A stretch of 64,000 bases of DNA from Bacteroidota bacterium (GTDB lineage Bacteria > Bacteroidota > Bacteroidia > Chitinophagales > Chitinophagaceae). Position numbers and translations under genes: made by a program. Location of the stretch: the NCBI GenBank assembly GCA_018267965.1, contig JAFDXK010000001.1:1195520-1259519 (forward strand), in the 5' to 3' direction. Under the pieces are notes generated by a model that was given only the letters and a program-made list of their open reading frames with translations, was not told the origin of the DNA and ran no database searches. Each line of letters begins with the position of its first letter. Position 1 is the first letter of the stretch. Shown in pieces: positions 1 through 64,000 of this stretch.

Positions 1-100
1 ACGCCGACGGTTACAATTGCCCTGTACCACCTGTTGAAAACCGCCTACCGATTAGCATACGTGCGGGCGAGAAAATATTTGGAAAGGAGCATAAATAATA

Positions 101-124
101 AAGCACTCCAAAGAGTGCTTTATA
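101..124 (-). terminator. Putative rho-independent terminator hairpin downstream of the skp-like gene
   Basis: Inverted repeat aaagcactc-caaa-gagtgcttt about 30 nt after the minus-strand stop at 150. On the minus strand it is followed by a T-rich tract. Confidence 0.4.
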
Positions 125-149
125 TACTAATATATTTATTAGAAACTTC

Positions 150-671
150 TTATTTAAGTCCCAATTTAGTTTTAACAGCAGGCAGCATATTGTCAGCATC
201 TTTTATTACCAACAATGAACCTAAGCTAACGTCAAACACATAATCAATAGCTTTTTCTTTAGCTACATCTTTGATAGCCTTGTCTGCTTTCTCCAGAATA
301 GGTTGATACAATTCCTGTTTTTTCTTCTCTACTTTTTCCTGTGCACTTTGATTGGTGCTTTCCATACGGCCTTGCAAATCGCGAATCTCTTTCTCTTTTA
401 CTTCTTTAACAGCATCGGTCATTGTTTTTTCACCTGCCTGGTATTCCTTTATTTTCTTTTCATATTCAGCCTGCATGGTTTGCAACTGATCTTGATATTG
501 TTTTGCGAATGCCTGCAAATCAGCATCAGCTTTGGTTACCTCAGGCATAGCTTTCAACAACTCACGAGAATCAATCCATGCGAATTTAGTCTGTGCAAAT
601 ACAGCGTTATTGATAAATAACCCAAGAGCAAGTAATACAACTAGTTTTTTCATTTTTAAGATATATGTCAT
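150..671 (-). CDS. OmpH/Skp family outer-membrane protein chaperone
   Basis: 173 aa with a signal peptide ending in AQ. The protein is Lys/Glu-rich and coiled-coil, typical of the Skp/OmpH family. It lies downstream of bamA, as in the conserved bamA-skp arrangement. Confidence 0.75.
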   Translation of the reverse strand: MTYILKMKKLVVLLALGLFINNAVFAQTKFAWIDSRELLKAMPEVTKADADLQAFAKQYQDQLQTMQAEYEKKIKEYQAGEKTMTDAVKEVKEKEIRDLQGRMESTNQSAQEKVEKKKQELYQPILEKADKAIKDVAKEKAIDYVFDVSLGSLLVIKDADNMLPAVKTKLGLK

Positions 672-702
672 TATTTTAATTAGGATTGCAAAGTAAATGC
701 CA

Positions 703-1212
703 TTATTTGTTTATTCCAAGTAATTTTAACACATCCTCACTCTTATCGAGTTTAGGATCTGCATAAAACATCGTTACCCCACCTGCTTTATCCAATACCA
801 GGTCATATTTGCCCTGTGTCATCTTCTGAACGGCATTGTACACTTTGTCTTGTATAGGTTTAACTAATTTCTGGCGTTCTTTAAATAAATCACCTTCGTA
901 CCCGAAGTGTTGCTTTTGCAGGTCTTTGGCTGCCTTTTCTTTTTGAACTATCTCATCTTCGCGCTTTTTACGCATATCATCGGACAACATAGCTCTTTCA
1001 GCCTCATAAGACTTATACATCTTATCTACTTCCTGCATTTTTGTATCTATCTCCGTTTGCCACGTTTTTGACATTTGGTCGATACGGGTTTGTGCATCCT
1101 TGTAGTCTACCATTTTGTCAAGGATGTACTTTGAATCTATAACACAAATGCGCTGAGCGTGTGTAGTAACAGTAGCTGCTAAGAGTAAAAAGCTTAAAAC
1201 AATAGTTTTCAT
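703..1212 (-). CDS. OmpH/Skp family outer-membrane protein chaperone (second copy)
   Basis: 169 aa with a signal peptide ending in AQ and charged coiled-coil composition. It forms a tandem skp pair downstream of bamA, as is typical of Bacteroidota. Confidence 0.7.
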   Translation of the reverse strand: MKTIVLSFLLLAATVTTHAQRICVIDSKYILDKMVDYKDAQTRIDQMSKTWQTEIDTKMQEVDKMYKSYEAERAMLSDDMRKKREDEIVQKEKAAKDLQKQHFGYEGDLFKERQKLVKPIQDKVYNAVQKMTQGKYDLVLDKAGGVTMFYADPKLDKSEDVLKLLGINK

Positions 1213-1255
1213 AAAAACGATGCGTTTATTATTTATACAATATTACGATTTATGA

Positions 1256-3943
1256 TTATTCCGGTTCAAAACCTAACATGAAGGTAAAGTTGGCAAGGTT
1301 TGAGAAACGGTTATCTGCACCCGGTGTCGGGTTGTATCGGTCAAAGCCATAACCATAGTCGAGCCCGAGCAAACCAAACATAGGTAAGAATAACCTGACA
1401 CCAATACCTGCTGAACGGTTAAGTTTGGCGGGGTTGTAATCATTAAAACTATTCCATGCATTACCTGCTTCTAAGAACATCAAACCATAAATAGTAGATG
1501 ATGCGCTAAGAGAGAACGGATAACGTATCTCTGCTGTGTATTTATTAAATAACACTGCATTGGTTTGATAAGGGTCTTTATAACCACGTTGAGCTATGAT
1601 GTCTTTACCGATAAAGAAGTTCCTGCCTGACAAACCATCACCACCAATCTGGAAACGCTCAAACGGAGAATATCCGATATCAGGATTGTAATAACCTAAG
1701 AAGCCGTATTTAGTTGCCAGTTTCAATACAAAGTTTCCGTACACTTTTTGATACCATTCAGCGGTAAAACGGTATTTGTGATATTCTACCCATTTGAACT
1801 TCTCTGATGGTGGAGTTGAGCTGTTATATGTATTACCACTTAAGTAACTAAAAGGTGGTGTAAACTGCAAAGAGAAACTAACGTTAGAACCACTTGTTGG
1901 ATACAGCGGCTTATCTATAGTATAACGCGCTAAAGTAAGTTTTACATATAAGTTATTACTGTAACCATTATTGAAAGGGTTATTGTTAGCATCTGTAACT
2001 AACGCATAGTTTTTCAACTTATAGTTCTGGTAATTGATACCATATGAAAAGACAAAGTTATCGTCAGGCCATTTGATACGTTTACTCATAGCCACACCAC
2101 CACCAAAGGCACGTATATATTGTGAATCGGCAGGATATGGCGCACCTAAACCTGAATAACGGCTGTAAAGTGTATTAACCGTTAACGCGTTAGGTTTTTT
2201 ACCGCCTAACCAAGGTTCTGTGAATGCAAAGTTTACTGAGTTATAGTACTTACCATTTGACTGATAGCTTAAAGACAAGCGCTGTCCATCGCCTACAGGA
2301 AGCGGGTCCCAAAACTTAGGCTTAAATATATTTCTCAGAGAGAAGTTGCTGAATACTATGCCTATGTTACCGTAAAACTTAATACCACCACCAAAACCAG
2401 CAGATAACTGCAACTGGTCGCTAGATTTTTCTACAAGATTATACTCAATATCAACAGTTCCGTCTTCTGCATTTGGCTTAGGTTGTATACCTATTTTTTC
2501 CTGGTCGAAGAAACCGAGGTTAGCAATTTGGCGTTGAGTACGTATCAGGTCTGCACGGCTGAATTTATTGCCCGGCCATGTATACAATTCTCGTCTTACA
2601 ACGTGTTCGTTTGTGCGGTCATTACCATAGATGTATATGTTACGAATAGTAGCTTGTGGCCCTTCCGTTACACGCATTTCATAATTAATAGTATCACCGA
2701 TTATTGAAGTTTCTATTGGTTCTATATTAAAGAACAAATAACCGTCATCCATGTAAAGACTACTCACATCTTCACCTCCATCAGGACTCAGTTGCTTACC
2801 CAGTCTTGTCTCAAGTAATTGCTGATTATAAACATCGCCTTTCTTAATGCCTAAGATGGTGCTTAGTGTTTCGCTTGGATATTTGGTATTACCTTTCCAC
2901 TCAATATCTCCAAAGTAATATTTATGTCCTTCTTTGATCTTTATTTCAACATTCACATTACCATTGGCTACTGAATATACTGTATCATCTTCTATAGAAG
3001 CGTCGCGATAACCTAGTGAGTTGTAATACTCGATCATTGACACCTTATCATCTTCGTATTTCTTTTGATTGAATTTAGAAGAACTCAGAAAATTGTATCG
3101 GAAGTAAGGGTTTAAATAATCTAATGTTTTAGACACAGAAAGGAAATTCATGTTCTTTAAATATTCATTGAAAGAACGCTTCTTCGTACCGTACACTGTA
3201 AAATTATCGGCAGGATAGAATGACACACGTGCCATTTCCTTTGTCGATTTTAACATGTGTTTCAACTTGGCATCTGTAGCATTTTCATTACCTACGATGT
3301 TTACCTGGTTGATGTGTGTTTTGTTACCCCTGTCAATATCAAATGTCAATACCACAGAGTTAACTGATGTAGTATCGATACGCCTCATTATTTTCACTTT
3401 CACGTCTCCATATCCTTTCTCAGAATAGAATTTACGAATACGTACAGTTGCTTCTTTTTCTACAGCTTCTGTTACTACCCTGCCCTTTACAAGACCTGTT
3501 TTTTCTTTGAGTTCGGTAGCCTCTCCTTTTTTTATGCCTTTAAAATTATACTTAGCTAATCGTGGTCTTTCTTCTACCTTGATGTTCAGGAATATTTTAT
3601 TACCAATGGTTTTGGTAATAGTAATATTTACATCCGAAAACAATTCCTGTTTCCACAGGTTACGTATTGCCCTCGCTATATTATCGTCATTAGGAAGTTT
3701 AATTTTAGTACCTACCGTTAAGCCCGTTACAGCAATCAATAAGTCTTCGTCCAGGTATTTAGTACCACTTACCGTTACACCACCTACTTCATATTGTTTA
3801 GGGCCTTTAGAAGTATTGCCCTGCCTTCCTAATCCTCGTGATGAAGAATCGGACTGCATTGACAATTGTGCATGAACCGATGAAGGCAGCACACAACAGA
3901 TGCATAAAAGTGTAAGGGTACTAAGCAATATTTTTTTATGCAT
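1256..3943 (-). CDS. bamA: Outer membrane protein assembly factor BamA (Omp85 family)
   Basis: About 895 aa. The N-terminal signal peptide is MHKKILLSTLTLLCIC. There are repeated POTRA-like segments, a C-terminal beta-barrel and a terminal aromatic residue. The likely start is the ATG at 3943, internal to the listed ORF, and it abuts the uppS stop. Confidence 0.85.
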   Translation of the reverse strand: MHKKILLSTLTLLCICCVLPSSVHAQLSMQSDSSSRGLGRQGNTSKGPKQYEVGGVTVSGTKYLDEDLLIAVTGLTVGTKIKLPNDDNIARAIRNLWKQELFSDVNITITKTIGNKIFLNIKVEERPRLAKYNFKGIKKGEATELKEKTGLVKGRVVTEAVEKEATVRIRKFYSEKGYGDVKVKIMRRIDTTSVNSVVLTFDIDRGNKTHINQVNIVGNENATDAKLKHMLKSTKEMARVSFYPADNFTVYGTKKRSFNEYLKNMNFLSVSKTLDYLNPYFRYNFLSSSKFNQKKYEDDKVSMIEYYNSLGYRDASIEDDTVYSVANGNVNVEIKIKEGHKYYFGDIEWKGNTKYPSETLSTILGIKKGDVYNQQLLETRLGKQLSPDGGEDVSSLYMDDGYLFFNIEPIETSIIGDTINYEMRVTEGPQATIRNIYIYGNDRTNEHVVRRELYTWPGNKFSRADLIRTQRQIANLGFFDQEKIGIQPKPNAEDGTVDIEYNLVEKSSDQLQLSAGFGGGIKFYGNIGIVFSNFSLRNIFKPKFWDPLPVGDGQRLSLSYQSNGKYYNSVNFAFTEPWLGGKKPNALTVNTLYSRYSGLGAPYPADSQYIRAFGGGVAMSKRIKWPDDNFVFSYGINYQNYKLKNYALVTDANNNPFNNGYSNNLYVKLTLARYTIDKPLYPTSGSNVSFSLQFTPPFSYLSGNTYNSSTPPSEKFKWVEYHKYRFTAEWYQKVYGNFVLKLATKYGFLGYYNPDIGYSPFERFQIGGDGLSGRNFFIGKDIIAQRGYKDPYQTNAVLFNKYTAEIRYPFSLSASSTIYGLMFLEAGNAWNSFNDYNPAKLNRSAGIGVRLFLPMFGLLGLDYGYGFDRYNPTPGADNRFSNLANFTFMLGFEPE

Positions 3944-4697
3944 GATGCTGCGTATTCGTTTGGATTTGCTCACTGGTTTTGCCGAAGCGACGCTCGCGCT
4001 GTTGATAATTGAGCAGCGCTTCATATAGGTTTTGCTTTCTGAATGCAGGCCAGTGTACTGTTGTGAAATAAAGTTCGGCATATGCCAGTTGATATAGTAA
4101 GAAGTTGCTTATCCGGTATTCTCCACTGGTTCTTATCATCAATTCCGGGTCTGGGAAAGCAGCAGTATTTAAATATTTATGAAAAGTTGCGTCGTCTACA
4201 TCTTCGGGTTTCAACTTACCTTCAGCAGCATCGGCAACCATTTTTTTAGCAGCATCAATCATCTCCCACCTTGAGCTATAACTCAATGCCAATATCAGGT
4301 TCAAACCTGTATTAGCAGCGGTCATATCCATAGCTTCATTCAATTCATTTTGGCATACCTCAGGCAAACTAGCAAAGTCGCCGATAACGTGTAAACGAAC
4401 ATTATTCTTCTTCAGTTCATCCACCTCTTTGCGAATAGTATTCACCAGCAATTCCATCAAAGCATCTACTTCTGCTTTGGGACGATTCCAGTTTTCAGTA
4501 GAGAATGCATATAATGTGAGATACGAGATACCTATCTCTGCACAACCATTTACAATGTCCCTGACACTTTTCACACCCTCATAATGACCATACACCCTAT
4601 CCTGCCCGTGTTCTTTGGCCCAACGCCCGTTGCCATCCATAATAATGGCAATATGCTTAGGCAGCTTATTACGGTCAAGAGATTGCAAAATATCCAT
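3936..4697 (-). CDS. uppS: Isoprenyl transferase / undecaprenyl diphosphate synthase
   Basis: 253 aa with the IMDGNGRWA motif and an RTSGE...R C-terminal signature of cis-prenyltransferases. It sits immediately upstream of bamA. Confidence 0.9.
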   Translation of the reverse strand: MDILQSLDRNKLPKHIAIIMDGNGRWAKEHGQDRVYGHYEGVKSVRDIVNGCAEIGISYLTLYAFSTENWNRPKAEVDALMELLVNTIRKEVDELKKNNVRLHVIGDFASLPEVCQNELNEAMDMTAANTGLNLILALSYSSRWEMIDAAKKMVADAAEGKLKPEDVDDATFHKYLNTAAFPDPELMIRTSGEYRISNFLLYQLAYAELYFTTVHWPAFRKQNLYEALLNYQQRERRFGKTSEQIQTNTQHHA

Positions 4698-4861
4698 ACT
4701 GGTTTATCCGCTTATTGAAAAGGTGTGCAAAGGTACAAAAATAGATGCTTGGCTTATCTATCAAAATTTGCACAATTCAGTTTAACTCGACTTTAACTGC
4801 AAATAGCTTGAAATTAACAGAACTCTAAATGTATTACTGAGAAATAGATAAGAATTAAGTT

Positions 4862-4869
4862 AATTTGGG
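4862..4869 (+). promoter_or_regulatory. Candidate Bacteroidota -7 promoter box (TAnnTTTG) upstream of upp
   Basis: The sequence taatttgg matches the Bacteroidetes sigma-A -7 consensus TAnnTTTG and lies about 15 nt before the upp ATG. Confidence 0.3.
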
Positions 4870-4883
4870 GTATTTTTATAGGT

Positions 4884-5534
4884 ATGATAACCAATTTGAG
4901 CAAAATCAACTCACTGTTGAGTGAATGGATAAGAGAAATAAGGGATGTGGATATTCAAAATGACCGTATGCGTTTCAGGCGTAATATGGAGCGCATTGGA
5001 GAAATAGCCGCTTATGAAATAAGTAAAGAATTGCCATATAAGCTGATTTCAGTGCAAACCCCTATGGGTCAATCTGAATGCTATGAACTGGAGTTTCAAC
5101 CTGTTTTAGCAACGATTCTCAGGGCAGGCGTACCCTTGCACCAGGGGTTGCTTAACTACTTTGACAAGGCTGATAATGCTTTTGTAGCCGGATACCGCAA
5201 ACACCACAGGGACGGCAGTTTTGAGATAGAACAGCATTATTTTACCTGCCCCGATGTAAGTGGCAGCCCCCTCATCATTGCAGACCCTATGCTGGCTACA
5301 GGCTCGTCACTGATATTAGCTTTAGAAACCATAATAGATATGGGCGCTCCTTCACAAATACACATAGTTTGTGCTATTGCCTGCGAAGAAGGTATTGAGC
5401 TTTTACAACGCAAATTCCCTACAGCTCATATATGGGCCGGTGCTATAGATGACGAATTAACTGCAAGGGGATATATAGTTCCGGGGTTGGGAGATGCGGG
5501 TGACCTGGCTTTCGGTTCAAAAAAACAGGCCTAA
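4884..5534 (+). CDS. upp: Uracil phosphoribosyltransferase
   Basis: 216 aa. Overall similarity to Upp, including a PRPP-binding region (IIADPMLATGSS) and a C-terminal YIVPGLGDAGD motif. Confidence 0.9.
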   Translation: MITNLSKINSLLSEWIREIRDVDIQNDRMRFRRNMERIGEIAAYEISKELPYKLISVQTPMGQSECYELEFQPVLATILRAGVPLHQGLLNYFDKADNAFVAGYRKHHRDGSFEIEQHYFTCPDVSGSPLIIADPMLATGSSLILALETIIDMGAPSQIHIVCAIACEEGIELLQRKFPTAHIWAGAIDDELTARGYIVPGLGDAGDLAFGSKKQA

Positions 5535-5635
5535 CCCAACGAAAATAATATTTCATACTGTCTTGGATAATAGGAGAATTTATCCTATTTTGCTGTCAGA
5601 AACTCAATTAAAAATTCATAATAAACGTTACCCAG

Positions 5636-6673
5636 ATGAAGAAAATATTACTAGGAGTGGGTGCATCAATGTTATTGGTGACTTCAGCTATGGCACAAGA
5701 TCCGCACTTTACTCAATATTTTGCATCACCTCTTACGCTCAACCCTGCACTTTCGGGATTGACTACCTGCGACTTCCGCCTGGCAGCCAATTACCGTACT
5801 CAATGGGGAAGCGTATCTCCTAATCCTTATGTTACCGGTACCATATCTTACGATATGGCTACAATGAAAGGTAAGCTCAATAATGGCGATGCAGTGGGTA
5901 TAGGTATATTGGGTTTGTATGACAAGTCTGGTGTAGGTGCCCTTCAAAACACGAGTGTTGGTCTTTCTTTAGCTTATCACAAAGCTTTAGGCTACGAGAA
6001 ACAGCACACATTATCTATAGGGTTGCAAGGTATTTTAGTGCAAAAATCTATTGACTTCCAAAAATTGAAGTTCGAAGACCAATTTAATTTCGCTACTGGT
6101 GGTACAGAATACCAGACAAGTGAACAATTGGGTAATGCGGACTTAACATATCCTGATTTCAACCTGGGTGCTATGTATTCAGGTCGTATGGGAGAATTCG
6201 CTACCATGTATGCAGGTGTTTCTTATTACCACCTCACTCAACCAGTTGAAACATTCCTGAACGGAAACCACAAAATACATTCTCGTTATAGTGCTTATTT
6301 AGGTGGTTCTTTCGATATGAATGAAAACATCGTATTGTATGCAAGCGCATTATATCAATCACAGGCTTCTGCATCTGAAGTGCTTGTTGGTGCAGCAGTA
6401 GGTTTCATATTGAATCCTGGTCATGATGCCGAATACGCTAAAAATACAATCCTGTACTTAGGTAGCTGGTATCGTTACGGCGATGCTCTTGCTCCATATA
6501 TTGGTATGGAATGGTCTAAAATGAAATTAGGTTTCACATACGACCTTAACGTTTCTGGTTTCTCTGCTGCAACTAAGAGCAACGGTGGCTATGAAATTTC
6601 ATTGATTTTCAACGGTTGTATCAATAAACGCGAAGCTCGTCCTACATACAACTTCGCTTGTCCTAAATTCTAA
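5636..6673 (+). CDS. Type IX secretion system membrane protein PorP/SprF family
   Basis: 345 aa. Signal peptide followed by QDPHFTQYFASPLTLNPALSG, the hallmark N-terminal motif of PorP/SprF. Beta-barrel-like composition. Confidence 0.75.
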   Translation: MKKILLGVGASMLLVTSAMAQDPHFTQYFASPLTLNPALSGLTTCDFRLAANYRTQWGSVSPNPYVTGTISYDMATMKGKLNNGDAVGIGILGLYDKSGVGALQNTSVGLSLAYHKALGYEKQHTLSIGLQGILVQKSIDFQKLKFEDQFNFATGGTEYQTSEQLGNADLTYPDFNLGAMYSGRMGEFATMYAGVSYYHLTQPVETFLNGNHKIHSRYSAYLGGSFDMNENIVLYASALYQSQASASEVLVGAAVGFILNPGHDAEYAKNTILYLGSWYRYGDALAPYIGMEWSKMKLGFTYDLNVSGFSAATKSNGGYEISLIFNGCINKREARPTYNFACPKF

Positions 6674-6692
6674 TAACAATCTTTATAATGAA

Positions 6693-6720
6693 GAACCCCG
6701 GTTATGCCGGGGTTTTTTAT
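6693..6720. terminator. Bidirectional rho-independent terminator between convergent genes
   Basis: gaaccccgg-ttatg-ccggggtttttt: a GC-rich hairpin with a T-run, placed between the PorP/SprF stop (6673, +) and the mpg stop (6717, -). Confidence 0.8.
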
Positions 6721-7316
6721 TTTGGTTTACTTACAAACATGTTGCCCCTAACATAAAACCTGTATGGCCATAGCGCGTGGTCCTGTGCATAATCAACCCC
6801 TACTCTTGTTGCTTCTGCAATATCCTTCTTTGCTATTTTAATACCCCTGTCTTCAATCCTAATCTCGTCACCGGATAATGACATACCTGATTGTTTTGTA
6901 TGGATTCCTAAAGCCATACTCAAAGCACCCGGACCTGATGTAAGAACCGGTGTTAGCTTTTCCTTCTTTCGTCTTTGAAGCATGGTTTCAATACCTTCTA
7001 ATGGTTCGATAGCTCTTATCAAAATAGCGTGTGGTATATCCTGAATATTAGTAACTACATTAAAAAGATGATGGATACCATAGCAGAGGTAAACATAGGA
7101 TACCCCACCTTTGCTATACATTATCTCGGTACGTTGGGTTCGCCTGTTGCCATACGCGTGAGATGCTTTGTCTATAACACCTGCGTATGCCTCTGTTTCT
7201 ACAATAATGCCGGAGGTCAATACACCATCAAAATTGGTAACGAGAACTTTACCCAATAACTCTTTGGCTATCTTCACTACATCCTTGCGTGTATAAAATG
7301 ATTCAGGCAATATCAT
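6717..7316 (-). CDS. mpg: DNA-3-methyladenine glycosylase (Mpg/AAG family)
   Basis: 199 aa with similarity to methylpurine-DNA glycosylase (LLGKVLV...GVIVETEAY...HAY motif region). Confidence 0.8.
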
Positions 7317-7357
7317 TATTCAAAAATACAGGATGAGATACAATAGTGTATTTTTAA

Positions 7358-8065
7358 GTGTTGATTATGAAAGGGAAATTATACCTGATACCGATTCCAA
7401 TTGCTGAGAATGCTGTACACACGTTATCGGCAGAGATAATAACGCATACGCTCACTATTAAACATTATGTGGCAGAAAATGCGCGTACCGCCAGACGTTT
7501 TCTTAAGTCCATACATCCGTCATTAGTAATAGATGAGATACAATTCATAGAAATTGATAAACATGAAGGTGCTGATACTAAGACCTTTAAACAATGGCTG
7601 AAGGATGGTTTGACTGTTGGTGTAATGAGTGAAGCAGGATGTCCGGGAGTAGCAGACCCTGGTGCAGATATTGTGAGCATAGCGCAGGAGATGAACGCAG
7701 AGGTTATTCCACTAACAGGGCCTAACTCAATGACATTAGCGTTAATGGCTTCGGGACTAAATGGTCAGAGTTTTTGTTTTAATGGTTACCTGCCTATAAA
7801 AGAACCATTAAGAAGCCAAAAGATAAAAGCATTAGAGGCTCTATCTAAAAAAGAAAATCAAACACAGCTATTTATTGAAACACCTTACCGCAATAACCAA
7901 CTGTTAGATGAATTGATAAAAAACTGCAGTGGGGATACAAGACTATGCATTGCACTGAACATAAGCGCAACTGATGCGTTTATCAAAACAAAGAAAATAA
8001 ACGAATGGAAACAATCTAAACCTACATTAGAAAAAGCTCCTGCGGTATTTCTTTTATTGGCTTAG
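7358..8065 (+). CDS. SAM-dependent methyltransferase, tetrapyrrole-methylase/RsmI-like fold
   Basis: 235 aa. The LYLIPIPI...ENA N-terminus and the GCPGVADPG motif are typical of the RsmI/TP-methylase family. Confidence 0.65.
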   Translation: MLIMKGKLYLIPIPIAENAVHTLSAEIITHTLTIKHYVAENARTARRFLKSIHPSLVIDEIQFIEIDKHEGADTKTFKQWLKDGLTVGVMSEAGCPGVADPGADIVSIAQEMNAEVIPLTGPNSMTLALMASGLNGQSFCFNGYLPIKEPLRSQKIKALEALSKKENQTQLFIETPYRNNQLLDELIKNCSGDTRLCIALNISATDAFIKTKKINEWKQSKPTLEKAPAVFLLLA

Positions 8066-8463
8066 TAATTTATTGCCTTTACTTCGTCAATACGGTCTAC
8101 AATATATTGTCCTTTCTCCTGGTTGACCTTGTTGTAATTCTCACCACGCCATGGTAACACACCATGATACTGTATGTAGTGTAGTGTTACTAATTTACCA
8201 CCGCAACGTTCTAATGAATCGGCTATCTTCTCATCATTTACGCTGAAATAAAAATACTGCGCACTATATGCAGGACCTTGTTTGCCAAAGCCCAATAGAA
8301 TTATTTCGCCCTCGTATGTTTTGAACAGGTTGCCTTTGCGTGAGAACTTCTGCAAAATACCATCTCTTCTGCCATCGCTATAAGGATAATAATAAGTGAA
8401 GTATACATATCCTATCACGAACACAACCAGTACTGCAATACTAATAAATACAGCTTTTCGCAT
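8062..8463 (-). CDS. Hypothetical membrane-anchored protein
   Basis: 133 aa ORF with one N-terminal transmembrane helix and no recognisable family. It overlaps the upstream gene by 4 nt in convergent orientation. Confidence 0.4.
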   Translation of the reverse strand: MRKAVFISIAVLVVFVIGYVYFTYYYPYSDGRRDGILQKFSRKGNLFKTYEGEIILLGFGKQGPAYSAQYFYFSVNDEKIADSLERCGGKLVTLHYIQYHGVLPWRGENYNKVNQEKGQYIVDRIDEVKAINY

Positions 8464-8525
8464 AAAACAATTGTTTGCTTAAGATATGCATATCATACAA
8501 GATACCCCATATCTCGGTATGAAAT

Positions 8526-9662
8526 TTACTTTACCTTTCTGCCTTTCCATTTATACACACCAATAAACCCTAAAAAGCCTGCCAATACAATGTATATGAT
8601 ATGCAAAGGTTGCAAAAAAGGAAATATAATCAGCTGTTTTTCTTTTTTAAAGAACCTCGCAACAGGGTACAGATAGTCTAATTCGGTTATGGTCTTTACC
8701 ACCAAAGCTACTAATACCAACAACCAGTGTCCGGGTACAAATAACGCGTAAATAGTAAGTAATAGAATGGATAGATTGAACAGGTAAACCAGTAATAAGA
8801 TAGCTGTTAATCGTTTATCATTATACTTGCCCGATTTAGATGCCCAGCGTATTCGTTGCTGTAAAAAGTTGCTCCAGTCGGGTTGAGGAGCTGTTCTTAC
8901 AATAACTTCCTGTGATTTGAGATATGCAATACCATCGGGGTAAGCTTGTTTAATCTTCATCATCAGTAAATAATCGTCCCCAGATGCCAGATTATCTATG
9001 CCCTTATAGCCACCTACCCTATCATATACTTCTCGTGTGAAAGCAAGATTGGCACCATTGCTCATATTACCTAAGCCCAGCTTATGCGATGCAGCAGTGA
9101 TTCCCTGCATACTCATAAAATCTAAGGACTGAAACATCTGTACAACACTGCCATTGCTTGTAAAATCAACAGGTGCAACAATCATTGCAGGTTTTATTTC
9201 TTCGTATAATGCAGCTATATTTTTAAGCCAGTTTTGAGGCGCTACGCAATCTGCATCAGTAGTAATAATTAACTCACCGTTAGATATCGCAATAGCTTTT
9301 GAGAGTGCTAATTTTTTGTATGCAACTGTTTTTTCATCTGGAGAAATAACATCTGCCAGCTTAACAGATTTGATATAGGGATTATTAAACGCTTGCACTA
9401 CTCCTGCGGTATTATCAGTTGAATGATCATCAACAACTATCACTTCAAACAGATGCTTAGGATAGTCCTGAGCTATTATTGATTGCAGACATTTACCAAT
9501 ATTCTGTTCTTCATTACAGGCAGGAATAACAATACTGATTTTCGTTTTTGGTGTAAACCCTTGCTCTATCTCAAATACAGGTTGCGCAGACCATCCCCTG
9601 CGATATACCAACATGAGTATAGCATAGGCAATAACGAACGATATGGATATATAAGGTATCAC
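8526..9662 (-). CDS. Glycosyltransferase family 2 membrane protein
   Basis: 378 aa. An N-terminal TM helix is followed by ISIVIPACNEEQNI and DD/DAD motifs of GT2, with C-terminal TM helices. Confidence 0.75.
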   Translation of the reverse strand: MIPYISISFVIAYAILMLVYRRGWSAQPVFEIEQGFTPKTKISIVIPACNEEQNIGKCLQSIIAQDYPKHLFEVIVVDDHSTDNTAGVVQAFNNPYIKSVKLADVISPDEKTVAYKKLALSKAIAISNGELIITTDADCVAPQNWLKNIAALYEEIKPAMIVAPVDFTSNGSVVQMFQSLDFMSMQGITAASHKLGLGNMSNGANLAFTREVYDRVGGYKGIDNLASGDDYLLMMKIKQAYPDGIAYLKSQEVIVRTAPQPDWSNFLQQRIRWASKSGKYNDKRLTAILLLVYLFNLSILLLTIYALFVPGHWLLVLVALVVKTITELDYLYPVARFFKKEKQLIIFPFLQPLHIIYIVLAGFLGFIGVYKWKGRKVK

Positions 9663-10477
9663 AAGCAGGCTACTATTTGAGGTATGGTATCTTCATCAAA
9701 CAATAAATGTCCTTTCTCAACTACGTGCAGTGATATGTTCTTCATTTTATCTTCGAACGCATGACCATGTGATACCGGTATCACATTATCATAAGCGCCC
9801 ATAAAGACATGCACCTTTGTCTTATTGCTTTTGCATATCGCTTTTAACTTATTATAGTCGGGCAACAGTAGAGACATGCAAGGCCATACTTTTAAGAGGA
9901 ATGCCCGGTCTTCTTTTTCCTGTATGTAACGCATCGCAAGTTTGTAATGCGATTGCTGCACAATCTTCCATTTTCTTGCCATTTTTATCAACGGCAAATA
10001 TCTTTCAGGCTTAGACAAGAAACTACTGAATAAATATTTCCCTGCTTTCATGCGGGTAAGGAAATAGTAAAAAGGATTGGAGGTTAAGCCATCTGAAGCC
10101 AATAAAATAACATTGTCCACTTTACCCGGAGATTGTTCTAATATCTTCAGGCATACCCTGCCACCCATACTATACCCTAACAGGCTTATTTGGCTGACAT
10201 TATATTCTCTACAAAGTTGTTCTACTAATTCATCCAACATGGCAGGTTCCAGATAAACACCATCAGTCCAAAGGCTCTTACCATGATGAGGTAAGTCAAG
10301 GCTTAAGATTGTATACTTTTCTTCTACATGTGTCGCAATTGGCATCAGTATCTCAGCACTATTGCCATATCCGTGCAACATTACCAACAAACTGCTGCCA
10401 CGACCTGATTTCAGATAGTGCAATTGCTCTTTGCCGACTGATATAAATCCAGATGAATAAGCCATTAACTTCCTCAA
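9659..10477 (-). CDS. Alpha/beta hydrolase fold protein
   Basis: 272 aa with an HGYGNS oxyanion region and a GYSMGG nucleophile elbow. It overlaps the GT2 gene by 4 nt. Confidence 0.7.
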   Translation of the reverse strand: MRKLMAYSSGFISVGKEQLHYLKSGRGSSLLVMLHGYGNSAEILMPIATHVEEKYTILSLDLPHHGKSLWTDGVYLEPAMLDELVEQLCREYNVSQISLLGYSMGGRVCLKILEQSPGKVDNVILLASDGLTSNPFYYFLTRMKAGKYLFSSFLSKPERYLPLIKMARKWKIVQQSHYKLAMRYIQEKEDRAFLLKVWPCMSLLLPDYNKLKAICKSNKTKVHVFMGAYDNVIPVSHGHAFEDKMKNISLHVVEKGHLLFDEDTIPQIVACL

Positions 10478-10566
10478 AAATAATCATCCATGATTGTTAT
10501 CAGTCATAAAAATTTAACTATTAACTGGCTCCATTTTTGTGTAGTTTTATAGTAAAGAATGGCGAT

Positions 10567-12342
10567 ATGGACACAACGACCAAAAACATAATGCAAGGCG
10601 GCGGATTCCTCATACAGGCATCAGAACCAGCAGATACTTTCACTCCTGAAGATTTTACAGAAGAGCAGAGATTAATAGAACAAACATGTACGGAGTTTTT
10701 GGACAAAGAGGTTTTTCCTAAAATTATAGACATAGATGCTCAAAAGGATAATATTATGGTTACCCTTTTGGATAAAGCAGGTGAATTAGGTTTGTTGGGT
10801 GCTGCTTTTCCTGAACAATATGGTGGGTTGGGCGAAGACTTTGTGACTGCTACGCTCATTAATGAGTCTTTGGGTTCAGGGCATTCTTTTGCAGTGGCCA
10901 TGGCTGCTCATAATGGTATTGGGTCTTTACCTATCCTTTATTTTGGAACGGAGGAACAGAAACAGAAATACATGCCTAAACTGGCTACCGGTGAAATGAA
11001 AGGTGCTTATGCCCTTACAGAACCCAATTCGGGTTCTGATGCATTGGGAGCCAGAACAACTGCAACGTTAAGCGAGGATGGCAAATTTTATATTCTCAAT
11101 GGTCAGAAAATATGGATTACTAATGCCGGCTTTGCAGATGTATTTACAGTATTTGCCAAAATTGATGGCGATAAATTCACAGGATTTATTGTAGAGCGTA
11201 ACACACCGGGATTCAGCTTCGGCGAAGAAGAACATAAGATGGGCATTAAAGGTTCCAGTACACGTCAATTGTTTTTTGAAAACTGCAAAGTACCTGTTGA
11301 AAATGTATTGGGCGAAATAGGCAAAGGGCATATCATAGCATTCAATATTCTGAATATAGGCAGACTGAAATTATGTGCTGCTGCACTTGGTGGGTGCAAA
11401 CGTGCGATGAATACTTCACTGAAGTATGCGATGACACGCGAGCAGTTTAAAACACCAATAGTGCAATTTGGAGCTATGCAACATAAGCTGGCTGAAATGG
11501 CTATTCGCACATTTGCTACTGATGCTGCTTTATATCGCACCGCCAAATGGATAGCAGACAAAGAACATGAACTGGAAACTGCAGGCAAGGCTGACCCGTT
11601 ACTGGGTGCTGCAGAAGAATATGCCATTGAGTGTGCCATGCTGAAAGTGATAGGTTCAGAAGCATTGAACTATGTGGCCGATGAAGGTGTGCAGATACAT
11701 GGCGGTAATGGTTTTTCTGATGAATACAATATATCACGCACCTATAGGGACAGCCGTATCAACAGGATATTTGAAGGCACTAATGAAATCAATCGTTTGC
11801 TGACGCTTGATATGTATCTGAAACGTGCCATGAAAGGACGCATCAATATCATGGGGCCTGCAATGGCTATTCAAAAAGAATTGACAGGCATACCTGATAT
11901 GAGTACAGACGATGCACCATTTGCTGCTGAATTGAAAGCAATAGCTAATTTCAAAAAAGCGATATTGATGTGTGCCGGTGCTGCTGCCCAGAAACTAATG
12001 ATGAAACTGGAACATGAGCAGGAAGTACTGATGTATTTGGCCGATATGCTGATGGATACCTTTAGCGCAGAATGTGCTTTACTCAGAGCGATGAAGATGA
12101 GTAATAACAACCATGCCAATGCTGCTGTCGCTATAGACATGGCGCGCACTTTTATCAATGATGCTGCAAACAGAATAGACCATGCCGGCAAAAACGCTAT
12201 CAATGCTTTTGCGGAAGGTGATGAGCAACGTATGATGTTACTGGGTTTGAAGAGATTTACTAAGGTCAATAATTTCAATGCTAAAGAAGCAAGAAGAAGA
12301 ATAGCAGCACAATTGATAGAAAAACAACGCTATTTCCTTTAA
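10567..12342 (+). CDS. Acyl-CoA dehydrogenase family protein (long form)
   Basis: About 590 aa with ACAD N-terminal, middle and C-terminal domain similarity (YALTEPNSGSDA, GQKIWITNA). The start is taken at the internal ATG at 10567 (MDTTTKN). Confidence 0.8.
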   Translation: MDTTTKNIMQGGGFLIQASEPADTFTPEDFTEEQRLIEQTCTEFLDKEVFPKIIDIDAQKDNIMVTLLDKAGELGLLGAAFPEQYGGLGEDFVTATLINESLGSGHSFAVAMAAHNGIGSLPILYFGTEEQKQKYMPKLATGEMKGAYALTEPNSGSDALGARTTATLSEDGKFYILNGQKIWITNAGFADVFTVFAKIDGDKFTGFIVERNTPGFSFGEEEHKMGIKGSSTRQLFFENCKVPVENVLGEIGKGHIIAFNILNIGRLKLCAAALGGCKRAMNTSLKYAMTREQFKTPIVQFGAMQHKLAEMAIRTFATDAALYRTAKWIADKEHELETAGKADPLLGAAEEYAIECAMLKVIGSEALNYVADEGVQIHGGNGFSDEYNISRTYRDSRINRIFEGTNEINRLLTLDMYLKRAMKGRINIMGPAMAIQKELTGIPDMSTDDAPFAAELKAIANFKKAILMCAGAAAQKLMMKLEHEQEVLMYLADMLMDTFSAECALLRAMKMSNNNHANAAVAIDMARTFINDAANRIDHAGKNAINAFAEGDEQRMMLLGLKRFTKVNNFNAKEARRRIAAQLIEKQRYFL

Positions 12343-12375
12343 ACGTATTTGCGCAATAAAAAATCTGTTTAAATT

Positions 12376-12404
12376 AGTCCTGTAAAGTAATACAGGACTT
12401 TTTA
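12376..12404 (+). terminator. Rho-independent terminator after the acyl-CoA dehydrogenase gene
   Basis: agtcctgta-aagtaa-tacaggact followed by ttttt. Confidence 0.7.
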
Positions 12405-12415
12405 TTTCTACTCTT

Positions 12416-13966
12416 ATGGCAAACAAAGAACAATTCATAGCAGACATTAATAAGGGATATACTTTCAAAGGAGGTTCTTTTTTATTAGGGAAAGGGATTC
12501 TGGATGGTGAATTAGTAGCAGATACCAATATTCATGTACCACTGAAAACGATGAACCGTCATGGTTTGATTAGCGGCGCTACGGGAACAGGCAAAACCAA
12601 AACATTGCAATTGCTTGCTGAAGCATTGAGCGAAGCCAGCGTACCTGTTGTGATGATGGACATAAAAGGTGATTTGAGTGGCATCGCAGCACAAGGCGCA
12701 CCAAACGACAAACTGAAAGAACGCATTGAGAAGATGGGTATTACCTATACCCCAACAGGATACCCGGTAGAATTACTGACCCTCAGCAAAGAACACGGAA
12801 CTAAATTAAGAGCTACCGTAACAGAATTCGGACCTGTATTGCTTGCCAAAATATTGGAGTTGAACGATACGCAGGAAAGCATACTGGCCATGTTGTTTAA
12901 ATACTGCGACGATAACCAGATGCCTTTGCTAGATTTAAAAGACTTGCAAAAAATGATGCAGTGGTCCGCTAATGAAGGCAAGAAGGAATTGGCTGCTGCT
13001 TATGGCAATATATCTGCTGCATCTATTGGCACTATCATGAGGAAAGTGGTAGAACTACAACAGCAAGGTGCGGATAGTTTTTTTGGAGAGAAATCTTTTG
13101 AAGTAGATGATTTGATGCGTATCAGCGATGATGGTAAAGGCATTATTAGTATAGTACGTGTAACAGATTTGCAGGATAGGCCGAAATTATTCTCGACATT
13201 CATGCTGCAAATGCTGTCTGAGCTATATGCAACATTACCCGAAGCTGGCGACCTTGACCAGCCTAAGCTGGTGATGTTTATTGACGAAGCACACCTGATA
13301 TTTTCTGATGCTACAGAAGTATTGGTAAAACAATTAGAAACCATCATCAAACTCATACGATCAAAAGGTGTAGGTATATTTTTCTGTACGCAAAACCCAA
13401 TGGATGTAGCGCCCGCTGTATTGGGGCAATTGGGTATGAAGATTCAACATGCACTACGTGCGTTTACGGCTAACGACAGGAAAGACATTAAACTAACTGC
13501 AGCTAACTACCCTGAAAGCGATTATTACAAAACAGAAGACCTGATAACACAATTGGGTATTGGTGAAGCATTAGTAACATTATTGGATGAAAAAGGCATT
13601 CCTACTCCATTGGTAGCTACCATGATGTGCCCACCCAAAAGCAGGATGGATATTTTAAGCCCTGACGAAATACAGGCATTAGTAGCTAAGTCAAGCATAG
13701 CTGCTAAATATGAACAAGCTATTGATAGAGATAGCGCTTACGAGATACTCACTAACAAACTGCAAACTGCTGCTGCACAACCAACAACTACCGCTACTAC
13801 CACCAAAACAGTAGCACCTGCAGAAGAAAAGAATATACTTGAAACTATAACAGAAAATCCAATAGCAAAAAGCATGATGCGTACTGCAGGCAATATGTTA
13901 GTACGTGGCTTATTAGGCTCATTAGGACTGGGTGGAAGTACAAGAAAAAAGAAAGGATTCTTTTAG
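12416..13966 (+). CDS. HerA-like / DUF853 family P-loop ATPase (YjgR-like)
   Basis: 516 aa. A Walker A motif (GATGTGKTKT) follows an N-terminal region typical of DUF853 helicase-HerA-like ATPases. Walker B hhhhDEAH is present (VMFIDEAH). Confidence 0.7.
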   Translation: MANKEQFIADINKGYTFKGGSFLLGKGILDGELVADTNIHVPLKTMNRHGLISGATGTGKTKTLQLLAEALSEASVPVVMMDIKGDLSGIAAQGAPNDKLKERIEKMGITYTPTGYPVELLTLSKEHGTKLRATVTEFGPVLLAKILELNDTQESILAMLFKYCDDNQMPLLDLKDLQKMMQWSANEGKKELAAAYGNISAASIGTIMRKVVELQQQGADSFFGEKSFEVDDLMRISDDGKGIISIVRVTDLQDRPKLFSTFMLQMLSELYATLPEAGDLDQPKLVMFIDEAHLIFSDATEVLVKQLETIIKLIRSKGVGIFFCTQNPMDVAPAVLGQLGMKIQHALRAFTANDRKDIKLTAANYPESDYYKTEDLITQLGIGEALVTLLDEKGIPTPLVATMMCPPKSRMDILSPDEIQALVAKSSIAAKYEQAIDRDSAYEILTNKLQTAAAQPTTTATTTKTVAPAEEKNILETITENPIAKSMMRTAGNMLVRGLLGSLGLGGSTRKKKGFF

Positions 13967-14316
13967 TGCTTTTCAGCTTGCCTTAGTTCTTCTAAGGTCA
14001 TGGTCTTATTGGTGCGTGTATTGAACACAAGTGGTGTAAATGTTTTCGGGTCGACATAAAAATCAATCTGCGGATAAAAACTTTGCCCGTTTTCTTTACC
14101 TACCTGTATCCAGTAATATTTAAAATTATAGCTCGGAACACTGATAGTGCGCATACTGAAATGCCAAATCTTACTTGTGTCATATTTAATCAGCGTCTGC
14201 ACCTCAGGAATTGCCTCAATGACGGCATACGCGCTATCTTTTAGTTTAGCCTTGTCCTGAGCAGAAACAGTAATTGAAACTGATAAACAAACTATGAATA
14301 AAAGAACCTTATTCAT
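13963..14316 (-). CDS. Hypothetical secreted protein
   Basis: 117 aa with a signal peptide (VSAQ) and no recognisable family. Confidence 0.4.
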   Translation of the reverse strand: MNKVLLFIVCLSVSITVSAQDKAKLKDSAYAVIEAIPEVQTLIKYDTSKIWHFSMRTISVPSYNFKYYWIQVGKENGQSFYPQIDFYVDPKTFTPLVFNTRTNKTMTLEELRQAEKH

Positions 14317-15070
14317 CTCGCCATTCTTTACCGGTAAGGTTCAGGAATACATCCTCCAGGTTGGCTTCTTTTACCTGTTTAGGACGCTTAAATCCTTTAG
14401 CAATTAGGCTATCTATTAAAGCATCAGGCGTATCTAATGCTATAATTTCGCCGCTATCTACAATCGCAACTCTATCACACAATACCTCTGCCTCATCCAT
14501 ATAGTGTGTAGTAATAACAACAGTTGTACCTCTGTCACGAACTTGTTTAATCAACTCCCAAAGATTGCGTCGAGCCTGAGGGTCTAAACCTGTTGTAGGT
14601 TCATCCAGGAATATTACTTTAGGTTCGTTGATCAATGTTGTGGCGATAGAAAACCTTTGCTTTTGTCCACCGGATAATTCTTTGAATTTGTTCTTTGCTT
14701 TATCTCTAAGGTTAACGGTATCGAGCAAAGCCATTGGGTCTACTTTGCGGTTATATAAGCCACTGAATAGTTTAATGATTTGTATCAGGTTCAGGTTGGG
14801 ATAATAACCTGCTGCCTGCAATTGCACCCCTATTATTTTCTTTATCTCTCCGGCATCTTTATCTACACTCAATCCATGTACAGTTACCTCACCCGATGTT
14901 TTTTCACGCAGGGTTTCGATGATCTCCAGCGTTGTAGTTTTACCCGCACCATTAGGCCCCAGCAAACCAAATATCTCACCTTGCATCACTTCAAAGCTGA
15001 TACCCTTCACTGCTGTGAAATCACTATATTTCTTTACAAGGTCTTTAACTATAATAACGCCGTTATCCAT
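14309..15070 (-). CDS. ABC transporter ATP-binding protein
   Basis: About 253 aa from the internal ATG at 15070. It carries Walker A (GPNGAGKTT), the ABC signature (LSGGQKQR) and Walker B (IFLDEPT). Confidence 0.85.
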   Translation of the reverse strand: MDNGVIIVKDLVKKYSDFTAVKGISFEVMQGEIFGLLGPNGAGKTTTLEIIETLREKTSGEVTVHGLSVDKDAGEIKKIIGVQLQAAGYYPNLNLIQIIKLFSGLYNRKVDPMALLDTVNLRDKAKNKFKELSGGQKQRFSIATTLINEPKVIFLDEPTTGLDPQARRNLWELIKQVRDRGTTVVITTHYMDEAEVLCDRVAIVDSGEIIALDTPDALIDSLIAKGFKRPKQVKEANLEDVFLNLTGKEWRDE

Positions 15071-15086
15071 ATTGACGCAATTTAAA

Positions 15087-16043
15087 CTATTTGTGCAGTA
15101 AATAACATTTGCGGTGCAACCTGCCCTGGAAATCAAAAGGCGTAGTAGCAGCGGTAATATCTTTTATATGTGGTGTAGGTATTTTATCCTTATCTAATTC
15201 AAAGCCTCGGTAATTGTTGCTGAAATAAATACTTCCGCCTTCGGTACAACCTTTCAGCAATTGCTTTAACAACCAAACATGGTCACGCTGCACGTCAAAA
15301 TTATCTTCCATGCGCTTGCTGTTAGAGAAGGTTGGAGGGTCGCAAATAATCAAATCGAAGGTATTAGCAGGTATATCTTTTATCACCTCCATCACATCAT
15401 CATGAACAAACTCATGTTTATCGTCCTTATACAGTTTATTGTACTGCATATTGCGTTTAGCCCAGTTTATGTAGGTTTTAGACAAATCAACTGAAGTAAC
15501 ACTTGCGGCACCACCATGTGCAGCATACACACTGAATGAGCCTGTATAACAAAACAAGTTCAGTACACGTTTGCCTTTAGCTTCATCTCTTACCATACCT
15601 CTTGTAATACGATGGTCGAGAAATAAGCCCGTATCTAAATAATCAGTAAGGTTGATGATAAAATTCAAATCGCCTTCAGGTACAATGCGCTCTACTTTTT
15701 CCTCTCCAAATTTCTCGTACTGCCCTTGCCTGCCTGCTTTACGCTGGCGCACTTTCATGAATATCTGCTCAAACGGCATCTCCAGCACTTTGGCTATAGT
15801 TTGCTTGCAAGCATTGAGCCAGGCTTCATGTTCTTCATCCTCCATACCATGCCTGCGCTTGTATTCTGCAGCATGCACCACATCTTTGTACAATTCTATC
15901 GCAAAAGGAAATTCAGGTAAATCGTGGTCGTAAAAACGATAACAGGCTACTTCCTGCCTGCGAGCCAGCTTGCTGTAATGTTTGAACATCTTACGCAAGC
16001 GGTTCTCAAACATTTCCTGCTTTTGTGCTACATCCAATGCCAT
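15087..16043 (-). CDS. Class I SAM-dependent rRNA methyltransferase (RlmI/RlmK-like)
   Basis: 318 aa. The C-terminal half aligns by eye with RlmI/RlmK (VLNLFCYTGSFSVYAA...VTSVD...DLIICDPPTF). Confidence 0.65.
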   Translation of the reverse strand: MALDVAQKQEMFENRLRKMFKHYSKLARRQEVACYRFYDHDLPEFPFAIELYKDVVHAAEYKRRHGMEDEEHEAWLNACKQTIAKVLEMPFEQIFMKVRQRKAGRQGQYEKFGEEKVERIVPEGDLNFIINLTDYLDTGLFLDHRITRGMVRDEAKGKRVLNLFCYTGSFSVYAAHGGAASVTSVDLSKTYINWAKRNMQYNKLYKDDKHEFVHDDVMEVIKDIPANTFDLIICDPPTFSNSKRMEDNFDVQRDHVWLLKQLLKGCTEGGSIYFSNNYRGFELDKDKIPTPHIKDITAATTPFDFQGRLHRKCYLLHK

Positions 16044-16076
16044 TGGGGTACAAGATAATACAAGCGTAAGACTGTA

Positions 16077-16733
16077 TTATGATTTTGTCTTGTTATTAGT
16101 ATAGCTCACCTGTTTAGATATAGGTGGCTCGTAAACCTTGTTCTTGTTATGAGGAAGTTTACGCTGTCTTTTATCCATAGCTACGCTGTCTGCTTTAGAC
16201 ATATCAAAATCGCGATGATAGACCAACTCATCCAGTTGATAATCTTCTTCGCGAACCAGCCTGCCGTTATCAGCATCATAAAAACGCCATGTGCCATGTC
16301 TCATAGTGCCTTTTTCAGTAGGTACTATTCTGCGTATCTCATCATGCGTTACTGGGTCTGTTACAAAGATGGTATCAAAATCATGGGTTGGGTTTAAGCC
16401 CCTGTAATAACCTATACAAGTCAGCTTACCTTTCTCATAATATTTCACTTCACCATCCAGCACATTATTCTTAAACGTTTCGGCAGCCAACATTCCCTCT
16501 TCATTACTTACCTTATACCACAATCCTGTTTTTAATCCTGCATTATAGGCACCAAATTCAGACAGGCCGCCTTCCCCTTTATTTGCAGGTTGGTTAATGA
16601 CCCACATGCCCGTGCGCCTGCCGAAGGCGTCCAGTTTATTGATATCGTCTTTAGGAGCGGGCTTGTTTTGCCCGTAAGAAACCTGACCTGCTATGCAAGC
16701 CAACACTAATGATATGTATATTATCTTCTTCAA
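16077..16733 (-). CDS. Hypothetical secreted protein with MORN-like repeats
   Basis: 218 aa with a signal peptide and repeated G-x-W/Y-x-x-Y motifs resembling MORN/YwqK-type repeats. Confidence 0.4.
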   Translation of the reverse strand: MKKIIYISLVLACIAGQVSYGQNKPAPKDDINKLDAFGRRTGMWVINQPANKGEGGLSEFGAYNAGLKTGLWYKVSNEEGMLAAETFKNNVLDGEVKYYEKGKLTCIGYYRGLNPTHDFDTIFVTDPVTHDEIRRIVPTEKGTMRHGTWRFYDADNGRLVREEDYQLDELVYHRDFDMSKADSVAMDKRQRKLPHNKNKVYEPPISKQVSYTNNKTKS

Positions 16734-16743
16734 TTACAATCTG

Positions 16744-17097
16744 TTATACTGCGAATGAACTACCGCATCCGCATGTGCTGCTGGCATTAGGGTTTTTAAA
16801 TACAAATCCGCGTGCATTCAATCCATCCTGAAAATCTACCGTCATACCGAACAAATAGATACCATGTGCATTCTTCATAACGACAGGAATACCTTCAATA
16901 TTGTATTCGGTATCATCAGCTTCTTTATTATCAAAGCCTAATATATAACTCATTCCAGAACATCCGCCACCTTTTACACCCACACGCAAATATTGTCCGC
17001 TGTTGGTATCAAAATCAGGTTGCGACATCAGCCTTTTTACTTCATTCACTGCCCCTTCTGTAAGACTCACAGGAGTTTGCACCATCGTCATATCCAT
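16744..17097 (-). CDS. Iron-sulfur cluster insertion protein (HesB/IscA/ErpA family)
   Basis: 117 aa with a conserved Cys in GGCSG and the C-terminal CGCGSSF motif. Confidence 0.85.
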   Translation of the reverse strand: MDMTMVQTPVSLTEGAVNEVKRLMSQPDFDTNSGQYLRVGVKGGGCSGMSYILGFDNKEADDTEYNIEGIPVVMKNAHGIYLFGMTVDFQDGLNARGFVFKNPNASSTCGCGSSFAV

Positions 17098-17222
17098 ACT
17101 ATAATATTTTATACAAAATTACCACACTATAAGGGGCTATCCAAATAGCTAACACTAAAGTGTGTATATGTTGTTTATATATATAGAAAACAGCAGTATA
17201 AGGTATGTTAACGAACATTTTT

Positions 17223-17230
17223 TACATTTG
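17223..17230 (+). promoter_or_regulatory. Candidate Bacteroidota -7 promoter box upstream of frr
   Basis: tacatttg matches TAnnTTTG and lies about 26 nt upstream of the frr ATG. Confidence 0.3.
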
Positions 17231-17255
17231 TGCTCCGTAAAAAACAGTATACCGT

Positions 17256-17819
17256 ATGAGCGAGGTTATAGATATGCTTATTGATGAATCGACGAGCCTG
17301 ATGAAGAAGGCCATTAACCATCTTGAAACAGAATTGAGCCGTATTCGCGCCGGAAAAGCTAACCCTCAGATACTGGATGGTGTGCACGTTGATTACTATG
17401 GCGCATCTACCCAACTGGCACAGGTGGCAAATATCACTACCCCTGATGCCCGTACGATTTCTATTCAGCCCTGGGAGAAAAATATGCTGGGTCCTATCGA
17501 AAAAGCCATCATTGCATCTAACATAGGTTTGAACCCTCAAAACGATGGTAATATCATACGCCTTTTCTTACCACCGCTTACAGAAGAGCGCCGTAAGGAA
17601 CTGGTGAAGCGTGTAAATGCCGAAGGCGAGCAGGCTAAAATAGCAGTACGCAACATCCGCCGCGATGTGATAGAACAAATAAAGAAAGAACAGAAGAACG
17701 GGCTGAGCGAAGATGCCACCAAAGATGCCGAAGGACGTGTGCAGGGCATTACCGATAAATACATTGCACTGGTAGACCAGCACTGTAAAGACAAAGACAA
17801 AGAAATAATGACCGTTTGA
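17256..17819 (+). CDS. frr: Ribosome recycling factor
   Basis: 187 aa with full-length similarity to RRF (MKKAINHLETELSRIRAGKANPQILD...). Confidence 0.9.
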   Translation: MSEVIDMLIDESTSLMKKAINHLETELSRIRAGKANPQILDGVHVDYYGASTQLAQVANITTPDARTISIQPWEKNMLGPIEKAIIASNIGLNPQNDGNIIRLFLPPLTEERRKELVKRVNAEGEQAKIAVRNIRRDVIEQIKKEQKNGLSEDATKDAEGRVQGITDKYIALVDQHCKDKDKEIMTV

Positions 17820-17821
17820 TA

Positions 17822-17846
17822 TGAAGCCCTTGAAAGCGGGCTTTTA
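17822..17846 (+). terminator. Rho-independent terminator after frr
   Basis: aagccc-ttgaaagc-gggctttt directly after the frr stop. Confidence 0.6.
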
Positions 17847-17859
17847 CAATTAGAGCCTT

Positions 17860-18759
17860 ATGGACGAGTTTCAGAAACAATTAATACTACTGTTTTCCAT
17901 TCCTATCTACGCTATTCTCATTCCGCTGGAGATATTACTGAGTAATTACCGCCACCGCAAATGGTATAGCTGGAAGGAGACTGCTACGAATGTTTACCTC
18001 AATCTTATCAATTCGGGCATAGACTTATTGCTACGCGGGTTTGCACTGTTTGTGCTTATCTATTTTTCTCAATTCGGTGTAAAGAATACATTATCTCCTG
18101 TAGCTTATTGGTTTGTATTATTTATCTGCGAAGATTTCCTCTTCTGGCTGGAGCATTATGTAGACCATTCGGTACGCTTCTTCTGGGCAGTGCATGTTAC
18201 CCACCACAGCAGCGAGGAATATAACCTGAGTACCGGTTTCCGCTCATCGGTCTTTATGCCTTTGTACCGCTACATGTATTTTATACCAATGGCATTATTA
18301 GGTTTCCGCCCGATAGACATACTATTCATGTATGCCATTACTCAGATATACGGCATACTGGTACATACGCAATCTATCAAGAAACTACCCCGCTGGATAG
18401 AATTCATATTCGTTACTCCTTCTCACCATCGTGTGCACCATGCCAGCAATGCACCCTACTTAGATAAAAACATGGGCATGGGACTTATTATCTGGGACAG
18501 GATATTCGGCACCTTTGCCGAAGAGATGGATGAAGAACCACCGCACTACGGTTTGACTACTCCTGTAGCGAAACCTAACCACCCCATTCATATCGTTACC
18601 CACGAATGGGAAGCCATAGCGCAAGACCTGAAGAAGAAAGTGCCTTTCAAAACCAAATTGGGTTACATCTTTCAACCACCCGGATGGAGCCACGACGGCA
18701 GTAAAAAAACATCGAGGCAATTGAGAAGGGAATGGAAGGAGAATAGGTTAAAAAAATGA
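17860..18759 (+). CDS. Sterol desaturase / fatty-acid hydroxylase superfamily membrane protein
   Basis: 299 aa with multiple TM helices and histidine boxes (HxxDH, HVTHH, HHRVHH). Confidence 0.75.
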   Translation: MDEFQKQLILLFSIPIYAILIPLEILLSNYRHRKWYSWKETATNVYLNLINSGIDLLLRGFALFVLIYFSQFGVKNTLSPVAYWFVLFICEDFLFWLEHYVDHSVRFFWAVHVTHHSSEEYNLSTGFRSSVFMPLYRYMYFIPMALLGFRPIDILFMYAITQIYGILVHTQSIKKLPRWIEFIFVTPSHHRVHHASNAPYLDKNMGMGLIIWDRIFGTFAEEMDEEPPHYGLTTPVAKPNHPIHIVTHEWEAIAQDLKKKVPFKTKLGYIFQPPGWSHDGSKKTSRQLRREWKENRLKK

Positions 18760-18767
18760 TTGAGGGT

Positions 18768-19000
18768 GTTCACTGTTCACTAGTGAACACTTTCATTTTG
18801 CATTTTTCATACCTACTCACGTCATTGCCCGATAATCATCCGTCATATTGACTGCGAGTAACGAAGCAGGAAATATCTCCTGAACATTAGTATGCTGCTT
18901 GGGAGATTTCTCCCTTCGGTTCGAAATGACGGACGGGTTCGTGGGGTGTTCAGATTGAACAGTTGAACACTTGAACACTTTCATTTTGCATTTTTGACCT
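18768..19000. repeat. Left-flank cluster of TGTTCA/TGAACA palindromic repeats, two units each followed by tttcattttgcattttt
   Basis: Unit A at 18771..18795 is gtgttcactgttcactagtgaacac, which contains the perfect 16-bp palindrome tgttcactagtgaaca. Unit B at about 18949..18981 is gtgttcagattgaacagttgaacacttgaacac. Both are followed by the identical 17-mer tttcattttgcattttt. Confidence 0.7.
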
Positions 19001-19129
19001 CCCTTGTTTCACTTCATTCAACATCCCCTCCTTACAAAAGGAGGGGACAAAGGGGCGGTACAATATCTTTAACCTCCCGCATATTGCAATAACTTATGCG
19101 TTATAGTATATTAGATATACTAAACTGCA

Positions 19130-20608
19130 TTGAAAACCTTACAACAAATATTAGCTTTTATACAACCTGCACCCAGGCTGAAGTTGTTGATGTTTGTGGT
19201 GGTTTGTTACTGTCTGTCACTCAATCTTTCTTTTCCCCGCCAACCTGATTATAATGAGTTTAACACTTCTTTGGAGAGGAGTATGGCTATAGAGAAAAGA
19301 AGTACAGCAAAAAGACTTAATGCTATTGAAGAAGAAGGAAAAACATACCGAGAACGTTATACAGTATATTTAGAAAAAGCCTACAATATCAACGCATGTT
19401 TTCTTAAAGTCACTGCAAATATTGATTCTATAAAAAGTTGCATTGATCCTACTTCAACGCATAAATATCATGTAAGTGCAGAAACAATTGATTATTTAGA
19501 TAACAGCATAAATCAATTCCTTAAGTCAATCGGCGATAATATCAGCCAGAATATTAGAGACTATCTTGTTAAGGATATTACCGATTGTCTATTTAAAGAA
19601 ACAAGCAACAAAACCTTATTAACAGCACTTTTAAAAGATAAAACTGCGAACGAAACTTATACGCTTTTAACCGTAATACAAAACAACATTACTTTATCTA
19701 ATGAAGTAGCTATTCAGGAAATTTCAAAAGAAGCTGGTGGCTGTAACTTAATATGTGATATACCATTTTGTGTTGCCATTCCTTTAACCTGTTATGTGCA
19801 ATACGGAGATAAAGTAAAAGCTCAAATGTTTATTGGCAATTACAACAAAGCTACCAACCCTACTTTTACTACCAATAGAGGCCATATAACAAAAGTTGAA
19901 AATGGATTAGCTTCATTAATTGCCAATACTAAATACCCGGGGCTATACCAATTATACGGCACTGCTACATTAGAAGATTACGACGATACAATTATCAGAC
20001 CGTGGTCTACTCAATACTATGTAGCTAACCAGGGAGTGTTTATGAACATATGCAAACCTAATTATTGCTACAGAGGCATGAATAATACCGTTACACTTAA
20101 CTATCCGGGTTATGAAGCTGATAAATTATCATTAAGGGCTGATGGTGCTAAAGTGATAAAACTATCTGATGGCAGGTATAATATTATAGTTGATAAATCT
20201 CCTAAAGAAATTACAGCCTATATGGATGGCATCAACCCCGATGGCAGTAAGAGTGTTGCACTGGCTACCAAGCGAATTATTGTGGCTAATCCTCCCCCAC
20301 CCATAGCTTGCGTGGGCGATAATGCGGGTGGTCATATCAGTTTAAAAGAACTAACTCGTAACAACAAACTATCTGTAACACCCCGTGATGAAGACATAGA
20401 TATGGTGTATAGTATTAAGAGTTATCAAATTACATGTTTGAATAGCAAGTCTTTTACCGAAGCTGTAACTATTGAGGGAGGTGTATTTGACAAAGATATC
20501 ATCAGCAAACTTCAGCATGGCGACAGGATATATTTTACAGACATTGTGGCTGCCGACAAGAATGGGAAAATGATTACAGTGCCACCTGTTGCATTTGTCA
20601 TTGAGTAA
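19130..20608 (+). CDS. Hypothetical membrane-anchored protein with GldM/PorM C-terminal-like region
   Basis: 492 aa with one N-terminal hydrophobic helix. The C-terminal 150 aa show patterned similarity to the GldM C-terminal Ig-like domains (GD-x-I/V-x-F/I-x-x-I ... P-x-V-x-x-V-I-E end). No gldK/L/N neighbours. The start codon is uncertain. Confidence 0.4.
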   Translation: MKTLQQILAFIQPAPRLKLLMFVVVCYCLSLNLSFPRQPDYNEFNTSLERSMAIEKRSTAKRLNAIEEEGKTYRERYTVYLEKAYNINACFLKVTANIDSIKSCIDPTSTHKYHVSAETIDYLDNSINQFLKSIGDNISQNIRDYLVKDITDCLFKETSNKTLLTALLKDKTANETYTLLTVIQNNITLSNEVAIQEISKEAGGCNLICDIPFCVAIPLTCYVQYGDKVKAQMFIGNYNKATNPTFTTNRGHITKVENGLASLIANTKYPGLYQLYGTATLEDYDDTIIRPWSTQYYVANQGVFMNICKPNYCYRGMNNTVTLNYPGYEADKLSLRADGAKVIKLSDGRYNIIVDKSPKEITAYMDGINPDGSKSVALATKRIIVANPPPPIACVGDNAGGHISLKELTRNNKLSVTPRDEDIDMVYSIKSYQITCLNSKSFTEAVTIEGGVFDKDIISKLQHGDRIYFTDIVAADKNGKMITVPPVAFVIE

Positions 20609-20772
20609 AAATGAAAAGTACAGGTGTTCAACATTGAACACTTGAACAGTTAAACACCATCACTAACAAATAAAGAAAAGCAAAAATTAGCACAACTTAT
20701 TGAATATTAGCGCATTGTATCGAAATGCAAAATGCAGGTGTTCACGGTGTTCACTAGTGAACAGTGAACACT
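20609..20772. repeat. Right-flank cluster of TGTTCA/TGAACA palindromic repeats, inverted relative to the left flank
   Basis: 20745..20769 gtgttcactagtgaacagtgaacac is the exact reverse complement of 18771..18795. 20625..20660 gtgttcaacattgaacacttgaacagttaaacac is a B-like unit. Each is preceded by aaaatg(c)aaaatg, the reverse complement of the left-flank 17-mer. Confidence 0.7.
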
Positions 20773-21180
20773 TTACAATCCTCCCATCTTCATTATCTTT
20801 TTGTACTCGGCTGGTTTTACAGTGCCTACGCTCAAACGCCCGAGGCGTACCAAGTCCATATCTTTAAAAGCAGGGTCTGCTTTCAATGCTTCGAGTGTTA
20901 CGGGCTTAGGCATGGCTTGTACAGGTTTTAAATCTACCACTACCCAGTTCGGGTCATCCGTCGTAGGGTCCTGGTATGCTGTTTTTACGACTTCAGCTAT
21001 ACCTACTATTGCAAGCCCTTCATTACTATGATAAAAGAATACATGGTCGCCTTTGGACATTGCACGCAGGTTGTTGCGAGCAGCATAATTACGCACACCA
21101 TCCCAAACAGCTTTCTTGTCTTTTACCAACTGTTCCCAACTATATTTAAACGGTTCTGATTTTACGAGCCAGTAATTCAT
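20773..21180 (-). CDS. EVE domain (PUA-like) protein
   Basis: 135 aa. MNYWLVKSEPFKYSWEQL...GDHVFFYHS is the characteristic EVE/ASCH-like PUA fold N-terminus. Confidence 0.8.
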   Translation of the reverse strand: MNYWLVKSEPFKYSWEQLVKDKKAVWDGVRNYAARNNLRAMSKGDHVFFYHSNEGLAIVGIAEVVKTAYQDPTTDDPNWVVVDLKPVQAMPKPVTLEALKADPAFKDMDLVRLGRLSVGTVKPAEYKKIMKMGGL

Positions 21181-21187
21181 GTTTTAT

Positions 21188-21379
21188 TTATGATTTATGT
21201 TTACTAAGTAAATAAACTTTACGCCAAAGCAATATAGTTATTATTAAAAAAGCAGCAGTCATAATCACAAACCCATAGAATAGCTGTTTATATTCGTACA
21301 CATCGTAGCAATTAGGTATGGCTAATAAAGACACTAATGTCATTACGATAGCAGCAATAATAAAAATCACTTTTTTCAT
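21188..21379 (-). CDS. Small hypothetical membrane protein (about 64 aa, two TM helices)
   Basis: The ATG at 21379 (MKKVIFIIAAIV...) gives two hydrophobic helices. The six-frame track extends it to a TTG at 21403. It lies inside a duplicated copy of the EVE gene 5' end. Confidence 0.4.
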   Translation of the reverse strand: MKKVIFIIAAIVMTLVSLLAIPNCYDVYEYKQLFYGFVIMTAAFLIITILLWRKVYLLSKHKS

Positions 21380-21462
21380 GGTTCTGATTTTACGAGCCGG
21401 CAATTCATGAGTATCGAATATTAATACGCCAATTTACGATAAAGAACTTATTTTTAAAGACA

Positions 21463-21780
21463 ATGACAGATACAGATAATAGCAACGAAGCACGAACAGC
21501 AATTGTAGGCTATATCGTTTTATTGCTACTTGTAAATATTGCCGGCTGTGCTAAAATATACAGTGCAGGCGGATGGGCTCAATTAGGCATGCTTGTGTTT
21601 GTTGCCCCCATATACGAGGGATTATTTTTATTGTTTGGCTGCATTATGGTATGGCGATTGGACAAAAAGTATCCTCAAAAAGATTTTGGATTGTACTGGT
21701 TTACAGTCATTGCCCTACCCATCTTGCTTTATGCAGTAACTGCCATGTTTACGTTTGCCTATTCCAAAGGAGGCTGTTAG
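21463..21780 (+). CDS. Hypothetical membrane protein
   Basis: 105 aa with three predicted TM helices and no recognisable family. Confidence 0.4.
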   Translation: MTDTDNSNEARTAIVGYIVLLLLVNIAGCAKIYSAGGWAQLGMLVFVAPIYEGLFLLFGCIMVWRLDKKYPQKDFGLYWFTVIALPILLYAVTAMFTFAYSKGGC

Positions 21781-21803
21781 TATAACTTGTATATCTTTAA
21801 ACA

Positions 21804-22343
21804 ATGATGAAGAGATTATTCACTGCACTGTTAGTAAGTATATCTGTTGTAACGTTTGCACAAAAAGTACCAGATTGCAACCAGGCGCGTTTTGAAGATG
21901 CACTGCTTGATAAAATGCAAGGCGAATGGGTGATGACCGGTAAACTGGGAGAAAAAGATGTGGTGTATAATGTTAGTTGCAAATGGGTATTGAACCACCA
22001 GTTTTTAGAATGGGACTTCGTAAATGCCACCAATGCCATTCAATACGAGGCAAAAGTATTCATTGGCTATAACTGTACCGACAAACGCTATGTAATGCAC
22101 TGGATGGATATGATGGGTGGCAAGTTTTCGGAAGCACTAGGCTATGGAATAAAAGTGAGTGGCAAAGAAATAGATTTTAAATTCAAACGCCCAACTGACA
22201 TCGACCCTAACAAATACATTAATCAAAACAATAAAATCTCCTACAACCCCGATAACGATATGTGGCAGTTTCATGTAGTGATGCTGAACGACAAGAAACA
22301 ATGGGTTACCTGGTCGATGAATACGATGGCACGGAAGAGGTAG
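21804..22343 (+). CDS. Hypothetical secreted protein
   Basis: 179 aa with a signal peptide (TFAQ) and a Trp-rich beta-type composition. No recognisable family. Confidence 0.45.
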   Translation: MMKRLFTALLVSISVVTFAQKVPDCNQARFEDALLDKMQGEWVMTGKLGEKDVVYNVSCKWVLNHQFLEWDFVNATNAIQYEAKVFIGYNCTDKRYVMHWMDMMGGKFSEALGYGIKVSGKEIDFKFKRPTDIDPNKYINQNNKISYNPDNDMWQFHVVMLNDKKQWVTWSMNTMARKR

Positions 22344-22403
22344 CAGCTGATTATGCAATATTTCGAATAATGGCTCCGTTGTATATAAAACATTATTTAC
22401 GCC

Positions 22404-22841
22404 ATGAGAACCTATGTTATATTCGCCGTTGTTTTGTTATATTGTACTGCATGTCACAAAAAGGGTACAAGCATTCAATACAGTTCGGATATCACTACAA
22501 AGGATATATATCTTTCTACAATTAAGCATGTAAAGATTGTGAATATCAACAAGAAAAATGTATTAGATACTACCTTAATTGGGAGCACAAGTTTTCAACT
22601 TATAAAAGATACAGCTGCAAAGAAAGTATACGTTGTAGGGTTAAACAGCAGGATAGATACGTTTCCTGCTGCATTGGAATACTATAACCAATATTACGGA
22701 TATAGTATCGGAGATACAGATATTATATTGGATGTTACCATTTATCATCCTGATACAGTAAGCGTTTGGATTGGATATTACAATGATACCACCAAACAAT
22801 TTATTAATGGCTACATCTATGATGGTCATAAACAGAAATGA
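22404..22841 (+). CDS. Hypothetical lipoprotein
   Basis: 145 aa with a signal peptide and a lipobox-like LLYCTAC motif. Confidence 0.4.
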   Translation: MRTYVIFAVVLLYCTACHKKGTSIQYSSDITTKDIYLSTIKHVKIVNINKKNVLDTTLIGSTSFQLIKDTAAKKVYVVGLNSRIDTFPAALEYYNQYYGYSIGDTDIILDVTIYHPDTVSVWIGYYNDTTKQFINGYIYDGHKQK

Positions 22842-22854
22842 CGGAAAAGCATCT

Positions 22855-23814
22855 TTATGCCTCCCTCGTCAGCAGATAACTGGCTAAATCGTGCAGGTGT
22901 TTTTTACGTACACTTTGTACGGCAGCATCTTCAAGGCATTCAAACGCCAGTTGCGAATAATGCGCTATAGCTTCTTTACAGGCTTCATCAGCTCCCGTAT
23001 TATTAAAGAGCGATAACATAGCAGGCACCTTGCTTTCATCATCACGTTGCAGCAATGCGTTGATAGCCTGGTACTGCAACTCGTTAGCATTCTCCTGTGC
23101 CTTCAGCAAGAGGTAGGTCTTCTTGTTCGATTTGATATCACCACCCTGCTGCTTGCCCGTAATGGTACTGAAAGCATCTAAATAATCATCCCTCAACTGA
23201 AAAGCTATACCCAGATTCTTACCAAACTCATACAGCTTATTGGCATTGCCATCAGTGGCTCCACCCAGCAATGCACCCATCTTGAGGCTGCATGCTAATA
23301 ACACCGATGTTTTAAGCGTTATCATTTCGATATACTCTTCGATACTTACATCATTGCGGGTTTCAAAATCCATATCCAGTTGCTGGCCTTCGCACACTTC
23401 AATAGATGTTTTGTTGAACAGATGCAGCACCTGCGGCAGGCTGGTTTTGATATGTGCCAGCTGGTCGTAGGCATAGATAGCCATCACGTCGCCACAAAGT
23501 ATACCCGCAGTCAGCCCGTTACGCTCGTGCACAGTGGTCTTGCCTCTGCGCAACGGCGCTTTATCCATGATGTCATCATGTATCAGCGTGAAGTTGTGAA
23601 ACAGCTCTACACCCATAGCAGCACGCCAGGCATCTTCGGTAAGCTCACCAAACAATTCATTAGCCATCAGCGCCAATACGGGGCGTACACGCTTGCCTCC
23701 TATGGTCATGAAATAGCGGCAGGGCTCATATAATGTATTCGGCCTTTCGGGAAAAGGCATGATATTATTTAACTTATCTTCAAAAAGTGTAACCAGTTCG
23801 TTGAAGCTATGCAT
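22855..23814 (-). CDS. Polyprenyl diphosphate synthase (trans-isoprenyl diphosphate synthase family)
   Basis: 319 aa with a first Asp-rich motif (LIHDDIMD) and a second (LRDDYLD). Confidence 0.85.
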   Translation of the reverse strand: MHSFNELVTLFEDKLNNIMPFPERPNTLYEPCRYFMTIGGKRVRPVLALMANELFGELTEDAWRAAMGVELFHNFTLIHDDIMDKAPLRRGKTTVHERNGLTAGILCGDVMAIYAYDQLAHIKTSLPQVLHLFNKTSIEVCEGQQLDMDFETRNDVSIEEYIEMITLKTSVLLACSLKMGALLGGATDGNANKLYEFGKNLGIAFQLRDDYLDAFSTITGKQQGGDIKSNKKTYLLLKAQENANELQYQAINALLQRDDESKVPAMLSLFNNTGADEACKEAIAHYSQLAFECLEDAAVQSVRKKHLHDLASYLLTREA

Positions 23815-23819
23815 CTGTC

Positions 23820-25868
23820 TTAAAATCGTTTGTTTTTTGATTTCGATTTCGGCTTACCACCTCCCTGTTTGGGTTTGTTGCCTTTATCTTTTTTATACTT
23901 CGGTGCACCGTCGCTATGGCTTTGCTGCGGTACCTCGGCAAGACTGTAATCTATTTGTCGTTTCTCAAGGTTGGCACTCACTACACGCACCTTCACTTTA
24001 TCGCCCATAGCAAAGCGCAGCCCTGTATGATAACCTACCAGTGCATACTCACCTTCCTGCCATTCAAAATCATCAATATCGCGCAGGTCGTGCAGGGCTA
24101 CCATGCCTTCGCATTTATGTGCTACGGTCTCTGCCCAGAAACCAAAAGCAGCCACACCACTTATCACGGCATCAAACTCCTCGCCAACATAGTCGGCCAT
24201 ATACTCTACCTGCTTGTATTTATTAGCCGTGCGCTCAGCTTCCATAGCACGTCGCTCCTGGTCGCTGCAATGGCGGCATTGCGCCTCCATGTGTTTTACA
24301 GGCTTTATCTTTTCGTCAAGACATTCCTGCAATACACGATGCACCATCACATCGGGGTAACGGCGTATGGGTGATGTAAAGTGACAGTAATCTTTAAAGC
24401 CCAAACCATAGTGCCCTATATTATCGGTAGTATATACCGCCTTCGACATGGTGCGAATACCCAGGCTTTCCAGCACATGCTGTTCGGGCTTGCCCTGTAC
24501 CTTGCGCAGCATTTCGTTGAACGACTGTGCAATGCCCTCCGGTGTTTCCATATCAAACTTGTACCCGAACCTTGCCGCGAATGCCATGAACAATCCCAGC
24601 TTGCTTTCATCGGGTACATCGTGCACACGGTACGGGAATGGTACCGGCTTATCTTTTACCGTGATACCCGAAACATATTCGGCCACCGTACGGTTTGCCA
24701 GCAGCATACACTCCTCTACCAGCTGATGGGCTTCTTTACTTTCTTTTATTACTATACCTATGGGTTTGCCGTTTTCATCCAGCTTGAAACGCACCTCCTG
24801 CGACGAGAAATTGATAGCTCCTTTTTTGAAGCGGGCCTTGCGCAGGTTTTGTGCCATCTCATTTACCAGCATCAGTACCTCTTTGTGTGTATCATCGGCA
24901 CCTTCTATCACTTCCTGCACTTCTTCGTAGGTATAGCGGCGTTGCGAGCGTATCACCGTTCTGCCCAGCCAGTAGTCTTTTATCTTGCCCTGCTTGTTGA
25001 TCTCGAATATTGCCGAGAAGGTATATTTATCTTCATTAGGTCTTAACGAACACAATTCGTTCGACAGCCTTTCGGGCAACATGGGCAATACCCTGTCGGG
25101 CAGGTACACACTGGTAGCACGCAGGTACGCTTCTTTATCCAGCGCACTATCGGGTTCTATATAAAAGCTTACATCGGCTATATGAACACCCAGTTCAAAG
25201 TTGCCGTTCTTGAGTGGCTTGTATGATATGGCATCGTCAAAATCGCGTGCATCTACAGGGTCTATGGTAAAGGTGAGCGTACCACGCATATCTCTGCGCT
25301 TCTTGGCTTCTTTATTGTCAACCCCTTCGGGATAACGAGCCGCCTCTTCCATCACATCATCGGGAAAATGCAGCGGGAAACCATTCTCTGCCAGTATGCT
25401 CTTCATGGCCACATCGCTTGCGGCTTCGTGTGTCATCACACTTATCACTTCGCCTACAGGGTTTTTATTACCCGTCCACTCTACAATGCGTGCCATCACA
25501 TGGTCGCCGTTCTTAGCACCGTTCAGCAGGTCCAGCGGAATGTAAATATCTACGGGCATCTTATCGCTGTCCGTTACCACAAAAGCAAAATGCGGTTTCA
25601 CTTCCAGCACACCACTGAATTCGTTTTGCTTACGGCGCAGCACCTCTACTATCTTGCCTTCGGGGCGACTGCCAAACTTCCTGCCGTGTTCGGGTATCTC
25701 TACACGCACCTCATCGCCATTGAGTGCATTGCCTACGTTCTCGCGTTTGATGAGTATGTCTTTCTCCATACCCTCTACCACCACATAGCCCAAACCACTG
25801 CGGGTAATCTCGAGCCTGCCTTTATAGCTAAGCCTGCCCTTGCCGTCTTTCTTCTTCTTTTTACTCAT
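23820..25868 (-). CDS. rnr: Ribonuclease R
   Basis: 682 aa with N-terminal cold-shock-like domains, a central RNB catalytic domain, an S1 domain and a Lys-rich basic C-terminal tail. Confidence 0.85.
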   Translation of the reverse strand: MSKKKKKDGKGRLSYKGRLEITRSGLGYVVVEGMEKDILIKRENVGNALNGDEVRVEIPEHGRKFGSRPEGKIVEVLRRKQNEFSGVLEVKPHFAFVVTDSDKMPVDIYIPLDLLNGAKNGDHVMARIVEWTGNKNPVGEVISVMTHEAASDVAMKSILAENGFPLHFPDDVMEEAARYPEGVDNKEAKKRRDMRGTLTFTIDPVDARDFDDAISYKPLKNGNFELGVHIADVSFYIEPDSALDKEAYLRATSVYLPDRVLPMLPERLSNELCSLRPNEDKYTFSAIFEINKQGKIKDYWLGRTVIRSQRRYTYEEVQEVIEGADDTHKEVLMLVNEMAQNLRKARFKKGAINFSSQEVRFKLDENGKPIGIVIKESKEAHQLVEECMLLANRTVAEYVSGITVKDKPVPFPYRVHDVPDESKLGLFMAFAARFGYKFDMETPEGIAQSFNEMLRKVQGKPEQHVLESLGIRTMSKAVYTTDNIGHYGLGFKDYCHFTSPIRRYPDVMVHRVLQECLDEKIKPVKHMEAQCRHCSDQERRAMEAERTANKYKQVEYMADYVGEEFDAVISGVAAFGFWAETVAHKCEGMVALHDLRDIDDFEWQEGEYALVGYHTGLRFAMGDKVKVRVVSANLEKRQIDYSLAEVPQQSHSDGAPKYKKDKGNKPKQGGGKPKSKSKNKRF

Positions 25869-25920
25869 GGGTATAAAGATACAAGCTGATAATTAAAGAG
25901 TTGATTATATTTATATACTA

Positions 25921-26949
25921 ATGAATATGTATAAATATCTTGCCATACTGCTATCATTGACATCAGTGCTTTCTTATGGGCAGAAGAAGTACACTGTTCG
26001 CAATACTTACCAATACGAAGGAGATGACAGCACAAATGCAAAATTGGTACTGACTGAAAAATATAACGCCAATGGTAAAATTATACACGCGAAATATGAC
26101 TACTATACGAATACATTTGAAGAAAATAACAATTATTATGACGTAGGAGAAAACTATTACTATTACAGGGACACCTTTCTCATAAAACAACTTGAAGTTC
26201 ACAAGGCTGTTAGATGGGACCTTACTGGTAGAAAAAGATTGAATTCATATATAAATGGCGATAGCTCATTATTTTACTATGACTATGATATTGATAAACT
26301 GGGAAGAATAAAATCTATAAAAATCACATCGTCCGAAAAAGTATCATACAATATGATGTGCGGCAATGAAGCAGAATTGTTTGATGACACATTAAGCCTG
26401 CGAGATACCCTTTTAAGAAGTATGAAACAGCAATTAGTAGATATGCATAATAAAATGGAAGACTCAAAACAATGGAGTATACCCACTGTTCAGTCTACAT
26501 CGTACGAATATGATGAACACGGTTTAGCTACAGAAACTACTAACCAGGGAGTAGCTCTAGGCCAAAAATATATATACGACTATGAGTATAATACCAACAA
26601 ATTGATTTCAAAAACTGCATACATAAAATCTGAAAAAAATAATGAGTTTATATACGCTGCAACATACCTATATAAGTATTATCCAGACCACTCAACAGTT
26701 TACCGTATTGGCAACTGGATGCTTAAAAAAGCTGTACCAGATGATAAGGGAATATTGAGTGTACCATCTACTGTAAGAACCTCATATTATAATCTGAAGA
26801 AACTATTAACGCGTGTAATAATTGCAGACGGTTACGACAACAGCATACATACAATCTATTTCTATTACGATAAATACGATAGACTAACAAAAGACGTTAC
26901 GCAGTATTTCGAGCACTCAAAAATTACACACCGCTACACCTACGAATAA
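25921..26949 (+). CDS. Secreted YD/RHS-repeat-containing protein (small)
   Basis: 342 aa with a signal peptide. It carries repeated YxYDxxG(R/K)(L/I) motifs (YDYDIDKLGRIKSI, YEYDEHGLATETT, YDYEYNTNKLISKT, YYDKYDRLTKDVT). Confidence 0.55.
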   Translation: MNMYKYLAILLSLTSVLSYGQKKYTVRNTYQYEGDDSTNAKLVLTEKYNANGKIIHAKYDYYTNTFEENNNYYDVGENYYYYRDTFLIKQLEVHKAVRWDLTGRKRLNSYINGDSSLFYYDYDIDKLGRIKSIKITSSEKVSYNMMCGNEAELFDDTLSLRDTLLRSMKQQLVDMHNKMEDSKQWSIPTVQSTSYEYDEHGLATETTNQGVALGQKYIYDYEYNTNKLISKTAYIKSEKNNEFIYAATYLYKYYPDHSTVYRIGNWMLKKAVPDDKGILSVPSTVRTSYYNLKKLLTRVIIADGYDNSIHTIYFYYDKYDRLTKDVTQYFEHSKITHRYTYE

Positions 26950-28043
26950 CTTTCCCCTCCACCATACATCGCATTATTCTCAGCCACTTCGCGTTCTACA
27001 TACTCCGAAACAAATGCATCAAACTGTGCCCCTTCGTTAAAAAGAAATGCAACACTGATGGGTAGCACAGCTATCTGGGCACCCCATTCTTTAAGGGCGT
27101 CTGTATGTAAATGTAATCGTGCCGCATCTTTTTCTGTGGTGAGGATAATTTTTTGTTCTGTTTTCCAATTGTTGTAGGCTTCTTTCATTTCCTCAATATC
27201 CCTGCTCAGAAAATAATGATGATCGGCATAAGAAAGCACATGGCTGTCCTTTACGATAGTATTTACATAATTCACCAGCGGCTCCGGCTTGGCAATGCAA
27301 CATACCAGTAATGCATTTTTATCTTTTAACTGTATAGGCTCAAGCGTAAACATATCGTATGCCTGCTCATACTGTATAGTGGTAAAAAACACACGTTGAT
27401 GTTCTAATGGCTTTATTTGCTGTACAATACCATCAGCCTGTTGCCTACTTAAATTCAATGGACATTTAGAAACGATGATAATATCTGCACGCTTGTATGC
27501 ATCCCGTTTTTCACGTAGTGTGCCTGCCGGCAAAATATAATCTGTATAAAACGGATTTGAATAGTCTGTTATTAATATGGTTTTACCAGCTTTTACACTG
27601 CGATGCTGGTAAGCATCATCCAACAAGACTACTTCCACCTGAGGACGGGTTTGTAACAAACGTGGAATGCCAGTAATGCGCTCTTCTGCAACACTCACTA
27701 CCAACCCCGGGAATTTCATGTGGTACTGCATAGGTTCATCGCCTATTTTCAGTGCATTGGTATTTTCATCAGCCAGCAGAAAACCCTGCGTGCGTCTTTT
27801 ATAACCACGGCTCATAGTAGCTACCTGGAACCTGTATTGCAATAACCTTATCAAATATTCTACATGGGGTGTTTTGCCTGTGCCGCCAACAGATAAATTT
27901 CCGACGGTAATAACAGGTACGCTAAATTCTACAGAAGAGAAAAAACCTGTATCATATAATCGGTTGCGCAGCCAAACCACTGCTCCATATATCAATGCAA
28001 AGGGATATAGAAATATCTTGACAAATGAGAAAAACTGCTTCAC
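26940..28043 (-). CDS. lpxK: Tetraacyldisaccharide 4'-kinase
   Basis: 367 aa with an N-terminal TM helix and the P-loop VGNLSVGGTGKTP characteristic of LpxK. Confidence 0.85.
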   Translation of the reverse strand: MKQFFSFVKIFLYPFALIYGAVVWLRNRLYDTGFFSSVEFSVPVITVGNLSVGGTGKTPHVEYLIRLLQYRFQVATMSRGYKRRTQGFLLADENTNALKIGDEPMQYHMKFPGLVVSVAEERITGIPRLLQTRPQVEVVLLDDAYQHRSVKAGKTILITDYSNPFYTDYILPAGTLREKRDAYKRADIIIVSKCPLNLSRQQADGIVQQIKPLEHQRVFFTTIQYEQAYDMFTLEPIQLKDKNALLVCCIAKPEPLVNYVNTIVKDSHVLSYADHHYFLSRDIEEMKEAYNNWKTEQKIILTTEKDAARLHLHTDALKEWGAQIAVLPISVAFLFNEGAQFDAFVSEYVEREVAENNAMYGGGESYS

Positions 28044-28113
28044 AGTGGTAAATGTACCAAAACAATAAGACTTGTTAAATGATACTCATTTATAAGCGTA
28101 TAATAAAAAGCCT

Positions 28114-28720
28114 TTGGATATTTACTTAATGAACCGGATACAACACCCATTGACATTAGAAGGTGAACGTGTAAAACTGGTACCGCTTGAAGAAAAGTAT
28201 TTTGATGAACTATATAATATAGGGCTTGATACACGCATCTGGGATTTTCTGCCTGTAGACGGGACAATCAAATCGGAATTGGTTACCGCATTAAACAGCG
28301 CTATGCTTCAGCGGCTGAATGGCGAAACTTACCCTTTTGTTGTAATTGACAAAATACACAACCGCGTTATCGGTAATACCAGTTACTTACACATCACACC
28401 TGAACATAAAAAAACTGGAGATCGGCTGGACATGGTATACACCATCATACTGGGGAACGGGCTATAACACTGAATGTAAGTACCTTCTATTGCAATATGC
28501 TTTTGAAATCATACATTGTGTACGCGTAGAAATCCGTACCCGTGATGTCAACTTTCGCAGCAGGGCGGCTATCGAGAAAATAGGTGGTGTGTTGGAAGGC
28601 ATCCACCGCAAGTTTGTTATACGACGCGGAGAAGCACGAAATATTGCCCACTATAGCATTATAGATACAGAATGGCCCGAAGTAAAAAGTATGCTGAAGC
28701 AAAAACTAACCGATAGTTAA
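28114..28720 (+). pseudogene. GNAT family N-acetyltransferase (RimJ/RimL-like) interrupted by a frameshift in an A7 homopolymer
   Basis: Two overlapping ORFs (28114..28467 in frame 1, 28346..28720 in frame 2) together make one about 200-aa GNAT protein (N-terminal region, then WGTGY...AFE...IGG acetyl-CoA binding). The frames switch at the aaaaaaa run at about 28414..28420. Confidence 0.6.
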
Positions 28721-28835
28721 TATCATCATTATTATGGCATCATTAAAATATGATGTTTTTTTTGGGATATAGGCATAATGATTTAACTTAACATATCTTT
28801 TAGATTTTAAGTTTTAAAAGCCATACACCCTTTTA

Positions 28836-31004
28836 ATGAAGCGCTACACTCTACTTCTGACGTTTATATTACTACGCATTTTTGAGGCATATGCACAAAC
28901 GGTATGTCCTCCTAATATTGACTTTGAACAAGGTAATTTTACCAATTGGACTCCTTATACAGGCACATGCTGTCCCATAAATGTATCACAGGTAGGCGCT
29001 CCTGTGTCTAACAGGCATGAATTAAAATCAATTGTTTCTACACCATCTACAGACCCTTATGGAGGTTTTCCTGTTATAGCTCCTTCAAGCGGGTTATATT
29101 CAGTAAAAATTGGCAATGACCAAACCGGTGCACAAGCAGAAAGTATCCGTTATTTTTTAAAGATACCCTCAACAGCCAGCTCCGCGTATGTTCTGGTATT
29201 CAGATACGCTGTAGTTTTTCAGGACCCCGGACATACTATCCAACAACAACCCCGTTTTGAAGTAGCTGCATTAGATTCAGCCACAGGTGATACTATCGGC
29301 TGCAACCACTTTACATTCGTTGCATCATCATCATTGCCCGGCTTCATTACTGCATCTACCGGCAGTAACGTTTTATACAAACCATGGTCTACCTATTCAA
29401 TAGATTTATCTAAAGCAAAAGGCAAGACAGTAGCACTTGATTTTGCTACCGGTGATTGTGCTTTAGGTGCTCATTTCGGTTATGGCTATGTAGATGTCAA
29501 TTGTGGTTTGTTTGAAACACTAAAAAAAGTATGCAGCCCCGGAGACCTGACACAAGTTGTAGCACCTGCCGGATTTCAAAATTATGCATGGTGGGATTCA
29601 GCTTTTACGACCTATTATGGTGGTACACAAACACAAAACCTGACGGTACCATATCAAACAAAGACTTATGCGGTTGTATTAACGCCATACCCCGGCTTAG
29701 GATGTAATGATACTTTATATACTACTCTGAGTCTCGAAGACCTCGTTACCAACCCAACATCAGATACCACTATTTGTGTTGATAGTAGCATAGCACTGCA
29801 ACTACACTCTAACGTAACAGCGGCATATCCTCCAGTTATGTATTCATGGGCACCACCTACAGGCTTAAGTTGTACCAACTGCGCCGACCCTGTAGCTAAT
29901 CTGTCTGCTAATGCAAAATATTACTTTACTGTAGTTGACAGTAAAGGATGTAAACGGTGGGATACATTAGATATCAATGTAGGTAAAACGGTCATTGCGA
30001 ACATGAGCAAACCTGCAGATAGTGTTTGCCAGTTTTTAGATGTGGGTCTTCAAAATCTGTTCAAGCATAAAATTGGCTCTGCATATGATTGGGGGCTGGA
30101 TAGTGGCGGTAAAATAAGAAGTATTGATACTAACACGGCAGTAGTATATTGGACTACGACGGGTCTAAAAAAGATAAAACTCCACGTTCACAATGGCGGT
30201 TGTTACGACGATGATTCAGCTTATGTGTACGTAAAACCTACGTCAGTAGCTTCTTTCGATCTTAAGAAAACAGCATGCATTAACGAGGAGCTCACACTAA
30301 CGCCAATGGAAACCAAAGATGCAACCTACCATTGGACGATTACCCAAGGTAGCATTACAGATACTACCTATGTTCCTAAATATACCCTCAAGTGGGACAA
30401 CAAAGGACTAAAAACAGTTACGCTTACATTGAATGCTAAAAACTTCTGCGCTACAGCACCATACAGCTCTACTGTGTTTGTAAATGACAACCCTGATGCG
30501 AAAATATCATTGAGTACAGACAACTATTGTATCGGCGATCATATTACCCTCCGCTGCAATGAAGGTTCTGATAATTATTACGCATGGAGCCCTGTTGAAT
30601 ATTTTGAAACCAACAACTATCACGAGGTAACTATGAAAGTAGAAAACTCAACAGTTGTCAATCTTAAAGTCATTAACCGTTGGGGTTGCTATAATACAGA
30701 CAGCACATACATCAATACTACTACCTGCTGCAGGCCTATTATGCCGGGTGCATTTACGCCAAACAAAGACGGACACAATGATACCTACAGGCCTTTAGGA
30801 TTAGACAATCAACAGGTAATTAGTTTTGTGGTAAGAAACAGATATGGCCAAGTGGTGTTCGAGGGAAAGAACTCCAAAGACACATGGGATGGTACCATAA
30901 ACGGCACTCCGCAGGATGTAGGCACCTACTATTATTATTTGAAATACCTGTGCAATTATAAAGACACCAAAGAAGAAAAAGGAAGTTTCACTTTATTAAG
31001 ATAA
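28836..31004 (+). CDS. T9SS type-B C-terminal-domain (gliding-motility-associated CTD) secreted protein
   Basis: 722 aa with a signal peptide. It is Cys-rich with Ig-like repeats. The C-terminal 90 aa (PGAFTPNKDGHNDTY...YYYYLKY) match the CHU_C / type-B sorting domain. Confidence 0.75.
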   Translation: MKRYTLLLTFILLRIFEAYAQTVCPPNIDFEQGNFTNWTPYTGTCCPINVSQVGAPVSNRHELKSIVSTPSTDPYGGFPVIAPSSGLYSVKIGNDQTGAQAESIRYFLKIPSTASSAYVLVFRYAVVFQDPGHTIQQQPRFEVAALDSATGDTIGCNHFTFVASSSLPGFITASTGSNVLYKPWSTYSIDLSKAKGKTVALDFATGDCALGAHFGYGYVDVNCGLFETLKKVCSPGDLTQVVAPAGFQNYAWWDSAFTTYYGGTQTQNLTVPYQTKTYAVVLTPYPGLGCNDTLYTTLSLEDLVTNPTSDTTICVDSSIALQLHSNVTAAYPPVMYSWAPPTGLSCTNCADPVANLSANAKYYFTVVDSKGCKRWDTLDINVGKTVIANMSKPADSVCQFLDVGLQNLFKHKIGSAYDWGLDSGGKIRSIDTNTAVVYWTTTGLKKIKLHVHNGGCYDDDSAYVYVKPTSVASFDLKKTACINEELTLTPMETKDATYHWTITQGSITDTTYVPKYTLKWDNKGLKTVTLTLNAKNFCATAPYSSTVFVNDNPDAKISLSTDNYCIGDHITLRCNEGSDNYYAWSPVEYFETNNYHEVTMKVENSTVVNLKVINRWGCYNTDSTYINTTTCCRPIMPGAFTPNKDGHNDTYRPLGLDNQQVISFVVRNRYGQVVFEGKNSKDTWDGTINGTPQDVGTYYYYLKYLCNYKDTKEEKGSFTLLR

Positions 31005-31006
31005 AC

Positions 31007-31033
31007 AAAACGCCGGCATATAGCCGGCGTTTC
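31007..31033. terminator. Bidirectional rho-independent terminator
   Basis: aaaacgccggc-atata-gccggcgtttc lies between convergent genes ending at 31004 (+) and 31041 (-). Confidence 0.8.
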
Positions 31034-31040
31034 TCATTCA

Positions 31041-32960
31041 TTACTCAGGTTTATCTGTTTTACCGTTTATCTTCTTATCAGCATCCATCATATCCATCAG
31101 TTTCAAACCTAATAAACCGTTCATGGAACCTTCAGTGCCATTACCTCCGTTGATGATAATTTCAGGTATCACCTTGATACTGTTCTTACCTATCTCTTCG
31201 GTAATCTTATAACGGGTAAAGTTATCACCACCCATTGCCTTCACCTGAAGTTCATAAGCTTCAGCGGTAGACTTACCAATTGCGAGTATCTTCTCAGCTT
31301 CGGCATTACCTGTTTTAGCGATCTTTTCAGCTTCAGCTACAGCATTCAGCTTAGTTGATTCAGCCTGCGCAGCAGCACGCATTTTAGTAGCCTCACTCTC
31401 GGCATTAGCACGCATCTTGGTAGCTTCTGCCTCTGCATTTACCTGTAGCTTCAAACTCGAAGCATCACCTTCTGCTTTCTTAACGGTTGCATCAGCAGTG
31501 CGTTGAGCTATCTCTACGCTTTGTTGTGCTTTCACTATTTCCTTTTGCATATCGGCAATAGCTGTTTCTTTTTCTACACCCTGGCGTTTTTCCTGAGCCA
31601 TACGTTGTGTTTCATAGGTCTTTTCTTCCTCCTGCGCTATCTTACGGTCAGTAAGTGTTTTCATCAATGCTTCAGGTGGTACGATGTCACCTATCAACGT
31701 ATCCACGGCATTTACGTTATACTCTTCCAGCACACGTTGAATGTGCATTTTTGCAGCGTCTTGTCTTTCCTTACGTGTAGACAGGAATGATATTACATCA
31801 CTATCCTGTGCTGAGTTACGGAAGTAGTTACCGATGGTTGGCTCCAACACTTGCGATACCAGGTTGGTCATACTACCGAAACGGGCTATCACTTTAGGTG
31901 CTTCGTTTGCAGGTATATGTATGATTTGTGCTACGTCAAGATTGAACGGGAAACCGTCTTTAGAACGTACAGTTATTGTACTGAGGTTCTTGTCCAAAGC
32001 ATGTGCCTCACTACGGGCATTGGCCCAGTTCAGCACCAGGTTGGTAGTTGGCACCACTTCCACTTTCATTGTATAGATGTTGATTGGGTATTTACCCGGG
32101 CCTAATGGCTCCATCCATACACCACGATAACCTTTCGATACGATGTTACCATGCTTAAAGCTTTCACCCGTTACGTCTTTACCGTCTTCGCCTATGTAGC
32201 TAATCACAACACCTACATGACCAATAGGTACTTCAGTCATTACACGCTCTTCTATTTGTATAGCCCATGGGTTCAGGTAATACGAACCTGCCAATATCAC
32301 TTGTGGTTGCAAACCACGGCTACCGCCATTATTCAGGAAGGTATCAATATCCTGAAAGTTGTTGTGACCCGGTATTTCTCTACCCGCAATTTGTCCCTGT
32401 GGTATAGGCTCACCGTCAAGAGTGGTAACAATACCTACCCTGTTTTCGTGAATAGTAACCTGGTCTGTTATCGCTATATCAAACAACAATGTGTTGATAC
32501 GATAAGAACCTGCTGTAACAAAAGCTGTTTGTCTACCACGCTGACCACCATTCAACAAGAATTTTTCAGCATCCTGGAAATTATCGCAATCTACTTTGCG
32601 AGCAAGGATACGGCCTGTAGGTATTTCAGCACCGTCTTTTGACAATACGAGGCCCAATTTGCCTTCGGGTATCACTGTAAACGGCACCATGTTCACACTA
32701 TACTGCCATGGCCACATGAACCAAAACAGACCCGGAGCTAATGTTTTTGCCTGGAAACCGGCTTCACCATTTGTTGCTACGATGCGGCCGTCAGGTAACG
32801 CACGATTAGCACCAAACAAAACAAACTTTTTTGTTACTAATCCTATTCGGTTTTCAGGTACGATTACCATACCGAAAATAACCCGAAGGATAACCTTGTA
32901 AAATACAAGGGCAATAATCAGGGCAACAGCCCACCAATAATTGGTTAATACACTTAACAT
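31041..32960 (-). CDS. Flotillin / SPFH (band 7) family protein
   Basis: 639 aa with an N-terminal TM helix, three internal 60-70 aa repeats, an SPFH core and a C-terminal coiled coil with near-identical 11-aa repeats (EATKMRANAES EATKMRAAAQAES). Confidence 0.75.
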   Translation of the reverse strand: MLSVLTNYWWAVALIIALVFYKVILRVIFGMVIVPENRIGLVTKKFVLFGANRALPDGRIVATNGEAGFQAKTLAPGLFWFMWPWQYSVNMVPFTVIPEGKLGLVLSKDGAEIPTGRILARKVDCDNFQDAEKFLLNGGQRGRQTAFVTAGSYRINTLLFDIAITDQVTIHENRVGIVTTLDGEPIPQGQIAGREIPGHNNFQDIDTFLNNGGSRGLQPQVILAGSYYLNPWAIQIEERVMTEVPIGHVGVVISYIGEDGKDVTGESFKHGNIVSKGYRGVWMEPLGPGKYPINIYTMKVEVVPTTNLVLNWANARSEAHALDKNLSTITVRSKDGFPFNLDVAQIIHIPANEAPKVIARFGSMTNLVSQVLEPTIGNYFRNSAQDSDVISFLSTRKERQDAAKMHIQRVLEEYNVNAVDTLIGDIVPPEALMKTLTDRKIAQEEEKTYETQRMAQEKRQGVEKETAIADMQKEIVKAQQSVEIAQRTADATVKKAEGDASSLKLQVNAEAEATKMRANAESEATKMRAAAQAESTKLNAVAEAEKIAKTGNAEAEKILAIGKSTAEAYELQVKAMGGDNFTRYKITEEIGKNSIKVIPEIIINGGNGTEGSMNGLLGLKLMDMMDADKKINGKTDKPE

Positions 32961-33352
32961 GTTTAGTTGATTTTATGATTGTTTAATAAATGATATTTCT
33001 TTTCCCTTCCTGCGTACAGGTCAGATGATTTTAGCGATCTTGTTTATAGAGACTCTATTTCGCGAATGCGCAAGGCGGATGTACCATCTTTTTATGGTTC
33101 ACCATTGTTTCTTTAAGAAAGAAAACAAAGCGACGAACGATACCTTTTTCCTGAAAAGCTGAGTGTACAGAAGTGAGGGTCTTACTTAGCGGTTGTGTAT
33201 AAATACACATAGTTTTAGTTGATTGATTGTGTATTAATACTCATCAAATAATGTACCAAACCCATTCACTTTAGCAAGATTTCTTATTTGAACACACCGG
33301 GTATTTTAATGCTAGGGCATTAAAAACTATCTTTGCACATCGTTTCAGAAAC

Positions 33353-34525
33353 ATGTCAGATAATAACAGATACAACCAACGCGGTGTTTCAGCCCAAAAA
33401 GAAGATGTACATAAAGCCATAGCAAAGCTGGATAAAGGTTTATATCCGAATGCGTTTTGCAAAATATACCCCGACTATTGGGGCGGAGATGATGCGTACT
33501 GCAACCTGATGCATGCTGACGGTGCAGGCACCAAATCGATACTGGCATATATGTACTGGAAAGAAACAGGAGATATGAGCGTATGGAAAGGCATATCTAT
33601 CGATTCGATAGTAATGAATATCGACGATATGCTTTGTGTTGGCGCTACTGGGCCTTTTACATATTCTTCTACTATAGGCAGGAATAAACACCTGATACCT
33701 GGTGAAGTAATTTCTGAACTGATAAACGGCACACAGTCCTACTTCGACAGGCTTGCTGAATATGGCATCGATGTGAAACTGATGGGTGGTGAAACTGCAG
33801 ATGTGGGAGATGTGGTAAGAACAGTTATCGTTGATGGTACAATGTCATGCCGTATGCGCAGGGACAAATTAGTTACCACCGAGAAAATGATAGCCGGTGA
33901 TGTAATAGTTTCTTTAGCCAGCTATGGACAAGCAAGCTATGAAGATGAATATAACAGCGGAATGGGTAGCAATGGGCTTACCAGTGCACGCCACGAACTG
34001 CTGAAAAAAGAATACGCAACAAAGTACCCTGAAAGTGTAGATCCTAATTTGCCTTCAGATGTAGTATATAATGGTACGTATGGCCTTACTGATATGACCG
34101 AAACAGGGCTTGATGTAGGTAAAATGATATTATCTCCTACCCGCACCTATGCACCGGTAGTATTGCAAATACTGCAAAAACATTTCGATAAGATACACGG
34201 TATCATACATTGCAGTGGTGGCGGACAAAGCAAATGCCTGCACTATCTGCCTAAACCATTGCGAGTGGTAAAGAACAATTTATTGCCCATTCCTCCGTTA
34301 TTTACCATGATACAACAATCTGCAGGCACTGACTGGAGAGAAATGTACCAGGTATTTAATATGGGGCAAAGGCTGGAGATATTTACTGATAAAGAAACAG
34401 CAGCTGCTATCATAGAAATATCTGAAAAATTCAATATAAATGCTCAAATATCAGGTTACGTAGAAAATGCAGAAGCTAAAGAAGTAATAGTAGAGTCAGC
34501 TTATGGCATGTTTTCGTATAAGTAG
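33353..34525 (+). CDS. AIR synthase-related protein (PurM-like phosphoribosylformylglycinamidine cyclo-ligase, Bacteroidota long form)
   Basis: 390 aa. The HADGAGTK and VGATG motifs and the overall layout resemble the Bacteroidota PurM-type enzyme. Confidence 0.55.
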   Translation: MSDNNRYNQRGVSAQKEDVHKAIAKLDKGLYPNAFCKIYPDYWGGDDAYCNLMHADGAGTKSILAYMYWKETGDMSVWKGISIDSIVMNIDDMLCVGATGPFTYSSTIGRNKHLIPGEVISELINGTQSYFDRLAEYGIDVKLMGGETADVGDVVRTVIVDGTMSCRMRRDKLVTTEKMIAGDVIVSLASYGQASYEDEYNSGMGSNGLTSARHELLKKEYATKYPESVDPNLPSDVVYNGTYGLTDMTETGLDVGKMILSPTRTYAPVVLQILQKHFDKIHGIIHCSGGGQSKCLHYLPKPLRVVKNNLLPIPPLFTMIQQSAGTDWREMYQVFNMGQRLEIFTDKETAAAIIEISEKFNINAQISGYVENAEAKEVIVESAYGMFSYK

Positions 34526-34606
34526 TACCTTAAAAATACATATCTTTATTTTTAAATAAACGAATTTGGCACAATCTGTGCAAGAGTTTTAAAAACAAAA
34601 TAACCT

Positions 34607-35455
34607 ATGAATATTAAATCAATTTCCATCTGCTTACTCGGTTTAACACTTAGTATCTCTGCATCCGCACAAGACAAAATTTACAAACGTAATGGCGGTG
34701 TTATCGATGGTAAAGTACAGGAAGTTACCTCTAAAAATGTCTCTTATAAAAAAGCTGACAACCCTGAAGGGCCTACTTATGTAATCGAAAAATCAGCACT
34801 TGATAGGATAGAATATCAAAATGGTTCTGAAGATGTATTTAAAGAAGAGCGTCATGGCAGAGAAACTGAAGATAGGCCTGCACGCAAAGAAAACAAGATA
34901 AAGTATGGTAACAATGTGCTGGCTGTTGCTCCTTTGCAATTGACGGAAAATGGTATTGGTGTTGGTTTAACTTACGAAAGAGTGCTTGATAAAAAAGGTA
35001 TAATCAGCTTCTATATGCCTGCAATAGTATCCTTCAGTTATGATAATAGTGGGAATACACCTGTACCAATGACTAGTACCGGCCCTACATATTATAACAA
35101 CAATGGTACTCCCTTCTATTATGTAATGCCGGGATTGAAAATCTATCCAACAGGCAGCAAAGGAAAGGTAAGGTATGCAGTTGGCCCGAACATAGTACTG
35201 ATGTCAGGTCAGCAACATGTGAGCTATTTTGTGTATGATAATTACGGTAACCCTATACAGTTAGTTGATGCTAACAAAAATCAATTCGCACTAGGTGTAA
35301 TGGTTAACAACTCACTTAACATGAATCCTACAAAACACCTTTATTTAGGCCTTGAATTAGGTTTGGGTGTTTCTTATATGAACCAGGTTGATGGTATTAA
35401 CCAGGGTGAATACGGATTTACTCAATTTGCATTCAAAATGGGTTATCGTTTCTAA
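34607..35455 (+). CDS. Hypothetical outer-membrane beta-barrel protein
   Basis: 282 aa with a signal peptide (SASAQ), alternating hydrophobic beta-strand pattern and a C-terminal aromatic residue (…MGYRF). Confidence 0.5.
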   Translation: MNIKSISICLLGLTLSISASAQDKIYKRNGGVIDGKVQEVTSKNVSYKKADNPEGPTYVIEKSALDRIEYQNGSEDVFKEERHGRETEDRPARKENKIKYGNNVLAVAPLQLTENGIGVGLTYERVLDKKGIISFYMPAIVSFSYDNSGNTPVPMTSTGPTYYNNNGTPFYYVMPGLKIYPTGSKGKVRYAVGPNIVLMSGQQHVSYFVYDNYGNPIQLVDANKNQFALGVMVNNSLNMNPTKHLYLGLELGLGVSYMNQVDGINQGEYGFTQFAFKMGYRF

Positions 35456-35478
35456 TAAAACCTCTGATAATTATATAA

Positions 35479-35507
35479 TAAAGCCATCCTTTGAGGATGG
35501 CTTTATA
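35479..35507. terminator. Bidirectional terminator hairpin
   Basis: aaagccatcct-ttg-aggatggcttt lies between convergent genes (35455 + and 35528 -). Confidence 0.7.
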
Positions 35508-35527
35508 GTTTCAGGGAATATTTTAAT

Positions 35528-36082
35528 CTACTTCAGCGGATTAGCAGTAATACTCAAAGTTGTGTTTACATCTGCCTTGCTGTTAGAATCAGGATACTTT
35601 GTAAAATGTGCGGCAATCCTTACGTACATCGAATCTTTGATGAAGTATTCTTTCAACTCGATGTCGTTACATGTTAGGTCAATAGTTTTTAACAGGTTAG
35701 GTATGTTATACCTGTAAGCAGCCAATTGTTCGGGAAGGTTGTCAGCAGAGATATATACTCTTACAGAGTCCATAAAATTCAAATAGCCATTGGCAGGATT
35801 AGTAAGTGTCATCCCTAAACTGGCAGCCTTAACACTTGTCAGTAAATCGGTGCTGGTATTATTTTCTTTTACAAAGTTGCTGGAATTGGTAACGATGGTA
35901 TATTTCAGGAAATCAACACTAATACCCTGTGCAGGGAAAGTATCTGCTTTGGTTATATTAGGTATATCTACACTCTGCTTATAATCCAGGTTTTTATGTA
36001 TGGTAATCAAGTCTTTCAGGGTTTTACCACAAGACACAAGGATAATTACAAGCGCAATAAGTACGAATGATATTCTTTTCAT
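35528..36082 (-). CDS. Hypothetical lipoprotein
   Basis: 184 aa with a signal peptide plus lipobox (LVSCGK). Confidence 0.45.
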   Translation of the reverse strand: MKRISFVLIALVIILVSCGKTLKDLITIHKNLDYKQSVDIPNITKADTFPAQGISVDFLKYTIVTNSSNFVKENNTSTDLLTSVKAASLGMTLTNPANGYLNFMDSVRVYISADNLPEQLAAYRYNIPNLLKTIDLTCNDIELKEYFIKDSMYVRIAAHFTKYPDSNSKADVNTTLSITANPLK

Positions 36083-36166
36083 ATAGTTAAATGTTATTCT
36101 AATTTACATATTTAGGGTTTAAAAATCGAATATTATTATCCCCAATGCCGTAATTTTGCAGCCCTG

Positions 36167-37444
36167 ATGCCAAATTCAAAAACAATAGCATTTCATACAT
36201 TGGGCTGTAAGCTTAACTATTCGGAGACATCCACGTTAAGCCGCATGCTTGAAACTGATGGCTTCATCAAAAAGGATTTTGATGAAACTGCAGATGTGTA
36301 TGTTATCAATACCTGTTCTGTTACTGAGAATGCGGACAAAGAATGCAGGCAAATTGTAAGGCGAATTCAAAGGCGCGCTCCTGAATCAGTAGTTGTTATT
36401 ACAGGCTGTTATGCTCAATTGAAACCTGAAGAGATTGCTTCAATAGATGGTGTAGACTTAGTATTAGGTGCTGCAGAGAAATTCAACTTATCAAAACACC
36501 TGAGCGAGTTCACTAAAGGTGATAGTGCTAAGATATGTTCCTGCGATATTGATGATGTAAATGGCTTTAATAGCTCCTACTCTATCAACGACCGTACCCG
36601 TACCTTTTTGAAAGTGCAGGATGGTTGTGATTATAATTGCAGCTTCTGTACTATACCATTAGCACGTGGTCATAGCCGCAGCGATAGCATTCAAGGAGTA
36701 GTAAATAATGTAAAGGAGTTGGCTAAATCGGGAACCAAAGAGATAGTACTCACTGGCATCAACCTTGGAGATTTCGGCAAAGGCTACGAAGGTGGTAAAA
36801 AGATTGAAACCAGTTTCTATGAATTGATACAGGTATTAGATGAGATTGAAGGTATTGAACGTTACCGTATATCATCAATAGAGCCTAACCTGTTAACAAA
36901 CGACATCATTGAATTTGTAGCAAAGTCTAAACGCTTTATGCCACACTTTCACATTCCACTGCAAAGCGGCAGCAATAAGATATTAGGCGCTATGCGCAGA
37001 CGTTACAAACGTGAGCTGTATGCAGAGAGGGTTGCTACCATCAAACAACTGATGCCACACTGCTGCATAGGTGCCGATGTGATAGTTGGATTCCCGTCAG
37101 AATCTGATGATGATTTCAAAGAGACATTTGATTTCCTACATGATATTAATGTTTCCTACTTGCATGTATTTACTTATTCCGAAAGAGCCAACACACACGC
37201 TCTCGAAATAAAACCTGTAGTTCCGATTCATGTAAGAAATGAGCGCAACAAAAGCCTCCGCAACTTATCCTACCAAAAAATGCAATACTTCACTGCACAA
37301 CATAATGGACAAACCCGTAAGGTGCTGTTTGAAAGCGCAGAGAAAAGCGGCATGATGGAAGGCTACACCGATAATTATATTAAAATACAAACACCATACC
37401 GCCAGGAATGGGTGAACAATTTAGTTGACTGGACAATCTTATAA
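36167..37444 (+). CDS. Radical-SAM tRNA methylthiotransferase (MtaB/MiaB family)
   Basis: 425 aa with an MTTase N-terminal domain (IAFHTLGCKLNYSET), a radical-SAM CxxxCxxC motif (CDYNCSFC) and no obvious long TRAM extension, consistent with MtaB-like. Confidence 0.75.
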   Translation: MPNSKTIAFHTLGCKLNYSETSTLSRMLETDGFIKKDFDETADVYVINTCSVTENADKECRQIVRRIQRRAPESVVVITGCYAQLKPEEIASIDGVDLVLGAAEKFNLSKHLSEFTKGDSAKICSCDIDDVNGFNSSYSINDRTRTFLKVQDGCDYNCSFCTIPLARGHSRSDSIQGVVNNVKELAKSGTKEIVLTGINLGDFGKGYEGGKKIETSFYELIQVLDEIEGIERYRISSIEPNLLTNDIIEFVAKSKRFMPHFHIPLQSGSNKILGAMRRRYKRELYAERVATIKQLMPHCCIGADVIVGFPSESDDDFKETFDFLHDINVSYLHVFTYSERANTHALEIKPVVPIHVRNERNKSLRNLSYQKMQYFTAQHNGQTRKVLFESAEKSGMMEGYTDNYIKIQTPYRQEWVNNLVDWTIL

Positions 37445-37486
37445 AGAACTTCGATTCTAAATCCTAACTTTACTTTCCCAATTTAA

Positions 37487-37559
<73 letters not shown>

Positions 37560-37562
37560 CAA

Positions 37563-37590
37563 GCCTTTGCATAAAGCAAAGGCTTTATTA
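37563..37590 (+). terminator. Terminator hairpin after tRNA-Lys
   Basis: aagcctttgc-ataaa-gcaaaggcttt followed by attaat. Confidence 0.55.
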
Positions 37591-37608
37591 ATGACTCATA
37601 GAAAATTA

Positions 37609-38103
37609 CTACTTTAATGTTGGCAATAATTCTTCAAGGTAATTTAACGTAGCAGTGAATCCTTCTTTGAAGCCCATTTCAATCATTCTTTCCATGCGCT
37701 CAAGAGAATCATTGTAAATAGTGATACTCACTTTCGTTATTCCGTTTTGTTCACTGAAAGTCAAATCCCAATCAGAGCCTGGCAATTGAGGGTTTGCATC
37801 TTTATCGGCAAAAGCATTTACGTATTTAAAATTAGTTTTCGGGCTGATGGACGTGTACATGTGCATGGCATAATGTTCCTGCCCTTCGGGGCTTACCATA
37901 GCGTAAAACCTTTGTCCTCCCACTTCAAAATTCATCGCCTTTGTTTTTGAGGTAAATGGTTTGGGCGCCCACCATAAGTCCAGTATATCAGCATTAGTCC
38001 ATGCATCCCAAACAAGGTCAAGACCGGCATTAAATTCACGCACAATGTGTGCTGTTTTAGTTTCCTTGTTTAAGGAAAAATCGAATAAAAGATTATTGCT
38101 CAT
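37609..38103 (-). CDS. SRPBCC domain protein (AHSA1/activator of Hsp90 ATPase-like)
   Basis: 164 aa with SRPBCC-fold composition. It is commonly co-transcribed with ArsR-type regulators, and overlaps arsR by 4 nt. Confidence 0.65.
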
Positions 38104-38420
38104 TTCTTCTTATTTTTTAGTGTGAGTAATACATCATCAAGTTGATTGAAACGGGCTTCCCATATTTTCCTGAATTGCTCCAGCCAGATATCAACCTCTT
38201 TCATTTTTTTTATTTCAAGTGAGTAGTAGATCTCCCTACCCTGTTGCTCTTGTTTCACCAGCTCGCATTCTGTGAGTATCTGTAAATGTTTGGATACAGA
38301 CTGGCGGGTGGTGTCAAAATGCTCGGCAATCGCATTGGGTGTCATTGCTTGTAGCGCTATAAGTACCATAATGGCCCTTCTTGTGGGGTCAGCTATGGCT
38401 TGAAAAACGTCTCTTCTCAT
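38100..38420 (-). CDS. ArsR/SmtB family metalloregulatory transcriptional repressor
   Basis: 106 aa. A winged HTH ([16 protein letters not shown]...[23 protein letters not shown]) is the canonical ArsR signature. Confidence 0.85.
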
Positions 38421-38424
38421 TGTA

Positions 38425-38480
38425 AACAGTTATAATTATGCAATCGTTCGGTTGCAAATATATACGCAATCATTCGGTTG
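38425..38480. promoter_or_regulatory. Putative ArsR operator: two direct copies of GCAATC(G/A)TTCGGTTGC upstream of arsR
   Basis: gcaatcgttcggttgc at about 38430..38445 and gcaatcattcggttgc at about 38457..38472. Each has GCAA/TTGC inverted arms. They lie immediately upstream of the arsR start. Confidence 0.45.
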
Positions 38481-38600
38481 CGCAAGTTTTTTTGAGAAAA
38501 TTTTAATATGGATTATAAAATACTGCGAATAAAATAATGATAATTCGTACTAAGTATATGATGCTATTACTTAAATAATAATTACATTTCTCAAACCGTT

Positions 38601-40463
38601 CTAATCAATATCTTTAAAGTTCACTTTGACGTATTTCCAATTCTTGATTAAATACAATGGAACCTTAATCGGACTCTGATAATTAACTGTATCTGCAATA
38701 CTCCTTGCAAAAATAGATACAATAGCATTGGGATTTGACTTTATGTAAGACTCAGAAATAACACCATGGTCTGCTTTGAATCTATCATTAAAAAGTAGTA
38801 TACTTTCTTTTATTCCTGAAAGTTTATATAGCCCTAAGAATAGTTTATTATTAGAAATTTTATCTTCAATGAAATGGTCATTCCATAATTTTAGAACATA
38901 ATATCCAAGCTTCTCTGTAGGATTAAATACTGTTTTCTGTTGAACAATTCTATCCAGATAAATTTCTATATATTTTTTTTGTTCTTGCTTCTGAGATTTA
39001 GTAAGATTAATAATATCAATAAACAGATTAGATGTATTCCGGGTTAAAACGGTAGCCATTGCACTCTCAAGAGGCATATGTGCCAACTCATTCTTAATAT
39101 CATCATCTAAAGGATTATAGTTAGCAATATAAAAGCCTGCTAAATACTCCTGAATAGATTTGTGTGAAAACTGGTAAAGATCATATCCACAAACAAGGAT
39201 AATCCCTGAGTGGTCTCGTATTTCATTTACTACCTCTTCAGGGCTATTCTGAGGTAAATTTGGATAGAATTTTTTTATATCATCGTAAGCTGTAACTAAA
39301 TTTAATCTATTGAAATAAACCAAATTTCTACACAATAATTTATATGCAAGATGAGATAAAAACGATAACTTATCAATGTAATCAAAATTTGCATATTTTG
39401 ATTCTCGATGAATACCCCCTCGAACTTTATCCCAACGCATAAATAATATTTCAATTACGTCTCTATACAAATTTTTTGGGATTTCTGGGATTCTGTTATT
39501 TATTGAATAAAGGCCAGCTAAATAAGATAAAATTAATGGTTGTCCAGCCACATCATTAAATGCTGAATTCATTATTTCTATATAAAACAAACTCCCCTTT
39601 TCTTGTCCAAGCCATTTTTCAGAAAATTCTAAAATTTGAGACGGTTTAAATGGGGCAATTTCAAATACATGAATATTACTAGGGGAAAAGTCAAAATTCG
39701 ATGTTCGTGAAGTAATAATCAACTTTGATTTTTGTAGGTATTGGCTTATCTCATTTAGTTCTTGGTAAACAACAGACTGTTGTAAAATAGGCAACTCATC
39801 AAATCCATCAACAATTAATAAACACTTAAGGGCATCTATATAATCCCATATTTCATGCCTTATTTTCGCACTTTCAACCTTGAAATCTTTGAAAATATCT
39901 TTATTATGTCGCACTAGAATTCCTAATTCTTCTTGCAAATATTCAGTAACAACATATTTACATTTAACATCTGTATTATTTATTTTTCTGCATAAAACAA
40001 CTAGTGGACAAGTATAATCCGACAAATAATTTTCCTCTGTGATGCATTTATACGTAATCATTTTCATGGATGTTGTTTTACCCATCCCTGCTTCCCCAAC
40101 AATTGCAAGATGCTTATCTGTTTGAGAGAAAATTGTATCTATAAGCTTCTCATTGGTACCCTGATTTGCAAAATGATTATATCGCGCAGTAACATAATAC
40201 TCCAAATCTATATAAGTATTTTTGACATCTTTTGAATTTTCAAAACTGATACCTTCTAAGTTTTGACACCAAGATTGTATTTTTTTTGAGAGATTTTGGA
40301 ATGAATGCTCTAGTTCATGTTTTGACACTTTTAAATTAATGTCTTCTCTTTTAAGCCCTTCACGCAGTTTAGTATATGCTTCATTAAAAGCTTTTTCAAA
40401 CAAAAAAGACGTTATTCCCATGAGATAGATTATATAAATAATAAATATAGCAATACAAATCAA
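38601..40463 (-). CDS. Membrane-anchored NACHT-domain (STAND) NTPase
   Basis: 620 aa with an N-terminal TM helix (MICIAIFIIYIIYLMGITSFLF). The NACHT motifs are Walker A GEAGMGKTT, Walker B LLIVDGFDE, sensor IITSRTS, a GxP-like AGQPLIL, and a winged-helix signature FSHKSIQEYLAGFY. The gene is strongly AT-rich compared with its neighbours. Confidence 0.8.
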   Translation of the reverse strand: MICIAIFIIYIIYLMGITSFLFEKAFNEAYTKLREGLKREDINLKVSKHELEHSFQNLSKKIQSWCQNLEGISFENSKDVKNTYIDLEYYVTARYNHFANQGTNEKLIDTIFSQTDKHLAIVGEAGMGKTTSMKMITYKCITEENYLSDYTCPLVVLCRKINNTDVKCKYVVTEYLQEELGILVRHNKDIFKDFKVESAKIRHEIWDYIDALKCLLIVDGFDELPILQQSVVYQELNEISQYLQKSKLIITSRTSNFDFSPSNIHVFEIAPFKPSQILEFSEKWLGQEKGSLFYIEIMNSAFNDVAGQPLILSYLAGLYSINNRIPEIPKNLYRDVIEILFMRWDKVRGGIHRESKYANFDYIDKLSFLSHLAYKLLCRNLVYFNRLNLVTAYDDIKKFYPNLPQNSPEEVVNEIRDHSGIILVCGYDLYQFSHKSIQEYLAGFYIANYNPLDDDIKNELAHMPLESAMATVLTRNTSNLFIDIINLTKSQKQEQKKYIEIYLDRIVQQKTVFNPTEKLGYYVLKLWNDHFIEDKISNNKLFLGLYKLSGIKESILLFNDRFKADHGVISESYIKSNPNAIVSIFARSIADTVNYQSPIKVPLYLIKNWKYVKVNFKDID

Positions 40464-40570
40464 TAAATTATTATTAAAATTTAGGTAGTTATTGTGATTT
40501 CTTTGACATATTGATATAGTAGAAAAAACAACTAACTCATTTCATTAATTTTATAGTTTAACTTGGCATA

Positions 40571-41557
40571 GTGCTGACGGATAACCACGGAAGAAAAATC
40601 AATTATTTAAGGCTGGCTGTAACTGACAGATGCAACCTGCGCTGCAGCTATTGTATGCCCGAAGAAGGCATTAATTGGCTGGATAGAAAGGAGCTGATGA
40701 GTTATGAAGAAATGCTGGTTACCTGCAGCCTGTTGGTAAAGATGGGTATAGAGAAAATACGCATTACAGGTGGCGAGCCTTTTGTGCGTAAGGACATGAT
40801 GCCGTTCCTGGAACAATTATCTCAGTTGCAGGGATTAAAAGAATTAACACTAACCACTAACGGTGTGTTGACAGCGCCTTTGATACCTGAACTGAAAAGA
40901 TTGGGTATTCGTTCCATCAACCTGAGTCTTGACACATTAGACAGGAACCGTTTTTTCGCTATCAGTTTTCGGGATGAGTTTGATGCGGTATTAGAAACCA
41001 TAGATACTGCTTTGCAACATGGCATAGAACTGAAAACAAATACGGTGGTGATGGATGGCAAGAATACGATGGACATCATTCCGATGGTTAACCTGACCAA
41101 AGACCTGCCTATTAGTGTGCGTTTTATAGAAGAGATGCCTTTCAACGGTGGAGAAGCACACTACAAGCATTGGGAATGGAACCATGTAAAAATACTGAAC
41201 ACTATTAAAGAGGCTTATCCGGGTATTGAAAAGATACAGGATGCCGCCTACTCTACTGCCTACAACTATCATATACCGGGTCATAAGGGCAATGTAGGCA
41301 TTATAGCAGCTTATACACGTTCGTTTTGCGGCACTTGCAACAGGTTACGCATAACACCTGAAGGCATACTGAAGACCTGCCTGTATGATAATGGCGTGCT
41401 CAACATGAAACAACTGATGAGAGATGGCTTGTCTGCCGAAGAAATAGAACAGCAATTACTGAACAAAATAAAAAGCCGTGCAGCAAACGGCCACGAAGCA
41501 GAACGCAACAGGCTTAATAACCCCGTGCATGAATCGATGAGCACGATAGGCGGATAA
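40571..41557 (+). CDS. moaA: GTP 3',8-cyclase (molybdenum cofactor biosynthesis protein A)
   Basis: 328 aa with a radical-SAM CNLRCSYCMP cluster motif and a C-terminal second cluster (CGTCNRLR). Confidence 0.9.
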   Translation: MLTDNHGRKINYLRLAVTDRCNLRCSYCMPEEGINWLDRKELMSYEEMLVTCSLLVKMGIEKIRITGGEPFVRKDMMPFLEQLSQLQGLKELTLTTNGVLTAPLIPELKRLGIRSINLSLDTLDRNRFFAISFRDEFDAVLETIDTALQHGIELKTNTVVMDGKNTMDIIPMVNLTKDLPISVRFIEEMPFNGGEAHYKHWEWNHVKILNTIKEAYPGIEKIQDAAYSTAYNYHIPGHKGNVGIIAAYTRSFCGTCNRLRITPEGILKTCLYDNGVLNMKQLMRDGLSAEEIEQQLLNKIKSRAANGHEAERNRLNNPVHESMSTIGG

Positions 41558-41566
41558 TCTACAAAC

Positions 41567-42769
41567 ATGGTAAGCGTATCACAGGCAGATAATATTGTTC
41601 TTGCTAACACCAAAGATTTTGGTGTTGAGACTTTGTCGTTTGAAGATTGCTTAGGACGCGTATTAGCAGAAGACCTAATTGCAGACAGGGACCTTCCGCC
41701 CTATAACAGGGTGGCGATGGATGGCATAGCTATTGTGTTTGATGCCTTTCAAAACGGTATTATGCGATTTAAAATAGCAGGAACACAAGCAGCTGGCGAT
41801 AAACCTATTGAGATTACCGACAATGAGCAATGCGTAGAGATAATGACGGGTGCAGCATTGCCCGATAGCCTTGATACCATAATACGATATGAAGATGTGA
41901 AGATGGAAGATGGATTTGCTACGATACTAATAAAAGACATCAGAAAAGGACAAAATATACATTGCAAAGGCATAGATAAAAAGCAGGGCGAGATTGTAGT
42001 AAGGAGTGGAGCTTATATAACGCCAGCAGTTATCAATATGGCTGCGTCGGTTGGTAAAACAAGTCTGGCAGTTAAGAAAAACCCTAAGGTGGTTATCATT
42101 ACCACCGGAGATGAAGTAATAGCTGTTGACAAAACGCCTTCGCCCTATGAAGTACGCCAGTCGAATAACTATGCTGCGAAAGCTGTATTGCAACAATATA
42201 GTGTAGCTGCAGAGTTACTGCACATAGTTGACGATGCGGAAAAAGTTAAACAACAGTTAGCAAATTGTCTGTCGCAATATGATGCCATTATCTTAAGCGG
42301 TGGAATATCGATGGGTAAGTTTGATTATGTTCCGCAGGCATTGCAGGTATTACAAGTAGAACAATTATTTTATAAAGTGCAGCAACGCCCGGGCAAACCA
42401 TTCTGGTTTGGGAAGCATGGTAATGGCACTGTAGTCTTTGCTTTCCCCGGCAACCCGGTATCAACCTTTATGTGTTTGCACAGGTATTTTATTCCGTGGC
42501 TGAAAAGCTGCTGGGGATTAGAGATACCAAAAGCTTACGCGATACTGAATAGCGAGGTAACCTTTGCTCCGCCTTTACAATATTTCATGCAGGTAAAGTT
42601 GCGAATGAATAAACAAGCACAGCTAGTTGCTACACCAACAGAAGGACACGGCTCGGGAGACTTTGCCAACTTGTTAGAGTCTAATGCTTTTATGGAACTT
42701 CCTGCTGAATTGAATAACTTTAAACAAGGGGAAATATATCCTATATGGACTTTTAGCCCTGTGATATAA
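41567..42769 (+). CDS. moeA: Molybdopterin molybdotransferase
   Basis: 400 aa matching the MoeA fold (GDEV...SGGISMGKFD). Confidence 0.85.
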   Translation: MVSVSQADNIVLANTKDFGVETLSFEDCLGRVLAEDLIADRDLPPYNRVAMDGIAIVFDAFQNGIMRFKIAGTQAAGDKPIEITDNEQCVEIMTGAALPDSLDTIIRYEDVKMEDGFATILIKDIRKGQNIHCKGIDKKQGEIVVRSGAYITPAVINMAASVGKTSLAVKKNPKVVIITTGDEVIAVDKTPSPYEVRQSNNYAAKAVLQQYSVAAELLHIVDDAEKVKQQLANCLSQYDAIILSGGISMGKFDYVPQALQVLQVEQLFYKVQQRPGKPFWFGKHGNGTVVFAFPGNPVSTFMCLHRYFIPWLKSCWGLEIPKAYAILNSEVTFAPPLQYFMQVKLRMNKQAQLVATPTEGHGSGDFANLLESNAFMELPAELNNFKQGEIYPIWTFSPVI

Positions 42770-42770
42770 C

Positions 42771-43241
42771 ATGAATGAATTTTCGCACATAGACAAGAAA
42801 GGACAAGCTACAATGGTAGACGTGAGCGAGAAAGCTGTAACCAAACGTACAGCCACAGCGCGGAGCATTGTAAGCCTGCCTGAAGAAGTATTTGAGAAAC
42901 TGAAAGATGGCGATATACAAACCAAGAAGGGTGCAGTATTTCAGACTGCTATTATTGCGGGCATTATGGCAGCAAAGAAAACAGGAGAACTGATACCACT
43001 TTGCCATCCTTTAGGATTGGATAATTGCAATATAGAAATACAAACAAAAGGCAACGAGGTTATCATACAATGCACAGCCAGCATCACTGCTAAAACAGGC
43101 ATTGAAATGGAAGCATTAGTTGGTGCATCAATCACAGCGCTGACGGTATATGATATGTGCAAAGCTTTATCGCACGATATAGTGATAAAAGAAACGATGT
43201 TGATTGAAAAAACAGGTGGCAAACGTGATTTCAAACGATAA
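42771..43241 (+). CDS. moaC: Cyclic pyranopterin monophosphate synthase
   Basis: 156 aa with MoaC motifs (MVDVSEK, IPLCHPL, EALVGASIT). Confidence 0.9.
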   Translation: MNEFSHIDKKGQATMVDVSEKAVTKRTATARSIVSLPEEVFEKLKDGDIQTKKGAVFQTAIIAGIMAAKKTGELIPLCHPLGLDNCNIEIQTKGNEVIIQCTASITAKTGIEMEALVGASITALTVYDMCKALSHDIVIKETMLIEKTGGKRDFKR

Positions 43242-43842
43242 AGGCATATTGAACGGTTTAGTGTTAGCAGGAGGGAAAAGCCTGCGCATGGGCGAAGACA
43301 AAAGCCAAATCAAATGGCACGAAAAAGAGCAATTGTATTATGTAGCTGATTTGTTGAATAGCATTTGTGATGATGTGTGTATATCGTGTAGAGAGGAACA
43401 GGCAACAAGCATAGACACATTTTACCAAGTACTCACTGACAAATATGAAGGCAAAGGGCCATTTGGCGCTATACTATCTGCATTTACACATCAACATGAT
43501 TGTGCTTGGTTGGTAGTTGCGTGCGATTTGCCTTTGTTAGATAAAGAGACATTACAATACCTGATTGCAAACAGAGACACTTCATACATTGCTACAACAT
43601 TTGAAAGCCCGCATGATAGTTTACCAGAACCACTGATCACTATTTGGGAACCACAATGCTACCCTATCTTGCAATCTTTCTTGTCAGAAGGTATCAGTTG
43701 CCCGAGAAAAGTATTGAGAAGCCAAGTAGATAAAGTAAAAATCATCAAGCCGCTTAATCCCGAAGCATTGATGAATGCCAACACACCTGAAGATGCTGCA
43801 ATAGTTAGAAATATTATTCAACAACGGATGGTGAATGGATAA
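43204..43842 (+). CDS. mobA: Molybdenum cofactor guanylyltransferase
   Basis: About 200 aa with LAGGKSLRMG and a C-terminal region typical of MobA. It overlaps the moaC 3' end. The true start may be a downstream GTG/TTG. Confidence 0.7.
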   Translation: MKKQVANVISNDKGILNGLVLAGGKSLRMGEDKSQIKWHEKEQLYYVADLLNSICDDVCISCREEQATSIDTFYQVLTDKYEGKGPFGAILSAFTHQHDCAWLVVACDLPLLDKETLQYLIANRDTSYIATTFESPHDSLPEPLITIWEPQCYPILQSFLSEGISCPRKVLRSQVDKVKIIKPLNPEALMNANTPEDAAIVRNIIQQRMVNG

Positions 43843-44863
43843 GGAGTTTGCACGATATAGCTGCCAGGTGGCATTGCCGGGGTTTGGAGAACAAGCACAG
43901 CTAGCACTTCAGCATGCTAAAGTATTAGTTGTAGGCATGGGCGGATTGGGTTGCCCTGCCACGCAGTACTTAGCAACAAGTGGTATTGGCACTTTAGGAA
44001 TTGTTGATGATGATATTATTTCTGTAAGCAACCTGCACAGGCAGATATTGTATAATGAAAATGAAGTTGGACAAAAGAAAGTAGTTATTGCAAAACAAAA
44101 ATTGCAACAATTAAATCCGTCAGCTAATATCATTGTTCATGAAACGAAGATTAATAGCGACAATGCACTAGACATCATCAACGATTATGATATAGTGCTT
44201 GACTGTACTGACAATTTCGACACGACCTATTTATTGAATGACGCCTGTGTGATAGCAGACAAGCCACTTGCTTACGGAGCCATCTATCAATACGAAGGAC
44301 AAGTAGCAGTTTGGAATGCTACAAATGCTGATGGTTCAAAAAGCCCTAACTACAGAGATGTATTCCCTGATGTGAATGCAGCAATGATACCGGATTGTGC
44401 AGACGGTGGCGTACTCCCTACCCTTGCAGGTATTATAGGTTGTATGCAGGCTAACGAAGTAATTAAATACATAACGAAGACTGGAGAAATTTTAGCAGGC
44501 AAGCTATTGATATTCGATGCTCAAACCATGCAAAACAGGGTGATGAAGATTAGCGGTGTAACTAAGACAAATATTACTTCATTAGAGCAAAGCATAAATA
44601 TTCCAACCATTACTATCCAAGAATTACAATCGTCCATTGATGATTATGAGTTGATAGATGTGCGTAGTATAGAAGAACATATTGCTTTCAATATTGGCGG
44701 CAGAAATATTCCTTTAGACGAGATTGTCTCGTTCATACCCAATGGCAAAACTGTAGTGTTCTATTGCGCAAGTGGCAAACGAAGCGCAGAAGCAGTTAGG
44801 ATTATTAAACAGCAAAATCTCAACATAGCTGCTTTGTCATTAGAAGGTGGAATTAACCATTAA
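43835..44863 (+). CDS. moeB: Molybdopterin-synthase adenylyltransferase MoeB/MoeZ with C-terminal rhodanese domain
   Basis: 342 aa. The ThiF/MoeB fold (GMGGLGCP, CxxC) is followed by a rhodanese-like C-terminal domain with the active-site Cys in FYCASGKRS. Confidence 0.85.
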   Translation: MDKEFARYSCQVALPGFGEQAQLALQHAKVLVVGMGGLGCPATQYLATSGIGTLGIVDDDIISVSNLHRQILYNENEVGQKKVVIAKQKLQQLNPSANIIVHETKINSDNALDIINDYDIVLDCTDNFDTTYLLNDACVIADKPLAYGAIYQYEGQVAVWNATNADGSKSPNYRDVFPDVNAAMIPDCADGGVLPTLAGIIGCMQANEVIKYITKTGEILAGKLLIFDAQTMQNRVMKISGVTKTNITSLEQSINIPTITIQELQSSIDDYELIDVRSIEEHIAFNIGGRNIPLDEIVSFIPNGKTVVFYCASGKRSAEAVRIIKQQNLNIAALSLEGGINH

Positions 44864-45276
44864 GGATGGGCTGACACCCAGACTTCGCCATCTTCAAAAA
44901 TCTCTTTCTTAAATATTGGTACTGTTTTCTTTAGTGTATCGATAGCATAACGGCAGGCATCAAATGCAGCATCACGGTGTGCAGCTGATACAGCAATAAC
45001 AACAGGCACCTCACCAACTGAAAGTTTACCTATACGATGATGAATGAGTATCCTGTCAACAGGCCATTTAGTAATAACTTCATCAGCAATTTTTTTCATT
45101 TCGCTGAGTGCCATAGCGGCATACGCTTCAAAATCCAATGCGAGCACTTTTTTGCCTTTAGTTGTATCTCTGACCGTACCAATAAACACATCAACACCTC
45201 CTGAAGTGGGAGTTCTTACCCATTCTATACAGGCAGCAATATCTACAGCTTCGTTTTGTAATTGAATATCTATCAT
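44860..45276 (-). CDS. moaE: Molybdopterin synthase catalytic subunit
   Basis: 138 aa with MoaE similarity. It is translationally coupled to upstream moaD by a 1-nt overlap. Confidence 0.85.
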   Translation of the reverse strand: MIDIQLQNEAVDIAACIEWVRTPTSGGVDVFIGTVRDTTKGKKVLALDFEAYAAMALSEMKKIADEVITKWPVDRILIHHRIGKLSVGEVPVVIAVSAAHRDAAFDACRYAIDTLKKTVPIFKKEIFEDGEVWVSAHP

Positions 45277-45515
45277 TAGCCTCCGCTTACTGGTGGAATT
45301 ATCGCGATTTCATCTCCTTCTTTAATAGCAGTTGTATCTGTTGCATATTCATTGTTCACAGCTACCATATAGTGAGCCAGTTTTTTCAGCTCGGGATATT
45401 TATCTGCAAGCATTTGTTTTAATGCCCCGGCATCTGCAACTTCACAATCTATCTCCAACTGAGGAGCCTTAAATATATCTTTTACTATCCCAAACGCGAG
45501 TAATGTAATTTTCAC
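45276..45515 (-). CDS. moaD: Molybdopterin synthase sulfur-carrier subunit
   Basis: 79 aa ubiquitin-like protein ending in Gly-Gly (PPVSGG). Confidence 0.85.
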   Translation of the reverse strand: MKITLLAFGIVKDIFKAPQLEIDCEVADAGALKQMLADKYPELKKLAHYMVAVNNEYATDTTAIKEGDEIAIIPPVSGG

Positions 45516-45516
45516 T

Positions 45517-46269
45517 CTATGCTACGTTTAAATGTTTGATTAATACCTCTACCCCTGCAGCAAATACCAAAACCGCAGTAATGCGTCTTATCCATAACAT
45601 ATCGAATTTCCGGATACTTATCCTCGACCCAAACTGTCCGCCCAATAATACTGTCACTGCTAATATAGTGGCCCTTTTATAATCAAAACCCTGGGGAATA
45701 TCTGATAATTGCCCGGCAATACCGGCTAATGAATTGACTAAAATAAACAGGCTGGCGGTAGCAGCTATGCGCTTTGATGTGTCCCAATTCATCAAATTTA
45801 AGATTGGGGATAAAAAAATACCCCCACCTATTCCTACTAATCCTGACAAAAAACCAATACTTCCACCCAACAAACCCTCTTTAACAACATTGGCAGACTG
45901 ATTGTATGTCTTTCCGGAAGGCTCAATTTTAAGCCATAAAAGTAGCGAAGCAATCAATAGGCAAACACCTAATATGATAAAATACGCCTCAGCTTCTAAC
46001 TTAATTTTTGCACCTAAAAAGGCCATAGGAATGCTTATTATTATCAAAGGGAGTACCTTTTTCCATAAAACCTGTCCATTTTTGATATAGATATAGGTTC
46101 CTCCAGCTACCACTATCACATTACACAATAATGCAATAAGTTTTAACTCTTTAAAAGGCAGCGCATATAAAGCCAATATAGCTATGTAACTGGAGCCTCC
46201 TCCAAATCCAACTGATGCATAAATTGCTGCAATACAGAAGAAAAAAACGAATATTTCCCAGTGTTGCAT
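45517..46269 (-). CDS. Sulfite exporter TauE/SafE family membrane protein
   Basis: 250 aa with 7-8 TM helices and internal duplication, typical of TauE/SafE. Confidence 0.75.
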   Translation of the reverse strand: MQHWEIFVFFFCIAAIYASVGFGGGSSYIAILALYALPFKELKLIALLCNVIVVAGGTYIYIKNGQVLWKKVLPLIIISIPMAFLGAKIKLEAEAYFIILGVCLLIASLLLWLKIEPSGKTYNQSANVVKEGLLGGSIGFLSGLVGIGGGIFLSPILNLMNWDTSKRIAATASLFILVNSLAGIAGQLSDIPQGFDYKRATILAVTVLLGGQFGSRISIRKFDMLWIRRITAVLVFAAGVEVLIKHLNVA

Positions 46270-46358
46270 AAATCCTAAATATGTAAGAGATTTGCAGGCA
46301 AATATCTTATTTTAACCTGACAATCGTTAACACCGTAATTCTCAATAAAAACAATCGT

Positions 46359-47117
46359 ATGAAATTTAAATTCATGACTCGTAAGGCCATTTTAGTTTTA
46401 GCTCTGTTAGCAATAGTTTTCTCATCATGTAACCGTGGTTATATTGTAAACACAGGAATCGAGAGAGGCACATTGAAACTTAACCTAAAATATATGGTTG
46501 ACGACAAAGCTTTTCAACTGGACTCTTTGATCTACAGGAACGATGGTAATGAAACTTACAGTGTTACACGCTTACAGTATTTTATTTCAGGTGTAAAACT
46601 TTACAAAAGAGATATTGAATTATATACTTCTAACAAAGTATTCTATGTAGACGCAAGGAATCCGCTTACATCTATCATAACACTTGACAGTGTAGCTGCT
46701 ATAGCTTATGACCGTATGGATTTCCAAATTGGTGTTGTGGATGCTAAAAATTACTATGGCAATATTGACAATACTCCTGAAAATAATGCGATGAAATGGT
46801 CTAGCAATGCTGCTGACGGTTATGCATTTATCAAACTTGATGGTAAATATAAAGATGTAGGCCAGACTACACCAGCCGACTACATGATAGCTACAGGTAC
46901 AGCTGGCTATCAATCAAAGGTTAAGCTGATACATTACATTAGCGTACCGGTTAGGCGTACTGCAAGCATCAACGTAGTGATGAACATCAATAACTGGTTT
47001 AGAGGTCAATATGGTTACTATCATTTTATCCTTGATGGTGCCAGCACGTATAACAACCCTACACTGATGAATAAAATCAGGTGGAACGGTTACGATGTAT
47101 TCTACATTCAGGACTAA
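46359..47117 (+). CDS. Hypothetical lipoprotein
   Basis: 252 aa with a signal peptide and lipobox (FSSCN). Aromatic-rich. There is a possible, unverified resemblance to MbnP-like copper-binding lipoproteins. Confidence 0.4.
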   Translation: MKFKFMTRKAILVLALLAIVFSSCNRGYIVNTGIERGTLKLNLKYMVDDKAFQLDSLIYRNDGNETYSVTRLQYFISGVKLYKRDIELYTSNKVFYVDARNPLTSIITLDSVAAIAYDRMDFQIGVVDAKNYYGNIDNTPENNAMKWSSNAADGYAFIKLDGKYKDVGQTTPADYMIATGTAGYQSKVKLIHYISVPVRRTASINVVMNINNWFRGQYGYYHFILDGASTYNNPTLMNKIRWNGYDVFYIQD

Positions 47118-47135
47118 TTTCTTCAACATATACAT

Positions 47136-47171
47136 AAAAAAATATCCCGCTTAATAGCGGGATATTTTTTT
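47136..47171. terminator. Bidirectional rho-independent terminator
   Basis: aaaaaa-atatcccgc-ttaata-gcgggatat-ttttttt lies between convergent genes (47117 + and 47170 -). Confidence 0.8.
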
Positions 47172-47940
47172 ATGTCATTAATAGCTCAAGAAACGCAGGG
47201 CAATGATCTGAATGTTTTACATCAGGATGAATAGCCACTTTCTTTATCTTAGGTTTTAACGAATCTGTTACACCTATATAATCTATCCTCCAACCTTTAT
47301 TTTCAAGCCTAACAGAAGGGAAACGTGCACTCCACCATGTATAATGATGAGGATCGGGATTCAGTACCCTGAAACTATCTACAAAACCTTTCTCCCAAAA
47401 CTTATCCAGCCATGCGCGCTCCTCTGGCAGAAAACCGCTGGTATTTTTGTTTCCTTTAGGATTATGAATATCAATATCCTTATTAGCAATATTATAGTCT
47501 CCGCATATAATCAGGTTCTTCCTGGTTTTTCTGAGCTTTATCAAATACTCCTGAAACTCATCCAGCCATTGGTATTTATACGTTTGTCTCTCATCACCAC
47601 TTGTCCCACTTGGGAAATAGGCATTAATCAAACTAATATCTCCAAAATCGGCACGTATCACCCTACCTTCAGCATCACTCTGCATAATGCCATTGCCGTA
47701 ATGCACTTTATCAGGTTTTATTTTGGTGAAAATAGCTACACCACTATACCCCTTCTTTTCAGCTGAAAACCAATATGTCTCATAACCCAGTTGCTCAATA
47801 TGGGTTACATCCACATCTTCTTTTGTCGCCTTCGTCTCCTGCAGGCAAACAATATCTGCGGGGTTGGTCTTTAGCCAATCAACAAATCCCTTTTTGATAG
47901 CAGCGCGTATACCGTTTACGTTGTATGTTATTATTCTCAT
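47170..47940 (-). CDS. xth: Exodeoxyribonuclease III
   Basis: 256 aa with MRIITYNVNGIR, catalytic residues and a C-terminal SDHCP motif of the ExoIII/APE family. Confidence 0.9.
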   Translation of the reverse strand: MRIITYNVNGIRAAIKKGFVDWLKTNPADIVCLQETKATKEDVDVTHIEQLGYETYWFSAEKKGYSGVAIFTKIKPDKVHYGNGIMQSDAEGRVIRADFGDISLINAYFPSGTSGDERQTYKYQWLDEFQEYLIKLRKTRKNLIICGDYNIANKDIDIHNPKGNKNTSGFLPEERAWLDKFWEKGFVDSFRVLNPDPHHYTWWSARFPSVRLENKGWRIDYIGVTDSLKPKIKKVAIHPDVKHSDHCPAFLELLMT

Positions 47941-47941
47941 G

Positions 47942-48406
47942 TTATTCTGTTATTTGTTGTCTTATTTGTGATTCTAGTGCTTTAGCCCAGTTGATTACGG
48001 CTGTTTTTTCTGCATCGGTCAGAATAGCATCTTTATGAATCCATGTGTAAGAAGATAAAGGCATTTCATTCTTTTCAATCATTTTCACTACTTCTTCCAT
48101 CTTATGTGCCTGTTTCTTCTTTTTATACGTAGCGAATTCTGAAAAGTTGATTTCTTCTTTGCCTTCATTTATATGATTCTGCATCCATAAACCTACAGGT
48201 TGGATATTTGTGTACCACGGATAGCGCGTGTTATTGCTATGGCAATCATAACAAGCTTTTTTCAGAGTTTCATGCACGTCTGCAGGAACATTATACGCTG
48301 TGCTGATATCATTCACAGCAGCAGCATCTGATATATTTCTTGAGGGGCGGATAAATTGAAGAACGACAAAGAGTATTATTAACCCAATAAATATCTTCTT
48401 GAACAT
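47942..48406 (-). CDS. Haem-binding domain protein (CxxCH-containing)
   Basis: 154 aa with an N-terminal TM helix and a CYDCHSNNTRYPWY motif typical of the small haem-binding domain family. Confidence 0.6.
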   Translation of the reverse strand: MFKKIFIGLIILFVVLQFIRPSRNISDAAAVNDISTAYNVPADVHETLKKACYDCHSNNTRYPWYTNIQPVGLWMQNHINEGKEEINFSEFATYKKKKQAHKMEEVVKMIEKNEMPLSSYTWIHKDAILTDAEKTAVINWAKALESQIRQQITE

Positions 48407-48429
48407 AGATTTCGATTTAGCACAAATTA

Positions 48430-48463
48430 AAAAAACGCCGCAACATATTCATGCGCGGCGTTT
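48430..48463 (-). terminator. Rho-independent terminator for the S9 peptidase gene
   Basis: aacgccgc...gcggcgtt hairpin. The reverse complement is followed by ttttttaattt. Confidence 0.65.
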
Positions 48464-48479
48464 CTATTAGCAGGTTAAA

Positions 48480-50453
48480 TTACTTTAACGTTTCATCCAG
48501 CCATTTATAAAACTCCCTGTGCCAAGCTACACCATTCTGAGGGTGTAGTATCCAGTGGTTTTCGTTAGGAAAATACAATAGTTTGCTTTTGATGCCTTTT
48601 AACTGGGCTGCCTGAAAAGCTTCCAAACCCTGCTCAATAGGTACACGATAATCGATACCGCCCTGAATGATCATAATTGGTGTGTTCCACTTAGCAATAA
48701 AATTGCTCGGATTGAACAGCTCGTAACTTTTAGGAACAGGTTTGTTCCAGTATGCACCTTCTATGTCCCAATTAGCAAACCAAAGTTCTTCGGTAGTACC
48801 GTACCAGCTTTTAAGGTCAAACAACCCATCGTGAGCAATAAATGTCTTAAACCTGTTTTCGTGCATACCTGCCAGCATAAACACACTATAACCACCATAG
48901 CTTGCACCCACACAACCCAGGCGATTTTTATCTACAAATTTTTCTTCGGCTACAGCATCTATTGCTGCTAAATAATCTCTCATCGGTTGTCCGCCCCAGT
49001 CTTTACTAATATCTTCATTCCATTGCACGCCCCAACCCGGCATACCTCTGCGGTTTGGCGCAACAACTATATAACCATTTGCTGCCATCAGTTGGAAATT
49101 CCAACGGTAGCTATAGAATTGTGATAATGCTGATTGCGGTCCACCCTGACAATACAAAAGTGTTGGATATTTTTTCTTAGGATTAAAATCAGGAGGATAA
49201 ATAACCCATACGCCCATTTGTTTGCCATCCGTAGTTTTCACCATGCGCAATTCTGTTTTGCTCATGCCGATTTTACTGTATGCTTCATCGTTAGCATGCG
49301 TTAATTGTTTCATGCTGCCATCTTCTGTATTAACGAGATATAACTCTGCTGCATGGTTCATATCCGTGCGAGACACCACCAAACCTCTTTTTGCTTGTCC
49401 TTTGATACCTGCAATGTCAAATACACCATCAGTAATTTTATGTACAGCAGGCAATATCTTGCTATACAAATTAGCAGGAACACCAACCTCAAATAATTGT
49501 ACTGTACCTTTCCAAGGCGCATTAAAGAATATACGTGTAGATGTAGAATCCCAAACAAAGCTTTCAATTGTACCGTCCCAGTGACCCGTAAGATTTACTT
49601 TGTAGGCATCTTTGGAGCCTAAGTCCATTACATAGATGTCTGTTTTATCCGCTTCAAAGCCATCGCGCCTCATGCTAGTCCACGCCATGCGTTTGCCATC
49701 AGGACTGAACAAAGGTGCCATATCATAGCCCATCATATTAGCTGTCCAGTTGGTAGTAGTACCTGATTTGAAATCATAGTAATAGATATCAGTGTTTGTG
49801 CTTTGAGCATATTCCTTACCCACTTTCTTTTTGCTTACGTAAACGATGCCTTTACCATCAGGTGTGAAGACAAAATCCTCATCACCACCAAATGGCTTTT
49901 GGGGACAGTCATAAGGCTCATTTAATTGAATATCTTTAATATCACCTGTCTCAGGATTCATGATAAATACGTGAGAGTATTTACCATCTTCCCATGTATC
50001 CCAATGTCGATAAATGAGGTCTGTATATACCTGCATAGTGGTTTTAGGAAGGTCTTTATGAATGTCACTTCCATTCATAGGTGTAATTAAGACCTCCTTT
50101 GTAAAGGCAATATATTTTTTATCGGGTGATACTTTTACATTTTCTACTCCTTCTGTATTCAGCTCTATTCCTTCTTTTCCTTTGCTGGTTATTACTTCAT
50201 AAGTTTTTTTAACATTAGGAACTGGTATTATTTCAGCAACAGTACCTTTAGCAATATTGAGCTTATAATGTTTGGTTACACTTTTTTCAGTGGTGTAATC
50301 GTATTGCTTTTCGCTGTAAAAAAGTGTTTTGCCTGATTTGCTAATTTCTTCAGCACTAACGCGCTTCAGACTCCATAGTGTTTCAGGCGTCAAATTATTT
50401 TGTGCCTGAGCAGCAAAAGAGCCCATCAAAAACAGAAAAAATATTTGTTTCAT
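48480..50453 (-). CDS. S9 family serine peptidase (prolyl oligopeptidase / acylaminoacyl-peptidase type)
   Basis: 657 aa with a signal peptide, an N-terminal beta-propeller region and a C-terminal alpha/beta hydrolase carrying the GASYGGY nucleophile motif. Confidence 0.8.
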   Translation of the reverse strand: MKQIFFLFLMGSFAAQAQNNLTPETLWSLKRVSAEEISKSGKTLFYSEKQYDYTTEKSVTKHYKLNIAKGTVAEIIPVPNVKKTYEVITSKGKEGIELNTEGVENVKVSPDKKYIAFTKEVLITPMNGSDIHKDLPKTTMQVYTDLIYRHWDTWEDGKYSHVFIMNPETGDIKDIQLNEPYDCPQKPFGGDEDFVFTPDGKGIVYVSKKKVGKEYAQSTNTDIYYYDFKSGTTTNWTANMMGYDMAPLFSPDGKRMAWTSMRRDGFEADKTDIYVMDLGSKDAYKVNLTGHWDGTIESFVWDSTSTRIFFNAPWKGTVQLFEVGVPANLYSKILPAVHKITDGVFDIAGIKGQAKRGLVVSRTDMNHAAELYLVNTEDGSMKQLTHANDEAYSKIGMSKTELRMVKTTDGKQMGVWVIYPPDFNPKKKYPTLLYCQGGPQSALSQFYSYRWNFQLMAANGYIVVAPNRRGMPGWGVQWNEDISKDWGGQPMRDYLAAIDAVAEEKFVDKNRLGCVGASYGGYSVFMLAGMHENRFKTFIAHDGLFDLKSWYGTTEELWFANWDIEGAYWNKPVPKSYELFNPSNFIAKWNTPIMIIQGGIDYRVPIEQGLEAFQAAQLKGIKSKLLYFPNENHWILHPQNGVAWHREFYKWLDETLK

Positions 50454-50484
50454 AATTGGTTGTTATAATGCGTTAAAAATATCT

Positions 50485-51987
50485 CTAATTACGTTGAGGT
50501 TTATCCCGCTTTTCGGGGGATGTAACAGGCTCAGGGGCCTTCTTAGGCGGTTCAAAATCTATAATATTATCCCATCCGGCCTTTAGAGCGATAGCTTCCA
50601 TATAAGGTATTACGTCCTCTGGCTGTATCTTCTCGAAAAGATTACCTGTATCCCATTTACCATTCCTGTTCTTATCTACAATTATCCTCATCTTATAATC
50701 TCCGGGAACTAACTTCGATAACTTTACCACTGTATCTGCAACAGGCTTGTTATGAATGGTATCAGCATCTCTGCACACCATCAGCATGTGTTGATTGCTA
50801 TGATATTTTGAAGGCAGATGAATTTCGAGTTTTGCGTAGTCATCATCATTCTGTGTGCGAAAGGCGAACTTACCTGGGAATGGTTGATTGCCTATAGAAT
50901 CTGTTGCAAAACCCTTCAGTAATTTTACAGTATATAGGGCATCCTCTTTCCACGGAACAGTAATCTTTAGTTGCTCTTTCTTTACAGAATCTCTAACTAC
51001 ATCAAATGCTGATTCAATTGTTATGTCAGAACTGTCGTAACTAATAAATATGCGATTCTTATTAAAGGAGTCTATCTTTCTTGAGAATGTAATAATTAAA
51101 GGCTTGGTAACATCAAAAGTGCGGCGGTTAATATTAGAAGTATCTGCCTGTACTACATAAGTAAGTGGCATTTTGTCTTCCGCTTTAGTTTTATTCGTCG
51201 CCACAGCACCTTTCCTGTCTGTAGCTTTCAACAAAGCAGTATCCACAAAAGGTTCTTCAAATACCTTCAATGTAATCGTATCAACACTGCTATCTGCAGG
51301 TTTTACATACCTGTTCAGGAAAGCTATCTTTTCATTCTTACCATCGTACACCAAATTATTATTGGCGTCGTGCATAGCATATATCCTGAATTTCTTTGCA
51401 GGCAAGCCTGAAAAATAGAAATTGCCACCAGTAGATTTAGTGATGTAAGAAGGCTTTTCTTTTACTACAGCACTGTCTGATTTTGTTGCGTCATACAATG
51501 CAATAACAGCATCACCATCAGGTAAGCCTGTAGCAGCATCATAAACCGTACCTTTCAATTCCAATGAATCGAAATAACTACCCGTACTAAACTGGTAGGT
51601 ATAAGGTTTCATCACATTGCCTTCGTGCACATCTTTGATAGCATTACCAAACGAAATTCTATAAGTAGTATTATTCTGCAGCAGCGAATCGGGTATTTTA
51701 ACTACTACCCTTTTGCCATAAGAAAGTGCACTGATAGGAATCGTCAACAATGGCGAAATTTGTATTTCTTTAGATACATCAGTAACCGTCACAAATTCAT
51801 TGAAATGCATTTCGATTTTACTGACACGAGTATTTAGCAATGAATCGCCAGGAGTAATTGACTTTAACTTTGGAGGATAAGTATCCTTTTTACCTCCTTC
51901 GGGAGGCACTATATTAGCGCAGCCTGCACTGATGAAAAGTATGACGAAGAGAAGGAAACGGTTAGCCGAGAGCTTCATTTGGCTCAA
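50485..51987 (-). CDS. Hypothetical lipoprotein with Ig-like domains
   Basis: 500 aa with a signal peptide plus lipobox (ISAGCAN) and beta-rich Ig-like segments. Confidence 0.45.
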   Translation of the reverse strand: MSQMKLSANRFLLFVILFISAGCANIVPPEGGKKDTYPPKLKSITPGDSLLNTRVSKIEMHFNEFVTVTDVSKEIQISPLLTIPISALSYGKRVVVKIPDSLLQNNTTYRISFGNAIKDVHEGNVMKPYTYQFSTGSYFDSLELKGTVYDAATGLPDGDAVIALYDATKSDSAVVKEKPSYITKSTGGNFYFSGLPAKKFRIYAMHDANNNLVYDGKNEKIAFLNRYVKPADSSVDTITLKVFEEPFVDTALLKATDRKGAVATNKTKAEDKMPLTYVVQADTSNINRRTFDVTKPLIITFSRKIDSFNKNRIFISYDSSDITIESAFDVVRDSVKKEQLKITVPWKEDALYTVKLLKGFATDSIGNQPFPGKFAFRTQNDDDYAKLEIHLPSKYHSNQHMLMVCRDADTIHNKPVADTVVKLSKLVPGDYKMRIIVDKNRNGKWDTGNLFEKIQPEDVIPYMEAIALKAGWDNIIDFEPPKKAPEPVTSPEKRDKPQRN

Positions 51988-52077
51988 AAATAAGATTTAA
52001 GGGTTGTCTTTTAGTATTTGTACGTAGGTTTGTATAAGTTTTTGAAAAAAGGAAGTCGATAATCAAAAAAAAGCGAT

Positions 52078-52623
52078 ATGTTATTAAGTTATTTATTGAT
52101 GTTCAAACTATTATTTACAGCTGCACCAACGCCGAATCCTGATATACCTAAATCCATTTATGATTTTAAGGTTGCCGGGCTTACGGGAGGTACAATAGAC
52201 TTCTCCCAATTCAAAGGAAAGAAGATACTGATAGTAAATACAGCTTCTGAATGCGGATATACACCCCAATACGAAGGACTGGAACAACTGTATGAAAAAT
52301 ATAAAGACAAACTTGTTATAGTTGGTTTCCCAGCCAACAACTTTGGCTCACAAGAACCGGGAAGCAATGAAGAGATAGCCGGTTTTTGTAAAAAGAATTA
52401 TGGTGTTACCTTCCCTATGGCAGCTAAGATATCTGTAAAAGGAGATGACATGGCACCGATATATCATTGGCTTACTGAAAAACAATACAATGGCTTTGAC
52501 AACACCAGTGTAAAATGGAATTTTCAGAAATACCTTATCAATGAAAAAGGTGAACTGGTAGGGGTATTTTATTCTCCTGTTAAGCCGATGAGTAAAAAAT
52601 TAACAGAAGCAATAGAACAATAA
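52078..52623 (+). CDS. Glutathione peroxidase (Cys-type)
   Basis: 181 aa with NTASECGYT, FPANNFGSQEPG and WNFQKYLI motifs. Confidence 0.9.
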   Translation: MLLSYLLMFKLLFTAAPTPNPDIPKSIYDFKVAGLTGGTIDFSQFKGKKILIVNTASECGYTPQYEGLEQLYEKYKDKLVIVGFPANNFGSQEPGSNEEIAGFCKKNYGVTFPMAAKISVKGDDMAPIYHWLTEKQYNGFDNTSVKWNFQKYLINEKGELVGVFYSPVKPMSKKLTEAIEQ

Positions 52624-52646
52624 TTTTCTGCAATGAATAATATGAC

Positions 52647-52674
52647 AAAATCCCTCTCTTTGAGAGGGATTTTG
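52647..52674 (+). terminator. Rho-independent terminator after the glutathione peroxidase gene
   Basis: aaaatccctctc-tttg-agagggattttg. Confidence 0.7.
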
Positions 52675-52712
52675 CATTTACAAGATGTGTCCATCCATCT
52701 TGTGTTTTTTAA

Positions 52713-52967
52713 TTAATAACGCCACCTTCTACCATATCCTCTATGCCAGCAATGACGAGGCCTGCCATAATAACCATATCCGCCATAATAGCGTGGACGT
52801 GGAACGAATACCGGTGCAGGCACTACAATTCTTGGTATAGGTGGCGCCAGGAACACTCTATGTGGCCTGCAATGCCATCTTCCCCATCCTCTCGCATCTG
52901 CATTATTAAAAGAACTTACTACTAACATTACCGCCAATATCCCGGTAATCAAAAACCTGTTTCTCAT
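52713..52967 (-). CDS. Small secreted Arg/Tyr/Gly/Pro-rich protein
   Basis: 84 aa with a signal peptide. The mature part is extremely basic and aromatic (RGWGRWHCRPHR...YYGGYGYYGRPRHCWHRGYGRRWRY), shares a VPAPV motif with the neighbouring gene and has two Cys. Confidence 0.5.
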   Translation of the reverse strand: MRNRFLITGILAVMLVVSSFNNADARGWGRWHCRPHRVFLAPPIPRIVVPAPVFVPRPRYYGGYGYYGRPRHCWHRGYGRRWRY

Positions 52968-53016
52968 AACCTAATGTTTTCTATGAGACATCATTTGAAA
53001 TAAAAGGTTTAATACT

Positions 53017-53367
53017 TTATGGTAAAGGAGGATGCGGTGGTAATGGAGGGTGTGGTGGCAATGGCACATGGCGTGGTAAAGGAGGATGCGGTGGCACCGG
53101 CACATAACGAGGATGTGGAGGTACAGGTACTACTACCGTGCGTGGATGATGGTAGTAATACACCCTGCGTGGGTGATGATAATATACTCGAGCAGGAACC
53201 GGCGCAGGAACATATACAGTTCTGTAATGTCGCGGGTAATAATAATGATGATAATACCTTCTTTCGCGGCAGTTACCACGTCGCCCATGACCGGCAAAAG
53301 CAGAATCAATTGCTGTGGTGGTAAGCAATATTGCAAGTAGTATTGCTCCCATTATCTTGTTTTTCAT
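53017..53367 (-). CDS. Small secreted His/Pro/Tyr/Arg-rich repeat protein
   Basis: 116 aa with a signal peptide. The mature part is YYHH/PRHY-rich and ends in PPHPPLP repeats. The DNA carries a roughly 56-bp tandem duplication (ggtaaaggaggatgcggtgg at 53021 and 53077). Confidence 0.5.
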   Translation of the reverse strand: MKNKIMGAILLAILLTTTAIDSAFAGHGRRGNCRERRYYHHYYYPRHYRTVYVPAPVPARVYYHHPRRVYYYHHPRTVVVPVPPHPRYVPVPPHPPLPRHVPLPPHPPLPPHPPLP

Positions 53368-53442
53368 AACAATTCATTTTATGGTTCACAATCTATTTAG
53401 CACTAAATTAATACCACAGTTATTCTTGAATGCTATGAAATC

Positions 53443-53472
53443 TGTTAAAATAAAATAGCGCCCGTACAAGGC
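53443..53472 (-). terminator. Rho-independent terminator downstream of the biotin carboxylase gene
   Basis: tagcgcc-cgtacaa-ggcgcta hairpin. The reverse complement is followed by ttttatttt. Confidence 0.6.
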
Positions 53473-53506
53473 GCTATAAATAATAATGTTACGATTAATT
53501 AATAAT

Positions 53507-54988
53507 CTATCTGCGTCTTAGTTTCCAGTTGCTCACTTGTATAGTTGAGGTAGTGGCAGTTACATTTTTTTGCTTGCTGCTATTCCATATTTCTGCAGCA
53601 AGTAATGATGCAATTTCTTCAGCTTCAGGATTCTCTTCAACCAGGTATTCAGGCTTGAAATATTTATCAATGAATTTCGTATCAAAATTTCCGGAACGGA
53701 ATTGTTCTGTTCTAACAGCCCATTTACCAAAGCTCAGTGTTGTTTGTATACCCTTGATATGATATTCATCAATTGCCCTGCAAAGCCTGTCAATGGCTTC
53801 ATCTCTGGTTGCTGCATGCACCACCAATTTAGCAATCATAGGGTCGTAGAATATAGGAATATCCTGTCCCTGCTCATAACCATCATCTACACGTACACCC
53901 GGACCTTTAGGGGGCTGGTACATTTCCAGTTTACCGGTATCAGGTAAAAAATTATTCATCGGGTCTTCGGCACAAACACGCAACTCTAATGAGTGGCCGT
54001 TTATTTTTAAATCATCCTGAGAGAATGATAATTTATTACCACGTGCTACATTGATTTGTTCTTTCACAAGGTCTATGCCTGTTATCATTTCTGTTACGCA
54101 ATGCTCTACCTGCAAACGGGTATTCATTTCAAGGAAATAGAAATTCAGATTTTCATCTACAAGAAATTCAACCGTTCCTGCACCATAATAATTACATGAA
54201 CGAGCAACAGCAACCGCACTTTCGCCCATCGCCTTACGAATATCAACAGTAAGGCAGCTTGACGGTGCTTCTTCAACCAATTTCTGATGCCTGCGTTGTA
54301 TAGAACATTCTCTTTCGAAAAGATATACGTAGTTGCCATGCTGGTCACCTACCAGTTGAATTTCTACGTGACGTGGTGCTCCAACATATTTTTCAATAAA
54401 CACCGCATCATCACCAAATGCACTCATCGCTTCGCTCTTAGCAGTACGCATCTGCTCTTCCAGTTCCTCTTCGTTATTTACAACCCTCATTCCTTTACCA
54501 CCACCGCCAGCAGATGCTTTTATCAAAATAGGATAACCTATACGTGATGCAATTGTTTTTGCCTCAGCAGCATCTTTAATCGGGTCTTCTGTACCGGGCA
54601 CCATTGGTACATTGAATTTTTTAGCTGCCTGCTTTGCAGCTATTTTACTACCCATCATTTCGATAGACCTGGCAGAAGGTCCTATGAATATCAAACCTGC
54701 ATCAGCAACTGCTTTAGAAAAGCTTGCATTCTCACTTAAGAAGCCATAACCCGGGTGGATGGCATCTGCACCTGTTTCTTTTGCTACCTGTATTATTTTA
54801 TCTGCGCGAAGGTAAGATTGTGATGAAGGTGCAGGACCAATGCAAACTGCTTCGTCTGCATACCTTACAAAAGGCATATTTCTGTCAGCTTCTGAAAAAA
54901 CAGCTACGGTTTTAATACCCATCTCTTTTGCAGTACGCATTACACGCAAAGCAATCTCGCCACGATTGGCAACCAATATTTTTTGCAT
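53507..54988 (-). CDS. accC: Biotin carboxylase (acetyl-CoA carboxylase subunit AccC type)
   Basis: 493 aa with MQKILVANRGEIALR, an ATP-grasp domain and a biotin carboxylase C-terminal domain. No adjacent BCCP gene. Confidence 0.8.
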   Translation of the reverse strand: MQKILVANRGEIALRVMRTAKEMGIKTVAVFSEADRNMPFVRYADEAVCIGPAPSSQSYLRADKIIQVAKETGADAIHPGYGFLSENASFSKAVADAGLIFIGPSARSIEMMGSKIAAKQAAKKFNVPMVPGTEDPIKDAAEAKTIASRIGYPILIKASAGGGGKGMRVVNNEEELEEQMRTAKSEAMSAFGDDAVFIEKYVGAPRHVEIQLVGDQHGNYVYLFERECSIQRRHQKLVEEAPSSCLTVDIRKAMGESAVAVARSCNYYGAGTVEFLVDENLNFYFLEMNTRLQVEHCVTEMITGIDLVKEQINVARGNKLSFSQDDLKINGHSLELRVCAEDPMNNFLPDTGKLEMYQPPKGPGVRVDDGYEQGQDIPIFYDPMIAKLVVHAATRDEAIDRLCRAIDEYHIKGIQTTLSFGKWAVRTEQFRSGNFDTKFIDKYFKPEYLVEENPEAEEIASLLAAEIWNSSKQKNVTATTSTIQVSNWKLRRR

Positions 54989-55027
54989 CCCGCTAAGTTA
55001 ATGGATTACCAGCTTGAGAGGTAAATA

Positions 55028-55477
55028 TTATTCTTCTGTATTAAGTGTTGTGCCTTTGCCGTATTTCACGAACATATATAAATATAACACCCGCGAAATC
55101 CGCATCAGCCATGGCTGTAGGACTATAACAATGAGAATACTTGTAATGAGATAATAAAAAATACTATTATCCTTTGCTGATATGCCGAAAATAGCCCAAT
55201 ACCAAGCAAGATTAATAAAAAACAATGCAACCGACAGCGCATAACTCACATAACCGGTACCATAGAAAAACCCTACTTCCAGTTCGAACTTTTGACCGCA
55301 AACGGGGCAATGTTCGGGCATTTTCAACATTTCTGATAAAGGAAAAATACTCTTGTTCGTATACATATGCCCTTTACGGCAATTGGGGCATTTCATATGT
55401 AACATACTTGGTAATATTGCCGGCTTGTCTGCAGACATCCTGTATATTTTTCGCAAAGTTACGAGGTAATATCGCAC
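55028..55477 (-). CDS. DUF983-like zinc-ribbon membrane protein
   Basis: 149 aa with CPNCRKG...CPVCGQKF zinc-ribbon cysteines followed by two TM helices. Confidence 0.5.
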   Translation of the reverse strand: MRYYLVTLRKIYRMSADKPAILPSMLHMKCPNCRKGHMYTNKSIFPLSEMLKMPEHCPVCGQKFELEVGFFYGTGYVSYALSVALFFINLAWYWAIFGISAKDNSIFYYLITSILIVIVLQPWLMRISRVLYLYMFVKYGKGTTLNTEE

Positions 55478-55515
55478 TACCTATAATAATCTTTATAAGT
55501 AGTTATTGAATTGCT

Positions 55516-57327
55516 CTATTCTTCTGCACTATTAAAATATTGCCATATGATTCGGGCTTTGGTAGCTCCTACTACTCTGGTCAATTCTCGCTCTGTTAGC
55601 GTTTTGATATTTTTTATAGAGCGAAACTCCTGCAATAGTTCCGTCGCAGTTTGCTCACCGATACCTCTGATAGATTCCAGTTCATTTTTGAATGTGCCTT
55701 TGCTACGTGTATCTCGATGAAAAGTAATACCAAAACGGTGCACTTCATCCCTTATTCTGCGGACGAGCATATGTGCCTGGCTATCATAAGGTAGCTTTAT
55801 AGATTCCGTATCACCGGGGAAGAATATTTCTTCTTCGCGTTTTGCCAAACCCACCAAAGCCATACGACCAGTGAGACCCAATTTTTCTATACTTTCCAAA
55901 GCAGCCCCTAATTGTCCTTTACCTCCATCTATTATTACTAATTGCGGTAATGGTTCTTTTTCCTTCACCAACCTGAAATAACGGCGATAGACTACCTCTG
56001 ACATAGAAGCAAAATCGTTGATGCCCTCTACCGTTTTGATATGAAAATGACGATAGTCGGCCTTAGCAGGTTCTCCATTCTTAAAACAAACCATGGCTGC
56101 TACAGGATAAGCGCCTTGAAAATTGGAGTTATCGAAGCACTCAATATGCGATGGCAGCTCAGGCAACTGTAGTGCATCCTGTAAATCTTCTAATACCTTT
56201 AATGTATCTGCTGCGGTAGCTTCTTTTACAGACAACACAGCCTTTTTCTTAGCCTCGTATTTAGCAATTACGGCATTTTTCTCGCACAGCTCCAGCAAGT
56301 CCTTTTTATCACCGACCTTAGGTATAGTTAGTTTAATGTTTTCATCGGCCACATCTATCATTATAGAGGTAATGATCTCCTGCGAGGTACTTTTAAATGT
56401 ATCTCTGAAATCGGCAACACACAAAGACAGAATATCTTTATCCTCTTCATCTATCTTCTTCTCTATCTTTAATGTTTTGGTATGAATAATGCTGCCATCT
56501 ACCACCATCATATAACTAACATAGGCATTACTTTCATCGCTCATAATGGCAGCAACGTCAACATTACCCAACCGTGTATTCACCACAGTCGACCTGCTCT
56601 GGTAGTTTTGCAAGTCTTCAATCTTCTTTTTTAATACCGCCGCTTTTTCAAAGTGCAACGTTGATGCTTCGGTATTCATTTCTTCCTTCAGGTATTTGAT
56701 AACATCTCTTGTTTTACCCTTAAGGATATTCTTTACGTGCTGCAGATTAGTGCTATAATCCTCTTCAGACTGAAAACCCTGGCACGGGCCTTTACAATTG
56801 CCCAAATGATATTCGAGACATACTTTGTATTTGCCTTTAGCAATGTTCAGTGGCGATAAATTGAGATTACATGTGCGCAATGGTATATTTTGCTTCACAA
56901 AGTTCAACAACTCCTTGACTGCAAATACCCCTGTAAACGGCCCTATATACTCTGAACCATCTCTTATTACCCTGCGCGTTAGGAACACCCTGGGAAAGTG
57001 TTCTTTCTTAATCACGATAAAGGGATAGGTTTTATCGTCCTTCAGGCTGATATTGAATCGGGGTTGATAGTTTTTGATCAATGAATTCTCAAGAAGGAAT
57101 GCATCGTGTTCATCATTGGTAATAGTAAATTCTATACGATGTATTAATGATACCAGCTTCTGGGTTTTGAAGCTGTCATGTACTTTATTGAAATAAGAAC
57201 TGACACGCTTGATAAGGTCTTTCGCCTTGCCAACATATATAAGCTCATTATTCGAGTTATAGTATTTATAACAACCCGGCTCATGCGGTATCGTCGGCGC
57301 TATTTTATCAAACTCTTCCTTGGTCAT
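55516..57327 (-). CDS. uvrC: Excinuclease ABC subunit C
   Basis: 603 aa with an N-terminal GIY-YIG domain (GCYKYYN...ELIYVGKAKDL), a UvrBC-interaction region and a C-terminal RNaseH-like plus HhH domain. Confidence 0.9.
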   Translation of the reverse strand: MTKEEFDKIAPTIPHEPGCYKYYNSNNELIYVGKAKDLIKRVSSYFNKVHDSFKTQKLVSLIHRIEFTITNDEHDAFLLENSLIKNYQPRFNISLKDDKTYPFIVIKKEHFPRVFLTRRVIRDGSEYIGPFTGVFAVKELLNFVKQNIPLRTCNLNLSPLNIAKGKYKVCLEYHLGNCKGPCQGFQSEEDYSTNLQHVKNILKGKTRDVIKYLKEEMNTEASTLHFEKAAVLKKKIEDLQNYQSRSTVVNTRLGNVDVAAIMSDESNAYVSYMMVVDGSIIHTKTLKIEKKIDEEDKDILSLCVADFRDTFKSTSQEIITSIMIDVADENIKLTIPKVGDKKDLLELCEKNAVIAKYEAKKKAVLSVKEATAADTLKVLEDLQDALQLPELPSHIECFDNSNFQGAYPVAAMVCFKNGEPAKADYRHFHIKTVEGINDFASMSEVVYRRYFRLVKEKEPLPQLVIIDGGKGQLGAALESIEKLGLTGRMALVGLAKREEEIFFPGDTESIKLPYDSQAHMLVRRIRDEVHRFGITFHRDTRSKGTFKNELESIRGIGEQTATELLQEFRSIKNIKTLTERELTRVVGATKARIIWQYFNSAEE

Positions 57328-57334
57328 TATTCAC

Positions 57335-57898
57335 TTATAGAAAACGATACTCAACCCTTAAATCTTTTTTATCAGATGCCCTGCCCGATTCAAATTCCTG
57401 TATGCTTATTGTCTTTACAGGTATATAAAACAATCTTTGCGTCCTGCCACCCCACTGGTTTTTCTTTAGGGTTTCGATATATATTGATTTTATTTTACCG
57501 CTATACGCATCGGCAGATATTTGCAGTTTCTGGGTAAATAATGCATTGGATTTTGCCTCGTAATAATAATTACTAGTCTGTGTAGCATCATCTGAAAAGT
57601 TTGAAAAGCTATACTGTCCTTCAAACTTAGGGTCGCTGATATCGGTATCAAAAAATATCTTAAACACATCACCCCACTTCACCTCATAAGCATTGGTAAT
57701 TACACTGTCAGATTTGCCGTTAACATTCACATACTTGATGATACCGAAAGGTTGCCCGCTGTATGTCTTCCACTGATCGGCTATATATTGCTTGATAGAA
57801 AAATATGCCCCATCATCTTTAGGTTGTTGTTGCTCCTGTTTTTGTTTACACGATATGCACAGAAAAGATATAACAATTAATATCCCTGAAAGTTTCAT
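57335..57898 (-). CDS. Hypothetical lipoprotein
   Basis: 187 aa with a signal peptide plus lipobox (CISCKQ). Confidence 0.4.
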   Translation of the reverse strand: MKLSGILIVISFLCISCKQKQEQQQPKDDGAYFSIKQYIADQWKTYSGQPFGIIKYVNVNGKSDSVITNAYEVKWGDVFKIFFDTDISDPKFEGQYSFSNFSDDATQTSNYYYEAKSNALFTQKLQISADAYSGKIKSIYIETLKKNQWGGRTQRLFYIPVKTISIQEFESGRASDKKDLRVEYRFL

Positions 57899-57921
57899 AA
57901 CTCTAAATTAGCGAGAAAAGA

Positions 57922-58500
57922 TCAATTGAGCTGCGGGTTGGAAGGCAAACTAAGTAAAGGCAAGTACTCCTTGCCTAACGAAATAACTGCAGCTCTCCAC
58001 GTTTCTGTGGTATCAGTATCAAAAACCAATTTCTCAGTAGGATTGCCCACATACCATGAGCCTATCTTTAACTCATCTAACAGCTGGCCTGCAGACCATC
58101 CTGCATAACCAATAAACAGGCTCAGGTCCTGGGTATTATATTGTTGTTCAGCAATCACTTTATCCAGTTCAGTATTGGTTATACCCCAATATACCCCTTG
58201 TGCTACTTCTACACCACCCAGTTCAGGCAACCTGTGCAACACATGTAAAGTATCAGTTTGAACAGGGCCACCCTCTTTCAGCACAATATCATCTGCTGTA
58301 TAATCTGGCAATAAATCTTTCAAAGTAAGCTGCGTAGGCTTATTTATGATAAACCCGACTGTTCCCTCTTCATTATGCTCACAAATCAATACAACAGCTC
58401 GGCCAAAGTTCGGATCGGCAAGAAAGGGTTCGGCTATCAATAGCTTACCTGCCGATAGCTCACTGCTGTAATCTTGTTTAGGAATATTGAAAAAATCCAC
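57922..58500 (-). CDS. YqgE/AlgH family protein (UPF0301)
   Basis: 192 aa with the conserved LLIAEPFLADPNFGRAVVLICEHNEEG N-terminus. Confidence 0.8.
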   Translation of the reverse strand: MDFFNIPKQDYSSELSAGKLLIAEPFLADPNFGRAVVLICEHNEEGTVGFIINKPTQLTLKDLLPDYTADDIVLKEGGPVQTDTLHVLHRLPELGGVEVAQGVYWGITNTELDKVIAEQQYNTQDLSLFIGYAGWSAGQLLDELKIGSWYVGNPTEKLVFDTDTTETWRAAVISLGKEYLPLLSLPSNPQLN

Positions 58501-58574
58501 TATGTTAAATATAACTATTTATAAGAGAATAAAATAATGGCGTTATTTTTACATATTGAACGGCGCAATATAGT

Positions 58575-59297
58575 ATGGAAACAGGATATAGTGTTTTACT
58601 CTTTCTCATAACACTCATTGGTAGTACCATACCCCTGTTTATCAAGGGCTTTGACGATAAACGCATGTTGAGCCTGCTGGCTTTCTCAGGTTCATTTTTG
58701 CTGAGTATCACCTTTCTTCATTTATTACCCGAAACATTTGGTGAGTTAAATGCAAGAGCGGGTGTCTACATTCTAATCGGCTTTTTTCTGCAATTGGCAT
58801 TACAACGCCTTACTCATGGTATAGAACATGGGCATGTGCATCATTCGTCAGACCATCATCATGTTCCGGTTATTTCGGTTATTGCCGGCCTCACATTACA
58901 TGCCGTAATGGAGGGATTACCGTTGGGTTTTAACTATAGGATGGCTTCAACTACTCCTTCACTTTACCTGGCTGTTGCTGCTCATAAATTACCCGAATCT
59001 GTTCTGGCTGCTATGCTCATCAATTCAGTGAAAGGAAAAAAAGTGGCATTTATCACCATGTGCTTTTTTTCATTGGTAACACCGCTATCCGGAATGTTAG
59101 CAAATAAGCTAGGTACAAGTTACCATGCCATGAGCAACGCAATTACTGTAGTGATACCAATAGTTGCAGGTGCATTTATACATATAGCAACAACCATATT
59201 TTTTGAAAGCGGTACTAAAAACCATTTGCTCACATGGCAAAAATTAGCAGCCATGCTTGCAGGCGTAGGCGCTGCTTTAACCACCTTATTATTCTAA
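58575..59297 (+). CDS. ZIP family metal (zinc) transporter
   Basis: 240 aa with 8 predicted TM helices, a His-rich cytoplasmic loop (HGHVHHSSDHHH) and an HAVMEGL metal-binding motif. Confidence 0.8.
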   Translation: METGYSVLLFLITLIGSTIPLFIKGFDDKRMLSLLAFSGSFLLSITFLHLLPETFGELNARAGVYILIGFFLQLALQRLTHGIEHGHVHHSSDHHHVPVISVIAGLTLHAVMEGLPLGFNYRMASTTPSLYLAVAAHKLPESVLAAMLINSVKGKKVAFITMCFFSLVTPLSGMLANKLGTSYHAMSNAITVVIPIVAGAFIHIATTIFFESGTKNHLLTWQKLAAMLAGVGAALTTLLF

Positions 59298-59304
59298 AAA
59301 AACT

Positions 59305-60171
59305 ATGCGCCTCATCCAGACTATTCTTCTGTGTTTATATATCACATCTTCGTTTTTAGGCTATAGTCAAACAAAAGAGGAGAATTCCTTACTATGGAAA
59401 ATCAGCAGGAAAGACATGAAATCTGCTTCCTACTTATTTGGCACTATACACCTGATATGTAAAGAGGACTACGTATGGACAAAACCTATGCAAGCAGGTT
59501 TATCTGACTGCAAAGAAATATGTTTCGAACTGGACCTTGATGACCCTAACATGATGATGGAGGTAGCAAAAGGAATGATAAGTACTGATGGCAAATCACT
59601 TAAAGACTATTTTTCAGATTCAGATTATGTATTGCTCACCAAGTATGTGAAAGACAGCCTGAAAATGGATATTTCTTTGTTTCAGCAGATGAAGCCGGTG
59701 GCTCTTGAAACCTTATTTGCCTCCAGCAGTCCGTCATGCGAATCCCCGCAATCGTATGAGAATAACATCATGCAGATAGCACAAAAGTCGAATAGAGAAA
59801 TAACAGGGCTGGAAAGTGTTAGCGAACAACTTGACCTGTTTGATAACCTGCCTGCAGATAGTGTAGTCAAAGACATTATGTCTGTAATAAAAGGCAAACA
59901 AGACGATAAATCTGAATATCGAAAAATGGTTACTGCATATAAGAAACAAGATTTGCAGCAACTTTATAAGCTCATATCCGAATCCGAGCAAATTGACAAA
60001 GAACTCAGCAGTTTCCTGGATGTAAGAAACGAAAAATGGATTCCCCGCATCATAGAGAAAATGGATAGGACATCCGTTTTCTTTGCTGTAGGTGCAGGAC
60101 ACCTACCCGGCAAAAATGGTGTTATAGCTTTATTGAGAAAAGCAGGCTATACTGTTACTCCTGTAAAATAA
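59305..60171 (+). CDS. TraB/GumN family protein
   Basis: 288 aa with a signal peptide and the LLWKIS...YLFGTIH N-terminal motif of the TraB/GumN family. Confidence 0.75.
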   Translation: MRLIQTILLCLYITSSFLGYSQTKEENSLLWKISRKDMKSASYLFGTIHLICKEDYVWTKPMQAGLSDCKEICFELDLDDPNMMMEVAKGMISTDGKSLKDYFSDSDYVLLTKYVKDSLKMDISLFQQMKPVALETLFASSSPSCESPQSYENNIMQIAQKSNREITGLESVSEQLDLFDNLPADSVVKDIMSVIKGKQDDKSEYRKMVTAYKKQDLQQLYKLISESEQIDKELSSFLDVRNEKWIPRIIEKMDRTSVFFAVGAGHLPGKNGVIALLRKAGYTVTPVK

Positions 60172-60174
60172 AAG

Positions 60175-60570
60175 CTAAAACTGTTCGAGAACCATAGAGA
60201 TACTAGCATTTGTAAGCGGCTTATTTAAAAACTGCTTAACCGAGCTATAGCCCTTTACCCTCGCTATGTCATTTTCATTAATAGAGGATGAAAGCATATA
60301 AATGCTATAGTTACTTCTCAATTCCTGTGGGAGGCTTTCAAATGTTTCAACAAACTCAAAACCATTCATGATAGGCATCTGGATATCGACAAAAATAATA
60401 GTCATCAACCCATTAGCTGATACGCTCTTTATATATGTAATAGCGTCAGGTGCTTGCTGAAAAGTGGTAATGACTTCAGACCTACCTGAGTTTTTTATTA
60501 TTTTTTCAGCAATAAAACAATCCAGCTTGCTATCGTCTATAACTATAAAATTCAATTTTTCCTGACTCAT
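60175..60570 (-). CDS. Response regulator, receiver domain only (CheY-like)
   Basis: 131 aa REC domain with conserved Asp residues (IVIDD...IFVDIQMP) and Lys. Confidence 0.8.
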   Translation of the reverse strand: MSQEKLNFIVIDDSKLDCFIAEKIIKNSGRSEVITTFQQAPDAITYIKSVSANGLMTIIFVDIQMPIMNGFEFVETFESLPQELRSNYSIYMLSSSINENDIARVKGYSSVKQFLNKPLTNASISMVLEQF

Positions 60571-60572
60571 TT

Positions 60573-61664
60573 TTATTTATTTGGTATTGTAACTGTAAAT
60601 GTTGTTCCCTCACTACCGGAAGATGTAACTTCTATATTCCCGCCAAGTTTGCCCAATGCGTCCTTAACGTTGTACAAGCCAAATCCGGAACCTACCTCTT
60701 CGGTAGTTGCGCGGTAAAACATATTGAAAATTTGTGAAACACTGTTTTCCGGTATACCTATACCATTATCTTTTACAGTTAATACTGCAACACCTTTATT
60801 CACAGTAACATTTAAGTCAACTCTTTTATCACTGTTGTCTTTTTTCTGGTATTTAAACGCGTTAGATAAGAGGTTGTTTAAGATGATCTTGATAGATACA
60901 TCATCAGACCTGAAAGGCTCTCCCTGGTTGACAGACTTATCAAACTTCACGTTATTCATTTTACTCGTTACCTCGTAAATATCCGACAGGTCTTTTACTA
61001 CATCCTCGAAATTAATCTCTGTTATTTCAACCTCGCCTCTTCGGATACTGTAATAATCGTGCAGGTTTTGAATATAGTTATCAAGCTTAAGTATCGCATT
61101 CTCCATCATGTCAAGCATCTCCTTCACTTCAGCAATATCACCCGTATTTTTAGCCAAATCAATAATACCTAACACACTCAATATAGGGCCGCGCATATCG
61201 TGGGTAGCGCTATATGCGAATTTATCAAGCTCATTATACGCTTTTTGCAATTCTTCATTTTTAATTGCAAGCATTGAGCTGGTAATATAAAACTTATGAG
61301 ATTGATCAATAGCAGACTTAACATCATCTTCTGCCCAGGGCTTTTTGATATACCTGTATACATGGCCTCGGTTGATGGCATTAATAACGGATTCAATGTC
61401 TGCATAACCTGTTATCAATACCCTTACAGGATTAGGAAATTCTTTTCGTATCTCTTCAAAAAATTCAACGCCTGTTTTATCGGGCATTTTCTGGTCGCTC
61501 AGCACTACACTGATGTCGGGATTTTCCCTGAGATGTGCTATAGCCTCGTCGGTATTATTAGCGACATATACATTGTAATCGAAGCGAAACGACGCTTTGA
61601 AACTGACAAGGTTATTAGGCTCATCATCAATGTACAATACTTTAATTTTCTCTTTCTTACTCAA
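60573..61664 (-). CDS. Hybrid response regulator / histidine kinase (REC-HisKA-HATPase_c)
   Basis: 363 aa. An N-terminal REC domain (VLYIDDE...VLSDQKMP) is followed by H-box SATHDMRGP and N/G1/G2 boxes (LSNAFKY, DNGIGIP, GSGFGL). Confidence 0.8.
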   Translation of the reverse strand: MSKKEKIKVLYIDDEPNNLVSFKASFRFDYNVYVANNTDEAIAHLRENPDISVVLSDQKMPDKTGVEFFEEIRKEFPNPVRVLITGYADIESVINAINRGHVYRYIKKPWAEDDVKSAIDQSHKFYITSSMLAIKNEELQKAYNELDKFAYSATHDMRGPILSVLGIIDLAKNTGDIAEVKEMLDMMENAILKLDNYIQNLHDYYSIRRGEVEITEINFEDVVKDLSDIYEVTSKMNNVKFDKSVNQGEPFRSDDVSIKIILNNLLSNAFKYQKKDNSDKRVDLNVTVNKGVAVLTVKDNGIGIPENSVSQIFNMFYRATTEEVGSGFGLYNVKDALGKLGGNIEVTSSGSEGTTFTVTIPNK

Positions 61665-63824
61665 CTATGCAATTTTTTGTTCGTGAACAATGGGGATCTC
61701 CATAATAAATTCTGTTCCTTCTCCTAAGGTTGAATTTACATTAATAGTACCATTATGCTTTACCATAGTATTATACGCAATAGAAAGGCCTAAGCCGGTT
61801 CCTTCACCCACATCTTTGGTAGTAAAGAATGGTTCAAATAGCTTTTTCTTAGTATTCTCATCCATTCCGGTACCGTTATCTGCAATACCAACAATGACAT
61901 GAGTATCTGTAGATGTAGTGGTAATGGTTAACTTACCACCTTTTTCATCCTTGAATTTCGACTTAATGGCATGAAGTCCATTAGTAATGATATTGAGGAA
62001 AACCTGGTTGAGTTTACCCGGATAACACTCTACAGGAGGTATTTCGCCGTAATTCTTGACAATTTCTATCCTGTTATCCAACTGATTATTTACAATAACT
62101 AACGTAGAATCGAGGCCTTCGTTAAGATCAGCACGTTTTAAATCATCTTCATCAAGTCTTGAGAAAATGCGCAATCCTTTCACTATCTCTGCAGTACGGC
62201 TTGAACCTTCGTTAATACCATTCAGCAAATAATCAATTTCTGTTTTAAGGTAATCGAAATCGTACTCTTCTTTTAGTTCGTCAATTTGCTTTTTCTTATC
62301 TGCAGCTGAATCATCTGATAATGATATGCCTTCAATTTGGTCCAGCAATTGTATCATCATGTCAACGTCTCGCTTTAAAGGCTTCACGTTTGATGTTACG
62401 AAGTTTATCGGATTATTGATTTCATGAGCTATACCCGCAGTCAGCTGACCTAAAGAAGCCATTTTTTCAGATTCCACCAACTGCATTTCAGCTTCTTTCA
62501 AATCAACCAACGCCTTGCTTAATCCATCATTAGACTCTTTAAGCTCCTGGGTTCTTTCTGCTACTTTAGCTTCCAATATCACGTTCTGCTCCCTTACTAT
62601 TCTTGCATTCTCCTGCACAGCCGCCAAAGTTTGTGCTTGAGACTCTTCTTTTTCTTTACGCAGTATACTAATCTTATCTGCAAGGGCAAATGACAGTAAT
62701 ACCACCTCTAACGCCGAACCTATTTGCAGTGCATACAGGGTAAAGTTATTATATGGTAATACACCAAAGTTTCTCAATACAAATACTACCACACTGGCTA
62801 AAAATATCACCCATGCCAGTAAAAAGAATTTTGCAGTACGATTACCTCTTGACGATAAAATACTACCGATAATAACTACGTACACAGACCCCAGCATTGC
62901 ATTGCCTAGCACTGTTTGAGCTGCCTCACGGTATTTTCCGAGGAAGCCAAGCGTTGCAATACACAAATAGAAAAATTCAACTACATATATACCTTTATTA
63001 AGTTTGGGCAAATACTCTTTAAGCTGTAAAAACACCCTTAAAAACTCCAGGGCAGATACACCCACCATCACCGGCATTAATACCATCATCAGGTTTGCCA
63101 GGTAAGGAGAATCAGGATATAAAAATCTTGGACCATAACCTTGCACGCAAGCCTGTGTCATTCCCACAAAGAGAATATAAGCTACATAATACAGATAGTT
63201 CTTATCGCGAACACTGATAAATATGAACAGGTTATAAAACAACATTACAAGAATAGTACCCGCATAAACGCCGAATATTAAATCTTTAGATGTTGTTGAC
63301 TCAAGTATTGTTTTTGCTGTACCAACTTCAAGCGGAACTTGTAACTGTTCAGATGCATTAAGCCGTAAATAATAAGTACGGCTCTCACCCGGAGCTAATC
63401 TTAAATCAAAAATATAATTCTGATGTTTATAGGCACGCTTATAATATGGGATGTATTCACCCGTATTGATTACATCATAACTATTGTCAGCATTCATTGA
63501 CACAAATGAAACCGAATCGATAGTAGGATATGCCAGTTCTACGACAACATCATCATTCTGTGTTGCGTTACTAACAGTAAATCGAACCCAAATTGTAGAC
63601 TTGGTAATTTCAAGATTGGGTACTTCCTGTGTGCTTTTTATAAACTTCCCCGATTTGATGACTTCATCAATGGACAATACACTATTTGTATCGTTGAGAA
63701 TGAAAACTTTATTACCTATTGATATATTCTTATCGGCAGTATTATAGATAATTGTGTCTTGTGCAGTAGCGCACCATTGGGTAAGGGATAGCAGTAAAAA
63801 AACAAGGAACAAGATTTTCCTCAT
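61665..63824 (-). CDS. 7TMR-DISM sensor histidine kinase
   Basis: 719 aa with a signal peptide, an extracellular 7TMR-DISM-type domain, seven TM helices, a coiled coil, H-box AHEINNPINF and HATPase_c (DNGTGM, GTGLGL). Confidence 0.8.
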   Translation of the reverse strand: MRKILFLVFLLLSLTQWCATAQDTIIYNTADKNISIGNKVFILNDTNSVLSIDEVIKSGKFIKSTQEVPNLEITKSTIWVRFTVSNATQNDDVVVELAYPTIDSVSFVSMNADNSYDVINTGEYIPYYKRAYKHQNYIFDLRLAPGESRTYYLRLNASEQLQVPLEVGTAKTILESTTSKDLIFGVYAGTILVMLFYNLFIFISVRDKNYLYYVAYILFVGMTQACVQGYGPRFLYPDSPYLANLMMVLMPVMVGVSALEFLRVFLQLKEYLPKLNKGIYVVEFFYLCIATLGFLGKYREAAQTVLGNAMLGSVYVVIIGSILSSRGNRTAKFFLLAWVIFLASVVVFVLRNFGVLPYNNFTLYALQIGSALEVVLLSFALADKISILRKEKEESQAQTLAAVQENARIVREQNVILEAKVAERTQELKESNDGLSKALVDLKEAEMQLVESEKMASLGQLTAGIAHEINNPINFVTSNVKPLKRDVDMMIQLLDQIEGISLSDDSAADKKKQIDELKEEYDFDYLKTEIDYLLNGINEGSSRTAEIVKGLRIFSRLDEDDLKRADLNEGLDSTLVIVNNQLDNRIEIVKNYGEIPPVECYPGKLNQVFLNIITNGLHAIKSKFKDEKGGKLTITTTSTDTHVIVGIADNGTGMDENTKKKLFEPFFTTKDVGEGTGLGLSIAYNTMVKHNGTINVNSTLGEGTEFIMEIPIVHEQKIA

Positions 63825-64000
63825 GGTCTGTTATGTATTTCTAAGTCGTATATCAATTCAAAACTACTCCTTCTACCTTCTTCGGTCTTCGTTTGTTTTG
63901 GATTTTCCCTTAAAGATAATATTTCTGCTTTTTCATCAGGATGGGCTGTTGATAAAATGTCAACATCTTTTAAAAGCATGGCTGTGGCTACTAAATCTTC

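Follow-up and report, generated by a model that had tools for sequence, protein, structure and literature searches.

The locus examined here raises two questions: whether two small open reading frames of extreme composition are genuine genes, and what their products might do. Within the window (the whole analysed stretch of 64,000 nucleotides from an uncultured Bacteroidota bacterium of soil type), the minus-strand ORF2 (53017..53367, 116 aa) and ORF1 (52713..52967, 84 aa) adjoin. Their coordinates, sequences and signal peptides agree with those given in an earlier note on this DNA. The pair is located 3' of the fatty-acid synthesis gene accC, between two terminators and next to a convergent glutathione peroxidase gene. 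The accC/ORF2 boundary is marked by a terminator-like hairpin detected by a terminator scan (53455..53477, minus strand; a 9-bp stem with a T run behind it), which would end the accC transcript. A 13-bp perfect inverted repeat 3' of ORF1 (52645..52675, minus strand) forms a terminator hairpin that is usable on both strands and common to ORF1 and the glutathione peroxidase gene. An operon with accC was rejected, since the first terminator and a conserved upstream block stand between accC and ORF2. The 49-nt gap between ORF2 and ORF1 is free of hairpins, and the two genes are therefore probably co-transcribed. The same order of accC, terminator and small gene is found in the related loci L002, L084 and L086. 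An Rfam scan of the region gave no match near threshold.

ORF1 is identical in sequence to NCBI entry MBS1772388.1. ORF2, with either start codon, had no match in a collection of 15 billion proteins; the gene was therefore probably overlooked in the deposited annotation. An exact look-up of ORF1 and ORF2 in a contig index also gave no match. The earlier note had drawn attention to a ZIP transporter and a copper or haem protein within about 6 kb. Both are indeed close, the ZIP gene at 58575-59297 and the Haem_bd domain protein at 47942-48406 each being ~5 kb from the pair, but the implied linkage did not survive the comparison of gene order. The ZIP gene is 5.2 kb off, beyond accC, with uvrC, DUF983 and other genes in between, and in the closest accC relative (L083) a ZIP gene directly follows accC and the small ORF is absent. 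Sulfur-oxidation genes were not found near the pair.

At both N-termini, an n-region with K/R precedes a hydrophobic h-region, which is followed by an AXA-type site for signal peptidase I. These regions were read from the sequence for ORF2 (53293..53367, minus strand; residues 1-25, MKNKIMGAILLAILLTTTAIDSAFA; predicted cleavage between SAFA and GHG) and likewise for ORF1 (52893..52967, minus strand; residues 1-25, MRNRFLITGILAVMLVVSSFNNADA; cleavage between NADA and RGW). A positive n-region, a hydrophobic h-region of 10 or more residues and an AXA arrangement of small residues at -3/-1, taken as the hallmarks of Sec export and signal peptidase I processing, were present by such reading in all 12 close members of the family, and many members have Gln at +1. 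If cleaved at the predicted sites, the mature proteins would comprise 91 (ORF2) and 59 (ORF1) residues. A lipobox (L-x-x-C) was looked for in both window ORFs, neither of which has a Cys within or ending the signal peptide. A T9SS C-terminal sorting domain (about 80 aa, e.g. TIGR04183) gave no Pfam or NCBIfam match in them, and the mature chains are just 59-91 aa long and of low complexity up to the C-terminus. The lipoprotein and T9SS routes were rejected on these grounds. Among the relatives, P0006 is the sole member with an atypical LLLC.

In ORF2 the signal peptide is followed by an R/H/Y block, a V/P (PXPV-like) core and a PPHPPL tail; in ORF1 it is followed by a GW..C block, a V/P core and an R/Y/G/W tail ending in RRWRY. 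The earlier description of an extreme Arg/Tyr/His/Pro low-complexity composition was confirmed. Mature ORF2 contains 28.6% P, 14.3% each of R, H and Y, and 13.2% V, and mature ORF1 22% R, 15% P, 14% G, 12% Y, 7% H and 7% W, compared to 3.9% R, 1.9% H, 4.7% Y and 3.8% P in the long ORFs of the window. Both mature proteins are almost without acidic residues, with a net charge of ~+13 and a pI of 10.5-11.5. Across all 12 close members the pI is 9.7-11.8; K, R and H interchange, and acidic residues are held at 0-4. AlphaFold models of the two proteins have a pTM of 0.23-0.24. The sole helix of ORF2 is formed by residues 2-25, i.e. the signal peptide, and ORF1 has helices at 2-21 and 23-26 only. 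The PPHPPL tail reaches a pLDDT of 80-91 in the absence of secondary structure and is predicted to be extended. According to these models, the mature proteins are unstructured and have no globular fold.

Such a composition could also mark a low-complexity artefact or a young gene without real function. This explanation is in line with the absence of ORF2 from the protein collection, with the long antisense ORFs overlapping ORF2 and with the lack of the family from some close relatives. Several observations distinguish the pair from chance ORFs. All six frames of ~1.1 Mb of related loci and of the window were filtered for ORFs with a signal peptide and a basic mature part rich in R/K/H/Y/P/W, and the output consisted solely of ORFs in the slot downstream of accC. 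Syntenic relatives occupy this slot in 9 non-redundant loci (L002, L003, L084, L086, L087, L163, L166, L167 and the window), which belong to Flavipsychrobacter-like Chitinophagaceae, in the case of the window to a MAG, and have 0-2 copies of the small gene each. ORF2 has syntenic homologues 3' of accC in L002, L084, L086, L163, L166 and L167, and relatives of ORF1 are found in L087 (phmmer 1e-9), L086b/P0005 and L163 (8945-9316). The family is absent at the accC locus in L083 (90% accC identity) and in L088/L089, which indicates that it is dispensable. Where present, the ORF is conserved in length, in having a signal peptide and in segment order across loci with 12-20% accC divergence.

Selection tests point in the same direction. 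The ORF2-type pair L001/L002 differs by 14 synonymous and 5 nonsynonymous changes (dN/dS 0.11, p 1.5e-5), and the ORF1-type pair L086b and L169 by 12 synonymous and 2 nonsynonymous changes (p 2.8e-6). This strong synonymous excess is confined to the sense frame. The open antisense frame of L001/L002 has 2 synonymous and 16 nonsynonymous changes, and the antisense ORFs within ORF2 (101 aa and 84 aa, plus strand) were rejected for this reason. Across species, identity is 32-44% for the small proteins versus 80-88% for AccC. Judged by these figures, the small secreted family is fast-evolving, yet under purifying selection in close pairs. The earlier note had left room for artefacts that are not conserved in close relatives; instead, relatives retain the ORFs, purifying selection acts on them, and they form a unit with its own terminators and conserved upstream motifs. 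By the outcome of the gene-reality filter and the selection tests, the artefact explanation is largely refuted and we give it next to no credence. ORF2 and ORF1 are, by the same evidence, real genes with strongly basic products that are predicted to be exported.

Single-sequence searches returned one homologue apiece, and a profile was needed to reach further. Similarity between ORF1 and ORF2 is significant solely over the signal-peptide region (pairwise E 2e-5, residues 1-34), and profiles built from the mature regions only fail to cross-detect the ORF1-type and ORF2-type proteins. From these comparisons they are two subtypes, each with its own orthologues. The VPAPV core that had been taken to suggest a duplication is present in both proteins, but their paralogy is weakly supported, mainly by signal-peptide similarity and shared architecture.

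The tail of ORF2 is encoded by a tandem repeat (53020..53094, minus strand) for which TRF reports a period of 18 bp and 4.2 copies at a score of 80, or alternatively 36 bp and 1.9 copies; the units read PPHPPL, PRHVPL, PPHPPL and PPHPPL plus P. This replaces the repeat of roughly 56 bp in two copies proposed before, the source of which is a pair of exact 21-nt copies (53020-53040 and 53074-53094) spaced 54 bp apart. The expected variation in length is found between species, which have 0-4 PP[HR]PPL units, relatives of ORF2 having 0-3, but no difference in repeat number was seen between strains in two near-identical strain pairs.

Upstream of ORF2, an alignment of the family's upstream regions and a comparison with the canonical boxes of relatives delimit a putative promoter region (53401..53449, minus strand). 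It contains a conserved TTTAAC block (53449-53444), of which TTAAC is invariant in the alignment, and a degenerate σ54-like box, TGGTAT-TAATT-TAGTG (53416-53401), in which the GG is kept and the -12 element is poor. A σA-like -7 box, TAATTTAG (53410-53403), overlaps the latter, and ORF2 of the window may be driven by a σA promoter instead of a σ54 promoter. A σ54 promoter is characterised by a GG at -24 and a GC at -12, the spacing of TGGCAC-N5-TTGCW and a suitable distance from the gene. Canonical -24/-12 boxes precede the genes of L087, L086a and L086b and the ORF1-type gene of L163, and near-canonical boxes are present in L002, L163, L167 and L164. As a positive control, skp of the window has a canonical box, TGGCATTTACTTTGC, ~35 nt 5' of its start codon. 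The pattern TGGYA-N6-TTG occurs in 8/13 upstream regions of the family versus 9/880 upstream regions of long ORFs; p-values for the motif are optimistic because orthologous regions are not independent.

Heat-shock genes across Bacteroidota are preceded by σ54 promoters (PMC12316311), and chaperones, Skp and "exported proteins of unknown function" make up the σ54 regulon of F. psychrophilum (motif SM4; PMC9723704). The family resembles this regulon in being Bacteroidota genes for exported proteins of unknown function with -24/-12 boxes, and skp is boxed in both cases. The likeness is one of promoter and export class, and the box of ORF2 in the window is degenerate. A stress-type promoter ahead of the relatives' genes is probable from these motifs.

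We next consider how the pair relates to known protein families. The window ORFs could be assigned to no family with Pfam, NCBIfam, PHROGs, PADLOC or PDB sequences; as far as curated libraries go, the earlier note was right that they match no recognisable family. The sole PDB match, to the proline-rich linker of a pseudomurein endoisopeptidase (E 0.0013), was set aside as an effect of composition. An exhaustive search of 1.84e9 proteins with the family profile returned 115 matches at E<=1e-3, nearly all 76-148 aa long and aligned from the signal peptide onward. These matches define a wider class of ~100-aa secreted His/Pro-rich proteins from several phyla, whose N-terminal block consists of His plus Asp/Glu/Trp and is often acidic. 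PF12778 (PXPV), a repeat HMM of 22 positions with a gathering score of 23.1 bits, is matched by 13/113 class members, and the three above this score are the distant members P0031, P0065 and P0079 (27.7-33.9 bits); the window ORFs have no match to it even at E<=10. PXPV proteins are uncharacterised small secreted proteins, mostly proteobacterial. They share with the pair a length of about 100 aa, a signal peptide and a low-complexity block of His, Arg and aromatic residues followed by P-x-P-V/Y units. VPAPV is one such unit, VPAPVPARV of ORF2 and VPAPVFVPRP of ORF1 represent 1-2 degenerate P-x-P-V(Y/V) units, and the family profile retrieves true PXPV proteins. In contrast, the window ORFs lack the hydrophobic C-terminal GINLVIPLxxR, having PPHPPL repeats or an R/Y/G/W tail instead, and, unlike the many PXPV proteins with acidic His/Asp/Glu blocks, both are uniformly polycationic. 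An hhalign comparison of the family with the PXPV class (A2 vs A5) gave a probability of 98% and an E of 2.8e-14, but reaches only from the signal peptide through the His block to the first unit. As the extent of this alignment indicates, the likeness is carried partly by the signal peptide and composition.

The pair also recalls Spy/CpxP/ZraP, RcnB/CigR and SilE/PcoE, which are small, Sec-exported, stress-linked envelope proteins, some with His-rich disordered segments. Class members match PF13801 and the CigR/VPA0510 models weakly and by composition, none of them at cut-off. However, Spy, CpxP and ZraP are helical, while AlphaFold predicts no helix beyond the signal peptide for the window ORFs, which have no Pfam match to PF13801 (LTXXQ; Spy/CpxP/ZraP), no RcnB domain and no Met/His motifs. 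Weak N-terminal low-complexity matches to RcnB/CigR occur in 6/113 class members, neither window ORF being among them, and the C-terminal RcnB domain was not found. NCBIfam NF052668 (VPA0510), with a curated cut-off of 95 bits, leaves the window ORFs unmatched at E<=10, and the highest score in the class is 26.5 bits. A tblastn search of plasmids with ORF2 and a PXPV-type relative had no match, the low-complexity filter probably blinding this search. Literature searches gave no relevant paper on PXPV proteins and VPA0510 and no direct lead on Flavipsychrobacter or His-rich periplasmic disordered proteins. Taken together, it is very probable that the pair is a two-gene unit for proteins with Sec-type signals and basic, foldless mature chains, which belongs to a narrow, selected family of two subtypes at the accC slot and resembles the PXPV class.

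As to function, the reading that we infer to be most likely is that of envelope polycations binding anionic surfaces, metal ions or both. After Sec export and cleavage, which we assume to be by signal peptidase I, the mature proteins would be retained in the envelope, as a lipobox, a T9SS C-terminal domain and a dedicated exporter are all lacking. There they would act through composition and not through a fold: a stiff scaffold of proline and valine would present the side chains of Arg, protonatable His and Tyr/Trp, which could mediate multivalent binding of low specificity to anionic envelope surfaces such as phospholipid head groups, peptidoglycan and LPS, and the His-rich block could make this binding tunable by pH or divalent metals. 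In Bacteroidota, σ54 drives a proteostasis and envelope-stress regulon. Together with the σ54-type boxes before most relatives, this suggests that the family may be a stress-induced envelope stabiliser or protectant. Taken as a whole, this account is in our view the best explanation, though we put it somewhat short of even chances, and the specific mechanism of envelope retention, multivalent surface binding and stress-induced protection is more tentative still. Against the polycation reading, the genomic context points to no binding partner. The metal-binding and the adhesive or phase-separating roles raised in the earlier note are analogies drawn from composition.

The strongest competitor, which we consider rather unlikely, is a periplasmic metal buffer or sponge, in which blocks rich in His (plus Tyr/Cys) would be low-affinity, high-capacity ligands for Zn, Cu or Ni. 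His-rich disordered periplasmic segments are usually metal ligands, such a buffer would resemble SilE/PcoE, ZraP or the His-rich loops of ZnuA and RcnA, and His makes up 6-19% of every mature member versus 1.9% of the background. The polycationic charge is not shared by the wider class, whose His block is often acidic and better fits a metal role; the N-terminal block weakly matches His-rich parts of DmeF, RcnA, ZnuA, CzcI, UreE, ZrgA and PF13801, and the ORF1-type gene of L163 is divergent from the gene of an ArsR-type regulator. But the matches of DmeF/RcnA/ZnuA type are compositional and far under the family cut-offs, His positions are not conserved, His being swapped with Lys and Arg between orthologues, and a net charge of +13 disfavours the binding of cations. 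ATCUN and HExxH motifs are absent, the Cys content is inconsistent (0-3), and the position of the ZIP gene varies, without conserved linkage to metal transporters or sensors. Moreover, the upstream regions show σ54-type boxes; Zur/Fur-type operators were sought by eye only.

In composition, size, charge and foldlessness the pair is like histatin-5, PR-39/Bac5, mussel foot protein 3 (mfp-3) and the His-Pro-rich region of histidine-rich glycoprotein. These eukaryotic proteins differ from the pair in organism and compartment (here a diderm periplasm) and show no homology to it, and their DOPA chemistry, processing and route out of the cell are not evident for it. Two further explanations build on such models. 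Structural, adhesive or condensate matrix proteins, with Arg/Tyr/Gly/Trp as cation-pi "stickers" and possible Tyr cross-links, would have mussel foot protein 3, sulfur-globule proteins and the Bacillus spore coat proteins CotC/CotG as precedents. The proteins are disordered and multivalent, and the tail of ORF1 (YYGGYGYYGRPRHCWHRGYGRRWRY) is mfp-3-like in composition. We find this improbable: a route across the outer membrane is not evident, no tyrosinase or peroxidase is linked (the neighbouring glutathione peroxidase is of cytoplasmic type and convergently encoded), and the G/Y tail is not conserved family-wide. Weak matches to the sulphur globule family PF17228 occur in 3/113 class members, the best family or class match (E 0.023-0.45) being far under the cut-off. 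Secreted cationic antimicrobial or competition peptides, with a histatin-like N-terminal block and PR-39-, Bac5- or indolicidin-like tails released via OMVs or lysis, are very unlikely. The mature peptides have a fitting composition and size, and the fast evolution and variable copy and repeat number are what conflict genes would be expected to show. However, a Sec signal peptide leads into the producer's own periplasm, exporter, immunity and processing genes are absent nearby, and the position amid housekeeping genes is stable. A short-range dN/dS of 0.1 does not indicate positive selection, and PADLOC and PHROGs had no matches.

Returning to the envelope polycations, a bolder and quite speculative version would make them a new Bacteroidota class of σ54-induced, Sec-exported, polycationic and foldless effectors. 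By analogy, these might serve as an ATP-independent periplasmic protectant or "holdase" (Hero/LEA-like) or as a cation-pi "glue" or condensate, switched by pH or metal, that bridges peptidoglycan and membranes. To our knowledge, Bacteroidota are without Braun's lipoprotein.

Small exported proteins of low complexity are as a rule passed over or labelled "hypothetical", and ORF2 is apparently not in the public protein collection. The pair described here represents a gene family that is conserved, under selection and recognisable by its architecture, and that is tied to a much larger, unstudied class of secreted His/Pro-rich proteins. Should the functional reading prove false, the correction of the annotation remains. 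If it is true, be it as envelope stabilisation, metal buffering or stress protection, the family would add a fold-independent component to the so far poorly mapped σ54 envelope-stress response of Bacteroidota.

The two minus-strand genes, as placed by ORF call and sequence, are ORF2 (116 aa; 53367..53017) and ORF1 (84 aa; 52967..52713), exactly where the earlier note had located them. Upstream of ORF2 lies accC, encoding a 493-aa biotin carboxylase (54988..53507), with its own terminator, a hairpin followed by a T-run (53477-53455). Downstream of ORF1, a 13-bp perfect inverted repeat (52646-52674) can serve as terminator for both the pair and the convergent glutathione peroxidase gene gpx (PF00255; 52078..52623). 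Since the gap between ORF2 and ORF1 comprises 49 nt and is free of hairpins, both genes are probably transcribed together in the window genome. ORF1 is identical to MBS1772388.1 ('MAG: hypothetical protein JST82_05985 [Bacteroidetes bacterium]'; 1.27-Mb contig). No entry corresponds to ORF2, from either possible start codon, in a collection of 15 billion proteins, though its neighbor ORF1 is present. Therefore, the deposited annotation of this MAG probably lacks ORF2.

To gather related loci, genome and metagenome collections were searched for accC, and protein matches were traced to their contigs. The nearest accC genes were those of a Flavipsychrobacter sp. MAG (86%) and of Chitinophagaceae MAGs. 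Small basic ORFs with a signal peptide directly follow accC in L002, L003 (where the locus is cut by the contig end), L084, L086/L168, L087, L163, L166, and L167, and usually precede a convergent gpx. Two of these loci, L166 and L168, keep the wider order of the window (accC, small genes, gpx, Big_5 lipoprotein, S9 peptidase, Haem_bd), and L166 also has DUF983 ahead of accC. We applied a composition filter (signal peptide, ≥50% R/K/H/Y/P/W, ≥20% basic, <10% acidic residues) to all six frames of about 1.1 Mb, and the only matches were these ORFs behind accC. In the near-identical pair L001/L002, the ORF2-type gene differs by 14 synonymous versus 5 nonsynonymous codons (Nei-Gojobori dN/dS 0.11, binomial p 1.5e-5), whereas the count in the antisense frame, which is open throughout, is 2 versus 16. 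For the ORF1-type gene, the corresponding counts are 12 versus 2 between L086 and L169 (p 2.8e-6) and 7 versus 2 between L086 and L168. The conserved slot, the exclusive filter matches, and the synonymous excess thus argue against non-conserved artefact ORFs, the outcome that would have undone the earlier note; this explanation is barely credible, and the secreted pair is real and beyond chance. ORF2-type proteins share only 32-44% identity between loci whose accC identity is 80-88%: by this sequence measure the family is evolving fast. The slot holds zero, one, or two family genes, with none in L083 (accC 90% identical, a ZIP gene in their place) or in L088/L089.

Other small genes occur around accC. 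In L004 (3255-3521) and L085 (4063-4353), both from other Chitinophagaceae, the slot is filled by a different protein of 88-96 aa with no family assignment, which is acidic and His-rich, has DFPLSGG motifs in repeated form, and lacks a signal peptide. L166 (2206-2541) has an extra exported protein of 111 aa between accC and the ORF2-type gene, with a signal peptide, a K/E/Q/R-rich mature part, and Cys near both ends. The interval between accC and gpx looks like a hotspot for small genes of secreted proteins. Two further small exported proteins, one of 95 aa containing the block RRYHKRHYRHHRKRHYHHKRY and one of 111 aa (P0012), are encoded in tandem at L170 (3616-5336) behind a gene for a DUF6089 outer-membrane beta-barrel; such pairing may be a recurring arrangement. 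In L083 (4111-5713), the locus closest to the window by accC, the ZIP and TraB/GumN gene pair directly follows accC; in the window (58575-60171) the pair lies 3.6 kb upstream of that gene, which indicates local rearrangement between close relatives.

In both N-termini, an n-region with K/R is followed by a hydrophobic run and then by a site of the AXA type (SAFA|GHG in ORF2, NADA|RGW in ORF1), in agreement with the signal peptides assigned before. AlphaFold modeled this segment as a helix (residues 2-25) and no other secondary structure in either protein (pTM 0.23-0.24). The extreme composition of the mature parts was borne out by comparison with the long ORFs of the window (R 3.9, H 1.9, Y 4.7, P 3.8%). 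Mature ORF2 (91 aa) contains 28.6% P, 14.3% each of R, H, and Y, and 13.2% V, together 85% of its residues, without any K or D (net charge about +13, pI 10.5). Mature ORF1 (59 aa) consists of 22% R, 15% P, 14% G, 12% Y, 7% H, and 7% W (net charge about +13, pI 11.5). Basic-aromatic C-termini were seen in window ORF1, L087, L086a, and the family members P0030 and P0090 (…RRWRY, …YRRW, …FHRW, …GRRW, and …RRFGW); conceivably, they could act as a recognition signal, e.g., for a PDZ protease.

The family comprises two types. ORF2-type proteins (window ORF2, P0001/P0003, P0006 (=L084), L086a, P0004, P0007, P0008, P0011, P0016) consist of signal peptide, H/Y/K/R block, V/P units, and a PP[HR]PPL tail. 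ORF1-type proteins (window ORF1, L087, L086b (=P0005), L163 8945-9316) have a short GW/C block after the signal peptide, then V/P units and an R/Y/G tail often ending in RRW. Both types occur in L086/L168, ordered as in the window, and in L163, 3.5 kb apart. In non-circular tests, the ORF2-type profile weakly retrieved window ORF1 (E 0.027, among 3804 ORFs), and the ORF1-type profile gave a weak link to window ORF2 (5e-5); once signal peptides were taken out, each profile missed the other type. A common origin is therefore plausible, based as it is on similar signal peptides, a single short P-x-P-V unit, and the same order of segments. The duplication that had been deduced from a shared VPAPV core is weakly supported and, if it happened, is older than these species. 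The DNA repeat in ORF2, previously put at ~56 bp, is really an 18-bp unit in 4.2 copies (53020-53094; PPHPPL/PRHVPL/PPHPPL/PPHPPL), the former figure reflecting two exact 21-nt copies 54 bp apart. Four PP[HR]PPL units in the window compare with 0-3 in relatives; the suspected length variation thus exists between species (0-4 units), but no change was found in two strain-level pairs.

Neither protein matched Pfam, NCBIfam, PHROGs, PADLOC, or PDB sequences, so that still no family is recognizable there, and an Rfam scan of the region found nothing. Searching 1.84e9 proteins exhaustively with an HMM built on the family alignment retrieved 115 at E≤1e-3 (9 at E≤1e-10), nearly all 76-148 aa long and aligned from the signal peptide onward. 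In proteins of this wider class, the signal peptide is followed by a block rich in His that also contains R/W/Y and often D/E, then by P-x-P-V/Y repeats, and often by a hydrophobic C-terminal GINLVIPLxxR. PF12778 (PXPV repeat) matched 13 of 113 class proteins, three above the gathering score; NCBIfam VPA0510 weakly matched 20 of 113 (≤26.5 bits versus a cut-off of 95), which is resemblance only. When the profile of the close family was aligned with that of PXPV-type proteins, the probability was 98% (E 2.8e-14), a similarity that is partly compositional, since the alignment spans only signal peptide, His block, and first V/P unit. We regard the window genes as a new variant near the PXPV class, outside its membership. 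Our literature searches turned up no publication on either PXPV or VPA0510 proteins.

Upstream of ORF2-type genes, TTTAAC is invariant just past the accC terminator. Most family genes are preceded, 44-61 nt before the ATG, by σ54-type -24/-12 boxes (TGGYAR-N5-TTGY), as for L087 (TGGCAAGCATTTTGCA; 4029-4043), the L163 ORF1-type gene (TGGCAAACCTTTTGCT; 8894-8908), and L086a and L086b (TGGTAAGGACTTTGCA and TGGCAAACTATTTGCC; the two L086 boxes lie at 4078-4092 and 4475-4489). The boxes are weaker in L002, L084, L163, L167, and L164, with TTGT or TTGA variants in L002, L163, L167, and L164. Of 13 upstream regions in the family, 8 contain TGGYA-N6-TTG, compared with 9 of 880 such regions ahead of long ORFs from the same loci; the p-values are optimistic because orthologous regions are not independent. 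Several of these nine precede other exported proteins just after accC in more distant Bacteroidota. There, the gene directly following accC encodes a ~205-aa exported protein in L018 (4584), L024 (4630), L041 (4576), and L017 (4636), with a TGGCA-N6-TTGA box ahead of it in the first three. As an internal control, a canonical box (TGGCATTTACTTTGC; 688-702, minus) precedes the ATG of skp/ompH (PF03938, E 1e-29; 653..152, minus) by about 35 nt. This agrees with the σ54 regulon described for Flavobacterium psychrophilum, which comprises chaperones, Skp, and exported proteins without known function (PMC9723704), and suggests that the window MAG uses σ54 for envelope and proteostasis stress genes. 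Heat-shock genes are preceded by σ54 promoters across Bacteroidota (PMC12316311). Window ORF2 itself has only a degenerate TGGTAT-TAATT-TAGTG (53416-53401) overlapped by a σA-like -7 box (TAATTTAG), which leaves σ54 control of this copy unproven; for the family, the tie to a σ54 stress regulon is suggestive.

The pair combines a Sec-type signal peptide and AXA site with disorder, polycationic/aromatic composition, selection, and a conserved chromosomal slot. We tentatively propose that the signal peptide is cut at the AXA site and that the mature proteins would stay in the envelope, since no lipobox, T9SS domain, or dedicated exporter was found for either. Their Arg, His, Tyr, and Trp would mediate multivalent, low-specificity binding to anionic envelope surfaces, tunable through His by pH or metal, and expression would be part of a stress response. 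A periplasmic metal sponge would agree with the His enrichment, constant across the family, and with the acidic-His blocks of the wider class. One locus weakly hints at metal or stress sensing: in L163 (7743-9316), an ORF1-type gene (123 aa) is divergent from an ArsR-type HTH_5 regulator, AHSA1, and DoxX. However, K, R, and H interchange, the net charge is +13, and metal genes are not linked: the ZIP gene noted earlier is indeed nearby, but 5.2 kb off, across uvrC and other genes, and its position shifts in relatives. We consider such a sponge doubtful. It was, like the adhesive reading, an analogy, and an adhesive or condensate matrix protein is improbable. An antimicrobial peptide is more improbable still, because the Sec route would deliver it into the producer's own periplasm and both exporter and immunity gene are absent.

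Unless functional data come, the proposed envelope polycations would not surprise specialists; their interest is moderate, in that they are worth annotating and make a reasonable target for experiments. Taken together, the pair represents a branch that is restricted to one lineage and evolves fast, within an as yet unstudied class of small secreted low-complexity proteins.
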